From: an uncultured virus (IMG/VR IMGVR_UViG_3300031625_000002)
Taxonomy: Duplodnaviria; Heunggongvirae; Uroviricota; Caudoviricetes
DNA: 64,000 nucleotides
IMG/VR virus record: IMGVR_UViG_3300031625_000002
Span: 1 to 64,000 of that record
Reading direction: 5' to 3' (one strand)
Made by a program: the position numbers and the translations under genes. The notes beneath the pieces are model-generated. The model was not told the origin of the DNA. It saw only the letters and a list, made by a program, of their open reading frames with translations, and did no database searches. This document shows positions 1 through 64,000 of this stretch, in pieces; position 1 is the stretch's first letter, and each line of letters begins with the position of its first letter.

Positions 1-639
1 GACCAGTTTTAATAATAGGAGATTATAAAATGAATAAAATAGATGATATAGCGAATGATATTATTGCAGGAAGTGAATTGCCAAATTTAATTGAGTTAGT
101 TCCTGAGAATTTTGTTCTTCTTGGAGAGATTAAAATGGCAATCATGAAAGCTGTTAAGATTGGGTTGAATATGGAAATAGAATTGCAAAAAGAATTTATT
201 CTTAGTGGCAATAAGACTTAAGGAGAAATAATAATGTTAGAAATATCTATTGGTTTGGTAGTTGTAATAGTCGCATCATGTTCTTGGCTCGTATGGTTTA
301 TGGCAAAGAACGTATGGGGATAAGACTTAAGGAGATACAATGAAAGGGTTGCATTATGATGATGTTGGAAATCGTAAGTTAATTGAAACTTTGGTTACTG
401 TTTTACTTCAAGATGGATTGAAGGGAGAAGATATGATTGGGGTTTTAACTAAGAATGGAGCGTTTAAAGTATTGAATGGAGATCAATTATGTGCGGTTGC
501 AGAAGCAATGGAAGAAGTTTATAAGGATATGTTGTTGAAATAAATTGGTTGTATTATGCATAGTATGTCCACGTTTCGTGGACTTACTGTGTATTATCGG
601 AGTGTAGGAAAGTCTGGTCAGCGATACCAATTTATAAGA

Positions 640-715
640 TGCCTCGTAGCATAACTGGTAATGCAACAGCCTCTGAAGCTGTTTTATCTTGGTTCAAATC
701 CAAGCGGGGTAGCCA
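640..715 (+). tRNA. tRNA-Gln(CTG)
   Basis: Acceptor TGCCTCG/CGGGGTA, anticodon arm ACAGC-CTCTGAA-GCTGT, T-loop GGTTCAAATCC, encoded CCA. Confidence 0.92.
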
Positions 716-721
716 TTTTAT

Positions 722-798
722 AGGGATGAGGGCTTGTTGGTAAGCCGCATGCTCTGGAAGCATGAGTACTCTGGGTTCGACTCCCAGTATCCTGACCA
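722..798 (+). tRNA. tRNA-Pro(TGG), atypical (A1:G72 mismatch, A8, C33)
   Basis: Anticodon arm CATGC-TCTGGAA-GCATG, T-arm CTGGG-TTCGACT-CCCAG, 3' GACCA. Confidence 0.75.
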
Positions 799-931
799 TT
801 TTCAGATGTTATTAGACTTGACATTCACCTGTTTTCATGTATATTAATTCCATTAGAGCTTGAAGACTGGCAGAAAACTGAAATTATGAATATCTTTACC
901 GAAAGAATGCAAGCAGAGATAGGGTAACATC

Positions 932-1021
932 GGAGGGGTGGCTGAGTGGCTAAAGGCACCTGTCTTGAATACAGGAGGGCGTGAAAGCGTCCCGTGGGTT
1001 CGAATCCCACTCCCTCTGCCA
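932..1021 (+). tRNA. tRNA-Ser(TGA)
   Basis: GGAGGGG acceptor, CCTGT-CTTGAAT-ACAGG, long variable arm, GCCA end. Confidence 0.95.
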
Positions 1022-1024
1022 AAT

Positions 1025-1112
1025 GGCCTCGTGGCGTAACTGGCAGACGCGGCAGGATTTAAAATCCTGTGTCCGAAAGGGTGTTAGGGTTCGACTCCCT
1101 ACGAGGTCACCA
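1025..1112 (+). tRNA. tRNA-Leu(TAA)
   Basis: GGCCTCG/CGAGGTC acceptor, CAGGA-TTTAAAA-TCCTG, long variable arm, ACCA. Confidence 0.93.
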
Positions 1113-1162
1113 ATTAAAAGGTTATATGATTTGTTATTCAGAAATATATAGTGAGGTGAATA

Positions 1163-1573
1163 ATGGATTGGTATAAAAAATCAAATGTAGATCTTGAGCA
1201 GAGAATAAAAATTCTTGTTCCACAAATGGTCACTAAGTCACAAAGTGTTTACGACGCCTGGGATCAAGATGAAGATGGAATTGATGTATGGCTTGGGTGT
1301 GGTGGGATATGTCAAGACATTGCTGATGGAATATGTGATGTTTTGACAATGAATGGAATTGATTGCACTTCTGTTTCGGCCCAAGTTGGAGAGCAGCATG
1401 TATGGGCTATAGCTTATGAAGGAAGCGAGGCTTTTGATTTAGATATTCATCCTGGAAATTACGAAACTGGTGGTGGGTATAATTGGAAAAAGATACCAGG
1501 GGTTGTATTTACCACTGATATGGTGTCAATTGAACGAAACAGTTTTTTTGATCCTGAGGATGAAGATTATTAG
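1163..1573 (+). CDS. hypothetical protein with N-terminal MDWYKK tag
   Basis: 136 aa ORF, RBS GAGGTG, putative late promoter upstream. Confidence 0.75.
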   Translation: MDWYKKSNVDLEQRIKILVPQMVTKSQSVYDAWDQDEDGIDVWLGCGGICQDIADGICDVLTMNGIDCTSVSAQVGEQHVWAIAYEGSEAFDLDIHPGNYETGGGYNWKKIPGVVFTTDMVSIERNSFFDPEDEDY

Positions 1574-1623
1574 GAAGAGTTGGCCGAAAGATCGCAGGGT
1601 AGCGGCTACTGTCTCTTCTGCCA
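1573..1623 (+). pseudogene. internally deleted tRNA(Ser-like) remnant
   Basis: GGAAGAG pairs with CTCTTCT followed by GCCA; no anticodon arm. Confidence 0.55.
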
Positions 1624-1639
1624 TTTTATAGTTTTATGT

Positions 1640-1710
1640 GGAAAGCATCCGGCTGGATGAGGAGGTGCCCAATTGATCAGGGCCGTGGGTTCGAATCCCA
1701 CTCTATAGCA
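1640..1710 (+). pseudogene. degenerate tRNA remnant
   Basis: Intact T-arm GTGGG-TTCGAAT-CCCAC (1685-1701) and tRNA-like 5' end, but no closing acceptor stem. Confidence 0.45.
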
Positions 1711-1778
1711 ACTTTGTATTTGTTTTGGGCTTGAGATATAGGCTTGTTGAGATATTGTAATGGTTAAAGAATATAAAT

Positions 1779-1855
1779 GACCCGTTGGACGAATTGGTTA
1801 AGTCGTCAGGTTTTCAACCTGAAGATTGCGGGTTCAAATCCCGCACGGGCCACCA
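1779..1855 (+). tRNA. tRNA-Glu(TTC)
   Basis: TCAGG-TTTTCAA-CCTGA anticodon arm, T-arm GCGGG-TTCAAAT-CCCGC, ACCA. Confidence 0.92.
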
Positions 1856-1860
1856 GTATT

Positions 1861-2003
1861 ATCCATGCCGACGAAAGTCTCACTAAGTGGAGCCTGTGTT
1901 TTGGACATGGGAGAATTTTAATTCTTGTTGAAAATTGAAATATGAGTAACGTTCGATGATGTCATTCGTCAGCACTCAATTCCGTTTAGCGTCGGTCATG
2001 GAT
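1861..2003 (+). ncRNA. unidentified structured RNA
   Basis: Ends pair (ATCCATG-CCGACG with CGTCGG-T-CATGGAT), followed by T-run; non-coding, directly after tRNA-Glu. Confidence 0.5.
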
Positions 2004-2309
2004 TTTTATTTTTTTAAAGATAGTTTGTATACTAATAACAAGGGTCTAAGAAGTGTTTTCATGAATAATATGAAAACCAAATGGAGATCAATTTATGAGA
2101 GTTATAGAAAATAATAAAAAGACCGTGAAGGTCGCCGATGATAAGACAAAGGCGATGGACATTATAAAAAGTCTTCTTGAAAGATATAGGAATAGTGAGT
2201 TGCCTGTTATCATTAACAACATATGCCAAGCGATCATTGATGAGAATCAAAGACAACCTGGACCTGGTGATATTTTTGAAGAGAAAGTAAAATCAACTGA
2301 CTAAATTAA

Positions 2310-2350
2310 GGCCTTGTGGTGGAATTTTGGCAGACACGAAGTTTTAAAAT
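2310..2350 (+). pseudogene. 5' half of a tRNA-Leu
   Basis: GGCCTTG-TG-GTGGAATTTTGGCAGACACG: acceptor 5' strand plus Leu-type D arm, breaking off near the anticodon. Confidence 0.7.
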
Positions 2351-2401
2351 GAAGGTGTCTTTACCATTTCTGAAGAATACTTTATACAAAGGAGTATTTA
2401 T

Positions 2402-2938
2402 ATGAAAATAAAGAGCAAAGAACATCTTGAGAATGTGGTTAAAGAATCTGCAAGTGTTTCAGAGGTTCAGCGTAAATTGGGATATAAACCATCAGGTGGT
2501 ATACATAAATTTCTTAAAGGTAAGTTTAAAGAATTTGAAATAGACACTTCTCATTTCACAGGTCAAGGGTGGTCGCTTGGGAAATCAAGGGAGACGGATG
2601 AAATTGTTGATATAGTTTCTCGAAAAATAGAATCTCCATGGGAACATGTTTTTAGGAAAGGTAACCATAAAACACAAAATGAGACCTTGATTAGACGTTT
2701 GATAAGAAGCGGCAAAAGAGAATATAAATGTGAAGATTGTGGGGTTAAAAAGTGGGGCGACAAACCTCTACGATTGCAACTTGATCATATAAATGGAGAC
2801 AATTCTGATTGTCAAGAAATAAACTTAAAGATTATTTGCCCTAATTGTCATTCTCAAACTGAAACATTTTCAAGAGGAATGAGGGAAAGTAGAAGTTATT
2901 ATAGAAACAAATGGTGGAAACAATTATCTATGAATTAA
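2402..2938 (+). CDS. HNH homing endonuclease
   Basis: CEDC...LQLDHINGDNSD...ICPNCHSQT motif, RBS GGAG. Confidence 0.92.
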   Translation: MKIKSKEHLENVVKESASVSEVQRKLGYKPSGGIHKFLKGKFKEFEIDTSHFTGQGWSLGKSRETDEIVDIVSRKIESPWEHVFRKGNHKTQNETLIRRLIRSGKREYKCEDCGVKKWGDKPLRLQLDHINGDNSDCQEINLKIICPNCHSQTETFSRGMRESRSYYRNKWWKQLSMN

Positions 2939-2939
2939 T

Positions 2940-3026
2940 GGTGCTGTGATGGAATTGGCATACATCTATGGTTGAGAATCATAGGCTCGAAAGAGATTGA
3001 GGGTTCGAGTCCCTACGAGGCCACCA
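2940..3026 (+). tRNA. chimeric tRNA-Leu(GAG) with mispaired acceptor stem
   Basis: TATGG-TTGAGAA-TCATA anticodon arm, variable arm, T-arm, ACCA; GGTGCTG vs CGAGGCC has 2 mismatches. Confidence 0.75.
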
Positions 3027-3318
3027 AATTTGGATAAGCAATGAAATATACAAAAAAACTATTTAAAGTCCCTATAAATGCCAACTTCGCATCTTCTTTT
3101 ATAAAGACGGCGAACATTCAGAAGCGAATTAAAGACGAGAAAGATTGTGGTCATTATATTTTAAGGACTGAATTTTGGAAAATGTTTGGCGGCGATAGGA
3201 TAATGTATTTGAGAACCTAAAAGATAACGATGTTACAATCTCAGACATAAATGCAGGATATTTGTGGTTATATAGACAAATATACTATATACAATAATCC
3301 TTTCATAAGACTGATAAC

Positions 3319-4227
3319 GTGAATTGGTATAAATCTTACATTTTCAAAGAAGCCCGATTCTTTTTCGATCAAACATTCTCAGATGAGACAGGGACATGGC
3401 GCGTTCCTGATCTCCATGAATACGCAGTCGAAAATGGAAAGAAAGTATCAATTCCAATCAGCAAGTTGATGAATAACCTTGAGCCTTCAGATCATGAACG
3501 AGGGGAAGATCTTCCAGGACATCCGCTGTTTATAATTAGAGCTAACGATGCGGACTTGAAATTCCCTATACTTGTTGTAGAATATCCAGACGGGCTTTGG
3601 ATCGCAGATGGCGTACATAGGCTCTGGAAGGCAAAGCAGAAGAAACGTAAAAACATTGACGCTTATCTAATTAAAAATGATGAGTTGAAAAAAATAACCC
3701 AAGAAAATCCCAATAAAATTCCAATGAGAACAATAAAGATAAAAGGAGTTGATTACACGGGAAGGTTCATTCAAGATATTAAGGATGAATTCAATGTAAT
3801 ATCACTCCGAACCTACACAGATCCAATACCAACAGAAACAATATGCTATTCTCTTATAGATGAACACATGGAAGAACAATTCTTATGTGTTGAAACATTT
3901 GATGATGTTGACAGCACTGAGAGCAAATTCTTTGCTCCCAAGCCCGACCAGGTTAAGAGAATCCTTGAATGGGCTGCTTTGAAGGCCAAAGAGAATGATA
4001 GACCGTTCCTTGTTCATTGCACCGCTGGAATAAGTAGAAGCTCAGCGATTGCTATTTTGATTAGTCAGATGATCAATGGTCGTTTCCATCACATTTTCAA
4101 TCCAATGATCCACGATCCTAACGAATTGGTCATTCATTACGGGGAGCAATTTACGGGTTTGGCGGTTTCAGAAAATATCACGAGACAGAAACGACGCGTG
4201 GCACGGGACAATGCATTGTTGCTATAG
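3319..4227 (+). CDS. ParB/Srx-like domain fused to protein tyrosine/dual-specificity phosphatase; MNWYK tag
   Basis: PILVV...IADGVHRL (ParB-like) and HCTAGISRS (CX5R). Confidence 0.8.
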   Translation: MNWYKSYIFKEARFFFDQTFSDETGTWRVPDLHEYAVENGKKVSIPISKLMNNLEPSDHERGEDLPGHPLFIIRANDADLKFPILVVEYPDGLWIADGVHRLWKAKQKKRKNIDAYLIKNDELKKITQENPNKIPMRTIKIKGVDYTGRFIQDIKDEFNVISLRTYTDPIPTETICYSLIDEHMEEQFLCVETFDDVDSTESKFFAPKPDQVKRILEWAALKAKENDRPFLVHCTAGISRSSAIAILISQMINGRFHHIFNPMIHDPNELVIHYGEQFTGLAVSENITRQKRRVARDNALLL

Positions 4228-4361
4228 AGACTTGAAAAGTTTCAGACGTTCGCTATAGTAACCCTCAACTGTAGGCTAATGTGAAAATAAATTTATATAC
4301 TATTCAACTGTAATCAGGAGATAGATGAAAATGATGTACCAATCAAGAGGGGGTGTAAATA

Positions 4362-4697
4362 ATGGAAAAAGAAGAAAAAAACTTAAGTTTGAATGAGTCA
4401 AATACTGTGACGATAGACATTAAAAGTTTGGTTGGAATACTTGCCATGATATTATCAATGGCTGGCATCTATTTCAGCCTGACAGGACAGATAGCGCAAC
4501 TTCAATTAGACGTTATCCGTATGCAAGACTCCGTTGCAACCAATGAAGAATTTCGAATTAAGTGGCCCCGTGGAGAACTTGGGGCTTTACCTGACGACGC
4601 GGTCCAGGATCTAAACATTGAGTACATTCAAAAGGAATTGGCAAAGATTCAGGTAGAATTTGATGATCACATAGACGAGCCTCATCAATGCAATTAG
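4362..4697 (+). CDS. single-TM coiled-coil membrane protein
   Basis: Hydrophobic segment LVGILAMILSMAGIYFSL, RBS GAGGGGG. Confidence 0.65.
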   Translation: MEKEEKNLSLNESNTVTIDIKSLVGILAMILSMAGIYFSLTGQIAQLQLDVIRMQDSVATNEEFRIKWPRGELGALPDDAVQDLNIEYIQKELAKIQVEFDDHIDEPHQCN

Positions 4698-5318
4698 GAC
4701 ACAAAAAGTGGAAGAAGCTTAGAAACCATAATCGAATACATACAATGTAGCAAATGAATTACTACACGAAGGATTCTTTTCTAATCCAAGAAATATAAAA
4801 AATTTTAAAATTCAATGAGACTCTATTGATAAACTATTTTAGAGGATCATTAAATAATATACAAGGAACTTAATTTAAGGAAGTAAAAAAAGACCCGAAG
4901 GTCTCTTCTTTATGCGAGACATTGTTTATATGTCTCTTCTAATTTATTTATCAACCCCAAAACCCATTGGGAAATCGGGCGACCATACGTTTCAGTCAGA
5001 ACCGCCACCGAACCACCTATTACATTAATCTGCAATGATGACGTTCCAGATGAAGTTGAGTCAGAACTTAATGACGAGGACATCTATACTCACAGTAGTA
5101 ATTCATTAGTATCGATCTGGAACTAACCTGAAGAGCATTACTTGCTTAAATGGTTGATCTCTGAAGGGGTTGATATATCAGCGGCATTTGATGGGACATA
5201 TTATCACATTAGTATCATGGGAACATAAACGAAAAGGATATTATTTATGGGAAACAAGATGGGGTTTATTAATGGATACAATCAATGCTTATAAAAATTA
5301 CTTAAACGAGGGCATAAA

Positions 5319-5633
5319 ATGGCAAAGAATCAATTGCAAAGATTAACGGATCTCGCTAATAAGACTATGACAAGGTATTGTCAGGAATTTCCCGACATAG
5401 TAGTTGATAGAGATTACTTCCCTCTCAAGACTGGGGAAGAGTGGGGCGAATGCTTACAGTCCTTTTTAATGTTGACTAATCGTGGGCGGCAGAAGGGAAA
5501 GACTAAGAGACAGATTAAAGAATCATTGTCTCAGGAAATGGCCGATGTCTTTGGATTCTTATTGTTATTCGCGGAGCAAGAGGGGATTGATCTTGACAAA
5601 GAATTAACCAAGAAATGGACCTGGAAAAAATAA
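5319..5633 (+). CDS. MazG-like nucleotide pyrophosphohydrolase
   Basis: KTGEEWGE...QEMADV motifs. Confidence 0.8.
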   Translation: MAKNQLQRLTDLANKTMTRYCQEFPDIVVDRDYFPLKTGEEWGECLQSFLMLTNRGRQKGKTKRQIKESLSQEMADVFGFLLLFAEQEGIDLDKELTKKWTWKK

Positions 5634-6007
5634 TGGATAAATTTGGCAGAGAATTATCTGGTAGTTGTTCAAATTGTGACGCCCTCTATATTTGAAAGAT
5701 GGGTTGACCACAGATGATAATTGGAGCAAGATAGATCACCACCCGTTTATGACCTTTGAAGACTCAAAGGAAGCGTATTCTCACAAGTGTAGAGATGGCA
5801 AGAGTGGCATTTGTGCTGGTGTTATAAATGGCCAAATGTAATGATAAGTGTTACATTTGGCCATTTATGAACTCGTCAATAATTACGAGTACCATTTTGG
5901 TTAGGGGAACTCTCTTGCGAGGTATTAATATTAATTACTCTGTATGTTTAATGTCCCCAGGTAGGATCTGATCTCATTATACACGAAGATAAACTAAAGG
6001 TTTATTT

Positions 6008-6592
6008 ATGTCACAATCAACAATTCCAATGTTAGAAATAATTCTTGATGAAATAAAGTTGCTTGAAAACTCCGTAGTAATTGAAGTCGGTGCCGGAGCG
6101 TCTACGGTTATAGTCGAGAAGATTTGCAAAAAGAATGATTGTATTGGATATACACTTGAAATAGCTGAGAAGACTATTGAAAGGGTTTCAAAAACTTGCC
6201 CCTCAACCAAGTTTATCCTTGGCCCAAGTTTAGACACTCTTCCAGAAATGGATCTTGAACAAAAACCAATTGGCCTTCTTTTTCTTGATGGCGCACCATC
6301 TGCAATGATGACTTTTTTAGAATTCCAATTGATGCAATCTCATTTAATTGTCGGGAGCATTGTTCTTATTGACAATGCCACGATGTATGAGGAAACAATC
6401 TCAAGAGAGTCTGAGCTTGCGTGTCGTAAAGGCAGGGTGATAGTTCCTTATCTTAGGGCTCACCCATTTTGGGAAGTAAAACCCTACCCTCAGTATGGTG
6501 GGGGAATGGTCATGGCAATCCTTCGAGACGAACCTTCTTTTTGCAAGAAAAAGATGGATAATAATCCTGGGCATGTCGCAAAATATTTGTAA
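6008..6592 (+). CDS. class I SAM-dependent methyltransferase
   Basis: VIEVGAGAST, LLFLDG, VLIDN motifs. Confidence 0.8.
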   Translation: MSQSTIPMLEIILDEIKLLENSVVIEVGAGASTVIVEKICKKNDCIGYTLEIAEKTIERVSKTCPSTKFILGPSLDTLPEMDLEQKPIGLLFLDGAPSAMMTFLEFQLMQSHLIVGSIVLIDNATMYEETISRESELACRKGRVIVPYLRAHPFWEVKPYPQYGGGMVMAILRDEPSFCKKKMDNNPGHVAKYL

Positions 6593-6597
6593 CGGGG

Positions 6598-6625
6598 TTG
6601 AAAAATCTCAATTTGTCGGTATAAT
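6598..6625 (+). promoter_or_regulatory. sigma70-like promoter (16-bp spacer)
   Basis: TTGAAA-N16-TATAAT. Confidence 0.7.
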
Positions 6626-6816
6626 ATAACCAAATGAAGTGGTAAATAACACTACTTAAAAATATAAATTATCGGAAGCGATGAGGTAGAAAATGGCCAG
6701 ATTAATTATTAAGAAAGATCGAGAGAGGTCGGTTTCCAGAACTGGATATGAGACTTCTCGACAATATAGACGAGAGCGTAGACGAGAGCTTGAGAAGAAA
6801 CACAAGATGAGAAGTC

Positions 6817-7074
6817 ATGACTGATTGGCTTGTGTATATCCTGGTTTGCAGTGATGGGACTTATTACACTGGAATAACCAACAATCTTGAAAAGAGGGTT
6901 GCTAAACACAACAGTGGTAAGGGAGCTAAATATACAAAGACACGTAGGCCAGTGACAATTTTAACATGTCGAACTGGGTTTTCAAGATCTGAAGCTATGA
7001 AGCTTGAGAGAAAGGTTAAGAGTCAAAAAAGGTCAAACAAGGTTGAGTACTTAGAAAATTTCAGCGCCCTATAA
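6817..7074 (+). CDS. GIY-YIG nuclease (UPF0213-like)
   Basis: VYIL..SDGTYYTGIT..LEKRVAKHNSGKGAKYT. Confidence 0.9.
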   Translation: MTDWLVYILVCSDGTYYTGITNNLEKRVAKHNSGKGAKYTKTRRPVTILTCRTGFSRSEAMKLERKVKSQKRSNKVEYLENFSAL

Positions 7075-7187
7075 TACAACTCGTTTAGTTAGCTACTGAC
7101 GGGGAATATCGGACACCAGCCGGGTGCCCAATGCATTGATGAAGTTCGCGACGACGGAGAGCGCGGCAGGGCGTAGCCGAGGCGCTG
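7062..7187 (+). ncRNA. unidentified GC-rich structured RNA
   Basis: CAGCGCC/GGCGCTG and GCTAC/GTAGC pairings, internal hairpin GGACACC...GGTGCCC. Confidence 0.45.
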
Positions 7188-7419
7188 TCTAATTTAACTA
7201 AGGTTCATAGAGAAGAGAAACACTGATGCATACACAATTCATAAACGATGGTTCGACGGCGTTCCCAATAAATGGTAGATTTTTTTAACCTATTCTGATC
7301 AGCATAGTAATGTTGGCGTTGAATGGAATCTATGGGGAAACTCATGCGGTATAGAATTATCTATAAATGATGAGGGGGGTGGACATTTTATGTGCCCTTG
7401 CCACCTATTTCATTGTGGT

Positions 7420-7567
7420 TGTCATTTGCAAAATAAATGAATGGCTTGGAAATAAAATCACATTACACTTGGATCATAAAAACGGAATAAATAATGATAA
7501 CAGAATAGAAAATTTAAGAATATTGTGTCCAAATTGTCATCAACAAACAAAGACTTGGGGTAGATGA
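7420..7567 (+). pseudogene. HNH endonuclease C-terminal remnant overlapping the tRNA
   Basis: LHLDHKNGINNDNRIENLRILCPNCHQQT; no intact N-terminus. Confidence 0.75.
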
Positions 7568-7635
7568 AGGGAACTGGCATACCTCGTTGATTTAGAATCA
7601 ACGGTTTGGGGGTTCGAATCCCCCTCTACTCACCA
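7558..7635 (+). tRNA. tRNA-Leu(TAG) with short variable loop
   Basis: GGGTAGA/TCTACTC acceptor, GTTGA-TTTAGAA-TCAAC, GGGGG-TTCGAAT-CCCCC, ACCA. Confidence 0.9.
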
Positions 7636-8248
7636 GACGAGAAGAAGTGACGGTAATACGAAAGCTAACAGCTTTTACAACTAAAGATAAGGAGAAGAGA
7701 ACATGAGTATCATTCCGTTAGTAGTATTTGGTGTAATCGTTTGGGGAGCTTGGCAATTCTTGAAACCATTGTTGGTTGTATTTCAGCAAGAATCTGAGAA
7801 CAAGAAGAAATCTCTTGAAGAGGAAGCTTCGTAATACGCGCCACGATCACAATCCCGTCAATGACGCAATCGGAAATGCTGAGGCATTAGAGTCGATTAT
7901 TAAAATGATTAAGGCTGAGAGGCGAAGAAAGTAATGTTTTTTATCAAACGGAACGTTTGGACATATTGACGATCTCGCTTCAGAGTTAGGGAAAAGTGAT
8001 AGTATGGATTGTGACAATCTTGAAAGGTTGATCAGTGGAATAATAGAAAGTTCAATTATTTACACTAATGATTTAGCACAAGATTCTCCAGAGATGTTAA
8101 GAGAGATTGCAGACAAATACGATAAATGTAGCATAAAACCTACAACACAGACCTCTGTAGCAGAGTAATGACAACAAGGAAGATCCCCATTGTCTAATTT
8201 TGATAAGATTAATTAATGGGCTAAGAAAATAAAAACAGGAGAATAGCG

Positions 8249-9049
8249 ATGAGAATAGTTGATAGTCCAGAATCATACTTAGTTGGGATAACCTCCCTTA
8301 ACGACATTGGTCTAAATTCATACCTTGATGATATAGGAGATCCCGATTGGGACCCTGACATTTCGGTTTCAGATGGGGAGAATTTAATCGAAGCCGCAGG
8401 CCGAATGTGCTATCGAAGCTGGCAGGCCTATGATCCGGCGAAGCCACTCGCCACCAATCCTAATGTAAAAAAAGTCAGAGAGGGCAACAGGGACTACATT
8501 GCCAATGTTCTCAAGCACAAGCATGGATCAATCCTTGAACACGTCTCAGCGAGCTTTATCCTCAAAGACGTGTCTCGTGTTTTAACTCATGAAATAACCC
8601 GCCACAGAGCCGGGACGGCTTTTTCCCAGGAAAGCTTAAGATATGTCAGACTTAATGATTTAAGCTTCTGGATTCCCACCTTGATCAAAGAAAATGATGC
8701 AGCGATAGAATTGTTCTTGGGTGCGATCACTCAAATGGAGCAATGGCAAACACAATTGGCCGAAATTTATGATATCGATAATATGAAGGATTTTCACACG
8801 AAAAAGCTTCTCACGTCGGCATTTAGAAGAATTGCACCGATTGGTCTTTCAACATGTATACTGGTCACAGGAAATTTGCGATCCTGGCGGCACATTGTTG
8901 AAATGAGGACTTCAGAAGGCGCTGAGGAAGAAATTAGAATCAGTTGTGACCAAATCGCCGAGGCACTTTCTGTAGAATTCCCCAATGTGTTCCAGGATAT
9001 GGAGTTAAATGATAAAGGGGAAAGGATTTTTGTTAATTCCAAGGTTTAA
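8249..9049 (+). CDS. thyX: FAD-dependent thymidylate synthase
   Basis: HGSILEH, RHRAGTAFSQESLRY, NLRSWRH. Confidence 0.95.
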   Translation: MRIVDSPESYLVGITSLNDIGLNSYLDDIGDPDWDPDISVSDGENLIEAAGRMCYRSWQAYDPAKPLATNPNVKKVREGNRDYIANVLKHKHGSILEHVSASFILKDVSRVLTHEITRHRAGTAFSQESLRYVRLNDLSFWIPTLIKENDAAIELFLGAITQMEQWQTQLAEIYDIDNMKDFHTKKLLTSAFRRIAPIGLSTCILVTGNLRSWRHIVEMRTSEGAEEEIRISCDQIAEALSVEFPNVFQDMELNDKGERIFVNSKV

Positions 9050-9120
9050 CCACGAAAACTAAAGTAAATATGGTGTACAATCCTTAATTGGACACTAACC
9101 TATAACAATAAATATTAAAA

Positions 9121-9486
9121 ATGAGTGCATTTTCAAGTATCATGAGTACAATTGCTTCTTGGAGCAAATGGTTCACTTCTGGCGATCAAGTCAAGAAAAG
9201 AAAGAAGAACAAGTTAGAGGATGAAGTGTCAGATGGCGCGACAGCCATAAAAGAAAAGGATGTAGACGAAGTGAACAGAAGATTACGAAAACATACGATG
9301 GAATTGATCTTTATTGTAGGAATGTTAGTTTCGGTTGCTGGGTGTCGAACGCCTCAGGTAATATATATACCACAGGAACATAAGGCGATTCCTTTGGTTC
9401 ATAATGGCGCTGAAGGTTGGTGGCTCCCAAATGGCCAATTTTCAATACTATTAGAAAAAGCAGAACGCTACGATGCCTCAAAATAA
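9121..9486 (+). CDS. membrane protein with internal lipobox (possible spanin-like)
   Basis: MELIFIVGMLVSVAG-C internal signal. Confidence 0.5.
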   Translation: MSAFSSIMSTIASWSKWFTSGDQVKKRKKNKLEDEVSDGATAIKEKDVDEVNRRLRKHTMELIFIVGMLVSVAGCRTPQVIYIPQEHKAIPLVHNGAEGWWLPNGQFSILLEKAERYDASK

Positions 9487-9499
9487 AAGGAGAGATTGA

Positions 9500-10054
9500 A
9501 TGAAGAAGTTAATTTGTGGAATGATGGTGGTCCTAATGGCGGTGTTAGGCAATGGTTGTGCGACTACAGGCGGAACGGGCGGAGTAGGAGGAATTGATGT
9601 CAGCACTGCTGATGCCGAAAAGTTTGGCCGTGTAGTTGGAGTTGGATATTTGGTTGGAAAACCTCATCTTAGCGCGAAAGAAGTTGAAATACTTGAGTAT
9701 GTATACCATCAATTTGATGCTTTGATTACTGATGAAAACAGTAACGACGTTATCAAGAGCTTGATTACGAACGCTGTAATGACTGAATTCGCTGATGATC
9801 CAGAGAGTGCAATTTTGATTGCATTTGGAGTTGAAACATTGAATATGTATTGGATGCGACTTGATGAGAGATATCAAATCGACAATATTGTAGGCGCAGA
9901 AAGGCTTGCGATCTTGAGAGCGTTCAATAAGGGGATCAAGGAAGCTGTAGCGGACTACAAATTCCAGGCCGCTCCAGCGCCACCAGAGGTTATTTTGGAA
10001 GTTGCCCCACCGGTTTCTGTAGAGCCAAATCCAAGTTCTGGGGCCAACAATTAA
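9500..10054 (+). CDS. lipoprotein
   Basis: MKKLICGMMVVLMAVLGNG-C lipobox, RBS AGGAG. Confidence 0.75.
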   Translation: MKKLICGMMVVLMAVLGNGCATTGGTGGVGGIDVSTADAEKFGRVVGVGYLVGKPHLSAKEVEILEYVYHQFDALITDENSNDVIKSLITNAVMTEFADDPESAILIAFGVETLNMYWMRLDERYQIDNIVGAERLAILRAFNKGIKEAVADYKFQAAPAPPEVILEVAPPVSVEPNPSSGANN

Positions 10055-10128
10055 GAGGAAGCTATGAGATATTTGGGTATTAAGTATTATGAAGACTTAG
10101 TACCCATTTATCATTTAAGAGGTTAAAC

Positions 10129-10482
10129 ATGAAAGATTTCATATTAAAATATGACGAGAACAAAAACGATAGTGGATTTTACCCACAGTCAGACATTATT
10201 TACAATGTCGTTCTGGCGGCTGACACTCCTGAATCAATAACGGTTCCCGTAGGCGCAGAAGTGGCTGAATTTTCCGCTAATGGAGACTTTTGGTGTAGGT
10301 TTAACACTGCCGCTGCCGTTCCAACAACTGAAGTTGTTGATTCGGGGTCAGAGTTGAATCCTACGAGAAGGACTGTTGTTCCAGGCCAACCGATTAGTTT
10401 TAGCGCAAGTTCGCCAACACTAATTTCGATTGCGTTTTACAACATCGCTGGAGCAATTAAGACTCATACACATGTTGTTTAA
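10129..10482 (+). CDS. hypothetical beta-rich protein, probably virion-associated
   Basis: 117 aa ORF, RBS GAGG, late-type promoter upstream. Confidence 0.6.
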   Translation: MKDFILKYDENKNDSGFYPQSDIIYNVVLAADTPESITVPVGAEVAEFSANGDFWCRFNTAAAVPTTEVVDSGSELNPTRRTVVPGQPISFSASSPTLISIAFYNIAGAIKTHTHVV

Positions 10483-10652
10483 TACGATCTTCGCTGTGAT
10501 ACGTAAGTGGGCCTGCGGGCTCGTGTAAAATCGCCAAGATCGAACGCATAGCCAGGCGGTTAACTGGTAGAGCAACCTTGCGGTATAACTCGTCCCCAAT
10601 TAGGTTAACCGCAAATTTTTTTTAACTACGATAAGAACAAGGAGAATTAACT

Positions 10653-11978
10653 ATGAATGATGCAGAAATTGAAAAGGCGGTTGGGGAAATCGCTATGGGA
10701 ACTACAATTACCAATGTAAACGATCCGAAAAATAAAACGCAAGCAGCACTTCAAGCTATGAATGACCACGTGGCAGGAATTATCCCTGTCAGTATTAAGA
10801 GATTAAGTGCCGCTGCCGTAATCCCTCAATATGCAAAGCCTGGTGATGCTGGTGTTGATTTAGTCTCCCTTCACGACGCCTCTCTTTCCCCATTTCAATC
10901 AACAATGATTGAGACTGGAATTTCAATTGAATTACCAGTTGGTTATGAGGCGCAAATAAGATCAAGAAGCGGCCTTGCCAAAAAGGGCATAGTGGTTGTC
11001 AACTCTCCGGGGACTATTGATTCTGGGTATCGAGGGCCTGTAAATGTCTTATTGATCAATCTTTCAAAACCCCCACCGCCAGAATCTGGTAACGATGGAT
11101 TTTTCAAGATAAAAAAGGGCGACAGGATTGCTCAAATGGTTATCGCTCCGGTCTCACAGGCTAAATTTGTAGAAGTAGATGAGTTGGGGGATTCAGAACG
11201 TGGCGCTGGTGGTTTTGGACACACTGGGATGACAGATGTAAGAGTACACATGACTTCAGAAGAAGATAAGAGAGCCATGACTAAGGAATTGCTTGAGAAA
11301 AATACTTGCGGTATTGTTGAAGAATTCGAAAATGAGATAAAGGAAGAAACAGGTAAGGGTGATATTGATCATCGTGACATTAGAAATAAATTGAATGATG
11401 AAAGGGAAGAGAGGCTCAGTACAATTTCCAAAAGAGGCAGAGAGCGATTAAGTGAAGATGAGCTTGCAGATATTGATGCTTCCGCAGGGAAAAAAGAGCT
11501 TTTGCGTAGGAGCATGAACAATAACGATATGAAAGATGCTCAAAAGTACTTGTATGAGATATTGATTTCTCCAGCAAGAACTAAAGCCACAGAATTTGGC
11601 GAAGAGCTTATTGATCATTTGTTTTCTCAGGATAGTGCCTCGAAAGAATTGATCAAGAATGAAGTTGAGAAATTGTTAGACGGAAAGGTGACAGATGATA
11701 TCTTCCTTGTTGGAACCAACTCTATTAAGCCGACGAAAAGGGGGAAAATCCACAGGACAGTTCTTGAAATGATACTCGACTTGCGGGATGAAACTATAGC
11801 AAGTTTTGTTTCAGGGCTTGACAACGCCTTAAACATGAGTAGAGTAATAGAGAGATATGATGGTTGTGCGACTACAGGCGGAAAAGAGAGGAAGCCGGTC
11901 TCGCAGCCGCGCCAGTCGAGATCTCAGACGTGCTTTCGCGGAGTCAAGGTGGCGAAAGTTATTTCAAGGGAAAAGTAA
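10653..11978 (+). CDS. dut: trimeric dUTPase with long C-terminal extension
   Basis: AGVDL, RSGLA, GTIDSGYRG, RIAQ, RGAGGFGHTG. Confidence 0.9.
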   Translation: MNDAEIEKAVGEIAMGTTITNVNDPKNKTQAALQAMNDHVAGIIPVSIKRLSAAAVIPQYAKPGDAGVDLVSLHDASLSPFQSTMIETGISIELPVGYEAQIRSRSGLAKKGIVVVNSPGTIDSGYRGPVNVLLINLSKPPPPESGNDGFFKIKKGDRIAQMVIAPVSQAKFVEVDELGDSERGAGGFGHTGMTDVRVHMTSEEDKRAMTKELLEKNTCGIVEEFENEIKEETGKGDIDHRDIRNKLNDEREERLSTISKRGRERLSEDELADIDASAGKKELLRRSMNNNDMKDAQKYLYEILISPARTKATEFGEELIDHLFSQDSASKELIKNEVEKLLDGKVTDDIFLVGTNSIKPTKRGKIHRTVLEMILDLRDETIASFVSGLDNALNMSRVIERYDGCATTGGKERKPVSQPRQSRSQTCFRGVKVAKVISREK

Positions 11979-12640
11979 TGAATAACAGTAGAGAAGACGG
12001 TGATCCGATAGCACTCGTGGATCTTGATAGGACACTTTGTGATCATGATGATGGTTTACATAATGGAGTTGAGCATGAGTGGAAAGAGGGTCGTCTCATG
12101 GGTATGAATGATTTGGCGTCTCAAGACGAGAAGATGTTCAATCTTTGGGACGACGATGTTCCTTCGTATGTTAAGAATAGAATGAGGATTGTCAGATCGC
12201 AGGAAGGGTGGTGGAGAAACCTTAAGAAGATCCCGCAGGGATTTGAAGTGTTCGACTTGCTTGTTGAAGCAGGGTTTTCCATTTGCATCACATCAAAAGC
12301 CGCATGGACTTCTGAAAATTCTTGGACTGAAAAGTTTCAATGGTGCAGAAGAAATTTGCAATCCAGTATCGTTGAAAGCGACAGATTCGATATGAACACT
12401 ACTACTGAGAAGAGTATTGTTTATGGGAAAATTCTCTTTGATGATTATGTCGGTTTTGTTGAGCCCTGGCTCGAACAGAGAAGTAGGGGACTTGTGATCA
12501 TGCCCGCGCTTCCACACAATGATGGATTTGAACATCCTAACGTAGTCAAGTATGATGGCACGACTGAAAGCTATGCTATAGTAAAAAACGCCATTCAAAC
12601 CGCGTATGCACGAGGCCACAAGGAACCGTTGGTTTTGTAA
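11978..12640 (+). CDS. 5'(3')-deoxyribonucleotidase, NT5C/HAD family
   Basis: VDLDRTL, WTEKFQW, LFDD; ATG overlaps the dut stop. Confidence 0.8.
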   Translation: MNNSREDGDPIALVDLDRTLCDHDDGLHNGVEHEWKEGRLMGMNDLASQDEKMFNLWDDDVPSYVKNRMRIVRSQEGWWRNLKKIPQGFEVFDLLVEAGFSICITSKAAWTSENSWTEKFQWCRRNLQSSIVESDRFDMNTTTEKSIVYGKILFDDYVGFVEPWLEQRSRGLVIMPALPHNDGFEHPNVVKYDGTTESYAIVKNAIQTAYARGHKEPLVL

Positions 12641-12721
12641 AATTCCATGGATGGACTTGAAATTCGAGTTTGATGTGATATGTTACCCGATAATATCACT
12701 TAAATTTTATGGAGTAATGCA

Positions 12722-13531
12722 ATGAAAAACGATGCGGATGGAGACCGTATGAAAGGCTATGAAATGGAAGAGGCTGGGCGTAGGCTCATGCCTCTTCTTC
12801 CCGTCATGGTCAGGATTGATGGTAAGTGCTTTTCCAAATTCACTAATGGTCTCAAAAGACCATATGACGTCCGAATGTCTCTCCTTATGGAATATACCAT
12901 GAGGAACTTGGTTAAGGAATACAATGCGCTTATTGGGTATACCCAGTCTGACGAAATCTCACTTATCCTTTATAGTGATAATGTGAAGAGTCAGATCCCA
13001 TATGATGGTAGAATCCAAAAACTCGTTGGAGATATGGCTTCATTCGCCAGTCTTACGTTTAACGAACATCTTGTCGAATACATCCCCGAAAAGACAGACA
13101 GCCGCCCCAGGTTTGATTGCAGAGTGTGGAATGTTCCTAACATGATGGAAGCAGCGAACACTATTCTTTGGCGCGAACAAGATGCGACCAAGAATAGCAA
13201 GTCAATGGCCGCGAGAGCGTATTATTCTCACAGGGACCTTGAAAACAAGAGTGGTCCTGAAATGATGGACATGCTTATAAATAAGGGTGTCAATTGGAAT
13301 GATTATCCGACCTTCTTCAAAAGAGGCGTCTTTGTTCGTCGCGAGATCTCTTCAACTTTGTTTACTGCTGAAGAAATTGAGGGTCTTCCTGAGAAGCATG
13401 AGGCAAGGATGAATCCGCACTTGCATATTGAGAGGGCGTCTATTGAAACTCTTGACATGCCCCCGTTTTCAAAGGTCATCAATCGTGTTGGTGTTATTTT
13501 CAACGGTGAGACTCCAGATGTAGAAGGCTGA
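12722..13531 (+). CDS. tRNA(His) guanylyltransferase Thg1-like protein
   Basis: RIDGKCFSKFT, YTQSDEIS, FDCRV, WREQDA. Confidence 0.93.
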   Translation: MKNDADGDRMKGYEMEEAGRRLMPLLPVMVRIDGKCFSKFTNGLKRPYDVRMSLLMEYTMRNLVKEYNALIGYTQSDEISLILYSDNVKSQIPYDGRIQKLVGDMASFASLTFNEHLVEYIPEKTDSRPRFDCRVWNVPNMMEAANTILWREQDATKNSKSMAARAYYSHRDLENKSGPEMMDMLINKGVNWNDYPTFFKRGVFVRREISSTLFTAEEIEGLPEKHEARMNPHLHIERASIETLDMPPFSKVINRVGVIFNGETPDVEG

Positions 13532-13723
13532 TTAATGAATAAAGAAATTGAAGAAATAATAGACAGCGCGAACATAATAAGATCAAACTCTTTTATAGTC
13601 AGAGAGTATCTTGATGATGGTATTTTTATTGTATGCGCAAAGTGCGAGAAAGAATTCGCCAATGACGACGGATTAAAATGTTGTGATAAGTGTGGTCACA
13701 TCAACGACTAACGGGAGATGTAG

Positions 13724-14800
13724 ATGGGAGACATAAAGACTTCATTATCTTACAATGATGTATTGATGGTGCCAAGGTATTCAGATATGAGCACGAGTGA
13801 TGGTGATTTGTGTTATCATTATAAGAATGACTTGTCTGGGACACCGTTAATCAATGCGCCTATGGATAGAGTGTGCTCCCCTGAATTGATCCATCATCTT
13901 TCAGAAACAAATTGGTTCACCTCAATCCACAGATTTTTTGATAGTGCGTCAAGTCAGTTTAATTTTTTTATTGATTGTAAGGTTAATAAAGACAAATCCC
14001 TTTGCTTCTTATCTGTCGGAAACATTTTTAAGTGGAAGGATTGGATAAACGAGTTGATTGTAGAGTATAAGTACAAGGCGAGTGTGAAAAGGCAATTTGG
14101 ATTCTTAGTTGACATGGCGAATGGTGATACAAACGCTTGTGTTGAGACTGTCAAGTACATAAGGGAGCATTGTCCGTTTGCTATTATCATGGCTGGCAAT
14201 GTTGCCACCAGAAGTGGTTATCGGCATTTGGCTGAAGCCGGGGCGAATTTTATTCGTGTTGGGATTGGGGGCGGATCGATCTGTTCAACAAGATTAAACA
14301 CTGGATTTGGCGTCCCCACTTTTGAATCAGTAATGCGTTGTGCAGATGTGAAGATACCTGGAGCTTACATTGTTGCTGATGGTGGAATTGAAAACACTGG
14401 TGATATAATGAAGGTTATGGCTGCTGGTGCGGACATGGTGATGATGGGCAAGATGCTCGCTTCGACTGATATGGCACCGGGCGAAAAATATGATGAGAAT
14501 TTGAATGTTACGACAAATGAGGAAGAATACAAATTTATTGAATATAGGGGGATGGCATCTAAGGGTGCTCAATCTGTATTGTCAAATAAATTAAGATCAG
14601 TAGAGGGCGTTTCCGGTGCAGTGAAGTATACAGGGAAAACAGAAGAGGTTTGCGCACAAATTGAAGCCAACATGAGAACTGCAATGACATATTATGGTGG
14701 AGCCAAAAACTGGAATGAATTTTCTCGTAGCGCCAAGTTTATTCAATTGACAAGTCAGGGCTGGATAGAATCCGGTACAAGAGTGGAGAATCCCCAATGA
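13724..14800 (+). CDS. IMP dehydrogenase / GMP reductase family (no CBS domain)
   Basis: APMD, AGNVAT, GIGGGSICSTR, ADGGI, YRGMAS, EGV. Confidence 0.9.
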   Translation: MGDIKTSLSYNDVLMVPRYSDMSTSDGDLCYHYKNDLSGTPLINAPMDRVCSPELIHHLSETNWFTSIHRFFDSASSQFNFFIDCKVNKDKSLCFLSVGNIFKWKDWINELIVEYKYKASVKRQFGFLVDMANGDTNACVETVKYIREHCPFAIIMAGNVATRSGYRHLAEAGANFIRVGIGGGSICSTRLNTGFGVPTFESVMRCADVKIPGAYIVADGGIENTGDIMKVMAAGADMVMMGKMLASTDMAPGEKYDENLNVTTNEEEYKFIEYRGMASKGAQSVLSNKLRSVEGVSGAVKYTGKTEEVCAQIEANMRTAMTYYGGAKNWNEFSRSAKFIQLTSQGWIESGTRVENPQ

Positions 14801-15243
14801 GAAAAATAAAGAAAGTAACGTGGGCAGAGTGTGAGCAGTGGATAAATACGGCTACTGATTACTGGAATGACGAAATCATAGTCAATGAATTGGTAATAAA
14901 TAATATCTATGGGATACCAAGAGGGGGGATAATTTTTGCCACAATGCTTTCACACCAACTTGATATACCTCTTATTGCAAACAAAGAAGACATTGGAGAG
15001 TCCACTTTGATTGTAGATGACATTGCGGACTCCGGTAGCACATTTCATGATTTCATTATACCATTGAATAGAATTCAAGGCAGACACTTCCGTTTAACAT
15101 CGGCAATAGTTGTAAATCAATCATCCACTTTTTTACCTCAACAATTTTCCTTTATGAATCATTTGAATGACTGGATTGAGTTCCCTTATGAAACATCGGC
15201 GTATGATCACGTTAGCAAGGTAACGGCGACAGCCCAGGCTTAA
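14797..15243 (+). CDS. purine phosphoribosyltransferase (type I PRT)
   Basis: GIPRGG, LIVDDIADSGST, WIEFPYE. Confidence 0.88.
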   Translation: MRKIKKVTWAECEQWINTATDYWNDEIIVNELVINNIYGIPRGGIIFATMLSHQLDIPLIANKEDIGESTLIVDDIADSGSTFHDFIIPLNRIQGRHFRLTSAIVVNQSSTFLPQQFSFMNHLNDWIEFPYETSAYDHVSKVTATAQA

Positions 15244-15291
15244 TTTATACGACAATTGAATCAAACTGTCAGATAAACAACGAGAAAGAAC

Positions 15292-15900
15292 ATGGCCGAT
15301 CTTAATAAAGTAAAACAACTCCGTCAAGAAACTGGAGTTGGGATTGTTGCCTGCAAAGAGGCATTAGAAAAAGCTCACGACGATCTTAATGAAGCGAAGA
15401 TTGTTCTTCGTAAGGGTAGTGGTGAGGTCGCTGAAAACTTATCTAACAGGAATGCAACTGAGGGTATTATTGTCACATACACTCACCACAACTCAAAGGT
15501 GGGATCAATTGTTGAAATTCACTGTGAAACGGATTTTGGCGCGGCTACGCTCAAAGACTTTGGTCATGAGGTCGCCATGCAAGTCGCCGCCTCAAACCCT
15601 GAGTTTATAAGTTTCGAAGATGTTTCAGAGGGAAGGATTGCTCAAGAAAGAGCGTATTTCATTTCTCAGTCCATAAATAGCATTTGTCCGCCAGAGCTTG
15701 AGTACGATGGTGAAAGTGACGAGATTGTTAATAAAATGGTTGTCGGTAAGTTTAAAAAGTTCAGATTAGAACACTGTCTTCTTAATCAAAGAACAATCAA
15801 GGACTCCGGTGTTTCCGTAAGAGATCTTCTCAATGACCAAGTGCAACGGCTTGGGGAAAAGATCGAAATCGCTAAGTTTGCGAGGTTTCAGATCTCATAA
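15292..15900 (+). CDS. tsf: translation elongation factor Ts (short type)
   Basis: VKQLRQETGVG..CKEAL, EIHCETDF, AMQVAA, GEKIEIAKFARF. Confidence 0.93.
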   Translation: MADLNKVKQLRQETGVGIVACKEALEKAHDDLNEAKIVLRKGSGEVAENLSNRNATEGIIVTYTHHNSKVGSIVEIHCETDFGAATLKDFGHEVAMQVAASNPEFISFEDVSEGRIAQERAYFISQSINSICPPELEYDGESDEIVNKMVVGKFKKFRLEHCLLNQRTIKDSGVSVRDLLNDQVQRLGEKIEIAKFARFQIS

Positions 15901-15927
15901 GTAGGTAGATAATAAAATTAACGAATG

Positions 15928-15960
15928 AAAAGGGCGTCCTGGAAACGGGGCGTCATTTTT
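15928..15960 (+). terminator. intrinsic terminator
   Basis: GGGCGTCCTG-GAAA-CGGGGCGTC followed by T-run. Confidence 0.75.
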
Positions 15961-15970
15961 GTGTCTATAT

Positions 15971-15999
15971 AGGGAATCGGGATATTATTGTAGAATAAA
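15971..15999 (+). promoter_or_regulatory. putative phage late promoter
   Basis: AGG-N19-GAATAA, recurring upstream of structural genes. Confidence 0.55.
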
Positions 16000-16021
16000 A
16001 TACAAACACATTGAGGTTAAT

Positions 16022-16714
16022 ATGGACACCATTTCAAAAAACACATCTGATTTCTCAATCTTTGAGCGCATTGCTGATATTCAAAGGGCGAAGAATCTAT
16101 TGGATTTACTGCCGTCTGATGTGAAGATGATCAAGACAGCATCCTCTGGAGAGTCAGATTCAAATGAGATTGTGAAGGCTGTTATTGAAGCTTTTTCATC
16201 CATGGGGATAAAAGCCAATGTTGATATTGGAGAATTGATGAAAAAGATATCTGGGAATCCGATAAAGAAAGAGGCTATGAAGAAAGACGATAGTGAAGTA
16301 CAATCTATAAAAATAGCCTCGAAGAAGATCGAAGACTCACATTATGATATTGATATAGCCAAAGATAGAATTACACGTGATGGTAAGAAGGTCATAATGG
16401 TAAGCGCCTATCTTAAAGAAGCCTACCTTGGAAGATATTTAATAAAAAGAAATTATTACTTCCTGGACGACAATGAAGATGATGCCAATTATGTTTACAA
16501 TGATCTTGTTGCCAAGTCCAATAGGACTAAAGGCAGGTATTATAAGGAGATAATAGGCGTGAAGGGTATTTTTCCTGAGGTTAAAGCCTTTTTAGATGGT
16601 GTTAAAGGCGATTTGGAGCTTGATGCTACGAGTATTGGCACCACAGTCGTTAGAGAGGACACAAGGGGCCATGAGGTCAATGGTTCTCCATATGCGGCAG
16701 CGGCTCATAAATAA
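16022..16714 (+). CDS. hypothetical protein, first gene of late block
   Basis: ATG after GAGG; late-type promoter at 15971. Confidence 0.65.
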   Translation: MDTISKNTSDFSIFERIADIQRAKNLLDLLPSDVKMIKTASSGESDSNEIVKAVIEAFSSMGIKANVDIGELMKKISGNPIKKEAMKKDDSEVQSIKIASKKIEDSHYDIDIAKDRITRDGKKVIMVSAYLKEAYLGRYLIKRNYYFLDDNEDDANYVYNDLVAKSNRTKGRYYKEIIGVKGIFPEVKAFLDGVKGDLELDATSIGTTVVREDTRGHEVNGSPYAAAAHK

Positions 16715-16726
16715 GGAGATCGCTCG

Positions 16727-17212
16727 ATGATTTTACGATGTCTTCTTTCCCAAGGCGTTCTTGATATAAGCAGTCAGGAAACATATCAGGGGAATTTTCC
16801 AGAGACGATACCTTTCAGGATAAGTATGACTCCCGGACAAACAATTGAGGTCCAGGATGAATATAGAAACCTCGCTAACATCAAAAGCGCAATCTCCGCT
16901 GGGCTACTGGAAGTTGTCAGTTATGATAGTTCAGACGGTAGCGTCACTGTTAATGCTGAAGATGATGGACTCAGCACATTGAAATTTAATGCGGTCTCGG
17001 TTGAGTCTCCAGATGGGGTGAATAAAACTTTTACTCTTCCAGGGAGCGAAGTATACGTCACTACTCAGATCAGGCCGTTTATAAATGGTCAAGCATTGAG
17101 CCCTGACGACTTTACAGAAGACGTTGGCAGAACGTCTATTACACTTTCAGTGGATGTTCCAGCGCCAATCTCTGGAGACAAGATTACCTTCCAATATGTG
17201 GAAGAATCTTAA
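16727..17212 (+). CDS. putative virion structural protein
   Basis: PDGVNKTFTL...FINGQ...GDKITFQY beta-domain typical of phage structural proteins. Confidence 0.6.
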   Translation: MILRCLLSQGVLDISSQETYQGNFPETIPFRISMTPGQTIEVQDEYRNLANIKSAISAGLLEVVSYDSSDGSVTVNAEDDGLSTLKFNAVSVESPDGVNKTFTLPGSEVYVTTQIRPFINGQALSPDDFTEDVGRTSITLSVDVPAPISGDKITFQYVEES

Positions 17213-17290
17213 CGCTATAAATAAAGGTTAGTTAATCTTTGGAATTGTATATATCACCAAGGGTTTTGAACATTATAATGGAGTCTAAAG

Positions 17291-18892
17291 GTGGCTAGAA
17301 CATTCCTGAGACAATCGTCACAAATAAGAACATCAGATACTTATGACGATACCTTAACGGTTACAGATGCAGAGTCATCTGCTATAAGCCTTGAGGGTGA
17401 TCTCAATTACATAAGAAGTCAGATGCTTATTTTAAGTGGAAGGACCAATTGGTACGACGCTTTAGAAGACGGGTTTGACTTGCAATCATTGCATGATAAG
17501 GCGTTGACGTATTGGGTTGGGACAACCACAGATATAACCGTACCGTCAAGTCAGAACTATGTAATTCTTGGAACCGGTAAGCCTTCTGACAACATCGCCA
17601 TCGCCACAACAGCGTTTGGGTCCATCGTAGCCCAACTATCAGGCGCTATTGGATCTCATGCTACTGATGCCGCCGCAAATAATGGCAACCTGTGTTTGAT
17701 TAGAGATTCTGCGACAAACAAGCCATTAGAAGATTCTGGAGAAAATCAAATATATGGTTTGATTCAAGTTGGCAGTGGGGCGACGGATGGAAATTCATTT
17801 TCTGATTCTGGTGATGATAGGGGTCAGATATCATTCGTTTATATAGATCCTTCAACGGAAGTTATAACTGCGGTTGCGGTTGCGGATATTGAAAACTTAA
17901 CGATTGAATATGCCTATAGAAAAAGATCTGGTTTTTATGACCTTCCAGAAATCGTTGTAGAACCATCTGTAGATTTCTTTACGGGGTCAACTGGTGGTGT
18001 CGGTGGTGTCGCAGATCACGGTGCGCTAACTGGGCTCTCAGATGATGACCATAGTATTTACCCACTTCTTGCTGGCAGGTCAGGTGGTCAAACTTTGATT
18101 GGTGGTGATGCTTCGAGTAATAATTTTACTGTTAGATCTACATCTCATGCCACAAAAGGAAATGTCATTATTGAAGGGCCGCACTTCACGGATGAAGATG
18201 ACGCTACAAAGATAGTCGATTTTGAAATTTCTGGTGTGACTACAGCAACTACAAGAACATTGACAATGGCTGATAGAGATCTCGATCTATCCACTCCAGT
18301 TTTTGATCAAATGACTGTTGGTACAGCAAACAATGTTGATATTACCACAGCGGGAATTGATTATACGGGAACGGCTCGACCTCAGAAACCTTTAAGGCTA
18401 ACAGCAGCTGGAGGATGGGGGTCAGTTACAGATGGTGCGGCGGGGCCATCGGAAATTGAATTTGTAACAAATGGGGTAAATCTATATGTTTTAGATTTTG
18501 ATCAGACCACTATGGAATATGCTGAATGGACAGTCCCGTCTCCAGAGAATTGGGATGGTGGGACAATGGTCGCTAAGTTCATTTGGCTTGCCGATACGGC
18601 TTCAACAAGTAGTGTTGCATGGCGGTTTCAGGGAAGATCATTTGGAGATGGGGAAGCAATTGATCAAGCGTGGGGGACCGTACAAATCGTTGCTGATGCG
18701 AATAATGGTCAAAACCAATGGAACACGAGTTTGGAAACTTCTGCTATTACACTCGCTGGCACACCTGAAGCTGGGGAGATCCTTCAATTTAGAGTATCAA
18801 GAGACCCTTTGCATGTCGCTGATCTCTTGGCAGCAGATGCGAGGTTGATAGCGGTTTCGATAAAATACACCGTTACTAAAGAGTATCTATAA
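17291..18892 (+). CDS. putative tail/tail-fibre structural protein
   Basis: DHGALTGLSDDDH..Y motif, Gly/Thr/Ser-rich, located in late block. Confidence 0.65.
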   Translation: MARTFLRQSSQIRTSDTYDDTLTVTDAESSAISLEGDLNYIRSQMLILSGRTNWYDALEDGFDLQSLHDKALTYWVGTTTDITVPSSQNYVILGTGKPSDNIAIATTAFGSIVAQLSGAIGSHATDAAANNGNLCLIRDSATNKPLEDSGENQIYGLIQVGSGATDGNSFSDSGDDRGQISFVYIDPSTEVITAVAVADIENLTIEYAYRKRSGFYDLPEIVVEPSVDFFTGSTGGVGGVADHGALTGLSDDDHSIYPLLAGRSGGQTLIGGDASSNNFTVRSTSHATKGNVIIEGPHFTDEDDATKIVDFEISGVTTATTRTLTMADRDLDLSTPVFDQMTVGTANNVDITTAGIDYTGTARPQKPLRLTAAGGWGSVTDGAAGPSEIEFVTNGVNLYVLDFDQTTMEYAEWTVPSPENWDGGTMVAKFIWLADTASTSSVAWRFQGRSFGDGEAIDQAWGTVQIVADANNGQNQWNTSLETSAITLAGTPEAGEILQFRVSRDPLHVADLLAADARLIAVSIKYTVTKEYL

Positions 18893-19944
18893 TGCCCACA
18901 ATTAAAACGATAAAACCAGGTGGTGGTGGTGATTATACTTTACTCCAAACCTGGGAAGATTTTGCTGATGGTGAGGCGACAGCAGACCAGTGGGCGGAAT
19001 GCTATGATGGCGGCGATCTTGGCGAGGTTGTTATATCAGGATGGTCATCAACACCAACAGCAGTTATCTACCCAAGAATTTACACTCCATTAGCAGAGAG
19101 ACATAATGCCAGAGACGATGGCACAGGAGCTTTCATATCATCCACTACAGGAAATTCAATTGTTAATTATGTTAATTATGTTCAAATAGATGGTATAAGA
19201 ATGGAATCAACATCTACAGCAAACTCGATAATTTCTATGGTCACGTCGGATGGTGTTATAGTAGAAAACAATTTGTTAATTCAGAAGTCATATGCAAATA
19301 CTGCCAATGCAATTTACATTGTAGATTCTAATCCCGTTAGCAAAACATGTGATATTCAAAACAATATAGTTTTTGGAAATGGATTATTAGCTACCGGAAT
19401 CCTTATATTGGGGATTGCTACAACAAACCCCGTTGAAACCGATAGCAATATTTTCAACAATACTATAATTGATGTTACTTCTTATGGGATAACTGGAACA
19501 AAAACTGAGACTTCAGACACAGTTACATTAAATGTCGTTCTTAGAAATAATATTTGTGGAGAAGGCGGGTTGTTAGATATAAATTGGACGAACTTTGACT
19601 CGATTGTTAGCACAAACAATATAACCTCCGATGGGACCTCTGATGACAATGGCGGTGAAGGTAATCTTGTGAACAAGCCAGGATCAAGCCAATTAATAAA
19701 TAGAAACACACATGCCAGGTTATTATCTTCTGGCGAAGCGAGGGATGGCGGTGTGGCTCTTGGCAGTTTCAGCACTGATGCTTTGGGGACAACGAGAGTG
19801 GCCGGTGGAAACGTGGGCACTCCAGTTGGTTTACTGTTGTCATTAACCTTTTCGGGAACATGGGATGCCGGATCTGTTGTGCAAGAATCATTCGTGTTAC
19901 CAAGAGGTCCAGGTATCTCATCTGACCCTATTCTAATATTTTAG
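18892..19944 (+). CDS. beta-helix (pectin-lyase-like) protein, one repeat unit
   Basis: Cap motif KTIKPGGGGDY..WAECY..YPRIY, NN-ladder repeats, terminal WDAG. Confidence 0.75.
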   Translation: MPTIKTIKPGGGGDYTLLQTWEDFADGEATADQWAECYDGGDLGEVVISGWSSTPTAVIYPRIYTPLAERHNARDDGTGAFISSTTGNSIVNYVNYVQIDGIRMESTSTANSIISMVTSDGVIVENNLLIQKSYANTANAIYIVDSNPVSKTCDIQNNIVFGNGLLATGILILGIATTNPVETDSNIFNNTIIDVTSYGITGTKTETSDTVTLNVVLRNNICGEGGLLDINWTNFDSIVSTNNITSDGTSDDNGGEGNLVNKPGSSQLINRNTHARLLSSGEARDGGVALGSFSTDALGTTRVAGGNVGTPVGLLLSLTFSGTWDAGSVVQESFVLPRGPGISSDPILIF

Positions 19945-20012
19945 GGTATCATAGTATGAAGGTTTAAGCGGCGATATTTGGGTATTAATTTAAGACCGCA
20001 GGAGGAATAAGA

Positions 20013-20900
20013 ATGTTAGAAATGGCAGTTAGTTTACAGAGATCTGGAGATCTTGGAGATATAGGGAGCAAGGGGGAAACTGATTTGAAAAAAATTGGTG
20101 ATGTTCTTGTTATGAAGAAGTCTCCTGCGATTTGGTCTGAAATGGAAAGGAAATTCTTTTTAATAACTGTATTGAATGATCCGGTTTTAGAAATGGAAAT
20201 GGGGTCGAGGGAAGTTTGGTCATTGCCATTTATTAGACAAACACATACCATAATTGATGGTGAGGAAGATTTTAAGATAGAAGCAATATCCTCTTTTAGA
20301 GTGGATATCAATCTATTTACTGGGACGACAGGTCTGGACCCGTCAATTGCTGTTGCGGAACCAACCACTCCAAGTACAGGCCCAGAGTTATTATTGACAG
20401 ATCTTGTGGAGGATGATATTGATCCAAATGATAACGCGACAATACTCTTAGACTGCACTGGTAAAAAGTCTGAATTAAGCTGCCAGCTGTTACCTTCTTT
20501 GGATGTGGTTTCCAGAGCGGTTTTTAAGAAGGGGAATAAGGTTTGGAATCATGGTCATGAAATCCCCTCTGATTATGGAGTCATTTATGATGATATTAGC
20601 TTGGATGAGTTTGGTCCTGGAATATTAGATTTTCCAGGTGCATTAGAGATTGTTCAAGCAGGCCTTGGGTGGGCAAAGGGGAAGAATGTAAAACATGTTA
20701 TTTTGGGAATCGTACAAGATATTCCTGGAGTTATGACAAGTATGTTAAAGTATGGTTTGAGGCCACACAGGCCATTATTGGGAAAGACGACACAAGAGGT
20801 CCTTGATTTGGTTGATGCGAACTCAATAGAGTATGACGATATCCAAATTGACGTAGGCGGAACTATCATAAATCACAGTCTGGTCAGGAGAAACATATAA
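20013..20900 (+). CDS. hypothetical protein, paralog of 22175-22603
   Basis: Shared KK.GD....K..PA.W...E..FFLIT.L.DPVLE motif. Confidence 0.7.
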   Translation: MLEMAVSLQRSGDLGDIGSKGETDLKKIGDVLVMKKSPAIWSEMERKFFLITVLNDPVLEMEMGSREVWSLPFIRQTHTIIDGEEDFKIEAISSFRVDINLFTGTTGLDPSIAVAEPTTPSTGPELLLTDLVEDDIDPNDNATILLDCTGKKSELSCQLLPSLDVVSRAVFKKGNKVWNHGHEIPSDYGVIYDDISLDEFGPGILDFPGALEIVQAGLGWAKGKNVKHVILGIVQDIPGVMTSMLKYGLRPHRPLLGKTTQEVLDLVDANSIEYDDIQIDVGGTIINHSLVRRNI

Positions 20901-22153
20901 TGGCTGATTCAAACGTAGACATAACTGCGGGGTCTGGTATAAGTATAGATACCAGGACAGAAGCATCAAACGGTAATCATAGACAAGTAGTGTGTTTGGG
21001 AGATCCATCCACAAACGCTGGCGTGTGTCCAATTGATGCGACTAATGGCGTAGCTGTAGACGTTAAAGTATTGCCAGCGTCAACAAATACTATTGAGGTT
21101 GTCGGTGACGCTGCTGAAAATGCCGCCGCTGCTGGAAATCCACTCTTATCTGGCGGAAGGTATGATTCGAGTCCAAGAACATTGGGTGATGGCGACGTTG
21201 GAGCTATTGCACTGGATGCTGATGGTGCTATTCATATATCTGATGGTGGAAACTCTATTACAATAGACAATTCTGACATCACAACGATTGCCGGAGCCGT
21301 TTCTGGATCAGAAATGCAAGTGGATATCGTAGCTTCTTTACCCGCCGGAACAAATGCTATTGGAAAACTTTCTGCGAACTCAGGCGTTGATATTGGTGAT
21401 GTTGATATTCTTAGTGTTCCTGCACCATTAAATGTCGTAGGCTCAGGAACGGAAGCTGCCGCCCTAAGAGTTACAATGGCATCTGACTCAACTGGAGTTT
21501 TAAGTATTGACGATAACGGAGGTTCTATTACAATAGATGGCACCGTAACCGCAAACCTTTCAGCTACTGACAATGCGGTTCTTGATAACATTGATACTAA
21601 TGTTAGCACAATAGCAGGAGCCGTTTCAGGCACTGAAATGCAAGTCGATGTTATAACAATCCCCGGACTTTCCGGTGACGTGGCTCATGACAGTGCAGAC
21701 AGTGGAAATCCACTCAAGATTGGTGGTAAAGCTAAAAATCACGATGGAACAGCGCCAGGAACGGCGGTGGCTGAAGATGATCGAGTTGATTTTATAGCTG
21801 ATGTATATGGTAGACAATTTGTTGAATCCTCACATCCTAATAATTGGAGTATTGTTGACGATCAAAGTTCTGCTCAAACAAATACCGTATTAGTAGCCGC
21901 TCCAGGAGCAGGTCTTAGTTTATACATAACAGATATAATAGTGTCTAATGATTCTACTGCTGGGACAATCAAATTAGTAGAAAATACGGGAACTCCAGTT
22001 AGTGTAACAGGAGTCGTTTACATGGCTGGAAATGGCGGATTTGTAACCAACTTAAAAACACCGATCAAACTAACCGCAAACACTAATTTAGGGTATACAT
22101 CAGTGACTGTCGTCAATCACAGCGTTACAGTCACTGGATATATAGCCCCATAA
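20900..22153 (+). CDS. putative virion fibre protein with internal repeats
   Basis: Repeated TIAGAVSG.EMQVD and D.GGSITID; LPAGTNAIGKL. Confidence 0.7.
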   Translation: MADSNVDITAGSGISIDTRTEASNGNHRQVVCLGDPSTNAGVCPIDATNGVAVDVKVLPASTNTIEVVGDAAENAAAAGNPLLSGGRYDSSPRTLGDGDVGAIALDADGAIHISDGGNSITIDNSDITTIAGAVSGSEMQVDIVASLPAGTNAIGKLSANSGVDIGDVDILSVPAPLNVVGSGTEAAALRVTMASDSTGVLSIDDNGGSITIDGTVTANLSATDNAVLDNIDTNVSTIAGAVSGTEMQVDVITIPGLSGDVAHDSADSGNPLKIGGKAKNHDGTAPGTAVAEDDRVDFIADVYGRQFVESSHPNNWSIVDDQSSAQTNTVLVAAPGAGLSLYITDIIVSNDSTAGTIKLVENTGTPVSVTGVVYMAGNGGFVTNLKTPIKLTANTNLGYTSVTVVNHSVTVTGYIAP

Positions 22154-22174
22154 ATCAAATAGGAGATAATAATC

Positions 22175-22603
22175 ATGTTAGAAATATGCGCTTCATTAAG
22201 AAGATCACAAGGCGTTGGGGCCATTGCCGCCGCCGATAAAATAGAGAAAAAAGTAGGCGATATAATAGCCGTAAAAACTCAACCGGCAGTATGGGGTAGG
22301 GATGAAAAGAGATTTTTTCTTATCACGCTTTTAGACGATCCGGTCTTAGAGGCTGAGTTGACAAAGAGTGTTGTAAGTTACCCATATTGCATTTGCACAG
22401 AAGAAGATGATGGAAATGGGATGAGTAAAATGAAAATGATTAATAGATCAAAATATAAAATAGATCTTGACATGTTCATTGGGTCTCCAGGATTAGACCC
22501 GTCCAATATGTCAGAGCCGGTCCCGCCAACAGGTGGATCTATTAACCCAACACACCTCGTGATTGCGGATCTAATTTTAGACGAAACAGATAGAACAGCT
22601 TAA
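22175..22603 (+). CDS. hypothetical protein, paralog of the 20013-20900 N-terminal domain
   Basis: Sequence similarity visible by eye, RBS AGGAG. Confidence 0.7.
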   Translation: MLEICASLRRSQGVGAIAAADKIEKKVGDIIAVKTQPAVWGRDEKRFFLITLLDDPVLEAELTKSVVSYPYCICTEEDDGNGMSKMKMINRSKYKIDLDMFIGSPGLDPSNMSEPVPPTGGSINPTHLVIADLILDETDRTA

Positions 22604-22670
22604 CAATAATCACACTGAAAATACAACATAGAGAATTGGAGACATGATTATGAGATAGTAGAGAATACTT

Positions 22671-25600
22671 ATGCCCACAATTAAAACAATCAAGCCAGGT
22701 GGTGGTGGTGATTATACCACACTCCAAACCTGGGAAAGCTGGGCTGACGGCCAGGGGTCGGCGGATCAATGGGCCGAGTGTTATGATGGTGGAGATCTTG
22801 GCGAAGTAACTGTTCAATCTTGGACAGCAACTCCTTCGCCAACTTTATATCCAAGAATATATGTAGCCGAAGGCGAAGGCCATGATGGTACAGCCGCGAG
22901 TGGTGGTGCGTATATAAATCATGATGGCTCTCAGATGACTATGTCTGAGAATTACACTCGTGTTGAAGGCCTTAGAATAGTATCTTCAATAAATGGCCGT
23001 ACCATGAGTCTTGCCGGTGACGGTGGGCAAATTTTGGATGGCTGTTTAATAATCAATGATTATGGCTCTTCCGATTCGTGGTCTGATATTTATTGTTCTG
23101 GCGTTAGAACGATACCTGTAATCGTAAGAAACAACATTATCTATGGTAAAGATGCCACCCGTTTTGGAATATACTTTTATTCCAATGAGGCTTCCATTGA
23201 TCATTATTGCGAAATCTATAACAACACAGTAGATGGCTGTCATAATTATGGAATACAAGTAAGATCAGCTGGTGCAACAGGATGGACAGCTATTGTCGAA
23301 AACAATATCTGCACAACAAACTCTACTGACTTTAGATGGTTAGTTGGGGTTATTAATGTAACCGCGAATAATAACTGTTCTGATGATGCCACCGCTGATG
23401 ATCATGGTGGAACAGGAAATATAATAAATCAGACCCCGTCTGATATCTATGTTGATGAAGCTACCGACTTCAATCTTATAGAAGGGTCTCCTTGTAGAAA
23501 AACAGGTAAAGATCTAAGCGCCGATTTCACATTAGATGGTATTGACAACACTCATGGTGGTGTTGAGGGCACATGGGACATGGGTGCCCTTGCTAAAGAC
23601 GGTAATATCAAAACCATCAAACCCGCTGGTGGCGGGGATTACACTACCCTCCAGACTTGGGAAGATTTTGCAGACGATCAGACCGATGCGGATCAATGGG
23701 CAGAGTGTTATGACGGTGGGGATCTCGGAGAGGTAGTGTTTTCCGCCTGGACCGCCACAGAAGATGATGTATTCTACCCAAGAATATATACCCCAATAGC
23801 AGAGAGGCACATTGGCCAAGACGATGGCATAGCTGGTGCTGGTACTGGTGCATATATTGACAATAGCTCGGCGACCGCCAATGCTATTGATAACGCTACC
23901 GTAAAATATCTCAGTATTGAAGGTTTGAGGATTGAAAAATCTGGAAGCACAGGTGAAAACGTTGATGTAATATCTTTTGATGGTGGAGATACGGGTGAAG
24001 GTTGTGTTGTTGACAGCAACCTTATTCTCTGGAGAAACACTGTAAGTGGAACAGCGAGTTTGATCGCTATCTCAGCAGCAGCTGCGAGTGGTGACAAAGC
24101 GACGATTCAGAATAACATTTGTGTTTGCGAAACGGTCACGGAGAATTGTGATTACGGAATAAACTTTAGCAATGCCAACATAGATGTTGATGTTTACAAC
24201 AACACTGTTGTGAAAGCCGATCTATATGGAATATTAATAGATCATGATAGTGGTGCAAAAACTTCTATTACAGAAAACAACGCAGTGTTTGGATCGGGAA
24301 CATTGGATATTGATTGGGTCAATGGTGGGTCTGCAACCAAGACAAGCAATAACAATATCACGGGTGATGCCTCAGCAGATGACGAAAGTGGAACTGGTCA
24401 TTTAATAAGCAAGACAGCTACTGATCAGTTTGTTGATTATGATGACAATTGGAACTTAAAATATACAGCTGACGCTTTTGATGCTGGTAAAACAATATCA
24501 GCATTTGATTGGGACGCTCTTCATCTTGATAGTGATGATTGGCGTCCGAGGCCATTTGGTGGGGCATGGGACATGGGAGCTATGGAAGCCTCATCTTGCT
24601 CATCCTCATCCTCATCTTCCTCTTGCTCATCCTCATGTAGCTCTTCATCTTCCTCTGGAGTTTTCACCCCAGAAATTAAAACTGTAAAGCCTGATGGCGG
24701 TGGTGATTATACCACCTTGGCGCTTTGGGAAGACTATGCAGATGGACAAGCAAGCGCCCATCAATGGGCAGAGTGTTACGATGGTGTGGCAGATTTGGGA
24801 CAGGTTGCTATTTTATCCTGGACAGCGACATCAACAGCTTCTCAATACCCAAAGATTTACACTCCATTGGCAGAGAGACATGATGGAACAATAAATAGTT
24901 CTGGAGCTTGGATCGACCTTGATGCCTATGTTGACGGCGTTGCTATTTATGAAGAGTATACGAGAGTTGAGGGGATAAGATTCCATGGCGCGATAAATTC
25001 CACTGAGGGGATTTATTCTACAGTCGGCGGATGTAGATTTGATAGTAATCTGTTTTATAGCCCATTACAGAATTATGCCGCTGCTATATATATGAGTGGA
25101 TATAATGTCACCTACGTTGGGACAACATATATTAGAAACAATTTAATTTATTCAGAATTTAATGATGGGATTTGGATAACTTTACAATCCACATCAGGAA
25201 GCCATACTCATGAAGTTGTCATTCAAAACAACACTATTGATGGCTCTACAAATTATGGTATTTATGTCGCGGAGATAAATAGTGGCGGAGGCCCCGAAAT
25301 AACTCTTACCATTGAAAATAACATTGCCACAACATCAGGCATTAGTGATTTTGTAACGACGATTACAACTGGAACACTCAATGCGAATAATAACCTTAGT
25401 GAAGACGCAACAGCAGATGATGATGGTGGCTCTGACCACTTAATAAGTCAGAGCACAACTGGTCTTTATAAGATATTAGGTGTAGACCATAGATTGAGAC
25501 CTGGTGGGGAAATCCCGAAGTCACCATCAGTTGCCATTGATGCTGGTAAAACAATATCAGCGTTTGATCATGACGCCTTGCATTTAGCCGCAGATGATTG

Positions 25601-26759
25601 GAGGCCACAAGGTGCATCCTGGGACATGGGTGCTTTAGAAGTTGTGATAGGTTCGTCTTCATGCTCATGCTCCTCATCTTCATGTTCATGCTCATCTTGT
25701 TCTTCATCTAATAATGGAACGCCAACTATAAAGACCATAAAGCCTGATGGCGGAGGAGATTATACTACTCTGGCTCTTTGGGAAGACTATGCAGATGGAC
25801 AGAGTTTTGCAGATCAATGGGCTGAGTGTTACGATGGTGTGGCAGACTTGGGAACGGTTCTTTTATCTAGCTGGGCATCAACTCCAACGGTAGATAGATA
25901 CCCAAGAATTTATACGCCATTAGCTGAAAGGCATGATGGTATACATGATGGTCCGGGAGCTTGGATTGATCATACTTCTGGCAATGCAATTAATATAAGC
26001 ACTGGCCTCGATTATTTTCGAGTTGAAGGAATTAGGATCGCAATGAATGGCGGCTCTATCGCGATCCTCATTGTGGCAGATAATGTAACTATTGACAGTT
26101 GTTTTGTTGATAGTGATGCGTCTACAGGGTACGGATATGGAATATATTCTTACAATAGTGTTGGAACCAGGACGATAAATATTATAAATAATATATTCTT
26201 TGGCCCAAGATTTTACTATGGTTGGTACATTATTTCTAATGCTTTTTCTGGTACAGTCACCACTAATTTAAACTGCTATAATAATACCATAGATGGCTCC
26301 AATGGATATGGCACATATCTTTATGAAAGAAGTTTTTATAGTGGGACGAGTTATCTAAATATTGAAATAGAAAACAACATCATAACCAATTCACCGACAG
26401 CCGACTTCTATCTTAATGTTACAAATGGAACAATAAATTCAAACAACAATATCAGTGAAGATGTAACAGCAGATGATCAGGGCGGTACTGATAATCTAAT
26501 CAGTCAAACACCATCTGATATATTTGTAGCCGAAGGAACTAACCATAGATTAAAAGCTGGTGGTCCAGCTATTGACGCCGGTAAGACAATAGGAACATTT
26601 GATTGGGATGCATTCCACGTCGATGCCGATGATTACAGACCAGCCGGTGGAACTTGGGATATGGGTGCCATAGAGTCCTCATCTTCATCGTCATCCTCAT
26701 CTTCAGATGCTGGCGGTGTTGTCACTGGATATCTTAACTGCATGTCTAAAATGTGGTAG
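22671..26759 (+). CDS. four-unit beta-helix repeat protein with Ser/Cys linkers (putative receptor-binding protein or depolymerase)
   Basis: Four cap+beta-helix units starting ~22671, 23604, 24672, 25722, each ending WDMGA. Confidence 0.8.
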   Translation: MPTIKTIKPGGGGDYTTLQTWESWADGQGSADQWAECYDGGDLGEVTVQSWTATPSPTLYPRIYVAEGEGHDGTAASGGAYINHDGSQMTMSENYTRVEGLRIVSSINGRTMSLAGDGGQILDGCLIINDYGSSDSWSDIYCSGVRTIPVIVRNNIIYGKDATRFGIYFYSNEASIDHYCEIYNNTVDGCHNYGIQVRSAGATGWTAIVENNICTTNSTDFRWLVGVINVTANNNCSDDATADDHGGTGNIINQTPSDIYVDEATDFNLIEGSPCRKTGKDLSADFTLDGIDNTHGGVEGTWDMGALAKDGNIKTIKPAGGGDYTTLQTWEDFADDQTDADQWAECYDGGDLGEVVFSAWTATEDDVFYPRIYTPIAERHIGQDDGIAGAGTGAYIDNSSATANAIDNATVKYLSIEGLRIEKSGSTGENVDVISFDGGDTGEGCVVDSNLILWRNTVSGTASLIAISAAAASGDKATIQNNICVCETVTENCDYGINFSNANIDVDVYNNTVVKADLYGILIDHDSGAKTSITENNAVFGSGTLDIDWVNGGSATKTSNNNITGDASADDESGTGHLISKTATDQFVDYDDNWNLKYTADAFDAGKTISAFDWDALHLDSDDWRPRPFGGAWDMGAMEASSCSSSSSSSSCSSSCSSSSSSGVFTPEIKTVKPDGGGDYTTLALWEDYADGQASAHQWAECYDGVADLGQVAILSWTATSTASQYPKIYTPLAERHDGTINSSGAWIDLDAYVDGVAIYEEYTRVEGIRFHGAINSTEGIYSTVGGCRFDSNLFYSPLQNYAAAIYMSGYNVTYVGTTYIRNNLIYSEFNDGIWITLQSTSGSHTHEVVIQNNTIDGSTNYGIYVAEINSGGGPEITLTIENNIATTSGISDFVTTITTGTLNANNNLSEDATADDDGGSDHLISQSTTGLYKILGVDHRLRPGGEIPKSPSVAIDAGKTISAFDHDALHLAADDWRPQGASWDMGALEVVIGSSSCSCSSSSCSCSSCSSSNNGTPTIKTIKPDGGGDYTTLALWEDYADGQSFADQWAECYDGVADLGTVLLSSWASTPTVDRYPRIYTPLAERHDGIHDGPGAWIDHTSGNAINISTGLDYFRVEGIRIAMNGGSIAILIVADNVTIDSCFVDSDASTGYGYGIYSYNSVGTRTINIINNIFFGPRFYYGWYIISNAFSGTVTTNLNCYNNTIDGSNGYGTYLYERSFYSGTSYLNIEIENNIITNSPTADFYLNVTNGTINSNNNISEDVTADDQGGTDNLISQTPSDIFVAEGTNHRLKAGGPAIDAGKTIGTFDWDAFHVDADDYRPAGGTWDMGAIESSSSSSSSSSDAGGVVTGYLNCMSKMW

Positions 26760-26843
26760 TGGTGTGAATTAACTCACCACAAAAATATTCTCAAACCCCT
26801 TGAATAACGCAGATTATGTGTTATATTTTTTGTTGTTGTCCAT

Positions 26844-27257
26844 TTGAAATGGAAGTGTAACGTTCCGAGAGAGACTTTTGAGATTCAATTCGGAGATATC
26901 AATCTTGAAGTTTTTAGAACGAATCACATCCCTGACTCATCTGTCGATTGGACAACAGCTTTCGCGATCTATGGCGTATTGATTAATGGAAGAGTTTTGC
27001 ATCCAGTGGATACACAATTTAATCCTAATTTAATTAATTATTACTATAACAACTATAATATTGAACATATTTTTCACGACGTTCAATTTTTTCCAGGAGC
27101 GGTTCATGCCCCTCTTGAAGATTTGAAGACGTTGCCAGATGACATTAAAGCAAAGATGTCACTTGTTCATTATTCTGATAATTATGAGGAACAAGACATC
27201 ACTGGATTTTACGGATGGACCAAGCAAGGAGTTAGCTACGTGTTTGAGAAGGATTAG
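26844..27257 (+). pseudogene. C-terminal part of an MBL-fold metallohydrolase
   Basis: RTNHIP, DTQF, IFHDVQ, VHA, LVHYSD; HxHxDH N-terminus missing. Confidence 0.6.
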
Positions 27258-28459
27258 CCTCTGGTTAATTCTTCCACTTCACCCTTAAGATCTTCTTTGG
27301 TAACAGACATGTCGCATGCAAGCCACATGTCAATGAAATCACTTTCGGCATAATTGTATGAGACATATCCATATCCGTCATTACCCCAACGGGAGCCCCA
27401 TGAGTTCTTGAACTTGAATAGTTTCTTTTTCTCGTCGTATCCAACGACACAAACTGCATGGCCACCAATTGATTTCTCACCAGGATTCCTATCTGGGACA
27501 ATTCCATCCCTGTTAGTATAGAAAATTCCATAATAGACGCGCATTCCAATAATTACTGGTCCGCATTCTTTTAAGGCGATCTTTAAGTCATCAATATTGG
27601 CGATTCTTTCATAAGACTTGATTCTTCCCCATCTAGCAATCAAGTGAGCCCATGACTCTGGCTCACCGACTTCAACATCGCTGTATGGCCACGCTTCTTC
27701 AGTTGGGACTCCAATCTTGCTTAATACTTTCATAGCGACTCTAATAGACGTTCCTTCACTATTAGGCCATCTATCAATTTTCTTGCAGTTGTAATAAATC
27801 CATTGTTCAGAAAGATCGTAATGGGTTTTCTCTCTTTGATCCCTTTTACCGGCGGCGACTTCATCAACGTGCTCTTTTTGCTCTTGCCATTCTTTCATGG
27901 ATGCCGCCGCGAATGCTACACAGCTACCGAGTTTTCCTTGAGACTTGACTGGTGACATTTCATTCTCGTAATCATATCCGTTAATATTTTGGCTGGTTCC
28001 GAATTCGAATACATAATCTCTATCATCCTTTTCATCAAATTGAAGGTTCAAAGGAAAGTCCATGTTTAATTCCATTGGAGCATCGGAGCTTGAATAGCTG
28101 CTGCTTGAATAGCTAACCCAACTTGAACATGAAGATGAAGAGGATGATTCGACAAATTCATCTGGTGGGTTATCAGAGTCTTCTTTATATCTTGCGATTC
28201 TCCATAATTTATCTGCTGTTATTTGGGTATCTACATAACCCATTCCGCCCTGTGCAAGAAGAGCGACAATTGCCTCTTTCCATAATTGCGCCTCAGCATT
28301 AGATATTAGTATCCCACCAATATTAAGCATTTCATAATTGAACACTATCTTACCCTCATCCTCAAGATTTTGGATCACCAGAAGGATCTCTTCGTCAGTA
28401 GCGGCCTGATCGACTGTTGTGTTCTCATCGGCTAACAAGGCCATTGTGTCAAGTATCAT
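27254..28459 (-). CDS. papain-like C1A cysteine peptidase with N-terminal domain and Ser/Cys linker
   Basis: QGKLGSCVAFA, LSEQWIY, GGHAVCVVGY, KNSWG. Confidence 0.93.
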   Translation of the reverse strand: MILDTMALLADENTTVDQAATDEEILLVIQNLEDEGKIVFNYEMLNIGGILISNAEAQLWKEAIVALLAQGGMGYVDTQITADKLWRIARYKEDSDNPPDEFVESSSSSSCSSWVSYSSSSYSSSDAPMELNMDFPLNLQFDEKDDRDYVFEFGTSQNINGYDYENEMSPVKSQGKLGSCVAFAAASMKEWQEQKEHVDEVAAGKRDQREKTHYDLSEQWIYYNCKKIDRWPNSEGTSIRVAMKVLSKIGVPTEEAWPYSDVEVGEPESWAHLIARWGRIKSYERIANIDDLKIALKECGPVIIGMRVYYGIFYTNRDGIVPDRNPGEKSIGGHAVCVVGYDEKKKLFKFKNSWGSRWGNDGYGYVSYNYAESDFIDMWLACDMSVTKEDLKGEVEELTRG

Positions 28460-28783
28460 GATTTTACCAATTGATATATTGAAATTAATGCATATTCTTT
28501 ATTTCTTGATAATTTCCGATTTATCCTATGTCAGAGGTTGAAAAACTCGTGGTATCATGTATATTGTGGGGTATGTACTACACGACTTATAAAAACTAAT
28601 TTAGGAGAGCATTATGCCAGAACAAGCGGAGTTCGATTTCGGTGAGGCCAGGTATAGGATTGTTGGAGTAGTTCTAAAAAAGAACGACAAGACAATGTAT
28701 GTCGAAGCCACATTGCCAGAAGATTTTGGCGGCAAGACAGTCAAGATGAAGAGGCATATCGTTAAGCATAACGTTGTCATTGT

Positions 28784-29227
28784 ATGAACTTGTATGAGAT
28801 CCATGACTACTGTGAAGAGCCATGGTCAAATAAAGTGCGTTCTTACTGGAAATTCATAAGTGGAGAAGTTTGCCATGTCCTGACCGGGAAAACATATGGT
28901 AAAATATTTCTGCTACCATTGAAGCTTGATGGTGTCACTCATCATGGGCTACTATTTGAAAGACCAATAATTTTGCCAAAAGAGAGAAATATACTTTGGC
29001 ATGAAAGGGGCCATGTCGTTGTTGGAAAGCAAGTTAGCTCGACTATGGATGAGTATTTCGCCGATGAATGGGCGATCAATGAGTGTCTTGAGAGAGGTTT
29101 TAATTTGATTGCTAAAGAAATAATATTGCGCTGTAAACACTGGTTATCAGTTGATAATCTACCCGTAGAATATAAAGATTCTGGAAGAATGATCGTTAAA
29201 AAATTCTCACAATATTTGACTGTATGA
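28784..29227 (+). CDS. ImmA/IrrE-like HExxH protein
   Basis: LWHERGH...EYFADEWA. Confidence 0.6.
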   Translation: MNLYEIHDYCEEPWSNKVRSYWKFISGEVCHVLTGKTYGKIFLLPLKLDGVTHHGLLFERPIILPKERNILWHERGHVVVGKQVSSTMDEYFADEWAINECLERGFNLIAKEIILRCKHWLSVDNLPVEYKDSGRMIVKKFSQYLTV

Positions 29228-29285
29228 AAAATGCATGTATAGTATGTTGTCCAAAGAACTAAATACTTAAAACACGGTTAATACT

Positions 29286-29915
29286 ATGACCAAGAAACCT
29301 TTATCCAGCAGAAGATGTCTCGTCCTTAACGCTTCATGGTTTCCTATAGCCATCGAGCCTCTTGTGAGATCTTTTCGTAAAATCATAAATGGCCACGCCT
29401 CAATTATTTATGAAGAAGAGTATGAAGGCAGTGCCTACTACCAGAACTTTTCTTTCGACGAATGGTTGGTTAAAGGTGTGGGTCCAGACAAGCCCTTCAC
29501 CAGCACCAGACACTTAGATATTGAGCTTCCAGAAATCATTCAGAAGCCATATAGCAAGTTTCACGTGCAAAAGCTTCCTTTGCGGGCGAAAAATATTTTT
29601 GCCAGAGATGGATGGAAATGTTGGTATTGTGGAGAGAGAGGTAATCTCACCATGGACCACATTTATCCTAAAAGCAAAGGCGGGAAGGGCGGATGGAAGA
29701 ATCTTATCGCTGCATGTAAGCCATGCAACAATAAGAAGGGAGATATTTTTGCCGAGGAATTCTGCAAGTCAATAGACTGCCCTGTTCCCACACCAATTAA
29801 TGCGTCATCCTATCCTTGGCTCAAAGATCTTGGAAAGAGCTATCCAAAATCCTGGGACAAATGGTTGACGGATCACGGAATAGGTCTCAACACCCATAGT
29901 GGAGATAAAAAATGA
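29286..29915 (+). CDS. HNH endonuclease
   Basis: CLVLNAS, IFARDGWKCWYCG, TMDHIYPKSKGG, CKPCNNKK. Confidence 0.92.
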   Translation: MTKKPLSSRRCLVLNASWFPIAIEPLVRSFRKIINGHASIIYEEEYEGSAYYQNFSFDEWLVKGVGPDKPFTSTRHLDIELPEIIQKPYSKFHVQKLPLRAKNIFARDGWKCWYCGERGNLTMDHIYPKSKGGKGGWKNLIAACKPCNNKKGDIFAEEFCKSIDCPVPTPINASSYPWLKDLGKSYPKSWDKWLTDHGIGLNTHSGDKK

Positions 29916-30421
29916 CTTGCAATGATTGTAGGAATGAAATAAACGAACACCCCTTCCATATATTGAAATGTATAGTTGGGAATCTATTGGGGGATTTATT
30001 CTTGTGTCCCGGATGTTTTTTCATAAGAACCGCCGGTGAGGCAGAAATCATTGGATCTATGGGCGATGACATCATTGTATACAATGAGGGTATGAGCGCT
30101 ATCGCGAAAGAGTTTTACGAGGTGCCATGCCCGAATTGTAGCACCAGCCTTAATGATATTAACACTAACGGTCTCTTCGGGTGTGAAGAATGTTATGTTA
30201 ATTTTTGTGAAATGATAAACATTGCAGAAGCGAAGGGCTGTCAAAAGATTAAAAAAGACAAGCCCAAGAACATTGATAACAATTTTGAGGGCAACAAGGA
30301 TGAGGCCCGCAAAAGGGTCTTGAAACAACAGCTTAAGCAGGCTGAAGAAAAAGAAAATTATGAGAAGTGCGCCGAGATAAGAGACGAATTAGCAAAAATT
30401 GATCAAGAGGGAAAACAATGA
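29912..30421 (+). CDS. mcsA: McsA-like protein (CXXC x4 plus UVR domain)
   Basis: CNDC, CPGC, CPNC, GCEECY, LKQAEEKENYEKCAEIRDEL. Confidence 0.8.
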   Translation: MTCNDCRNEINEHPFHILKCIVGNLLGDLFLCPGCFFIRTAGEAEIIGSMGDDIIVYNEGMSAIAKEFYEVPCPNCSTSLNDINTNGLFGCEECYVNFCEMINIAEAKGCQKIKKDKPKNIDNNFEGNKDEARKRVLKQQLKQAEEKENYEKCAEIRDELAKIDQEGKQ

Positions 30422-31476
30422 TTAAGGGAATAAATGTTGATAAGCTTTTGAAGGGCGTCCCTATATGGTTGAGAAACGACTCAACTGTCAAGGAAAAATC
30501 CATAGTTCTACATAGAAATATTAAGGGGATAAAGTTCCCTCACATGGCTAGCGAGAAAGAACTCCAATCAGTTTGCGCCATGGTCGCAAAAAGAATGATG
30601 GGATTGGAAGAGTTCAATGCTTGGGAATTTGATTTGGTTTCGTCAATAAAGAAATTAAATCGGTATATTTTGTATGAGAACAAAGTCGCAGATGAGGCTA
30701 TCATACCAGTTGGAACTGATATGAATGAGCTTCCAATGGCGCTCTTTGTTAACGAAGACGGATCTCAGTCGGTATTCGTCAACTCACAAGACCATATTGA
30801 GGTGCGAGTCAAAAGCGACAAGTTGGGACTTCAAGAGTTGTTGGCGAGAGGTCACTCAATTCTTGAGAGCTTGGGATTCGATTATGCAAAGGTCGATCCA
30901 TTTGGTTATGTAACAGCAAGCCCGGCTTTGATGACCCTTGGCATGGAAGCGCAGATATTCACGCACATTCCTGGGATAATTATATCAGAAAGGAACGAAG
31001 ACTTGGAAAATTTGTTGGAAAACAATAAATTAGTCGCTTCAGGTTTTTTCGGGCACAATACTCATTTCACTTGCAACTTCTATACTTTTGCAAACCAGCA
31101 TATAGCAATGAGATCAGAAGAAGAGATTGCCAATACCTTAGTAGGCGTTTCGAAAAGAATTGAGGCTCTTGAAGAAGAGTGCAGGGAGGAATATGACATC
31201 GAAGATCTTAAGGACATAGTCGCTCGATCATGGGGAACATTGAATTATGCCAATAAGGTAGACTTAATGGAATCGATAGTCGGGCTCAGTCATTTACTTA
31301 TGGGCACGGAGTTAGGTCTTTTGAAAAACGTTTCAAAAGAAAAAACAAAACAAGCCTTGTCAGATGTCTTTCATTATAAAATATTAAAGCGGCATAAATG
31401 TCCACCAGACAATGTTGATTTTATTCGAGCGAAGGGGATCAAGAAAACCTTAAATGGAAAGAGGGAAGCGAATTGA
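30418..31476 (+). CDS. mcsB: McsB-like ATP:guanido phosphotransferase, catalytic motifs degenerate
   Basis: RNIKGIKFP, VNSQDH, FGYVTASP, HIPG, NQ, RSWGTL; coupled to mcsA-like gene. Confidence 0.8.
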   Translation: MIKGINVDKLLKGVPIWLRNDSTVKEKSIVLHRNIKGIKFPHMASEKELQSVCAMVAKRMMGLEEFNAWEFDLVSSIKKLNRYILYENKVADEAIIPVGTDMNELPMALFVNEDGSQSVFVNSQDHIEVRVKSDKLGLQELLARGHSILESLGFDYAKVDPFGYVTASPALMTLGMEAQIFTHIPGIIISERNEDLENLLENNKLVASGFFGHNTHFTCNFYTFANQHIAMRSEEEIANTLVGVSKRIEALEEECREEYDIEDLKDIVARSWGTLNYANKVDLMESIVGLSHLLMGTELGLLKNVSKEKTKQALSDVFHYKILKRHKCPPDNVDFIRAKGIKKTLNGKREAN

Positions 31477-32573
31477 GCGAGACTACGACTACCACCAGAA
31501 AGGCGAGAGCTAAAAAATCAACCGGACCTATTGATATGAATACATCAATTGATAAGATCGTTCCATTGTTTAAGAGCAAGGAACCAAAGGCAGCTATATT
31601 TATGCATCAGACCCCAGACCCAGACGCTATTGGATCAGCAGTGGGTCTCCAATATCTCCTTAAGCATAAATACAAGGTCGAAAGCGATATATTTTATGCT
31701 GGCGAGGTTTCGCATAGACAGAATCAAACATTGATGAATGTATTGTCATTTTCATTCTATGGACCAGATCATTATGGGAAAAATAAAAAATCATATGACG
31801 CAGGGATCTGTGTTGATTGCAACCCGTCGAATGTATTTATTGAGGGCGTCGATGACAGCACTATTGACTTGGTCATTGATCACCACAAAATAGAAACATC
31901 AAATAACAGTGTTGTGTATGATGTTAGGAATTGCGGATCATGTGCCACTATCATTGCTGATTTAATGAGAGAGATAGATTGTCTCCCGAAAGGCGACGAA
32001 GGAAAGACTGTAGCTACCGCTATGATCGTTGGGATGCGAACAGACACAAATGATTTATTGTCGGCAAATATGACAGACCTTGATTTCGACGCCTACAAAA
32101 ACATATTAGCTCTTGCAGACGGTCAAAAGATCACAATGATTGTGAATTACCCCAAGGCATCTTATTACTTCGAACTTCTCAGTAAGGTGATTGCAGAGAG
32201 TACAATAAAGAATACAACCTACATAGCATCTGTTGGATTGATTTCCGAGGCTAAACGCGATGTTCTTCCATCTATTGCTGACGAAATTGTCAGAATGGAA
32301 GGAATCTCAACCTCAATCATATTTGGCATAGTGAACGATAGGATATCTGTTAGTGTAAGAAGTGAAGACGTAACACTTGATGTGAACGCTTTTTGCAAGA
32401 AGATATTTGGAGATGAGTTCTCAGGTGGAAAATATGGGTCTGGTGGAGCAAGCATTCCACTTGGATTCTTTGGAGGGATAGCTTCTGAACCGGATGCTGT
32501 AAAAGACAAGACGGTAGATGCTATCAAAACAAAATTAACACATATCATTGAGAAAGAAGTCACAAGTGAGTAA
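31473..32573 (+). CDS. DHH/DHHA1 phosphoesterase
   Basis: HQTPDPDAIGS, IDHH, TDT, SVRS, GGKYGSGG. Confidence 0.9.
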   Translation: MSETTTTTRKARAKKSTGPIDMNTSIDKIVPLFKSKEPKAAIFMHQTPDPDAIGSAVGLQYLLKHKYKVESDIFYAGEVSHRQNQTLMNVLSFSFYGPDHYGKNKKSYDAGICVDCNPSNVFIEGVDDSTIDLVIDHHKIETSNNSVVYDVRNCGSCATIIADLMREIDCLPKGDEGKTVATAMIVGMRTDTNDLLSANMTDLDFDAYKNILALADGQKITMIVNYPKASYYFELLSKVIAESTIKNTTYIASVGLISEAKRDVLPSIADEIVRMEGISTSIIFGIVNDRISVSVRSEDVTLDVNAFCKKIFGDEFSGGKYGSGGASIPLGFFGGIASEPDAVKDKTVDAIKTKLTHIIEKEVTSE

Positions 32574-32882
32574 CAATGGCGAATTATTTTAAAACGAAAA
32601 GACTAAAGAAGCATATAGCAACACTTCATAATAAACGTATCATTCATACTGATCACCTCGGAGTTCCAGGTGTAGATGCTGATAGATTTGCTTCTTATGT
32701 AATGACTAAGATTAGACCCGATGACATCGACGATTTGACAGACGCAACAATAGCATTTATTTCAAATGTGAGAATGAATAAATCATTTGAAGATATAAGG
32801 CATAAAGCTATTGTTGCCAAGTTGTCGGAAGTTTCAGTTGAAATAGATTTAACAACCACTACAAAAAAGGCGTAGAAGGATT

Positions 32883-35453
32883 ATGGAGAGACACAAGTAT
32901 TCTTACGATGAAGTCATTGAAAAAAGCACAGAGTATTTTAATGGCGACGATTTGGCAGCATCAACATGGGCTAATAAATATGCCCTAAGAGATTCAGACG
33001 GGAATTATTATGAAAACACTCCAACTCAGATGTTTTCACGCATGTCCGGTGAGTTTATTAGAATTGAGGATAAAATAAACGAAAAAGCCGTTATCAAAAA
33101 GCATGGAAAAAAGTTGTCAAAATACTATCGAGAAAGGACCAAGTTAACCGAAGAATACATTTACAACATGTTTGATGGATTCAAGTACGTTGTTCCTCAA
33201 GGGTCTATCATGTCCATGCTTGGTAATGAATTTCAAATTGGATCATTGTCAAATTGCATCGTTATTGAAGAGTTGTTTGATAGCTATGGTGGCATTTGTT
33301 ACGCAGATCAACAGTTAGTTCAATTGATGAAGAGACGTTGCGGTGTTGGTCTTGATATTAGTCCATTAAGACCAGAAGGGGAAAACGTTAATAACGCTGC
33401 TAAGACATCCACTGGTGCGATATCTTTTATGGAACGATTCAGTGAAACTACGAGAGAGGTGGCACAATCGGGTCGAAGGGGAGCACTTATGTTGTCGATG
33501 GATGGACGCCATCCAAACGTTGATAGTTTCGCGACGATCAAGAATGATGACACAAAGGTCACTGGCGCGAATATCTCAATTAAGTTGATGGACGATTTTA
33601 TGAGAGCGGTAGAAAATGATGGTGAATACAAGTTGCAATGGCCAGTCGAGTCTTCAGATCCAACAGTCACAAGAACTGTAAAGGCTAAAGAACTTTGGGA
33701 GACGATTATTAGTTCCGCGCATCTTCGTGCAGAGCCGGGGTTGATCTTCTGGGATCGCCAGCATTTCTATTCCACTTCATCCTTGTATCCGCAATACAAA
33801 AACATTTCTACTAATCCATGCGCTGAAATCGCAATGGGTAATGACTCTTGTAGATTAATGGCGCTCGTACTTTTTGGATTCATTGACAATCCATTTACGA
33901 ATAGAGCCAGGTTCAACTACGATAAGTTTTATGAATACGTCTATGAATCACAAAGGTTGATGGACGACGTTGTTGAATTGGAGCTTGAACATGTAAAAAG
34001 GATCATTGAAAAGATCAAGTCAGATCCTGAGCCGGATCATATTAAGCAAGTAGAGATCGCGACTTGGGAAAGGCTTTATGAGTCAGGTAAAAACGGAAGA
34101 CGCACTGGATTAGGGTTCACTGCACTTGCTGACACGCTTGCTGCGTTGGGTATCAAGTTCGATTCGAAAAAGGCCCTCAAGGTTACTGATGAGATCATGA
34201 GGGTTAAGTTGAAAGCCGAGTGGGATTCATCAATTGATATGGCGATTGAAAGAGGTCAATTTGTTGGGTTCGATAAAGAGATTGAAGATCAGTCAGAATT
34301 CATCCACATGGTTAAAAAAGAGTTCCCTGAGATTTATGCACGTAATATGGAATATGGAAGGCGTAATATTTCAATCAGCACATTAGCTCCCTGTGGAAGC
34401 GTGTCAATCGAAGCGCAAACTTCGTCTGGTGGGGAAGCCCTCTTCGCATTGAAGTTCGGTCGTAGAAGAAAGGTCAACCCAAATGATGAAGAGGTCAGAG
34501 TTGACTTTGTGGATGAACAGGGCGATAGCTGGATGTATTTTGAAGTTGAGCATGAAAGATTAAAGCAATGGTCTGAAGTCACCGGGAATAAGAATTATGA
34601 TGAGTCACCATATTTTGGATGTACCGCTCATGATATTGATTGGAACTACAGGGTTAAACTCCAGGGTGTGATTCAGAAGTACACAACACATTCTGTTTCA
34701 TCAACAATCAACTTGCCTAATGATGTTTCATTGGAAGAGGTGTCAGATATTTATATGGCCTCATGGAAAGAGGGATTGAAAGGAATCACTATATATAGAG
34801 ATGGTTGCCGTAGTGGAGTGTTGATTTTGAGCGAGACAGACGACGATGGTAGACCTGTTAACATTGTTTCCTCTCAAGCGCCAAAGAGGCCGGAATTCTT
34901 ACCATGTGATATCCATGTCACAAACATCAAAGGGGTCAAGTGGGTGTTCCTTATCGGAATGTTAAATGAAAGACCCTATGAAGTGTTTGGCGGCAAATTT
35001 GATGACATCATCATTCCTGCCAAATATATAGGGGGAAGGACTGATCCTAATGTTAAATGGAAAGCAACTGACTTGACAGCAGCTATTTTTAAAAATGATG
35101 GTCATTACGATCTTAATCTTTCAGACCCGAAAAAAGTAGTTAACGATCATTCTGAATCAACTTTGATAGAAGACATCGCGTCCCATTTCAGTGTTGATTT
35201 GGGAACTCCGACAAGATTGATTTCAATGCTCTTACGTCATGGCGTTTCAATAAATAACATTTGTGAGCAGATCAAAAAGATTCCGCAGGAAGACACAATG
35301 TTGACCTTTGAAAAAGGTGTTGGCAGAGTGTTGAAGAAGTACATCGACGATAATACAAAGGCCAAGGGGACATGTCCTGAGTGCGAACGCCATTTGATTT
35401 ATGAAGGCGGTTGTGTGAAGTGTTCAAGTTGTCATTGGTCAAAATGCGAGTAG
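32883..35453 (+). CDS. nrdJ: class II (adenosylcobalamin) ribonucleotide reductase
   Basis: LSNC, GRRGALM, TNPCAEI, RRTGLG, KGITIYRDG, C-terminal CPEC..CSSC; no nrdB in window. Confidence 0.9.
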   Translation: MERHKYSYDEVIEKSTEYFNGDDLAASTWANKYALRDSDGNYYENTPTQMFSRMSGEFIRIEDKINEKAVIKKHGKKLSKYYRERTKLTEEYIYNMFDGFKYVVPQGSIMSMLGNEFQIGSLSNCIVIEELFDSYGGICYADQQLVQLMKRRCGVGLDISPLRPEGENVNNAAKTSTGAISFMERFSETTREVAQSGRRGALMLSMDGRHPNVDSFATIKNDDTKVTGANISIKLMDDFMRAVENDGEYKLQWPVESSDPTVTRTVKAKELWETIISSAHLRAEPGLIFWDRQHFYSTSSLYPQYKNISTNPCAEIAMGNDSCRLMALVLFGFIDNPFTNRARFNYDKFYEYVYESQRLMDDVVELELEHVKRIIEKIKSDPEPDHIKQVEIATWERLYESGKNGRRTGLGFTALADTLAALGIKFDSKKALKVTDEIMRVKLKAEWDSSIDMAIERGQFVGFDKEIEDQSEFIHMVKKEFPEIYARNMEYGRRNISISTLAPCGSVSIEAQTSSGGEALFALKFGRRRKVNPNDEEVRVDFVDEQGDSWMYFEVEHERLKQWSEVTGNKNYDESPYFGCTAHDIDWNYRVKLQGVIQKYTTHSVSSTINLPNDVSLEEVSDIYMASWKEGLKGITIYRDGCRSGVLILSETDDDGRPVNIVSSQAPKRPEFLPCDIHVTNIKGVKWVFLIGMLNERPYEVFGGKFDDIIIPAKYIGGRTDPNVKWKATDLTAAIFKNDGHYDLNLSDPKKVVNDHSESTLIEDIASHFSVDLGTPTRLISMLLRHGVSINNICEQIKKIPQEDTMLTFEKGVGRVLKKYIDDNTKAKGTCPECERHLIYEGGCVKCSSCHWSKCE

Positions 35454-35578
35454 TGAGGGATAAAAATGGTTGACATTACAATGCATTTAGGAATGTTGGG
35501 TTTGATCATTTTGGATGACTTTATTCGCTCGGCGACTGCCGCTATCTATGTAAGAATGAAAATATCTTCCTCGCTCTC

Positions 35579-35606
35579 TTGACACCGGCAATATCCGTGC
35601 TATAGT
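35579..35606 (+). promoter_or_regulatory. sigma70-like promoter (16-bp spacer)
   Basis: TTGACA-N16-TATAGT. Confidence 0.7.
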
Positions 35607-35633
35607 AGACGAACATAACATGAGGAAACTACT

Positions 35634-36245
35634 ATGTACTGTTTTGATATTGGGCCGATTGGCGTGACGAAGTTCGGCGAGAGAAATTTTGATCCGAGCT
35701 TTGGGCCGACGAAGATCCTTGATTTTACCCCTCTTGAATTTTCTACTCGTGTATCTTCCATGTTGGATTCTGGCCCGTCTATACCTGTTATAGATGGCTA
35801 TGCTGATTTCTGCAAGCTCATTCCGTTGCCGAATTTTACCGCTGCAAGAACTGGTTCTTTGCCAATCACGATTGAGAATTATCAATACCTTCGTTCTGGA
35901 TATTCTGCAAGAACAGAGAAAGAGCTTCCGGTATTGTCACGCTGGTTTGAACTTCCCCTTGGGAAGCCAAAGGCAGAGTACTTGATGATTGTGGTCTACA
36001 ATTGGGAACAACTCAAGGCAGAGCATGAGGTTGACAATGTATTTGATGTACCGTTTGAATTCGACTATAAGTGGGGGATCGTGGCGATTCTTGGGCAAAT
36101 GCACCCCAATGAAGAACCCATGAAACCAATCACGATGCTCAGGAATTCCCTTGGAAAAGAAGAGGGGGGATCAGGAGTCCCGATAGATCGAGAAAGATAT
36201 GATAAGTCAGTTGAATTTTGGAAAATCAACGCTACAGTAAAATGA
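35634..36245 (+). CDS. DUF3228-like protein
   Basis: DGYADFCK, LRSGYSART.KELPVL.RWF, PITMLRN.LGKEEGGSGVP. Confidence 0.75.
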   Translation: MYCFDIGPIGVTKFGERNFDPSFGPTKILDFTPLEFSTRVSSMLDSGPSIPVIDGYADFCKLIPLPNFTAARTGSLPITIENYQYLRSGYSARTEKELPVLSRWFELPLGKPKAEYLMIVVYNWEQLKAEHEVDNVFDVPFEFDYKWGIVAILGQMHPNEEPMKPITMLRNSLGKEEGGSGVPIDRERYDKSVEFWKINATVK

Positions 36246-36893
36246 ATCGTAAACAATAAGTATAGAAAAACAATGAGAATTATCGAAACAGAAGGACTTC
36301 CAATATACTGTTGGGCAGAATCTTCTTGGTTTGTCATTGATGACAGCCAGGGATTGTATTGTACAGAATAGATTTCCTAAACCATTGGAGGAATTTGATG
36401 CAACTTCTTAAGGATTATCGTGACTCAATAAGTAATCTTCAAAAGTATTTTGGATGTACGGTTTTTGACTTCTCTGACCATACTGATGACTTTTGGGTTA
36501 TAAGAAATGGGAAGGTTTATTTTGACGAAGACCCGTTTCTCGATCATGAGTGTTGCCGGTATTGTCACGAGGTATATCTTGAGTGGGATGACGATGAAAT
36601 AGGAAAACATCTTGAGCTTTATACACGGGACAATTATACGATGATTCATATTAATGATGGTTGTGGCGGTGATCACTATTCAGTGTTTGACAACAAATAC
36701 AGGGTGGTATTATGAGTGAAAAGATAGATAGCGAATCAGAATATTGGTTAAGATTTTTCAAGCCAACAATCTTCTTTTTTATAAATTTACTCTTATTTGT
36801 ATTACAAGTAATTCCAGCTATAATTGGATTTTTGTCTCATGTAGTTTATCAAGGATTAAAATCTGGATGGGATATTTACGGGTCGTTATTCGA

Positions 36894-37676
36894 ATGAAAA
36901 CAATTACATTGACAATTAATCCCGAACCATATCGGCTTTCATATTTGCAGAGTACGGTGGCCTCATTAAATGCAAATAATACAGCGGGATATAGGCTTTT
37001 AATAAACATGGAGCCCGCTGGTAATTTTTCAGCACAATCTGCACAAAGATCAATGGTTGAAATTATTGAATCGATTGAGATGCCCTATGAGCTTAAAATC
37101 AATGATGAAAAATTGGGACTCGACAAAAATCTTTTCAATTGTATATTCTGGGCATTTGAGGGTGGTAGCGAGTTTAACGTCCATATTGAAGATGATGTTA
37201 CCCTTTCGCCAAACGCCTTGGACCTTGCTAATTGGTACTATGAAACATTCAAGGATAAATCCGAAGATTATTTCTCCTACGGATTACACAGTTTTGATGG
37301 CAAGGGGGCCAATGAGTGTGAAATTATTCCAATCGAATACTTTATGGGATGGGGATGGTGTGTGTTTAAGTGTAACTGGGAGATCGACTTCGGTCCTTAC
37401 TGGTTCGACTACGATTTAGCCGCTGAAGTCCTCGGAGACACCATTAAAATGGGTGATATAGATATTAAGATGAGGCATTCCTGGGACGGATGCATCTTAG
37501 CCCATTGTAAGAAAAACAATTTAAAGCAGTTGGTTCCGAGCATATCACGTAGCAGGCATGATGGAATGTTTGGAAAACATACTGATCCGAGTCTTTTTCC
37601 AGCAGATTTCGTCGGTAAAAACATAAGCAGGAAAAGTCTTAATGAGTTGCCGTCCAACTACTTCTTAAGTGAATAA
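36894..37676 (+). CDS. GT-A glycosyltransferase-like protein
   Basis: HIEDD, WGW, SWD, SRSRHDG. Confidence 0.6.
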   Translation: MKTITLTINPEPYRLSYLQSTVASLNANNTAGYRLLINMEPAGNFSAQSAQRSMVEIIESIEMPYELKINDEKLGLDKNLFNCIFWAFEGGSEFNVHIEDDVTLSPNALDLANWYYETFKDKSEDYFSYGLHSFDGKGANECEIIPIEYFMGWGWCVFKCNWEIDFGPYWFDYDLAAEVLGDTIKMGDIDIKMRHSWDGCILAHCKKNNLKQLVPSISRSRHDGMFGKHTDPSLFPADFVGKNISRKSLNELPSNYFLSE

Positions 37677-37752
37677 AAATAACCTTGAAAAGAGGGAAGG
37701 AAACCCCTTAATAATCAAGTAAACACATAGGGTAACTGAAAGGAAAATCAGC

Positions 37753-38241
37753 ATGGCCACAGAGATAAAATATATAGAAGGAGACGCAACGTCTCCGATA
37801 GGAGATGGACAGAAATTCATTCTCCATTGTTGCAATGATCTCGGATTGTGGGGTGCTGGATTTGTTCTTGCAATAAGTAGGAAGTGGGACAACCCAGAGG
37901 CATTTTACAGATGTTGGCATGATATAAAGGAAGAAGAGTATTCTGATTTTGAATTAGGATCATATCAAGTTGTCCCTGTTGAACCAAGCATGTATGTAGT
38001 CAATTTAATTGGCCAGCATGGAGTAGGATTAGAAAACGGTCCTCCAGTACGTTATGACGCCTTAGAAACAGGAATGAAAGGCTTATGTATGATCAAGAAC
38101 ACTACTCCATCAATGAGTATTCACATGCCCAGGATCGGCTGCGGTTTAGCAGGCGGGAAATGGGAACTTGTCGAAAACACTATTAAGAAAACTTTTTGTG
38201 AAGCCGAAATTCCGGTTACAGTATACGATTATAACCCATAA
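37753..38241 (+). CDS. macro domain protein (Poa1p/DarG-like)
   Basis: EGDAT, HCCND.G.WGAGF, MPRIGCGLAGG.W. Confidence 0.92.
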   Translation: MATEIKYIEGDATSPIGDGQKFILHCCNDLGLWGAGFVLAISRKWDNPEAFYRCWHDIKEEEYSDFELGSYQVVPVEPSMYVVNLIGQHGVGLENGPPVRYDALETGMKGLCMIKNTTPSMSIHMPRIGCGLAGGKWELVENTIKKTFCEAEIPVTVYDYNP

Positions 38242-38264
38242 CAAAAACCATCTCAGGAGGACCC

Positions 38265-38558
38265 GTGAGAACTATTACTAACGCCAACCTAAATGAACTA
38301 TCGAAAACAAGTACTATGCTTATAGAGTTTTCATCTCAAAATTGTGCCCCATGCAAAATGCAAAAAGAAATTTTAACCGGCATGGAGGGAGAACGAAGTG
38401 ACGTTGTTTTCGGCAACGTAAATATCGAAGACGAATATAGTTTGGTTGATAAATTCAAAATCAACAGTGTCCCAACAATTGTCGTCATGAAAGACGGAAA
38501 AGAATCAGACCGATTTGTTGGTCTTCATCAAGAGTCGAGCATCGCTAACGCACTCTAA
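38265..38558 (+). CDS. thioredoxin
   Basis: CAPC, SVPT. Confidence 0.88.
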   Translation: MRTITNANLNELSKTSTMLIEFSSQNCAPCKMQKEILTGMEGERSDVVFGNVNIEDEYSLVDKFKINSVPTIVVMKDGKESDRFVGLHQESSIANAL

Positions 38559-38573
38559 CATAGGGGTTAATGT

Positions 38574-38610
38574 AAAACGGGGAGTGAACAATTATTCACT
38601 CCCCGTTTTG
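38574..38610 (+). terminator. intrinsic terminator (possibly bidirectional)
   Basis: AAAACGGGGAGTGAA ... TTCACTCCCCGTTTT. Confidence 0.8.
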
Positions 38611-38622
38611 TGTTTCTGACAA

Positions 38623-39366
38623 TTGAACTACGAAAATACCATAATATGTGACGAATGTGAGAACGTTATTCCAAATCTCCCTGACGATTCAGTGGATATG
38701 ATTGTAACGTCCCCGCCATATAACGTCAACCTTGGAAAGAACAAGTATAACAGTCATGAGTATGATCAATACGATGATAACAAAAAGCACGATTCATATA
38801 TTACTTGGTTGTGTGGAATATTAAATTCGTTCGGGCCAAAGTTAAAAATAGGCGGCAGAGTCTGCATCAATATCAATGATGGCAAGAATGGTCGAATTCC
38901 AACATGCTCAGATTTGATACAAGGCTTGAATTACAAACCATTTGCACACATAGTTTGGGACAAGGGACATACCAGCAACCGGACAGCTTGGGGCAGTTGG
39001 TTGTCACCATCAATGCCAAGTTTCCCAACTCCTTTTGAAAGGATACTTGTATTTTCCAAAGGTGAGTATAAGTTACAGTACAAAGGGGAAACTGACTTAG
39101 AACGAGAGGAATTCATTCAGTGGGCGAATTCTATCTGGCGCTTCAAGCCAGAGAACAGAAAGAATCATCCAGCCCCTTTCCCATTAGAGCTTCCCAAAAG
39201 ATTAATCAAAATGCTTTCTTGGAAAGACGCCTTTATTGTAGATCCATTTAACGGATCTGGAACCACTACGTTAGCCTGTAAAATGTTTGGACGCAGATAC
39301 TTGGGGATAGACCTTTCCGAAGAGTACTGCACAGACGCAAGAGATAGGATAGATGAATATGATTGA
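38623..39366 (+). CDS. N4-C/N6-A DNA methyltransferase (beta class)
   Basis: TSPPYN, HPAPFP, DPFNGSGTT. Confidence 0.93.
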   Translation: MNYENTIICDECENVIPNLPDDSVDMIVTSPPYNVNLGKNKYNSHEYDQYDDNKKHDSYITWLCGILNSFGPKLKIGGRVCININDGKNGRIPTCSDLIQGLNYKPFAHIVWDKGHTSNRTAWGSWLSPSMPSFPTPFERILVFSKGEYKLQYKGETDLEREEFIQWANSIWRFKPENRKNHPAPFPLELPKRLIKMLSWKDAFIVDPFNGSGTTTLACKMFGRRYLGIDLSEEYCTDARDRIDEYD

Positions 39367-40084
39367 TTGGACACGACATGAAGAATATGAGTCCTTGGAG
39401 CGGTTAAAACGTTGGCCTAAATTGATGGATAGATTTACCAGAGTGAGGATTTATTCTGGACAATGGGGAGCATATTGGCTTGGTGAAGGCAATGGACACA
39501 CTGAAAATCCAAACGAATCAAACGTTTATGACATGAAAATCGCTTTTCCCAAGACGAATCATTGTGGCCCTGAGAAACAGATTAGATTTGTTGAAGCCAA
39601 TGAAGTAATAATTGATCGACCGTTATATGTGGCGATAGATTTTGACGACACTCTCAGATTCAATAAAAAGTGGGGTGGTAAGCGGGGTGGTAAAAGAGTT
39701 GATCATATAATACGTCTTACAAGAATCTTTAAGAAGCGGGGATGGACTACAATATTGTGGACATGTCGAGGCGATAAGTGTGAAGAGAGAGCTAAGAAAT
39801 GGTGCTTAAGGAATGACATCCCCATCGATAAATACAATGAGAATGAAGAGGCGAAGAGGTTGTTTGAAGGGAAAAACGGTAGTGGATGGATCTGGTCACC
39901 AAAGATATTCGCCGATGTTTACATTGACGATAGTGCTATAAACCCATTCTTTTTAATGGCATTGGAGACCATAGATAGCATAGACATAAGCGATGATAAG
40001 TTGGAAGAGATCGTCATGTCCTTAGAAAAGCACTGCAAACACAAATATTTTACATTTGAGAAAAATCACAAAATAAAGGTGTGA
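39353..40084 (+). CDS. HAD-superfamily (BT0820-like) domain fused to unknown N-terminal domain
   Basis: AIDFDDTL, LWTCR, KIFADVYIDD. Confidence 0.75.
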   Translation: MNMIDWTRHEEYESLERLKRWPKLMDRFTRVRIYSGQWGAYWLGEGNGHTENPNESNVYDMKIAFPKTNHCGPEKQIRFVEANEVIIDRPLYVAIDFDDTLRFNKKWGGKRGGKRVDHIIRLTRIFKKRGWTTILWTCRGDKCEERAKKWCLRNDIPIDKYNENEEAKRLFEGKNGSGWIWSPKIFADVYIDDSAINPFFLMALETIDSIDISDDKLEEIVMSLEKHCKHKYFTFEKNHKIKV

Positions 40085-40361
40085 CCGTTTGTAATCGGCT
40101 TTTGCTGATCTACATTAGTTGCAACCAATAACCAGAGGCGAATATTATGAGTGATCCAATTGAAGTTGTCGGTGCAGTAGCCGAAGCAGTAGTGGAAATT
40201 GATCCTGTCGAGGTTGTGGGAGCAACTGTCGAGGTCGCGGGCGAATTATTTGAGTCAGCACTTGATATTTTAGGGTTTTAGAATATCTCTTCAACACAGC
40301 TTGAAAACCAGGTTTGGCGAGCTATATTCTAACCTTAACCAAACAACAGGAGAGCATCAAA

Positions 40362-42311
40362 ATGAGTCTTACCCCCACACAATTGACTGAAGCGAGTGAA
40401 CTTATTACAAAACTTAGGTTGTGGAAAAACGCCTATTACATTGATAACAAGCCAGTTGTGTCAGATCAGGTATATGATGGCGGCGAAATGCGCCTCAAGC
40501 AGTTGATTCCTGATCACCCGTTCTTCGATGAGGTTGGATCGACAGTAGATGGGTTCAAGCCTATCGACTATGTTGCCGCAGGCGGTGAAAAGATGCTCAG
40601 TCTTGAAAAAGCCTATACAGAGCCGGAAGTGACAAAATTCGCCGGGAAGGACGCATGGGTTCCAATGGTCAAGCTTGACGGAACTTCGCTCCGAGCAATC
40701 TACAGCGGCGGTAAGATCGAACTTGCCCACACAAGAGGTAATGGAACTGTTGGTGATGACGTTACCAACAACTTCTACTTTGTGAAAGGATCGACTCCCA
40801 AGAAATACAAATGGGACACCTTTGAAGTCAAAGGCGAAGTTTGCATGACCTTTGATGATTTCGATGCGGTTAACATCGAAAGAGAAAGGGATGGGGAAGA
40901 AGTCTTCAAAAACCCCCGGAATGCCGCCAGTGGGTCTCTTAAGCAATTGGACATGTTCGAGACCGCAAAAAGAAAATTGCAGTTCGTCGCCTACGCAATA
41001 AAAGTAGAGGGGCACAGTTTCAAGTCGAAGACTGAAATGCTTGATTCCTTGGAAGAAATGGGCTTCGTCACGGCAAGACTCAAGATTAAATTCAATACGA
41101 TTGCTGATGTCATTGATAAAGTGACGAAGATGCGTGAAAAAATTCCGATTCCGATTGATGGTATCGTCTTCGCTCTTGATGCCGTATCAGTGAGAGAAAA
41201 GAAAGGCTATACTGGTCATCACCCGAAATACGAAATGGCTTACAAGTTCGCATCCGAAAGCGGGATCACCAAGTTGCTCGATTACGAATGGAACGTCACG
41301 AGAACTCGTCGTATTGTTCCCGTTGGTCTCATTGAAGACATCGAACTCTCAGGGGCTGTTTGCTCAAGAGTCACGCTTCATAATGCGAAATGGGTCCATG
41401 ACAAACATATTGCTATTGGCGAAGAGATTGTTATTGAAAGAAGCGGCGATGTCATTCCTCACTTTGTCAAAACTGTGAGAGCTACAAAAGACATTCCCTG
41501 GTCCTCGAAAGACAATCTTCCGACCAAATGCCCTGCCTGTAGAACCACACTTGTCAGAGTAGGCAATGTTGACCTCGGATGTCCTAACGAACATTGCTCT
41601 GGTGCTGCTTACGAGGCGATTATGCACTATGTAGGCAAGCCAGTTGTTAATATCAAGGCGGTAGGTGACAAATTGATCGCCCAACTCATCAAAGCGAATC
41701 TTATTGAAGACCCCGCAGACCTCTTCACATTAACCAAGAGTGACCTTATGACCCTTGATCGAATGGGTGATAAGAAGGCTGAAAAGACACTCGAAGCGAT
41801 TAATAAGGCAAGGACTCAAGACGTGCAAACATTTCTCAGGTCACTTGGTGTTGAATTACTTGGAAAGGATGTGTCTGAAAAGATCGCAGACTTCGTTGAT
41901 CTTGATACATTAACTGTGACACGTGATTTGACGCATATTGATGGAATAGCTGAAACGACAGCAACAGCGGTGACAGAAGGTCTTGACAAATCCAGACCAC
42001 TTGCAGATAAGTTGCGTCAATATGTCAAGATCACAACTGGTAAAGCTGTTGCACTTGGTAATTCCCTCGAAGGAAGCGCATTTTGTGTCAGCGGGAGCGT
42101 CGAATTTGATCTCGACGGTGAAAATTATTCAGAACGTAGTCAAATTCAGAACTTGATCAAGTCATACGGTGGTAAGGTCTCCAGTTCTGTATCTGGCAGA
42201 ACGAGTTACCTCGTTGCTGGCCCAGGGTCTGGAAGCAAGTCAACAAAAGCAGATGACCTCGGTGTTACAATCATCGATGGTAATAAATTGGCAGAATTGA
42301 TTGAAAATTGA
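40362..42311 (+). CDS. ligA: NAD-dependent DNA ligase
   Basis: KLDG, TRGNG..G.DVT, NPRNAASG, Zn finger, BRCT; start after GGAG. Confidence 0.96.
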   Translation: MSLTPTQLTEASELITKLRLWKNAYYIDNKPVVSDQVYDGGEMRLKQLIPDHPFFDEVGSTVDGFKPIDYVAAGGEKMLSLEKAYTEPEVTKFAGKDAWVPMVKLDGTSLRAIYSGGKIELAHTRGNGTVGDDVTNNFYFVKGSTPKKYKWDTFEVKGEVCMTFDDFDAVNIERERDGEEVFKNPRNAASGSLKQLDMFETAKRKLQFVAYAIKVEGHSFKSKTEMLDSLEEMGFVTARLKIKFNTIADVIDKVTKMREKIPIPIDGIVFALDAVSVREKKGYTGHHPKYEMAYKFASESGITKLLDYEWNVTRTRRIVPVGLIEDIELSGAVCSRVTLHNAKWVHDKHIAIGEEIVIERSGDVIPHFVKTVRATKDIPWSSKDNLPTKCPACRTTLVRVGNVDLGCPNEHCSGAAYEAIMHYVGKPVVNIKAVGDKLIAQLIKANLIEDPADLFTLTKSDLMTLDRMGDKKAEKTLEAINKARTQDVQTFLRSLGVELLGKDVSEKIADFVDLDTLTVTRDLTHIDGIAETTATAVTEGLDKSRPLADKLRQYVKITTGKAVALGNSLEGSAFCVSGSVEFDLDGENYSERSQIQNLIKSYGGKVSSSVSGRTSYLVAGPGSGSKSTKADDLGVTIIDGNKLAELIEN

Positions 42312-42612
42312 TATTTGACAAGGTGAATTGAAACAGGTCAGGGAATAATAATTCTTGATAATGACCTCTTGCCGAGAGTTGAAAATGAGTGAATAGATTA
42401 GACGAGTTATTGAAGAAATGATCGCTTTTTCAGAGAGGTTCAGAGAACTTCCTGCTGAATTAGAAAACTTGTTAAACAAGGTGAGACATGGCGGAGTTGT
42501 CAGATAGGCAAAAGGAAATATACGAGTTTGCTATCGAAGATGGCTATACCCAAGACGTTGTATGCATTGTCGAAAATACATTGAATCTTTGGGCAAAAGC
42601 TGAATTGTAAGG

Positions 42613-43782
42613 ATGGAAATTGACATGATAAAATCAATGTTAGATTCAGATTTATACAAGTTTTCAATGCAAGCAGCAGTTCTTCACAATTTCCCCGGAG
42701 TAATTGTTGAATACCGTTTCAAATGCAGAAGTGTATGGGCGGATCTCGCCCAGCATAGGGATGAAATCGAGAGACAAATAGGTTTCCTTGGCAACCTTTA
42801 CCTCACTCCCGACGAAGAGAAACAGGTTCGCGAGAAAATACCTTTCCTCAAGCCAGACTATGTTGATTTCCTTTCTGAATTCAGATTCAACCCTGATTTC
42901 GTGAAAGTTGAAACGATTTCTGATACTGAGATTGATATTATTGTTCGCGGCCCATGGCTCCAAACAATTCCTTTCGAGGTCCCAATCCTTTCTATTGTTG
43001 AAGCAGTAGCATGCAAAGACTTAATGACTGATGAAGCCTTGAGCATTGGCAGAAGAAACTTGGCTGACAAGATTGAAATCATCAAGGCCGTTGGTCCAGA
43101 ATTCAAATTAGCAGATTTCGGGACTCGTCGCAGAGCGAGTTTCGAGCAGCAACGTTATGTTGTAGAGACACTTACGAATGAAGTTCCAAACAACTTTGTT
43201 GGGACAAGCAATGTCTCCCTCGCTTTAGATAACAATATTAAACCAATCGGAACGATGGCGCATGAGTGGATTCAAGCAATGCAAGGTCTCACTTGGTTGC
43301 TCAATAGCCAGAAAATGGCTTTAGATATATGGATGAAAGAATATCGTGGTCAGCTTGGTATTGCTTTGTCCGACTGTCTTGGATACGCCGCTTTCCTTAG
43401 AGACTTCGATTTCCTCTTTTCGAAGAGCTATGACGGCTGTCGCCATGACTCTGGCGATCCGTTTGAATGGGGTGAGAAGTTGATTAGACACTATGAATCA
43501 ATGAGCATCGATCCGAAAACAAAGACAGCAGTATTCAGCGATGGTCTCGACATGATATTGGCCGTGAGGTTGTTTGAAAGGTTCCATGGGAGAATCAAAG
43601 TCTCTTTCGGCATTGGCACCCACTTGACCAACGACCTTGGATTTGATCCTGTTCAGATCGTTTTGAAGATGGTCGAGTGTAATGGTCAACCGGTAGCAAA
43701 GATAAGCGACTCGTCTGGCAAGGGTATGTGTAATAACGCCGTATATCTTACCCATCTTAAAAACATGTTTGAGGTGGATTGA
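42613..43782 (+). CDS. pncB: nicotinate phosphoribosyltransferase
   Basis: LDSDLYKFSM, DFGTRRR, GTSNV, GTMAHEW, RHDSGDP, FSDGL, FGIGT. Confidence 0.96.
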   Translation: MEIDMIKSMLDSDLYKFSMQAAVLHNFPGVIVEYRFKCRSVWADLAQHRDEIERQIGFLGNLYLTPDEEKQVREKIPFLKPDYVDFLSEFRFNPDFVKVETISDTEIDIIVRGPWLQTIPFEVPILSIVEAVACKDLMTDEALSIGRRNLADKIEIIKAVGPEFKLADFGTRRRASFEQQRYVVETLTNEVPNNFVGTSNVSLALDNNIKPIGTMAHEWIQAMQGLTWLLNSQKMALDIWMKEYRGQLGIALSDCLGYAAFLRDFDFLFSKSYDGCRHDSGDPFEWGEKLIRHYESMSIDPKTKTAVFSDGLDMILAVRLFERFHGRIKVSFGIGTHLTNDLGFDPVQIVLKMVECNGQPVAKISDSSGKGMCNNAVYLTHLKNMFEVD

Positions 43783-44186
43783 TGGGTGAGATTATCTGTT
43801 TGGTAATATTCGCATTGGTGTGGGCTCATGAGCACTTCGCACCAGTAGTCAGAACTGTGGGCAAGGGTAAGATGTTTGAGACCCTTCAGGAATGGGCAGA
43901 TTGGGCCTCACAGCAGAGGTTCCCTGCTCTATGGGCTGAATGTTATGCAGGCTCTGATCTTGGATATCTTGATATCTTGACTCACGACTGCCATTGGAAA
44001 TCCAAACCAAGTAAGCGTAGGTACGTGAGAATATATGCCGTAAGAACACTTCTAGACATTTTGGGCCTTGATGCTTTTGAGCAACGATTTCTTGATAATA
44101 ATGAAGATATAGCATGGGAGGAACCTGAAGATAATGATGTACTCTATATACTGAGCCATTCATTCCTGTTAGCGGGAGTCGGATAG
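43782..44186 (+). CDS. small protein carrying an orphan copy of the virion repeat cap motif
   Basis: RTVGKG..FETLQEWADWA...WAECY.GSDLG...YVRIY. Confidence 0.65.
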   Translation: MGEIICLVIFALVWAHEHFAPVVRTVGKGKMFETLQEWADWASQQRFPALWAECYAGSDLGYLDILTHDCHWKSKPSKRRYVRIYAVRTLLDILGLDAFEQRFLDNNEDIAWEEPEDNDVLYILSHSFLLAGVG

Positions 44187-44593
44187 TCGCTGTTATATCC
44201 GTTAAATTGTCGGTGGTAGATCTTCCTGATAATGTTATTTATACATTCTATGATAGGTCTGAATATGGCGAGGGGAAGTTCGGTATTCTTAATTACAAAG
44301 ACCTTTTATTGATGAATAATATTCAAGTCGTTTCTGGAGAATTGGAAGCTGAATCAGTTGATAAATTGTTAGACGGAGTCATAGAAGAAGTTCCTATTGA
44401 TTTCTGAACAAATGACAACCCGTCGAGGGAGAATTGAAACCCAGGCAGAAATGTGGGTTCCAATGATCAGGAAGCTAAACTTTGGAGAGACATATAAGGA
44501 AGCTCAATTGCGGGAGTATTTCGCATTCATTGGAAAGACTCATGGGGAAAATGTGTGTGAGGATATGAAAAAGATCTATAGAGAGTCAGAGAG

Positions 44594-45088
44594 CTAAGCC
44601 TTTATTTTGGCAATTATATCACTTGTCCCAGTGCCTTCAATATGTTTAAGCAATTCAATCTTGATTCCAAGGCCCTCAATAAACGTCCTTTCGGTCTGAT
44701 TTATTGTATCCATAGTATAATCTCCGCCTTTCACATAGACCTCCGGTCTAATCTTATCAATATATGGTGTGAAGTCATCAGTATCAAATATGAATACATA
44801 GCCTACACACTCAAGAGAGGCCAACATGTATGCACGTTCGTTTTCGCTGATAATAGGTCTGGAATCGCCCTTAAGTCGCTTAATATTGCTATCTGAGTCA
44901 ATTCCGACAACAAGTAGGCTTGCAAGTTTAGAAGCTTCTTGTAAATATTTTACATGGCCACAGTGTAATAGATCAAAACATCCATTCGTGGTCACGATGG
45001 TAAAATCTTGAAGCCCCCGTCTCATAGCCTCTATTTTCCAAAAGCCTTTTTCAGTGATTATCTTTTCGGAGGGGTCTTTCATTAACAA
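44594..45088 (-). CDS. RfaE/HldE-II-type adenylyl/cytidylyltransferase
   Basis: TNGCFDLLHCGH, LKGDSRPI, VKGGDY. Confidence 0.9.
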   Translation of the reverse strand: MLMKDPSEKIITEKGFWKIEAMRRGLQDFTIVTTNGCFDLLHCGHVKYLQEASKLASLLVVGIDSDSNIKRLKGDSRPIISENERAYMLASLECVGYVFIFDTDDFTPYIDKIRPEVYVKGGDYTMDTINQTERTFIEGLGIKIELLKHIEGTGTSDIIAKIKA

Positions 45089-45091
45089 TCC

Positions 45092-46108
45092 TTATGATTC
45101 GGCTTTGACCTTTGCCGCATTATACAATCCTCTGGAAACAGAATATAATGGGTCTCTCGCTAATTCAATAGAGGCAACTGGAATCGGGAATTCTTCTTCG
45201 ATCTTTACCTTCATCACATCGATGAAACCACCAACCATTGAAGTCCCACCGGCCACAACAATCTTAATAGGATCTGATATATTGGGGAGGCTTTTTGGAT
45301 CGGTTGAAGAATACAACTCATTGAATTTGTCAACAATGTATTCAATCAATGATTCATAATAGATGGCAATAGCGTTCTCGACATTGTCCTTTCTATTCAT
45401 AAGATCCATCCCAGCTTCTTTTCGATGCTGAATGACGTTCATTGTTTCATTACATGCTATAGCCGCATTCTTATCAATGTAATCACCAGAACGGGCGATT
45501 GAGAAACTGAATATAGGCATGCCTAAGAAGGCGTAGCAGACATTTACCATTCCGGCACCGCATGATATTCCAATACCTGAAAAGCCTTCATCTTCCAATT
45601 CTGAATAAACAATAGCGAGGCCCTCATTCATTTTGTAAGTATTCTTGTATCCAACGTTACTTAAGACGTTCTTTACAGTGCTTGCATGATATGTGACATC
45701 AAAATCAGCGTCGATTGGATCGGCTGGGATTGAATAGTAAACGATATCGTCTTCATTCTCAGGTTCTCCAAGGACACCCTTAATCAATTGAGAAACCATG
45801 ACAGTGCTTTCGGGCTCAGCGGGATTGAGGACACCATTTGACATCGGTCGCAAACATTCTTTATGGAATAGGTTCGCAAATTTGAAAGCGTCATCGCCAA
45901 GGATGTAAATGGTTTCGCCAATCTTGACGAAATTAGCGCCAGATTTAATAAGCATGGATTCACCGAAATTCATTGCTGAACCGGCCATGAAGTTGCCTGG
46001 ATCGATCTTGAAGAATACGTCTTTTACTTTATGGTATTCAAACTGATCATCTTTCTTTTCTGAAGCAACAATATTACCTGTTCCAACATCTAAACCTACA
46101 AATCTCAT
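45092..46108 (-). CDS. actin-like ATPase, volactin-like
   Basis: GLDVGTGN, PADPID, NEGLAIVYSEL, GISCGAGMVN, VAGGTS. Confidence 0.85.
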   Translation of the reverse strand: MRFVGLDVGTGNIVASEKKDDQFEYHKVKDVFFKIDPGNFMAGSAMNFGESMLIKSGANFVKIGETIYILGDDAFKFANLFHKECLRPMSNGVLNPAEPESTVMVSQLIKGVLGEPENEDDIVYYSIPADPIDADFDVTYHASTVKNVLSNVGYKNTYKMNEGLAIVYSELEDEGFSGIGISCGAGMVNVCYAFLGMPIFSFSIARSGDYIDKNAAIACNETMNVIQHRKEAGMDLMNRKDNVENAIAIYYESLIEYIVDKFNELYSSTDPKSLPNISDPIKIVVAGGTSMVGGFIDVMKVKIEEEFPIPVASIELARDPLYSVSRGLYNAAKVKAES

Positions 46109-46109
46109 A

Positions 46110-46415
46110 TTACTCTCCTTTTATTTGTCCAATTCTTTTTCCGTCAAAAGAACTTGTTACTTGAAATTGTCCAATTTCCATCGGCATGTCTTCAACAACC
46201 TTTTTTCTTTTTTTCTTTTTCGAACTTGGGATGTCGTCAAGGCTGACTTTCTCTTCTTCAGGGATAGCCCTGTTGTCAGTATTGTTCATTTTCTTTGGAA
46301 ATTTATAATCAATAAACCGAATTCCAGCGTAAACTAATACAATAGTCACTGCCAAAGGAATGGCAAGGACCAATAATAATAGACCAAATAGTAAAATGTT
46401 TCCAGCGGTAAACAA
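46110..46415 (-). CDS. small single-TM membrane protein upstream of the actin-like gene
   Basis: Hydrophobic N-terminus, Lys-rich tail; exact start uncertain. Confidence 0.6.
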   Translation of the reverse strand: MFTAGNILLFGLLLLVLAIPLAVTIVLVYAGIRFIDYKFPKKMNNTDNRAIPEEEKVSLDDIPSSKKKKRKKVVEDMPMEIGQFQVTSSFDGKRIGQIKGE

Positions 46416-47822
46416 TTATGACTCCAGTTTATCTATATAATTACTTTTTTATATTAATTTAGTCCTGCTTTATATTGTACATCAAAAATTGAAAATGGGC
46501 TTGAATTATGGAGAAATAACGGTATAATATAACATGTTCAGACTCTCATTTTGGTAGAGGGTCATTATTTGTATTATTAAGAATAACGGAGAACAAGCAA
46601 ATGACAAATAGTATTTGTTGTGAAGAGATGAGCGAGCTTTTGAAAGGACTAACCAACGCAGAGAGGAAAGGCGTCAAGGCTCTCTTAACAGATGGTGGGT
46701 CAATTGATGAGATGGTTATTGAGGGTGATGGTTTCATTCCCAATGTCATTTTCAGATTTTGCCCTTTCTGCGGACACGAAGTGAGTGAGAAAGCAGACGT
46801 TACTAAATCCAGTCTCCAATTGGATTTGGAAAAGATCGTTGGCGAATCAATCGACGAATCAACCCCCGATTTCAAACGTGCGGCTCTTGCAGAAGACAAG
46901 GTTAGTCGTATTGGCTCCCTCATTAGTAGGGCAGCGGCAAAAGGGGCTTTCAAGAAATAGAGGAACAAAACACAATGGCAAAGAGTAGATTACAGTATAA
47001 ATTACGCTATTACTTTAGAAATTTTATGCATCTCGTTGGGGTTTGCCCAGAATGTAGATCGAGAGTTAATTATGCACGGGGCGGATATACTGTGTGCCCA
47101 TCATGTGGAGCAAGATAATATGATACAATTTCTATCAATAAATTTAATGGGATGGAAGGACATTATTCCCTTAAGAGACGTTTCTTTTAGGGTGCTAAGA
47201 TATAAAAAAACTTCAATAATGAAAGTTTTTGTTGGAAATCATTTGGGACCAGAAAAAAGGTTCATCACACTAAAGTTTGACACGAAAAGCGGCGCAGATG
47301 AATCCATGGATCAAATAGGTGGAGCCATAAATCAGAATAAAGTTTTTGTGGAAGTGTCTGGCACTTATGAACTATGCTACGGAGCCAAATGAAGAATCGA
47401 GTTCTCCCAAGCGAAGAGTGCAAAGATGGGTATTTGTATCAAATCATTGCCAGGAACGCATACGCTGGCGTTTGGGTCGCTGAGAAAAGGCTATTTATAA
47501 TAAGGCGAGTCAAGTCCAAAAGCGTATACTTGTGTCAAGAATTGCATTGGGACTCTCATGATCGTCATGGGACGGCTCAACCAATTAGAGAGATTTGCAA
47601 AGCCCCAGACCTCGAAGGTCAAGAATTGATTGACTTTTTGAAAGAGACAGAAGATGATATTTGGGAAAATCACGATGCTCCATTCTGGACCCATGAAGGC
47701 ACTGACGAATCCAGAGAGAAATGGGGATATACTGTACAAAACTGGGAAAAACAGTTTGACAAACGCGATAGATAGTCTATGTTGTTAGAATAGTCAAAAA
47801 CACCGAACCCAAGATAAGTACT

Positions 47823-49757
47823 ATGACAATACGTGGATACCACAAGATCGCTATTGCTGTACCCAAGCTCACCCTTGCAGATCCAGCCGCAAACGCTGAA
47901 GAAATTTGTAAGCAGATATCCTCTGTGCAAAACACAGGTGTTTCAGTGATGCTTTTCCCGGAACTCTGTGTGACTGGATACTCATGTGGAGACCTCTTCC
48001 AGAGTAGAGCCTTGATAGAGGCCGGGTATGCTGCTTTAGGTAAAATCGCTGAAATGACAAAATGGGTTGACGGTTTACAAAGCGTCCCCACGGTGATTGT
48101 CGGCGCTCCCATTATAGCGTATGGAAAGTTGTATAACTGTGCTATAGTAATCTCTGATGGCAAAGTTTCTGGAATAGTACCAAAGAGTTACCTCCCCAAC
48201 TACAAAGAGTTTTATGAGAAGAGATGGTTTGCTTCTGGAAAGGGGGTCAAAAACGACTCTTTGTCAGGGATTAATGATAGTCAAATAAGTTTCGGCACCG
48301 ATTTGATTTTTAATTGCCGCAATGACGATCCATTCCCCTTTGCTGTTGAAGTGTGCGAAGACTTGTGGGCTGTAAACCCTCCCAGCAATGATTACGCACT
48401 TGCCGGTGCCGAAGCTATTTTTAACTTGTCAGCGAGTAATGAACTTGTTGGTAAAGCATCTTTTAGAAAAGATCTTGTGGTTGCACATAGCGCCAAATTA
48501 ATGTCTGCATATTTTTATGCCTCATCTGGAATTTACGAGTCTGTTTCAGACGTGGTATTCGGTGGACATATGATGGCCGCAGTAAACGGGCACTTGATTA
48601 AAGAGAACGATAGGTTCAATCGTGAATCAGAAGTGATGACTGTTGCCGTTGATTTTGAAGCTATAGAACAACAACGTCGTTCCGAATCAATCTTTAGAGA
48701 TTATGACACCATTGAAATGAGAGGTCAGGATGTCAATCTTTACCGAACTGCCAATGCTGACTATTCAGATCTTGTCATTGATCCACATCCATTTGTCCCG
48801 TCTAATGAAAGTGTCATGAATGAGCGGTGTCAAGAGATTTTCACGATTCAATCAACAGCACTCGCCAATCGACTTCAACATGTCGGTGAAAATACGAAAG
48901 CGGTTATTGGCGTATCGGGAGGACTTGATTCAACACTTGCACTTCTTGTTGTTGAAAAAGCATTCAAACTCTTGGATAAAGATCTTGAAGATATCATTGC
49001 AGTAACAATGCCTGGACCCGGAACGTCAGATAGAACCTTTAAAAATGCAAACGAGTTGTGTTTTGAAATGGGCATGGGATTAAAGGAAATAAGAATTAAA
49101 GAGGCTTGTGAACAACACTTAAAAGACATTGGACATGAATCGACAAGTGATGTGACATACGAAAACGTTCAAGCCCGTGAGCGCACACAAGTATTAATGG
49201 ACCTTGCCAACAAACATGACGGTATCGTCATTGGAACAGGTGATCTTTCAGAGATCGCACTTGGCTGGTGTACATATAATGGGGATCACATATCAATGTA
49301 TGCTGTTAATTGCAGTGTTCCTAAGACCTTGGTGAAGCACTTGGTTTCATGGGTGGCTGATAGTGGTAATGTTACCACCAGAACAGGGGAAATTTTGCAT
49401 GATATTGTTGATACGCCAATCTCTCCAGAATTACTTGCGCCAAAAGATGGTGAGATCTCTCAAAAGACAGAAGATATCATCGGACCATATGAGCTTCATG
49501 ATTTTTTCCTTTACTATACAATAAAGTTTGGGTTTACACCTGATAAGATTATCACTCTTGCCAAACTCGCATTCACAGAATATGAAGAGGCGGAGATTAA
49601 AACTTGTATGGAGACTTTTATCAAGAGATTTTTTGGGAATCAATTCAAACGCAATTGCATACCTGACGGGCCAAAGGTCGGTAGTATCTCATTGTCGCCT
49701 CGTGGAGACTGGAGAATGCCAGTTGAGGCCAGTTCAGCGGCCTGGATGAAAAGTTGA
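47823..49757 (+). CDS. nadE: glutamine-dependent NAD+ synthetase
   Basis: FPEL, PKSYLPNYKEFYEKRWF, EVCEDLW, SGGLDS, ENVQARER, GTGDLSE. Confidence 0.97.
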   Translation: MTIRGYHKIAIAVPKLTLADPAANAEEICKQISSVQNTGVSVMLFPELCVTGYSCGDLFQSRALIEAGYAALGKIAEMTKWVDGLQSVPTVIVGAPIIAYGKLYNCAIVISDGKVSGIVPKSYLPNYKEFYEKRWFASGKGVKNDSLSGINDSQISFGTDLIFNCRNDDPFPFAVEVCEDLWAVNPPSNDYALAGAEAIFNLSASNELVGKASFRKDLVVAHSAKLMSAYFYASSGIYESVSDVVFGGHMMAAVNGHLIKENDRFNRESEVMTVAVDFEAIEQQRRSESIFRDYDTIEMRGQDVNLYRTANADYSDLVIDPHPFVPSNESVMNERCQEIFTIQSTALANRLQHVGENTKAVIGVSGGLDSTLALLVVEKAFKLLDKDLEDIIAVTMPGPGTSDRTFKNANELCFEMGMGLKEIRIKEACEQHLKDIGHESTSDVTYENVQARERTQVLMDLANKHDGIVIGTGDLSEIALGWCTYNGDHISMYAVNCSVPKTLVKHLVSWVADSGNVTTRTGEILHDIVDTPISPELLAPKDGEISQKTEDIIGPYELHDFFLYYTIKFGFTPDKIITLAKLAFTEYEEAEIKTCMETFIKRFFGNQFKRNCIPDGPKVGSISLSPRGDWRMPVEASSAAWMKS

Positions 49758-49774
49758 AAATGTCCCATATGGGC

Positions 49775-49802
49775 TTGACAAAGATCGATTTGGAACTATA
49801 GT
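49775..49802 (+). promoter_or_regulatory. sigma70-like promoter for clpP
   Basis: TTGACA-N16-TATAGT. Confidence 0.7.
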
Positions 49803-49925
49803 ATGCATGTTTGAGAGTAATAGAAACGATAAACAATCTTGAAGAATAGATTTCCGATCTTAATAAAAGAAACACATATCTTGCGGATTCTTTTTAAAAA
49901 TCAGTAAAAATAAACGGAGGTAAAA

Positions 49926-50480
49926 ATGAGTGAGGAATCAGCGAAAATATTGACCCTAGAGGATTATCATTATCATCTATTCAACAAGGAATTCAATCGC
50001 GAAAGTACTGGTGAGGCGATGTCATTTATTATTACCAGGAATTTGATGAAAGAAAAGAAGCCTGAAGTTTTGAAAATGGTTATCACTTCTCCAGGCGGAG
50101 ATGTCAGTTCTGCTTTTGCTCTAATTGATACAATGAAGGGATCAAAAATACCCATATACACTTATGGATTGGGAGTCGTCGCTAGTTGTGGCGTGTTAAC
50201 GTTTATTGCCGGAGAAAAAGGGCATCGATACATTACAAAGAACACACAGATACTTTCTCATCAATATCAATGGGGAAGCTATGACAAATATCATGAGTTA
50301 ATGTCAATCGTGGGTGAATTCAAAAATATCCACAAAAGGTTCATTCGACATTACAAGAAATGCACTGGCTTATCGAAAAAGGAGATTAAGAAGTATCTTC
50401 TTCCCGCTAAGGACGTTTGGTTGACAGCACAAGACGCTGTTGATCTCGGCATGGCAGATGAAATCGTTGATTTTTATTAA
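49926..50480 (+). CDS. clpP: ClpP-like protease
   Basis: ITSPGG, GVVASCG, LSHQ, DVWLTAQDAVDLG.AD. Confidence 0.88.
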   Translation: MSEESAKILTLEDYHYHLFNKEFNRESTGEAMSFIITRNLMKEKKPEVLKMVITSPGGDVSSAFALIDTMKGSKIPIYTYGLGVVASCGVLTFIAGEKGHRYITKNTQILSHQYQWGSYDKYHELMSIVGEFKNIHKRFIRHYKKCTGLSKKEIKKYLLPAKDVWLTAQDAVDLGMADEIVDFY

Positions 50481-51332
50481 GGGTAGGTGAATCATGGAAA
50501 AAGAAGAATTTAATAAATTTTCCGAAGGGGCAGAAAAATTACAGGAATCAACTGATTATGATGATAGGGGCGGCTCACTTAAGAAGACTCTTTATCAGAA
50601 AAACGGAGAAAAGTTTTTAACTTGGGACTCTGATGGTGAGATTATTTTGTTTGAAGATGTAAATGTTAGACAACAAATGCAGGTTTTTGACGATCAATTT
50701 CGTCCAATAGCTACATTCAAAACAGGGCTCTGTGACGGAGATAAGTTTTACGCAACAATCGATTATGAAGAGGGCCTTGTCGTTTGGGGAGTCGGTTGGA
50801 CTAAAAATGGCTCGTTGGTAGAGGCTATTAAATCGTTTAGGAACACTTCAGGGTATGTAGGCTTGGTCGATGTGAATTTCGAAACTATACCATGCAGCAA
50901 GGAAGCTTACGATAAGATAGTGACTAATGGCGGTGACACAGATGTCACTAAGTATTTAATAGTCGAGGATGGTATACTTGGAGTTGTACAGACATGATTT
51001 ACAAAGTCAGAGGGCTTAAGATGAAATACGGATACGATGAAAAAGATCAAGTTGAAGATGAAGAAGTCACTTTCACAATCAAATGTACAATGAGAAAGCG
51101 TTGGGGAATATTTCTAATCCATATGAAGGAGATAGTTTAAGCGCTTTAGAATGTTTTAACTTAGCTGTTGAGGCTGGCGGAGTCTATCATGCTGAGAACT
51201 TCAGTGTTAAAGTTTATGAATTTTTAGATGTAGATCCCAAGTTCATAGATTTTGTAAAGAGAGAGATTGTTGATTATGATCATTCTAAACATAGTAATTT
51301 TTACATAGTGGATTAAAAACAAAGAGTTAGCG

Positions 51333-51650
51333 ATGAATATAACAGTCACAAAAGCAGCCAAAGATAAGATCTTGACATATATCCAAGATGGAAGTAAAGT
51401 TCTGAGAATAACTGTAGTTCCAGGCGGATGTGCTGGACACACTTTTGGAGCAGACTTGAGTTCAGCGAGCATAGATGACGAGGTTATTTATGAAGCCGGA
51501 GCAATAAAGATCGTCTCAGACCAAAAAAGCATGTTGTTCTTCGACGAATTGTCGATAGACTATTCCCAAGACTTGATCCAATCTGGATTCAAGATCACAA
51601 GTTCTGGAGCATCAGGCTCTTGCGGATGTGGAGCAAGTTTTTCTGTGTAA
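51333..51650 (+). CDS. A-type Fe-S carrier (IscA/HesB family)
   Basis: GGCAG, CGCGASF. Confidence 0.92.
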   Translation: MNITVTKAAKDKILTYIQDGSKVLRITVVPGGCAGHTFGADLSSASIDDEVIYEAGAIKIVSDQKSMLFFDELSIDYSQDLIQSGFKITSSGASGSCGCGASFSV

Positions 51651-51704
51651 CGACTTGCTATCCCCGAATGATGAACTATGTTATGAGTCTAAGAGGAACT
51701 AACT

Positions 51705-52088
51705 ATGTACAAAATCAAAATAACCTATGATACCGGAGACTCGTTCAACCATTATACTGATCAGGTTGAATATCTTGACATCACCTTCAAGGATCTCGAA
51801 AAAGCCAAATAGGCTATTTTCGAGATTGAAGAACATTACACTTTCTATATAACCTATAAGGAAGAGACAAATGTTGGCAAGAAGGAAAAGTCAAAGGCGT
51901 TACGTGATGCTGAGAAGAAGCATTGGCATAACAGGGAGTATACATTATTTACTATTCATCTTGAAAACGATGATGGAGAAAGAGTTGACGAACATGTTTT
52001 CTGGTGCGGATATTTTGAAACACTTGGTGGCGCAGAAATTGAAGCGGAACCTGAAAGTGGAATGTCATTTAAGCCAAATAGATATTAG
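51705..52088 (+). pseudogene. hypothetical phage gene with a single in-frame TAG (51810-51812)
   Basis: RBS GAGG; frame continues after TAG through FWCGYFE to 52088. Confidence 0.65.
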
Positions 52089-52106
52089 CAAAGGAAATAA
52101 AAAATT

Positions 52107-53144
52107 GTGAAAAGAATGATAAAATTCACAGGCATTGGCGCGTTTAGAAACGTCATTAAAGCTGTTTGCCATCGTTCCGCCTATATTGGTATGGACGATC
52201 AAGGCGAGCCTATTTATGACGGGACCAGACCAAAGCCAACGATCACATTCAATGGTGCTGTTAAGCTTCATGGAACTAACGCTGGTGTTTCTTATGAGCA
52301 TGCGACCGGAGAATTTTGGGCGCAATCAAGGAAAAATACCATCACTCCAGAGAAAGACAATGCGGGCTTTTCCTTCTTTGTCGAATCTCACAAGGATGTC
52401 TTTCTTGAAATGTTCAAGAGCCTCCCATGTGACGGAATAACAACCATTTATGGAGAGTGGTGCGGCAAGGGTGTTCAAAGCACGGTTGCCATTACTGAAC
52501 TTGATAAATTCTTCGTGATCATTGGTGTTAAAGAGAGTCCTCTTGAGCCAAGCGAAGATGAAGTTGCGATCTGGCTCCCTGATGATAAAACACAGCCGTT
52601 GTCTTCAAATGATGATAGGGTCTTCAACATTCTTGACTTTCCTACGTTCTCAATTGATATAGATTTCAAGAACCCTGAACTCTCAACGAACAGGATGGTT
52701 GAAATCACAGCAGCTGTCGAGGCAGAGTGTCCAGTTGCTAAGCAGCTTGGTGTTTCTGGAATTGGAGAAGGTGTTGTTTGGAAGTCTGACGTTAATGGAG
52801 AGAGATATATCTTCAAGGTTAAAGGCGACGAACACGCTGGCAAGTCCAAGGTCAAGACGCTTAAGCCTGTTGACAATGAAAGGCTTCAAAGGATTAACGA
52901 CATTGCTGAGCAAGTAACTCCAGTGTGGAGACTCGAACAGGCTATTCAAGAGACCTTTGACACCAATAATGGTGGCGATATCGACAGAAAAGGTCTTGGA
53001 GATTTCCTCAGATGGGTTGTCAAAGACGTGCTCAAAGAAGAGATCGATGTTATTAGCGATGCTGGTTTCGAACCAAAAGACGTTAATAAGAAGATTTCTG
53101 AAGTTTGTAGAACTTGGTTCTTCGAAAGGGAAAGCCAGGTTTAA
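52107..53144 (+). CDS. RNA ligase, Rnl2 family
   Basis: KLHGTN, YGEWCG, GEGVVW, FKVKG. Confidence 0.88.
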   Translation: MKRMIKFTGIGAFRNVIKAVCHRSAYIGMDDQGEPIYDGTRPKPTITFNGAVKLHGTNAGVSYEHATGEFWAQSRKNTITPEKDNAGFSFFVESHKDVFLEMFKSLPCDGITTIYGEWCGKGVQSTVAITELDKFFVIIGVKESPLEPSEDEVAIWLPDDKTQPLSSNDDRVFNILDFPTFSIDIDFKNPELSTNRMVEITAAVEAECPVAKQLGVSGIGEGVVWKSDVNGERYIFKVKGDEHAGKSKVKTLKPVDNERLQRINDIAEQVTPVWRLEQAIQETFDTNNGGDIDRKGLGDFLRWVVKDVLKEEIDVISDAGFEPKDVNKKISEVCRTWFFERESQV

Positions 53145-54344
53145 CAATCATAGCCGGGGGACATCCGTCCCCCGATGCCTTAACTACCCCCCCCCATCGC
53201 ACAGTTGGATGGGGTGTTGGTTATTTTATTTTACAACTGTACTTAAAAGTAAGAAGGGAATTAATAACGATTTCAAAGTTGATAAGTTTGCCATAAACCT
53301 TATTGGCCATGGGTCAATAGTCGCTGGCAATTCAGTTGATGATTTGAAAGGGATTGAATTTGTTCGTAGACCATCACCAGAATTGTTGGATAATTAAGCA
53401 TGTTTTATGCAGCCTGGATGAAAAGTTTAAGATGGTATAATAATATTGATGTTTCCCATTTCAATAATAATATTTGGGATAACAGAAACCTTTAACCAAT
53501 GGAATCATTTCGGGTTAGCACTTATTGCAATCGGATTTATTTTCATGAAAATACTGAGTGGATCATGAAGGAAATTATAAAGTCAAAAGTTACGGGACAT
53601 GATATGACTTCCGTTCATCTTGAAGGAAGAAAGATTAGTATCGATGTCAAGATCGTATCATTGGTCAAATTGATCGATGGATTAGAAGGTGCGGAGGTAA
53701 CATCCTCGTGTCACGGTGATGCAGAGAGATCGCCATACATAAATTGGGTGTTGTATGACGAAGATGAGAACTCACAAGTAGACGACCTTATTGCTGTAAT
53801 ACATGGGTTCAAGCATGAGGTAGATGTTGAATTTAACATGAGTATCATGCTCAAAGAGGGACACAGCGACATGTTGTTCACATTGACTTTTTTCGGCGGA
53901 CAACCTCAAATGTTGCAGTTTTCTAGGTATGCTAAGAAAAAACTCAAAAAGAGGGTTGATATTCCGAAAAGGTGAACTATGATAAGGTGTGTTTGAAACC
54001 ATTACAATTAAATAGTAAACTACTTATTAATAATTTCAATCTTTATTCTCACATGCGGCTGTAAGAGCTTTGAGCCTGTTCAACAGGTGTGGGATATACT
54101 TACAGAGTCTGAGAAGTGATGGTTATGAGTGTGACATTATGGTTGTCAACTCATACTCTCCTAAACATTTGGTGATTGACAATTACAGAGTCCTTCATAC
54201 TGTTGTACGAGTAGTAGTTGATGGTCAATACCGTTACATTGACCCCGCAAATTTCAAGTGGTCGGAAAACTTAAATGAATCCGCCGCATTTGTCAGAGTC
54301 GTTTCCGAAGAAGACCTATTAAGAAAAAATTTTCAATAATTTTA

Positions 54345-54508
54345 AACAAGGCCGGTTGGCTTAGAAGCAGCCATCCCTTAATGAGTGACAAGTGAGATGT
54401 TAAGGCTGACTAAGACGTATTCGTGAAAGGCCGATGCTCACGTTGGAGAAAGTTGATTGCGCAGTCAACCAGTATCTTGAAGTCTTTGGCGTAACAGCAC
54501 ACCTTGTT
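54345..54508 (+). ncRNA. 23S rRNA H43/H44 (L11/GTPase-associated centre) mimic with ~100-nt insertion
   Basis: GTTGGCTTAGAAGCAGCCATC..TTAATGAGT [insert] GCGTAACAGCACAC, closed by AACAAGG/CCTTGTT. Confidence 0.8.
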
Positions 54509-55624
54509 CCTTTTAATCTTAACAGAGAAGAGCGATGAATAACGAATATAAGAAAAAAGATTTTGAACACATGGCCAACAAACGGCGCAATGCCTTGAGT
54601 GTTATTGCAGACAAACTCGGCAAAGAACATACCATTACCAAAATGATGGGTGGTATGGCTTGGGGGCGAAATAATCCAGAGCCACATCCTGGATATGGGG
54701 CAAAGGACGCCATAAGAGGAATGGGGTATCTTGATGGTTCATTTCATATCTTGAATATTTGGGCGCGTGACAATGATCGCACGGCACAAAAAATCATGCT
54801 CGCTATTTACCCTATGAAATGGGAGTCTGCGAAATGAGCGTCAAAGATTTAGTATATCACAAATTTAATAAGCGGTTCCCAAAAAAATTGTTAGAAGTTA
54901 AGTATGTGGACCTCACTCTTACAAAATCTTTTGGAAGAGGCAACGCAAGACATACCGACTCGCGCAGGAGTGGGACTTGGAAAGAAACACATGGTTGGAA
55001 ATATAGGTTACCATACAATGTAGAGTCAGTTTCGGAGAAGTGGTATATCAAAAGATATATTTCCAGGAAGGTTCTTGGATTTGAATTCGTTTACAAGGAA
55101 GCGGTTGCCGAAGTCCATTTTGAAGAAATAAACAATCACGCTTGTTTTGGTGATACTTGGCCGCAAAGAGTTTGGGACGTTTGGGAAAAACATAATTTGG
55201 TAAATCAACCAACTGGAGATACTAAATGAAAAATCTTGATAAAATATTCTCGGAGGAAGATATCACTCTTCTCATTGAATATGCAGATGGGAGAAAGCAT
55301 GATAATTTTGAATACGAAATAGAGACTTTTGATCATGAAAATATAGGTAGGACTATGCTTCACATGAAAAACGGTCTTTGTGAACAGAGGCTTATCGCTC
55401 GTTTTCACTATCCTAAAAACGAGGGTTCTGATGATGGTTATGGGTATCCAGAAATGATGTTGGTAATAGGTAATGATGGCGATGTTTCCTTTCAAAATTT
55501 GGGGAACTGTCGTTTCCGTCTCCACGAACCTCTCAAGGCTTATGAATTGATGTTGAGACGATTAAGACCAGAACTTTTTGAATAGGACTTGACACAGGGT
55601 AAAGACTGTGTTATGTTGTATCAT

Positions 55625-56450
55625 GTTAGAGACAATTGAATATCGAAAGTTTGATGGCGTGGAGACAGGATTATGGGTAACCGTAGAATTGATGTTAACG
55701 TAGCGCCAGCAGTGGAGTGGAGACGTACCACTATGGAGTGGAATTCATAGAAGCTGTGAGGGACACATAATAAGACTTTTAAAGAGGCTTGAGGATTAGG
55801 GCGTAACCCACTCAAGTAACTATGTAGCCCTCTCGTTTTGCCGGTCAGAAGCGATAGTGTAGACCGGTGAAAGCTGGCATTTATGCCTAAATAAATAGGG
55901 AGACCGTCTACCCGAATAAAGTCGGCACTCAGTTCCCCAGAGTTAATGGGGACGGGATTTTGGAAGCCTCCCCAGATTGGCTCTACGTTTTGCATTGTTC
56001 GGAAATTCAATGTCGTAGCTGCGCACTACGTTAGGTGGCTCCAATGCGCAATTTTTATTTTGATGCTGTGAACGTAATTAATGCGAACAAGGGAGTTGGT
56101 GTCAGGGAGCGAGGGTAACGGAATGAGTACCGGTGAACCTAGCGGATGGGGATACTTGATCAGCATCTTTGATTAACCGGATGGCGCTATCCTTAAAGTG
56201 TCGGAAAACACTATCCTTAAGTGTGGGCAGAATATTCTTTAGGCCCTAAACTAAAAGATTATCGACATCGGATACAGATGGGGCCTGGGGCGGCATTGAG
56301 GCTTCCTTGATAATACATATATCAAGTAAATAAAATGTGTCGTCATGGCGTATCGCGTTAGGATAGTTTCCATACGCCTTAATTTTAGGATCTAAAGCGC
56401 CAGCAAATGTCCACCTCCATACGGGGGGTGGACAGCGCTGGTGAGGAAAT
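55625..56450 (+). ncRNA. large unidentified structured RNA region (one or several RNAs)
   Basis: Promoter at 55589, no credible ORF, many nested helices, raised GC, terminal hairpin 56397-56445. Confidence 0.6.
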
Positions 56451-56485
56451 TTTGTGAAAGTTTTGAAATTTTTTCTCAAAGCGGC

Positions 56486-56513
56486 TTGCAAAACGGAAAA
56501 GTCACGGTATAAT
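56486..56513 (+). promoter_or_regulatory. sigma70-like promoter for the GOLLD-like RNA
   Basis: TTGCAA-N16-TATAAT. Confidence 0.75.
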
Positions 56514-56520
56514 AAGAAGC

Positions 56521-57458
56521 ATGTTGGAAGTGGTTAACGCCGCATCTAACAGAAAGTAAAAACTGAATATTTAATTTAAGGGCAGTATGATGTCCTCCTG
56601 TTCCCTTCGGGTAACAGGTTAAGATAAGCCATGGAAACATGGTGAAATGGGGGACCCGCTACGGGCCTCGCCAAACTCTTCGGAGAGTGGTCAGTTATGC
56701 AAACCAAGCTTCTGTGAATTTCCCTCTTGGGGAGTTATACTTGAAGGTGGAGATTAAATGAATGTGGTGGCCAACGGTGGCTATGTTCTACTAACGTTAG
56801 CGACGAGAACTTATCTTATGCCAAACATCGAAAGTTAAGAAGCAAAGGGTAGTTGTGTTGTCTGAGTTTGCAGACAAAGGCTTCACAGCAGATTGTTGGG
56901 TAACAGGAAACCATTTAACAATGGGGGACCTGAAGTCCTGTAAATCCGTCTGGTAGCCCGCAAGGCCAAAGATATGAGGTGTGTGGCATTCTACTTCTCA
57001 AAAGGAAGCGGAACCATCGAGAGCGCACATCTTGGTAGATTTATCTGTAGCTCAATAGCAGAGCTATTCCCTCATACGGAATCGGTTTTGGTGCAACTCC
57101 AAACGGATATTTTTTAACGAAAATAAAAAAACGCAAAGACGCTCTCGGTAGTAGGTGAAAATGGCCTAATTCCAAATCCTTCGGGTAATTTGGAGACGTG
57201 AAGCTCGCAAGGCAGATCGTTTTAGGACAAGTTAAAATTTAGTGGATTAGCGTTCACGAACTGTTCATAAGGCAGGAATGGAAACGAGTTCTGATTAGCT
57301 TACTATGACGGCGCAGTCGCAGGCGCTTAATAAAATTGCGGTCATGATCGATGTCTGGTGTCCAGCTTGCTGGCCCAGAAGGAAATTAGGGCAAGGCACG
57401 TCGCAAGCGTACTGTAATCCTGAAGAGTCGATTATTGAAGGTGTATTTCTCAACCTTT
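56521..57458 (+). ncRNA. GOLLD-like giant ornate RNA
   Basis: ~940 nt non-coding between promoter and terminator; many UUCG/GCAA/GAAA hairpins; GAGGTGTGTGGCATT..CTCAAAAGG..GCACATCTT; 3' AAGGTGTATTTCTCAACCTT; embedded tRNA. Confidence 0.75.
57041..57111 (+). tRNA. tRNA(CAT) embedded in the GOLLD-like RNA, no encoded CCA
   Basis: TAGCTCAATAGCAGAGC D arm, ATTCC-CTCATAC-GGAAT, TTTGG-TGCAACT-CCAAA. Confidence 0.75.
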
Positions 57459-57467
57459 TAATTTTTT

Positions 57468-57501
57468 GTCAGGTGACTTCGGTCGTCTGGCATTTTTTTT
57501 T
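57468..57501 (+). terminator. intrinsic terminator
   Basis: GTCAGGTGAC-TTCG-GTCGTCTGGC followed by A and T9. Confidence 0.85.
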
Positions 57502-57610
57502 GCCTATATAACATAAGGAATATGAATAATGGAGGATACAGTAAAATAATTTTTCGATGAGTTTATTAAAAAGTTCGATCTAAAAGAGTTGATCATTGAT
57601 ACGTTCTATC

Positions 57611-58276
57611 TTAATCGTTCCAATAATCTTTCTCGTCATCGTCGTTATCCTCAAAGGCGTGAGGGCTTACTTCCCCATCCCATTCATAATCGATATTGAA
57701 ATCTTCTTGAAGCATTTCAAAGTTGTTCAAATCATTATCTATAAGTGAATGTCCTTGACCGTGTCCAAAGACAACCTCTTGGACTCTACCTTTTGGCATT
57801 TCAACGCCAAAATATTCAATGCCATTTGGAATTACTCCATAAACTGGTTGGTCATTTGTTAAGTGTGAGGGAGTTATATCTATAACCTTTCCATTTAATG
57901 AATTCCACCCGTGATTCCTGAAAAATGTTCCGGCATATCCTTCAACATATTTGAAGTCATTGTCATGTAACATTAATAATTGAGAAGAGTAGAAACACTC
58001 TTTGACTTCCCCGCGTTTAAAAATACTATAAAGGCTTTCAATTTTTTCCTGTTCTTCAGGGGTCAATTCAGCAGACTCATACAGTTTGCCATGGGTCAAA
58101 TAGAAATATGGCATCGTAGGATAATGAAAATCGCTTGTTTGAGAATTCATTCCTACTTGCATAATGTGTTGCATAGCCAGAGCAGTCATAATCTGGCTGT
58201 GTGAAAACTGATTTTTCCAGGCCAATAATTCAGGCGTTATGTTCTCGATCCAATTTGATTTTTTGTACCAATTCAT
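57611..58276 (-). CDS. hypothetical protein with MNWYKK tag
   Basis: ATG after GGAG; CF..S...YVEGY...HGWN (transglutaminase-like pattern). Confidence 0.7.
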   Translation of the reverse strand: MNWYKKSNWIENITPELLAWKNQFSHSQIMTALAMQHIMQVGMNSQTSDFHYPTMPYFYLTHGKLYESAELTPEEQEKIESLYSIFKRGEVKECFYSSQLLMLHDNDFKYVEGYAGTFFRNHGWNSLNGKVIDITPSHLTNDQPVYGVIPNGIEYFGVEMPKGRVQEVVFGHGQGHSLIDNDLNNFEMLQEDFNIDYEWDGEVSPHAFEDNDDDEKDYWND

Positions 58277-58389
58277 AGGGTCTCCAATTCCACTTATTAT
58301 TCTTAACATACACAGAAAAACCCTTCCGGCAAAGCTTACTATATGGTCATGTGGCAGTATAGTATTACATGTAACAGGAGTAATGTCTT

Positions 58390-58749
58390 ATGGGAATTGA
58401 ATATAAGAGGTATTTACTCTTTGACCATCGTGCTGTAAAGTACTTAAACGAAATACTTTCTAAAACAGAGGCTAATATCGTAATAAGTTCGTCTTGGAGA
58501 AAAATCCATACTTTAGATGAAATTAGAGAGCAATTTAAGTCTCAGGGTATAATTGATGTCGATAGAGTCGTCAGTATGACAGGTGGGTCAAAAGACGGGA
58601 TAAGAGGCGGAGAGATTCAAACCTGGATTGACAATAACCCATGTGGTAATTTTGTAATAATAGATGATGACTCAGACATGATTCATCTCATGGACCATCT
58701 CGTTTTAACAAGAAACGCGACCGGCTTATCTTATCGAAACAAACTTTAA
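58390..58749 (+). CDS. HAD-domain protein (RNA-repair-associated type), N-terminal motif missing
   Basis: IVISSSWR, RGGEI, IIDDD. Confidence 0.7.
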   Translation: MGIEYKRYLLFDHRAVKYLNEILSKTEANIVISSSWRKIHTLDEIREQFKSQGIIDVDRVVSMTGGSKDGIRGGEIQTWIDNNPCGNFVIIDDDSDMIHLMDHLVLTRNATGLSYRNKL

Positions 58750-59313
58750 ATTATAAGAAGATTGAAAAGGAGTTAAAAATGGCGGCGACTAAAGAAAATA
58801 TCAAGAAATGGATCGTCGATTCAAGCGACAGAAAAATGGATTATATGATCGTCGTTTGTGATCAATATGATTACGAAAATTTCCCAGTTTTTGTAACTTC
58901 TGAAAATCTTCACAAAGAAGCTAAAAGATATGGGAGAGATATGCATAAGGTCATGGAGATCTATGATTTGAATGGCGACATTGAGGCCCAATTAGATATG
59001 CATAGAGCTTTTCCGCCAGGATTCCCACTTTAGCTTCCCGAACACATAGTATTAAGGAGAATAGTATGCTTACGGGATGCCGTGTATATGTTGGAAATAA
59101 ATATGACGAAGGCTGCTGTGACTTTTGCTCAGATATCGATTCCAGCGGACGTTGACGATTGGATTGACTCTTTGTTGGAGGAAGCCTTGTCGGATAAAGA
59201 TTTGTTGCCACAGGCCGCAATCGATCAGAAAAAGCACGATGCGAAGCAATTTCGTTAATTAAAATAACGTTGTATAATAGACAGTCAGACAACAGAAAAG
59301 TTTGCAACATCGC

Positions 59314-59341
59314 TTGCATTGTTCCGAACCGATGCTATAGT
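59314..59341 (+). promoter_or_regulatory. sigma70-like promoter for the tandem RNAs and 684-aa gene
   Basis: TTGCAT-N16-TATAGT. Confidence 0.65.
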
Positions 59342-59361
59342 ATAGATGTTTGGTGTTAAGA

Positions 59362-59517
59362 AAGGCTATGATGGTTCTTCCTTCTAAAAAGATAATGGAT
59401 AAACCAGAGTCATCAATTACCTTCTTTTTTTACATTTCAATTTTGGAGGGCATGAAAATTTTCTCTTCCTTCTAAAACTTCATTTAATAAGAAAACTTAG
59501 AGATTTCACTTCCCTCC
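59362..59517 (+). ncRNA. two tandem covarying hairpin RNAs (59362-59423, 59445-59517)
   Basis: Each has two stems split by an internal loop, and TCCTTCTAAAA at the start of the apical loop. Confidence 0.7.
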
Positions 59518-59558
59518 GATTTATTTCATAGACAAACAAAGCAACATAAGGATACACT

Positions 59559-61613
59559 ATGAAGCACTTCATTTTTTTGAGAAACAGTCTTGTACAATTC
59601 CCGGCCCAAGCCAAGGATGACCAAGCGTCAAGAAATATCGTCGGAACGATTTGTTCCAATTTGCTTTATTATGGGTATATATTCTCAACAGAAGCCTTGC
59701 GTGAATTCAACAAGTTAAGCGATGAAAACGTCATTGCGTGGTGGGAGACCGTCGAGCCTGCATTTAAGGAAATCACTGGTGAGTCCAAGAATATGGGTGA
59801 TCATGTTGTCTATAAGAACTTTCCAAAGGAAGTACTTGATAAGTCATTGGCCGAGTATTGGATTTGCCAAATCTTTATGTACCTTGGCGTTCCAAATGAA
59901 TTTTTCACGACCGAAGAGGTCGAAAGAGACCAGATGTTTGAAAGTATTTCTCTTAAGACACTTCAAGTCGCAAGAGCAAATAAGGAGCAGGACATCTGTC
60001 ATGAGCTTTGTTTGACTCCGGCCAGATGGACTGATGAGCAATCAATGTTTGTTGAACATCTTATTATCAATGAGAAGTGCTATTTTAATTTGTCAAAAAT
60101 CCCCTTCAAGGAAAACATGATCCAAGTCGCAGTCTTGGCCATGAATAATGGTTTGGCGGCGAGTGTCAATTCAGCCACGGATGTGTTGCGCCTTGCAATT
60201 GGATTGTCCGATGGTGACATAACCATGCGAACCAACACGCCATTTAGAAACTTTACGCGGAAGGAAAGACGTTTCTTGCTCACCTTGATTGAAAATCAGA
60301 ATGATTGTGAGGAAGACATCGCTATGGACAAGAATCGTTGGAAGAAGCTTTTAAACAGATTGCATCCAGGCGATTATAAGAATGCTTTCCCGAATGTGGT
60401 GAAGGCAAATAACAACTTGTACAACAACAACGTTGTCAGCTTCAATTCAAAGCTTGAGAAATATCTTGAGACTGAAGACGCATACGCTCTCGTTCTTCTT
60501 AAGAGCAGACCCGGTGTCTTTGCAAGAAGATTGTCTCACGCTATTTCAATATTTGGAAGCGCGGCCATCGACGCTTTCGCAGAAATTTGTCCAAAGCTCA
60601 CGGTTATTAAACTCCTTAAGGTGAAGAAGTTCTTTTCAACCTTGAAGGAAAGAAATCATCTTGTTTATCCGCCGAAGAGTAATTGGGCCAAGTTGCAGAT
60701 CGTTGAAAACTCAAAGGCGATACGTCACAATCCACAGGTCATAACTCTTATTGGGAAGATCGACGATGCTCTTAATGAGAAGATGAGTGGAATTTCTGTC
60801 AATCTTGATTCCAGAACGAGTCTCGTTAAAATCCAGGGCAACGACTCTGAATTAACGAACTATGGTCGTGGAACCGTGTTCCCGATTCCAGAGAATATTA
60901 ATTTCATCAGAAGCGCAAGCTATTGGGAATTACCTGACACTTTTAACAATTGGTACGACAATGGTTGGAACTTCTTTAACAAGGATTGGAAGGAAAAGGG
61001 CGCGTGTTGCTGGGCGAATATGACTTTCGCCAGAAAGGGATGCGCATTCTCTGGCGATCCAACCAACTCAAAGACTGCTGACGGAAAGGCGTGTCAAATG
61101 ATCGACTTGTACATTGACAAGTTGTTAGCTTTTGGAGTACGTTATGCTGTTTGGAATGTCTTGTGCTATTCTCATAAGAAGTTCAGCGAGGCCACTGAGG
61201 TCTTTGGTGCGCTTCAATGGGGTGAGGCTCCGCAAAAGGGTAAGCTCTTCGAGCCAAGCCGTTGCCAACTCTCATTTCCAATTACTGGTGAATGCTATAC
61301 CAAGTATATCGCATACATTGACTTGGAGAAGCGTGAACTTGTCTACATGGACGCTAACTTCAAGGCTGACGTTTCTTCCGCAAAGGAAAATGGTCGTATG
61401 CTTTCAGAAGTAATGCCAGCCTACATTGAATACTTGAATTCGTTGCCGAGCGTGTTCGATCTCTTCTCACATGCGAAGCAGGACGTGAATGGGACCGCTG
61501 TAGCCTATGACGATAGCAATATCGATATCAAGGGCACAAGTGCCTATGTATTCAATCCGACAAATGAGAACAACTCGTTCGAGCAGCTTGAAGTCGCCAA
61601 ATTTTTATCTTAA
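59559..61613 (+). CDS. MXAN_6230/SCO0854-like helical protein with TerD-like C-terminal domain
   Basis: YKNFP, ATDVLR, RPGVFARRL, SGDPT..ACQMIDL, VRYAV, FEP. Confidence 0.7.
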   Translation: MKHFIFLRNSLVQFPAQAKDDQASRNIVGTICSNLLYYGYIFSTEALREFNKLSDENVIAWWETVEPAFKEITGESKNMGDHVVYKNFPKEVLDKSLAEYWICQIFMYLGVPNEFFTTEEVERDQMFESISLKTLQVARANKEQDICHELCLTPARWTDEQSMFVEHLIINEKCYFNLSKIPFKENMIQVAVLAMNNGLAASVNSATDVLRLAIGLSDGDITMRTNTPFRNFTRKERRFLLTLIENQNDCEEDIAMDKNRWKKLLNRLHPGDYKNAFPNVVKANNNLYNNNVVSFNSKLEKYLETEDAYALVLLKSRPGVFARRLSHAISIFGSAAIDAFAEICPKLTVIKLLKVKKFFSTLKERNHLVYPPKSNWAKLQIVENSKAIRHNPQVITLIGKIDDALNEKMSGISVNLDSRTSLVKIQGNDSELTNYGRGTVFPIPENINFIRSASYWELPDTFNNWYDNGWNFFNKDWKEKGACCWANMTFARKGCAFSGDPTNSKTADGKACQMIDLYIDKLLAFGVRYAVWNVLCYSHKKFSEATEVFGALQWGEAPQKGKLFEPSRCQLSFPITGECYTKYIAYIDLEKRELVYMDANFKADVSSAKENGRMLSEVMPAYIEYLNSLPSVFDLFSHAKQDVNGTAVAYDDSNIDIKGTSAYVFNPTNENNSFEQLEVAKFLS

Positions 61614-61683
61614 TTGGTTATCTGATAACCACTTGAAATTTTCTGAAACCATGTTATGATAATAAGGTAACAGGAGGATCAGG

Positions 61684-62025
61684 ATGGGTAAAGGTAAAAA
61701 AGAAATCAGGTGATTATTCCGGTCTTCGGTATTTAAGCGTGACGACTATACATGTGTATGTTGCAAGGTCATTGGGGATGTAGACGCACATCATATTATA
61801 GATCGGAATCACTTTCCTGACGGCGGTTATGTCATAGACAACGGGATTACCCCATGTCCAGATTGTCACATCTTGGCAGAAGTTTATCACGATGGCGATG
61901 GCAGGGAGTATTCAGAAGGGAAGCACCCTCTCGACTTGTTAAAGGCAATAGGGTCTTCATTTATAGACAACCCACCGTGTTCATGTAACAACTGTGTTGT
62001 TTGTGATCACTTTATAAGAAAGTGA
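61684..62025 (+). pseudogene. HNH endonuclease with in-frame TGA at 61711
   Basis: VFKRDDYTCVCC, DAHHI, NGIT.CPDCH; RBS GGAGG. Confidence 0.7.
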
Positions 62026-62032
62026 GGCTTAC

Positions 62033-64000
62033 ATGAAAAAAATTAATCGTGACGAGTTGATCGGTAAGATTAAGGAAAGAGAGTCGAAGCTTGAAAACGC
62101 TTCGATTGAACTCAAAAAACATTTCGTTGGTCTTAATCCAACAATCGATGAAATAATCGATTCAATAAGAGTCTGGTACATTATGCCAGAAATTATCACA
62201 CATCCGGTAATCGTAAATCTTTGGGGAATGACTGGAGTTGGGAAAACCGATTTGATTCGTCGCCTTGTACAGCTTCTTGATCTTAGTGATCGTTTTCTTG
62301 AAATGCCAATGGACATTGAAGACACAAGTAACTTCCACTGGCACAGTTCAATTCAAGGTGTTCTTGGATGTAGCAGTCTTGAGCCCGAAACTCCAGGCGT
62401 TGTTCTCTTTGACGAATTCCAACGTTATCGCACCATTGACGAGCATGGCCATGAGCGTACCGATCTTAAGAGGTTTCAAGATATTTGGACCCTTCTTAGC
62501 GATGGAAAGTTTTCAAACTCCGGCAAGGGTAAGAATGAGATCCTTGAGATGTTAATGGACACTCTTTATTATGAAGAGAGAAGTGGAGACGACGACGCCG
62601 ATGTAGAGCCCCCTATTGAACATGGTAATTTGACAACTAAGAGTAAGAACAAGAAAAATAAGGAAGTCAGCACTAAGAAGCGCTTTAGCTTCAGTTTCTA
62701 TTCTGCCAAATCATTAAAGAAGACTCTCAGAATCCCTGACACCATTGAAACCATAATGAAATGGACCGCCGAAACCAAAAAGAAGAAAATCATGGAGGCA
62801 ATGGAAAGAGATGATATCCTTCATGGTGAAAGCTATTCCCAACTTTTGATTTTCATTTGTGGTAATCTTGATTCTGCATTCTGGATGGCCTCCCGCGCTG
62901 AAGATGCAGATACCGATGCAGATATCTTGCACAAGCGAAGTCTTGATATTAACACAATAGATATCCGCACTTCATTGAAAACGAGATTCAGGTATGAACA
63001 GATTGCCCGACTTGGCAATACTCATATCATTTATCCGTGCTTGTCTTCAAAATCTTACCGGGAACTTATTTCTAGAAAGATCATAGACGCAACCAATAGT
63101 TTTAAGGCAAGCACCGACATTGACATCAAAGTTGATCGTTCGGTAAACAATGTGATATACAGAAATGGGGTGTTCCCCGCTCAAGGTGTAAGGCCAGTAT
63201 TTAGTACGATCAACAGTTTGTTTACAACTTCAATGCCACCATTTATCATGGCGGCGCTCTTAGAAGACTGTAATCAAATTGACGTATCCTTCAAAGACAA
63301 CAAAATGGTTTGTAAAATACGCGATCAAAATCTCAGTAAGAAGGTGACCTGTAGTATTGACAATATTAAGGGCAAGACTTCTGAGGAACAAAAGCATCTC
63401 GTGGCGTTGCACGAAGCTTCACATGCTGTTGTTTATATGTTGAAGTTTGGCGTTGCGCCATGTCAGATTAAAAGTAATATATCAATGTTCTCTGGCGGCT
63501 TTGTAATGCCACACTCTATGTTAGAGTCAAAGAATATCTTGATAAGCTTGATTCAGGTTTATCTTGCTGGCCGTCTCGGTGAAATCGCATTTTTTGGTGA
63601 CGGGATGACCTCGTCAGGGTGCGCTTCCGATCTTATGGAAGCAACTAAGTTGGCCAGTAAAATGCTCCGTCGTTACGGCATGGGTGATAGCTTGTCAGTT
63701 GTTGTGACATCTAACTTTGAAGATGCCAGTCTTCTTAATCTTGATGTTGACGGAACAAACAAAGATATTGATTTGATACTTGACAATCGAGCCAAGGAAA
63801 CGTCTATTATCATTAACGAAAATTTATCCTTCATTGGCGCAATCGCTGATGAATTGATGAGAAAGAATGGTGAGATGACAGATAAAGAGGTCGCTAAAAT
63901 AGCCGAAGAGTTTTGTGAAAATAAAATTGAGTGTCTCCCAGCTGATCATAAAATCACTGAGAGTTATGTTGATAAGTATAATGAGAGGCGAACGGATGAA
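62033..64000 (+). CDS. AAA+ ATPase fused to M41 (FtsH-type) peptidase domain, runs off window end
   Basis: Walker A GMTGVGKT, Walker B LFDEFQ, HEASH, LAGR.GE, G..SD...AT. Confidence 0.85.
   Translation, partial: MKKINRDELIGKIKERESKLENASIELKKHFVGLNPTIDEIIDSIRVWYIMPEIITHPVIVNLWGMTGVGKTDLIRRLVQLLDLSDRFLEMPMDIEDTSNFHWHSSIQGVLGCSSLEPETPGVVLFDEFQRYRTIDEHGHERTDLKRFQDIWTLLSDGKFSNSGKGKNEILEMLMDTLYYEERSGDDDADVEPPIEHGNLTTKSKNKKNKEVSTKKRFSFSFYSAKSLKKTLRIPDTIETIMKWTAETKKKKIMEAMERDDILHGESYSQLLIFICGNLDSAFWMASRAEDADTDADILHKRSLDINTIDIRTSLKTRFRYEQIARLGNTHIIYPCLSSKSYRELISRKIIDATNSFKASTDIDIKVDRSVNNVIYRNGVFPAQGVRPVFSTINSLFTTSMPPFIMAALLEDCNQIDVSFKDNKMVCKIRDQNLSKKVTCSIDNIKGKTSEEQKHLVALHEASHAVVYMLKFGVAPCQIKSNISMFSGGFVMPHSMLESKNILISLIQVYLAGRLGEIAFFGDGMTSSGCASDLMEATKLASKMLRRYGMGDSLSVVVTSNFEDASLLNLDVDGTNKDIDLILDNRAKETSIIINENLSFIGAIADELMRKNGEMTDKEVAKIAEEFCENKIECLPADHKITESYVDKYNERRTDE

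Follow-up and report, generated by a model that had tools for sequence, protein, structure and literature searches.

In this work we asked what is encoded directly upstream of a GOLLD RNA in the genome of an uncultured virus, where the first-pass annotation had placed a second large structured RNA. The window, the whole stretch of 64,000 nucleotides that was analysed, is a piece of a 73-kb virus record (IMG/VR IMGVR_UViG_3300031625_000002), and the locus is base-for-base identical in a 235-kb record, a 79-kb record and a metagenome contig. The source is a jumbo phage, with genes for a DnaE-type polymerase, helicases, tRNAs, NAD salvage, EF-Ts and an RNA ligase; in the collections searched, its flanking and core proteins matched only the same strain or remote proteins. 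The reading that we favour, and that we hold to be probable by a modest measure, is that positions 55623-56443 are a gene in its own right, encoding a stable, folded non-coding RNA of ~720-820 nt, hereafter X, which belongs to no catalogued family and makes up a two-gene island with GOLLD.

Genome setting, promoters and transcript ends

The longest non-coding gap of the 235-kb record, 2026 nt and first among 43 gaps of at least 200 nt, is taken up half by X and half by GOLLD. The second longest (1613 nt) contains ORFs, and the remaining gaps of this compact genome are far shorter or also contain ORFs. On the plus strand the order is promoter P1, X, an end hairpin, promoter P2, GOLLD with its tRNA-Met, and a terminator (Table 1), from which we infer a small island of stable RNAs that has two promoters and a single clear terminator. 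The 119-aa orphan ORF on the upstream side has no match other than itself. A 684-aa protein encoded nearby was considered as a Ro/TROVE partner and dropped, being TerD/SCO0854-like instead.

Table 1. Coordinates of the locus and of predicted elements within X (positions in the window)
Feature	Position	Strand	Basis or remark
Orphan phage ORF, 119 aa, ending 3 nt before the -35 box	55226..55585	+	coding-like codon use
Promoter P1, TTGACA-17-(TG)TATGTT, extended TG	55589..55617	+	start expected at ~55623-55625 from spacing
Antisense ORF, 129 aa, judged not a gene	55621..56010	-	codon use, database search
Candidate large non-coding RNA X, ~820 nt putative primary transcript	55623..56443	+	no Rfam match, non-coding
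AAYTGAATA leader word of X	55634..55642	+	also in GOLLD leader, 56561
5' arm of predicted 11-bp end-joining helix	55656..55666	+	pair probability 0.75-0.78
Sense ORF, 25 codons, Shine-Dalgarno-like GGAG/AGGA	55673..55750	+	AUG within predicted hairpin, p 0.97
Best-supported domain, predicted multi-way junction closed by GCCAGC/GCUGGC	55705..55878	+	z -3.26, 1/300
GGAAGCCUC, possible long-range helix	55962..55970	+	perfect 9-bp complement of GAGGCUUCC (56298-56306)
Two self-complementary UGCGCA copies (56020, 56045), then U-rich tract 56051-56061	56014..56061	+	prediction
Two adjacent predicted stem-loops, 3' half	56236..56345	+	z -2.45, 5/300
3' arm of predicted end-joining helix	56366..56378	+	structure prediction
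Very stable GC hairpin, no U tract directly behind	56398..56443	+	z -6.4, 0/300 shuffles
Promoter P2 of GOLLD, TTGCAA-16-TATAAT	56486..56513	+	promoter prediction
GOLLD RNA	56520..57456	+	Rfam RF02032 3' domain 56976-57456
tRNA-Met(CAU) in GOLLD linker	57041..57111	+	tRNA search, Rfam
Canonical intrinsic terminator, closing the RNA island	57467..57500	+	terminator prediction
Convergent 232-aa phage protein, no named family	57611..58309	-	protein searches

The position of X directly upstream of a GOLLD RNA, as first annotated, is borne out by the RF02032 covariance model, in which the 3' domain of the neighbour scores 148.1 bits (E 7e-41), just below the gathering score of 150; its 5' region resembles other GOLLD loci from ~56570 on. 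The GOLLD 3' domain was found in 100 of 120 pattern loci among the matches listed, two of them being the source phage. Among the matches listed there are 43 distinct GOLLD loci other than this one; 35 have a tRNA within ~1.1 kb upstream, and 36 have one in the linker. The slot upstream of GOLLD is thus usually held by stable-RNA genes, and here it is filled by X.

The TTGACA promoter claimed from the sequence is present as P1, whose form recurs in the phage, for example at 47756 (before NAD synthetase) and 12657. P2 is identical at 23 of 28 bases to a promoter ~360 nt upstream of a tRNA-Pro gene (111036 in the 235-kb record). The leader word shared by X and GOLLD is also the tail of a boxA-like site before a tRNA-Pro gene (111325 in the same record); it was picked as a motif after the fact and has 10 sites in the 235 kb, both strands counted. 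A full boxA in X was rejected, since only the tail is shared and the core is absent when judged by the B. subtilis consensus (PMC13753749), and we therefore make no claim of antitermination.

At the other end, the GC hairpin that had been seen to close the region is confirmed as very stable. It may serve as a 3'-end protector, a processing signal or an atypical terminator, and terminator prediction marks no canonical terminator either where X ends or in the stretch from X to P2. This last result would also be expected if X were a leader or 5' extension of a GOLLD precursor, made as part of one 1.9-kb transcript from P1 and then either lost or retained as an added 5' domain, and GOLLD 5' regions are described as variable and as forming a separate domain (PMC12286853). 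Against such a precursor, GOLLD has a promoter of its own, of the type found upstream of the tRNA-Pro gene, and is already full length as judged by its 5' similarity to other loci; moreover, a profile of 49 other GOLLD loci (nhmmer --max) finds nothing in X at E<=100. We regard a GOLLD leader as quite unlikely and continue with X as a gene of its own.

Coding potential and known RNA families

The view that the region holds no credible ORF stands. The longest sense stop-free frame in X is 58 codons, and a recoded ORF was dropped because the longest sense frame reaches 117 codons even with TAA as the sole stop. Three-base periodicity is low (chi2 9.2, vs 40-64 for three genes of equal length), a value to be read beside that of one neighbouring 390-nt ORF, also 9.5. 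Codon use in the 129-aa antisense ORF is anti-coding, at -0.165 per codon where five neighbouring genes score +0.13 to +0.16 and a sixth +0.02, and the sole match of this ORF in protein databases is a 100% identical copy. The AUG of the short sense ORF is predicted to lie inside a hairpin, so that this ORF is probably untranslated, and the frame segment that bears it has no Pfam or PHROGs match. In a scan for protein remnants that covered 14 of the 23 stop-free segments of at least 25 codons, no Pfam family was matched and the best PHROGs matches had E 0.23 and 0.38. A lone tblastn match of X (E 0.026) has no DNA-level support, and a decayed gene was dropped, there being no trace of one in the scanned segments or at the DNA level.

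Searches for known families gave a similarly negative picture in 55610-56400, where no Rfam 15 family, including GOLLD RF02032, matched at E<=10; the Rfam check proposed with the first-pass annotation thus leaves X outside the known families. Pairwise alignment of X with GOLLD scores at shuffle level (58/100). The absence of an RNase P, tmRNA or group II domain V signature, as noted from the sequence, is borne out by the model searches. Models for RNase P (RF00010 and related) have no match in X and none in the 235-kb record, with a control that found 11 of 14. For tmRNA (RF00023 and related), ARAGORN reported none and the models, whose control worked, gave two sub-threshold matches of 17-18 nt, both outside X. 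No group I or group II intron family of Rfam matches X, and no RVT_1 reverse transcriptase is present in the 235-kb record. There is also no tRNA or small Rfam RNA inside X.

Several other identities were tried and rejected. A CsrB/RsmY-type sponge has no Rfam match, and its motifs occur at 25 vs 19.2 expected for GGA (23/500 shuffles) and 6 vs 5.4 for ANGGA (237/500). An rRNA fragment or mimic was set aside with whole-region scores at shuffle level for both 16S (68/100) and 23S (53/100); a resemblance to 23S domain I, picked by eye, reached 13/1000. An antisense target or paralog of X within the phage was searched for in the 235-kb record and likewise dropped.

A further rival takes X for a ROOL that has diverged strongly or been circularly permuted. 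ROOL has just 10 highly conserved bases according to PMC5737381; positions 56127-56151 are identical at 21 of 25 bases to the 5' end of L. salivarius ROOL (1/564 genome windows score as high), and of the words that we read off the ROOL consensus, X contains AGTG[AG]A and GGTGAAANYTGG, the latter at 55866, its sole site in the 235-kb record. The filtered search with the ROOL model RF03087, which comprises six multistem junctions together with three pseudoknots, nevertheless gave no match in X at E<=10 or in the 235-kb record, and scored 130 bits on the L. salivarius positive control; none was found in 46 phage records either. Four further consensus words (CAATA, TGAAG, TATAAC, AGTAGC) are absent from X, and by inspection the matching stretch cannot form the first ROOL stem-loop. 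The match is also the top one from comparisons with about nine targets under several scoring schemes, and its nhmmer E is 0.1. For these reasons we treat the resemblance as probable chance. A permuted ROOL was likewise tested and dropped, and a ROOL origin in any form appears highly improbable to us.

Predicted fold of X

As expected of a large ornate phage RNA, X is a long ORF-free unit with its own promoter beside stable-RNA genes in a phage, and the annotation had further described it as a large structured RNA. This description holds in part. Positions 55620-56450 fold at z -3.2 (0/20 shuffles; reverse strand -2.2) and end in a strong hairpin, but without that hairpin the value falls to -1.74 (1/30 shuffles). 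Taken by halves, X has a z between -1.5 and -1.9 on its 5' side and of +0.2 on its 3' side, 3 of 12 coding control windows reach z -1.9 to -2.7, and a folding scan in 150-nt windows is strong at 56300-56650 only. The folding signal of the whole region stems largely from the 3' hairpin. Folding energy is in any case uninformative for large ornate RNAs, because the true GOLLD 3' domain at this locus has a z of +1.66.

The nested helices first read from the sequence are all present, at GCCAGC 55705/GCTGGC 55873, GAGGG 55758/CCCTC 55828, CTTGAG 55788/CTCAAG 55811 and CCGGTC 55841/GACCGG 55862. The inner three have predicted pair probabilities of 0.86-0.99. The outer helix forms when 55695-55882 is folded alone, but forcing the outer nest in the fold of full-length X costs ~20 kcal/mol. 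Together these elements make the predicted junction domain, with a GAGGG/CCCUC - ACAUA/UAUGU - GCUUGAG/CUCAAGU arm and an 11-bp CCGGUC/GACCGG hairpin as members; the domain was delimited after the fact, and a z as low as its -3.26 is reached by 7 of 119 windows drawn at random from the genome. A helix predicted to join the two ends of X delimits a core of ~720 nt.

The proposed GGAAGCC/GGCTCC pseudoknot did not hold up, its pairing being imperfect. A perfect 9-bp partner, GAGGCTTCC at 56298-56306, replaces it, yet this is itself at chance level, with one perfect 9-bp helix observed in X vs 0.8 expected, and forcing it costs ~4 kcal/mol. Perfect helices are in modest excess at shorter lengths (63 vs 51 of at least 6 bp, reached by 5/200 shuffles; 20 vs 12.8 of at least 7 bp, 9/200; 7 vs 3.1 of at least 8 bp, 7/200), and the excess is gone from 9 bp upward. 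Such an excess is no marker of the RNA class, as the true GOLLD at this locus lacks it. Self-complementary hexamers, which might seed multimers, do occur in X but without enrichment (15 vs 13.2). Repeated 8-mers are enriched (16 vs 5.7, 3/300 shuffles); a tandem array was tested and dropped.

The centre of X bears on whether the region is one RNA. Its two UGCGCA copies allow alternative hairpin or pseudoknot forms, and the U-rich tract that follows could be a linker or, possibly, an internal 3' end. In the latter case X might be two or more smaller RNAs, a 5' one of ~430 nt ending at 56020-56061 and a 3' one of ~380 nt, perhaps with a 25-aa peptide made from 55673. When the 5' half is folded alone, the UGCGCA/UGCGCA stem before the U-rich tract has p 0.96; folding is better in the 5' than in the 3' half, X contains a weak promoter-like site at 56307-56336, and the 25-codon ORF is led by a Shine-Dalgarno-like sequence. 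Working against a division, the stability of the UGCGCA stem is not above shuffles (z -0.25) and no terminator was called there, the end-joining helix is predicted across the whole length, no tRNA or small Rfam family accounts for either part, and the peptide AUG is predicted to be paired. We think smaller RNAs improbable, and a single X remains the reading that we pursue.

Searches for homologs and relation to other phage RNAs

Searches for relatives of X, proposed for phages and metagenomes at the outset, yielded nothing beyond chance matches and identical copies from the same phage. Blastn against 50,697 phage records and 72,556 plasmids gave one match each, of 22 and 28 nt. With nhmmer, at least 123 loci (at least 120 of them from a GOLLD-pattern scan) yielded identical copies or chance matches only, and a DNA search of 50 whole records gave six at E<=0.1, of which one is the same phage and the other five match over 18-24 nt only. 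Two exact motif scans of IMG/VR recovered, in the first, two hits that were both self and, in the second, two self hits and one chance match. Back-translated patterns of the antisense ORF, which cover the 5' half of X, found 2 of 280 candidates in metagenomes, both identical, only identical copies in viral contigs, and 1 of 165 in genomes, the last without DNA similarity.

The neighbourhoods of other GOLLDs were searched in the same way. In 60 regions (1.19 Mb) nhmmer found no X at E<=5, and two single-sequence covariance models of X found no homolog in this 1.19 Mb; a single-sequence model run on 53 whole records found only X itself. Since a GOLLD 3' control gave 17 matches at E<1e-3 in those regions where X gave none, X is not a regular companion of GOLLD. 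The proposal of a new non-coding RNA is upheld in that X is non-coding, promoter-led and outside every Rfam family; a new large structured RNA is the likeliest reading, though the searches gave identical copies only, no diverged homolog and hence no covariation.

We count this failure to find homologs as weak evidence against X, since a real ROOL finds no phage relative with the same blastn either, the collections searched contain no close relative of the phage, and scans of them depend on exact words. In the literature, none of the titles and abstract openings listed mentions an RNA gene upstream of GOLLD, and X may be included in supplementary motif lists (e.g. of PMC5737381) or in subscription journals; GOLLD, ROOL and phage are absent from the main text of a report on an intergenic-cluster database (bioRxiv 10.64898/2026.10.21.760802).

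X could also be non-functional: an orphan promoter might be followed by what is left of an earlier gene or mobile element, or by an RNA gene in decay. Conservation was not found in the searches run, the folding of X is largely within the range of genome windows, and the excess of short repeats is of the kind left by local duplication. Yet the scanned segments hold no protein remnant, the one tblastn match stands alone, the 235-kb record contains neither a paralog nor a reverse transcriptase, no comparable empty gap exists elsewhere in the genome, and neither the promoter nor the end hairpin is damaged. We judge a relic rather unlikely, and return to X as a functional RNA gene.

Among known systems, X resembles ROOL in size class (ROOL mean 581 nt), in its phage location near stable-RNA genes and in having few sequence anchors, as well as in ends that are predicted to pair and a possible unstructured central linker. 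It differs in being longer (720-820 nt), in having no model match and in missing most conserved words, and its structure is a prediction. With GOLLD it shares the strand, the neighbourhood, phage carriage, the leader word, and a similar length and base make-up; in dinucleotides it is among the closest 1-3% to GOLLD (11-34 of ~1158 sense windows of the 235-kb record, depending on the choice of boundaries). Unlike GOLLD it has no embedded tRNA, it shows no similarity to it by Rfam model, profile or pairwise alignment, and it was found in the source phage alone. A third comparison is with lnc001 and lnc002 of phage K (Kayvirus), a large phage in which two long non-coding RNAs lie beside stable-RNA genes, one with its own early promoter (PMC9241854). 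Those RNAs are backed by RNA-seq, whereas X is known from its sequence, and X has no blastn similarity to the phage records beyond the one 22-nt chance match.

We favour a separate RNA on the strength of the longest gap, a phage-type promoter, the lack of a coding signal and the GOLLD-like dinucleotides, together with the modest helix excess, the compact 5' domain, the end hairpin, the stable-RNA slot and the phage K precedent. Against it we count the lack of a diverged homolog, the irregular association with GOLLD, the weak folding of the core, the loss of helix excess from 9 bp upward, coding controls that fold comparably, hexamers that are not enriched, and the cost of the outer nest. The locus is real and is a plausible candidate for a new family, of which one sequence is known.

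According to our model, host RNA polymerase would start at P1, and X would close on itself through the predicted 11-bp helix (55656-66/56366-78) and fold into two domains, a multi-junction one on the 5' side and another on the 3' side, with a U-rich stretch between them. The transcript would end at the GC hairpin or be trimmed back to it, with some read-through into GOLLD. During infection X may then act as an abundant protein-free scaffold RNA, like GOLLD and ROOL, possibly as multimers. By analogy with these two RNAs, which form 14-mer and 8-mer RNA-only cages, respectively, with an unresolved linker (PMC12286853), the function that we find likeliest for X is that of a scaffold or cage; we offer this mechanism, with its possible multimer assembly, only tentatively. 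That X is a new class of ~800-nt ornate phage RNA, unrelated to GOLLD, ROOL or OLE and expressed in tandem with the tRNA-carrying GOLLD, forming its own cage or a two-RNA complex, is more speculative, and we consider it doubtful.

Few bacterial or phage RNA classes combine such length with an unknown function, and the ones whose structure has been determined by cryo-EM (GOLLD, ROOL and OLE) are RNA-only multimers; how common cage formation is among large natural RNAs has been stated as an open question (PMC12286853). At present X is a single-sequence candidate. Even so, an ~800-nt RNA that is unrelated to GOLLD and lies head-to-tail with it is a ready test case, alone or together with GOLLD, in vitro, and if the two RNAs interact or are co-expressed, X would provide a handle on the function of GOLLD.

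The direct repeat of X and the neighbouring genes

Near both of its ends, the candidate large non-coding RNA X, which lies directly upstream of the GOLLD RNA, carries an exact 10-nt direct repeat, AGCGCCAGCA. When the whole of G001, the 235-kb record of the same phage, was scanned, this word was found at two sites only, both of them within X, and X overall contains repeated 8-mers above expectation. Three protein genes close to the RNA island (RNA ligase, HAD phosphatase and TerD/SCO0854-like; see table) are known as neighbours of X by position. Elsewhere in the window, the volactin-family gene is carried by a phage with bacterial-type promoters.

Coordinates of features in the window and in G001
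Feature	Position	Strand	Remark
tRNA-like relics, and small hairpin-rich stretch after tRNA-Glu	window 1585-1715 and 1860-1915		
Second copy of tRNA-Pro start and leader	window 553-620		
GC-rich stretch	window 7080-7245		
Elongation factor Ts	window 15292-15897		phage-borne
McsB-like protein arginine kinase	window 30418-31473		phage-borne
Volactin-family (actin-like) gene	window 45095-46108	-	PF25216, E 2e-74
RNA ligase	window 52107-53144		at most 4 kb from RNA island
Direct repeat AGCGCCAGCA	window 55702-55711 and 56396-56405		in X
GOLLD	window 56520-57456		148.1 bits
HAD phosphatase, RNA-repair type	window 58390-58749		at most 4 kb from RNA island
TerD/SCO0854-like protein	window 59559-61613		at most 4 kb from RNA island
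Promoter, leader and tRNA-Pro	G001 111036-111474 (L138 11036-11474)		

Further RNA-like stretches

The tRNA-Pro of G001 is preceded by a leader of ~250 nt after the promoter, with a perfect hairpin and a U tract; downstream of these, a boxA-like GATCTTTGAAA word precedes the tRNA. The start of this tRNA-Pro, together with its leader, recurs as a second copy in the window. The stretch of high GC, which is without a long ORF, is possibly a small structured RNA; neither a match in Rfam nor one across 1.19 Mb of phage DNA around other GOLLDs was found for it. The tRNA-like relics escape calling by ARAGORN, and a T-arm-like 18-mer near window 1684 matches the tmRNA model weakly.

The GOLLD of the window and its linker tRNA

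Against the Rfam model, the GOLLD of the window scores under the gathering score, and when its pattern region is compared with that of other loci, it shares at most 61 of 105 bases among the matches listed. Judged by its sequence, it is a divergent member, positioned outside any tRNA array. At two other GOLLD loci (L055 and L056), ~1.9 kb separates the GOLLD pattern from the closest sense ORF upstream; no tRNA occurs in this interval, which could leave room for a further non-coding RNA, and similarity between it and X was not found. The linker of the window GOLLD holds a tRNA-Met(CAU), whereas in the other loci, among the matches listed, the linker tRNA is mostly tRNA-Asn or tRNA-Lys. A tRNA at the same linker position was present in 36 of the 43 distinct phage GOLLD loci among the matches listed (L004-L083), and a linker tRNA thus looks like the rule for the jumbo-phage GOLLDs of this sample.
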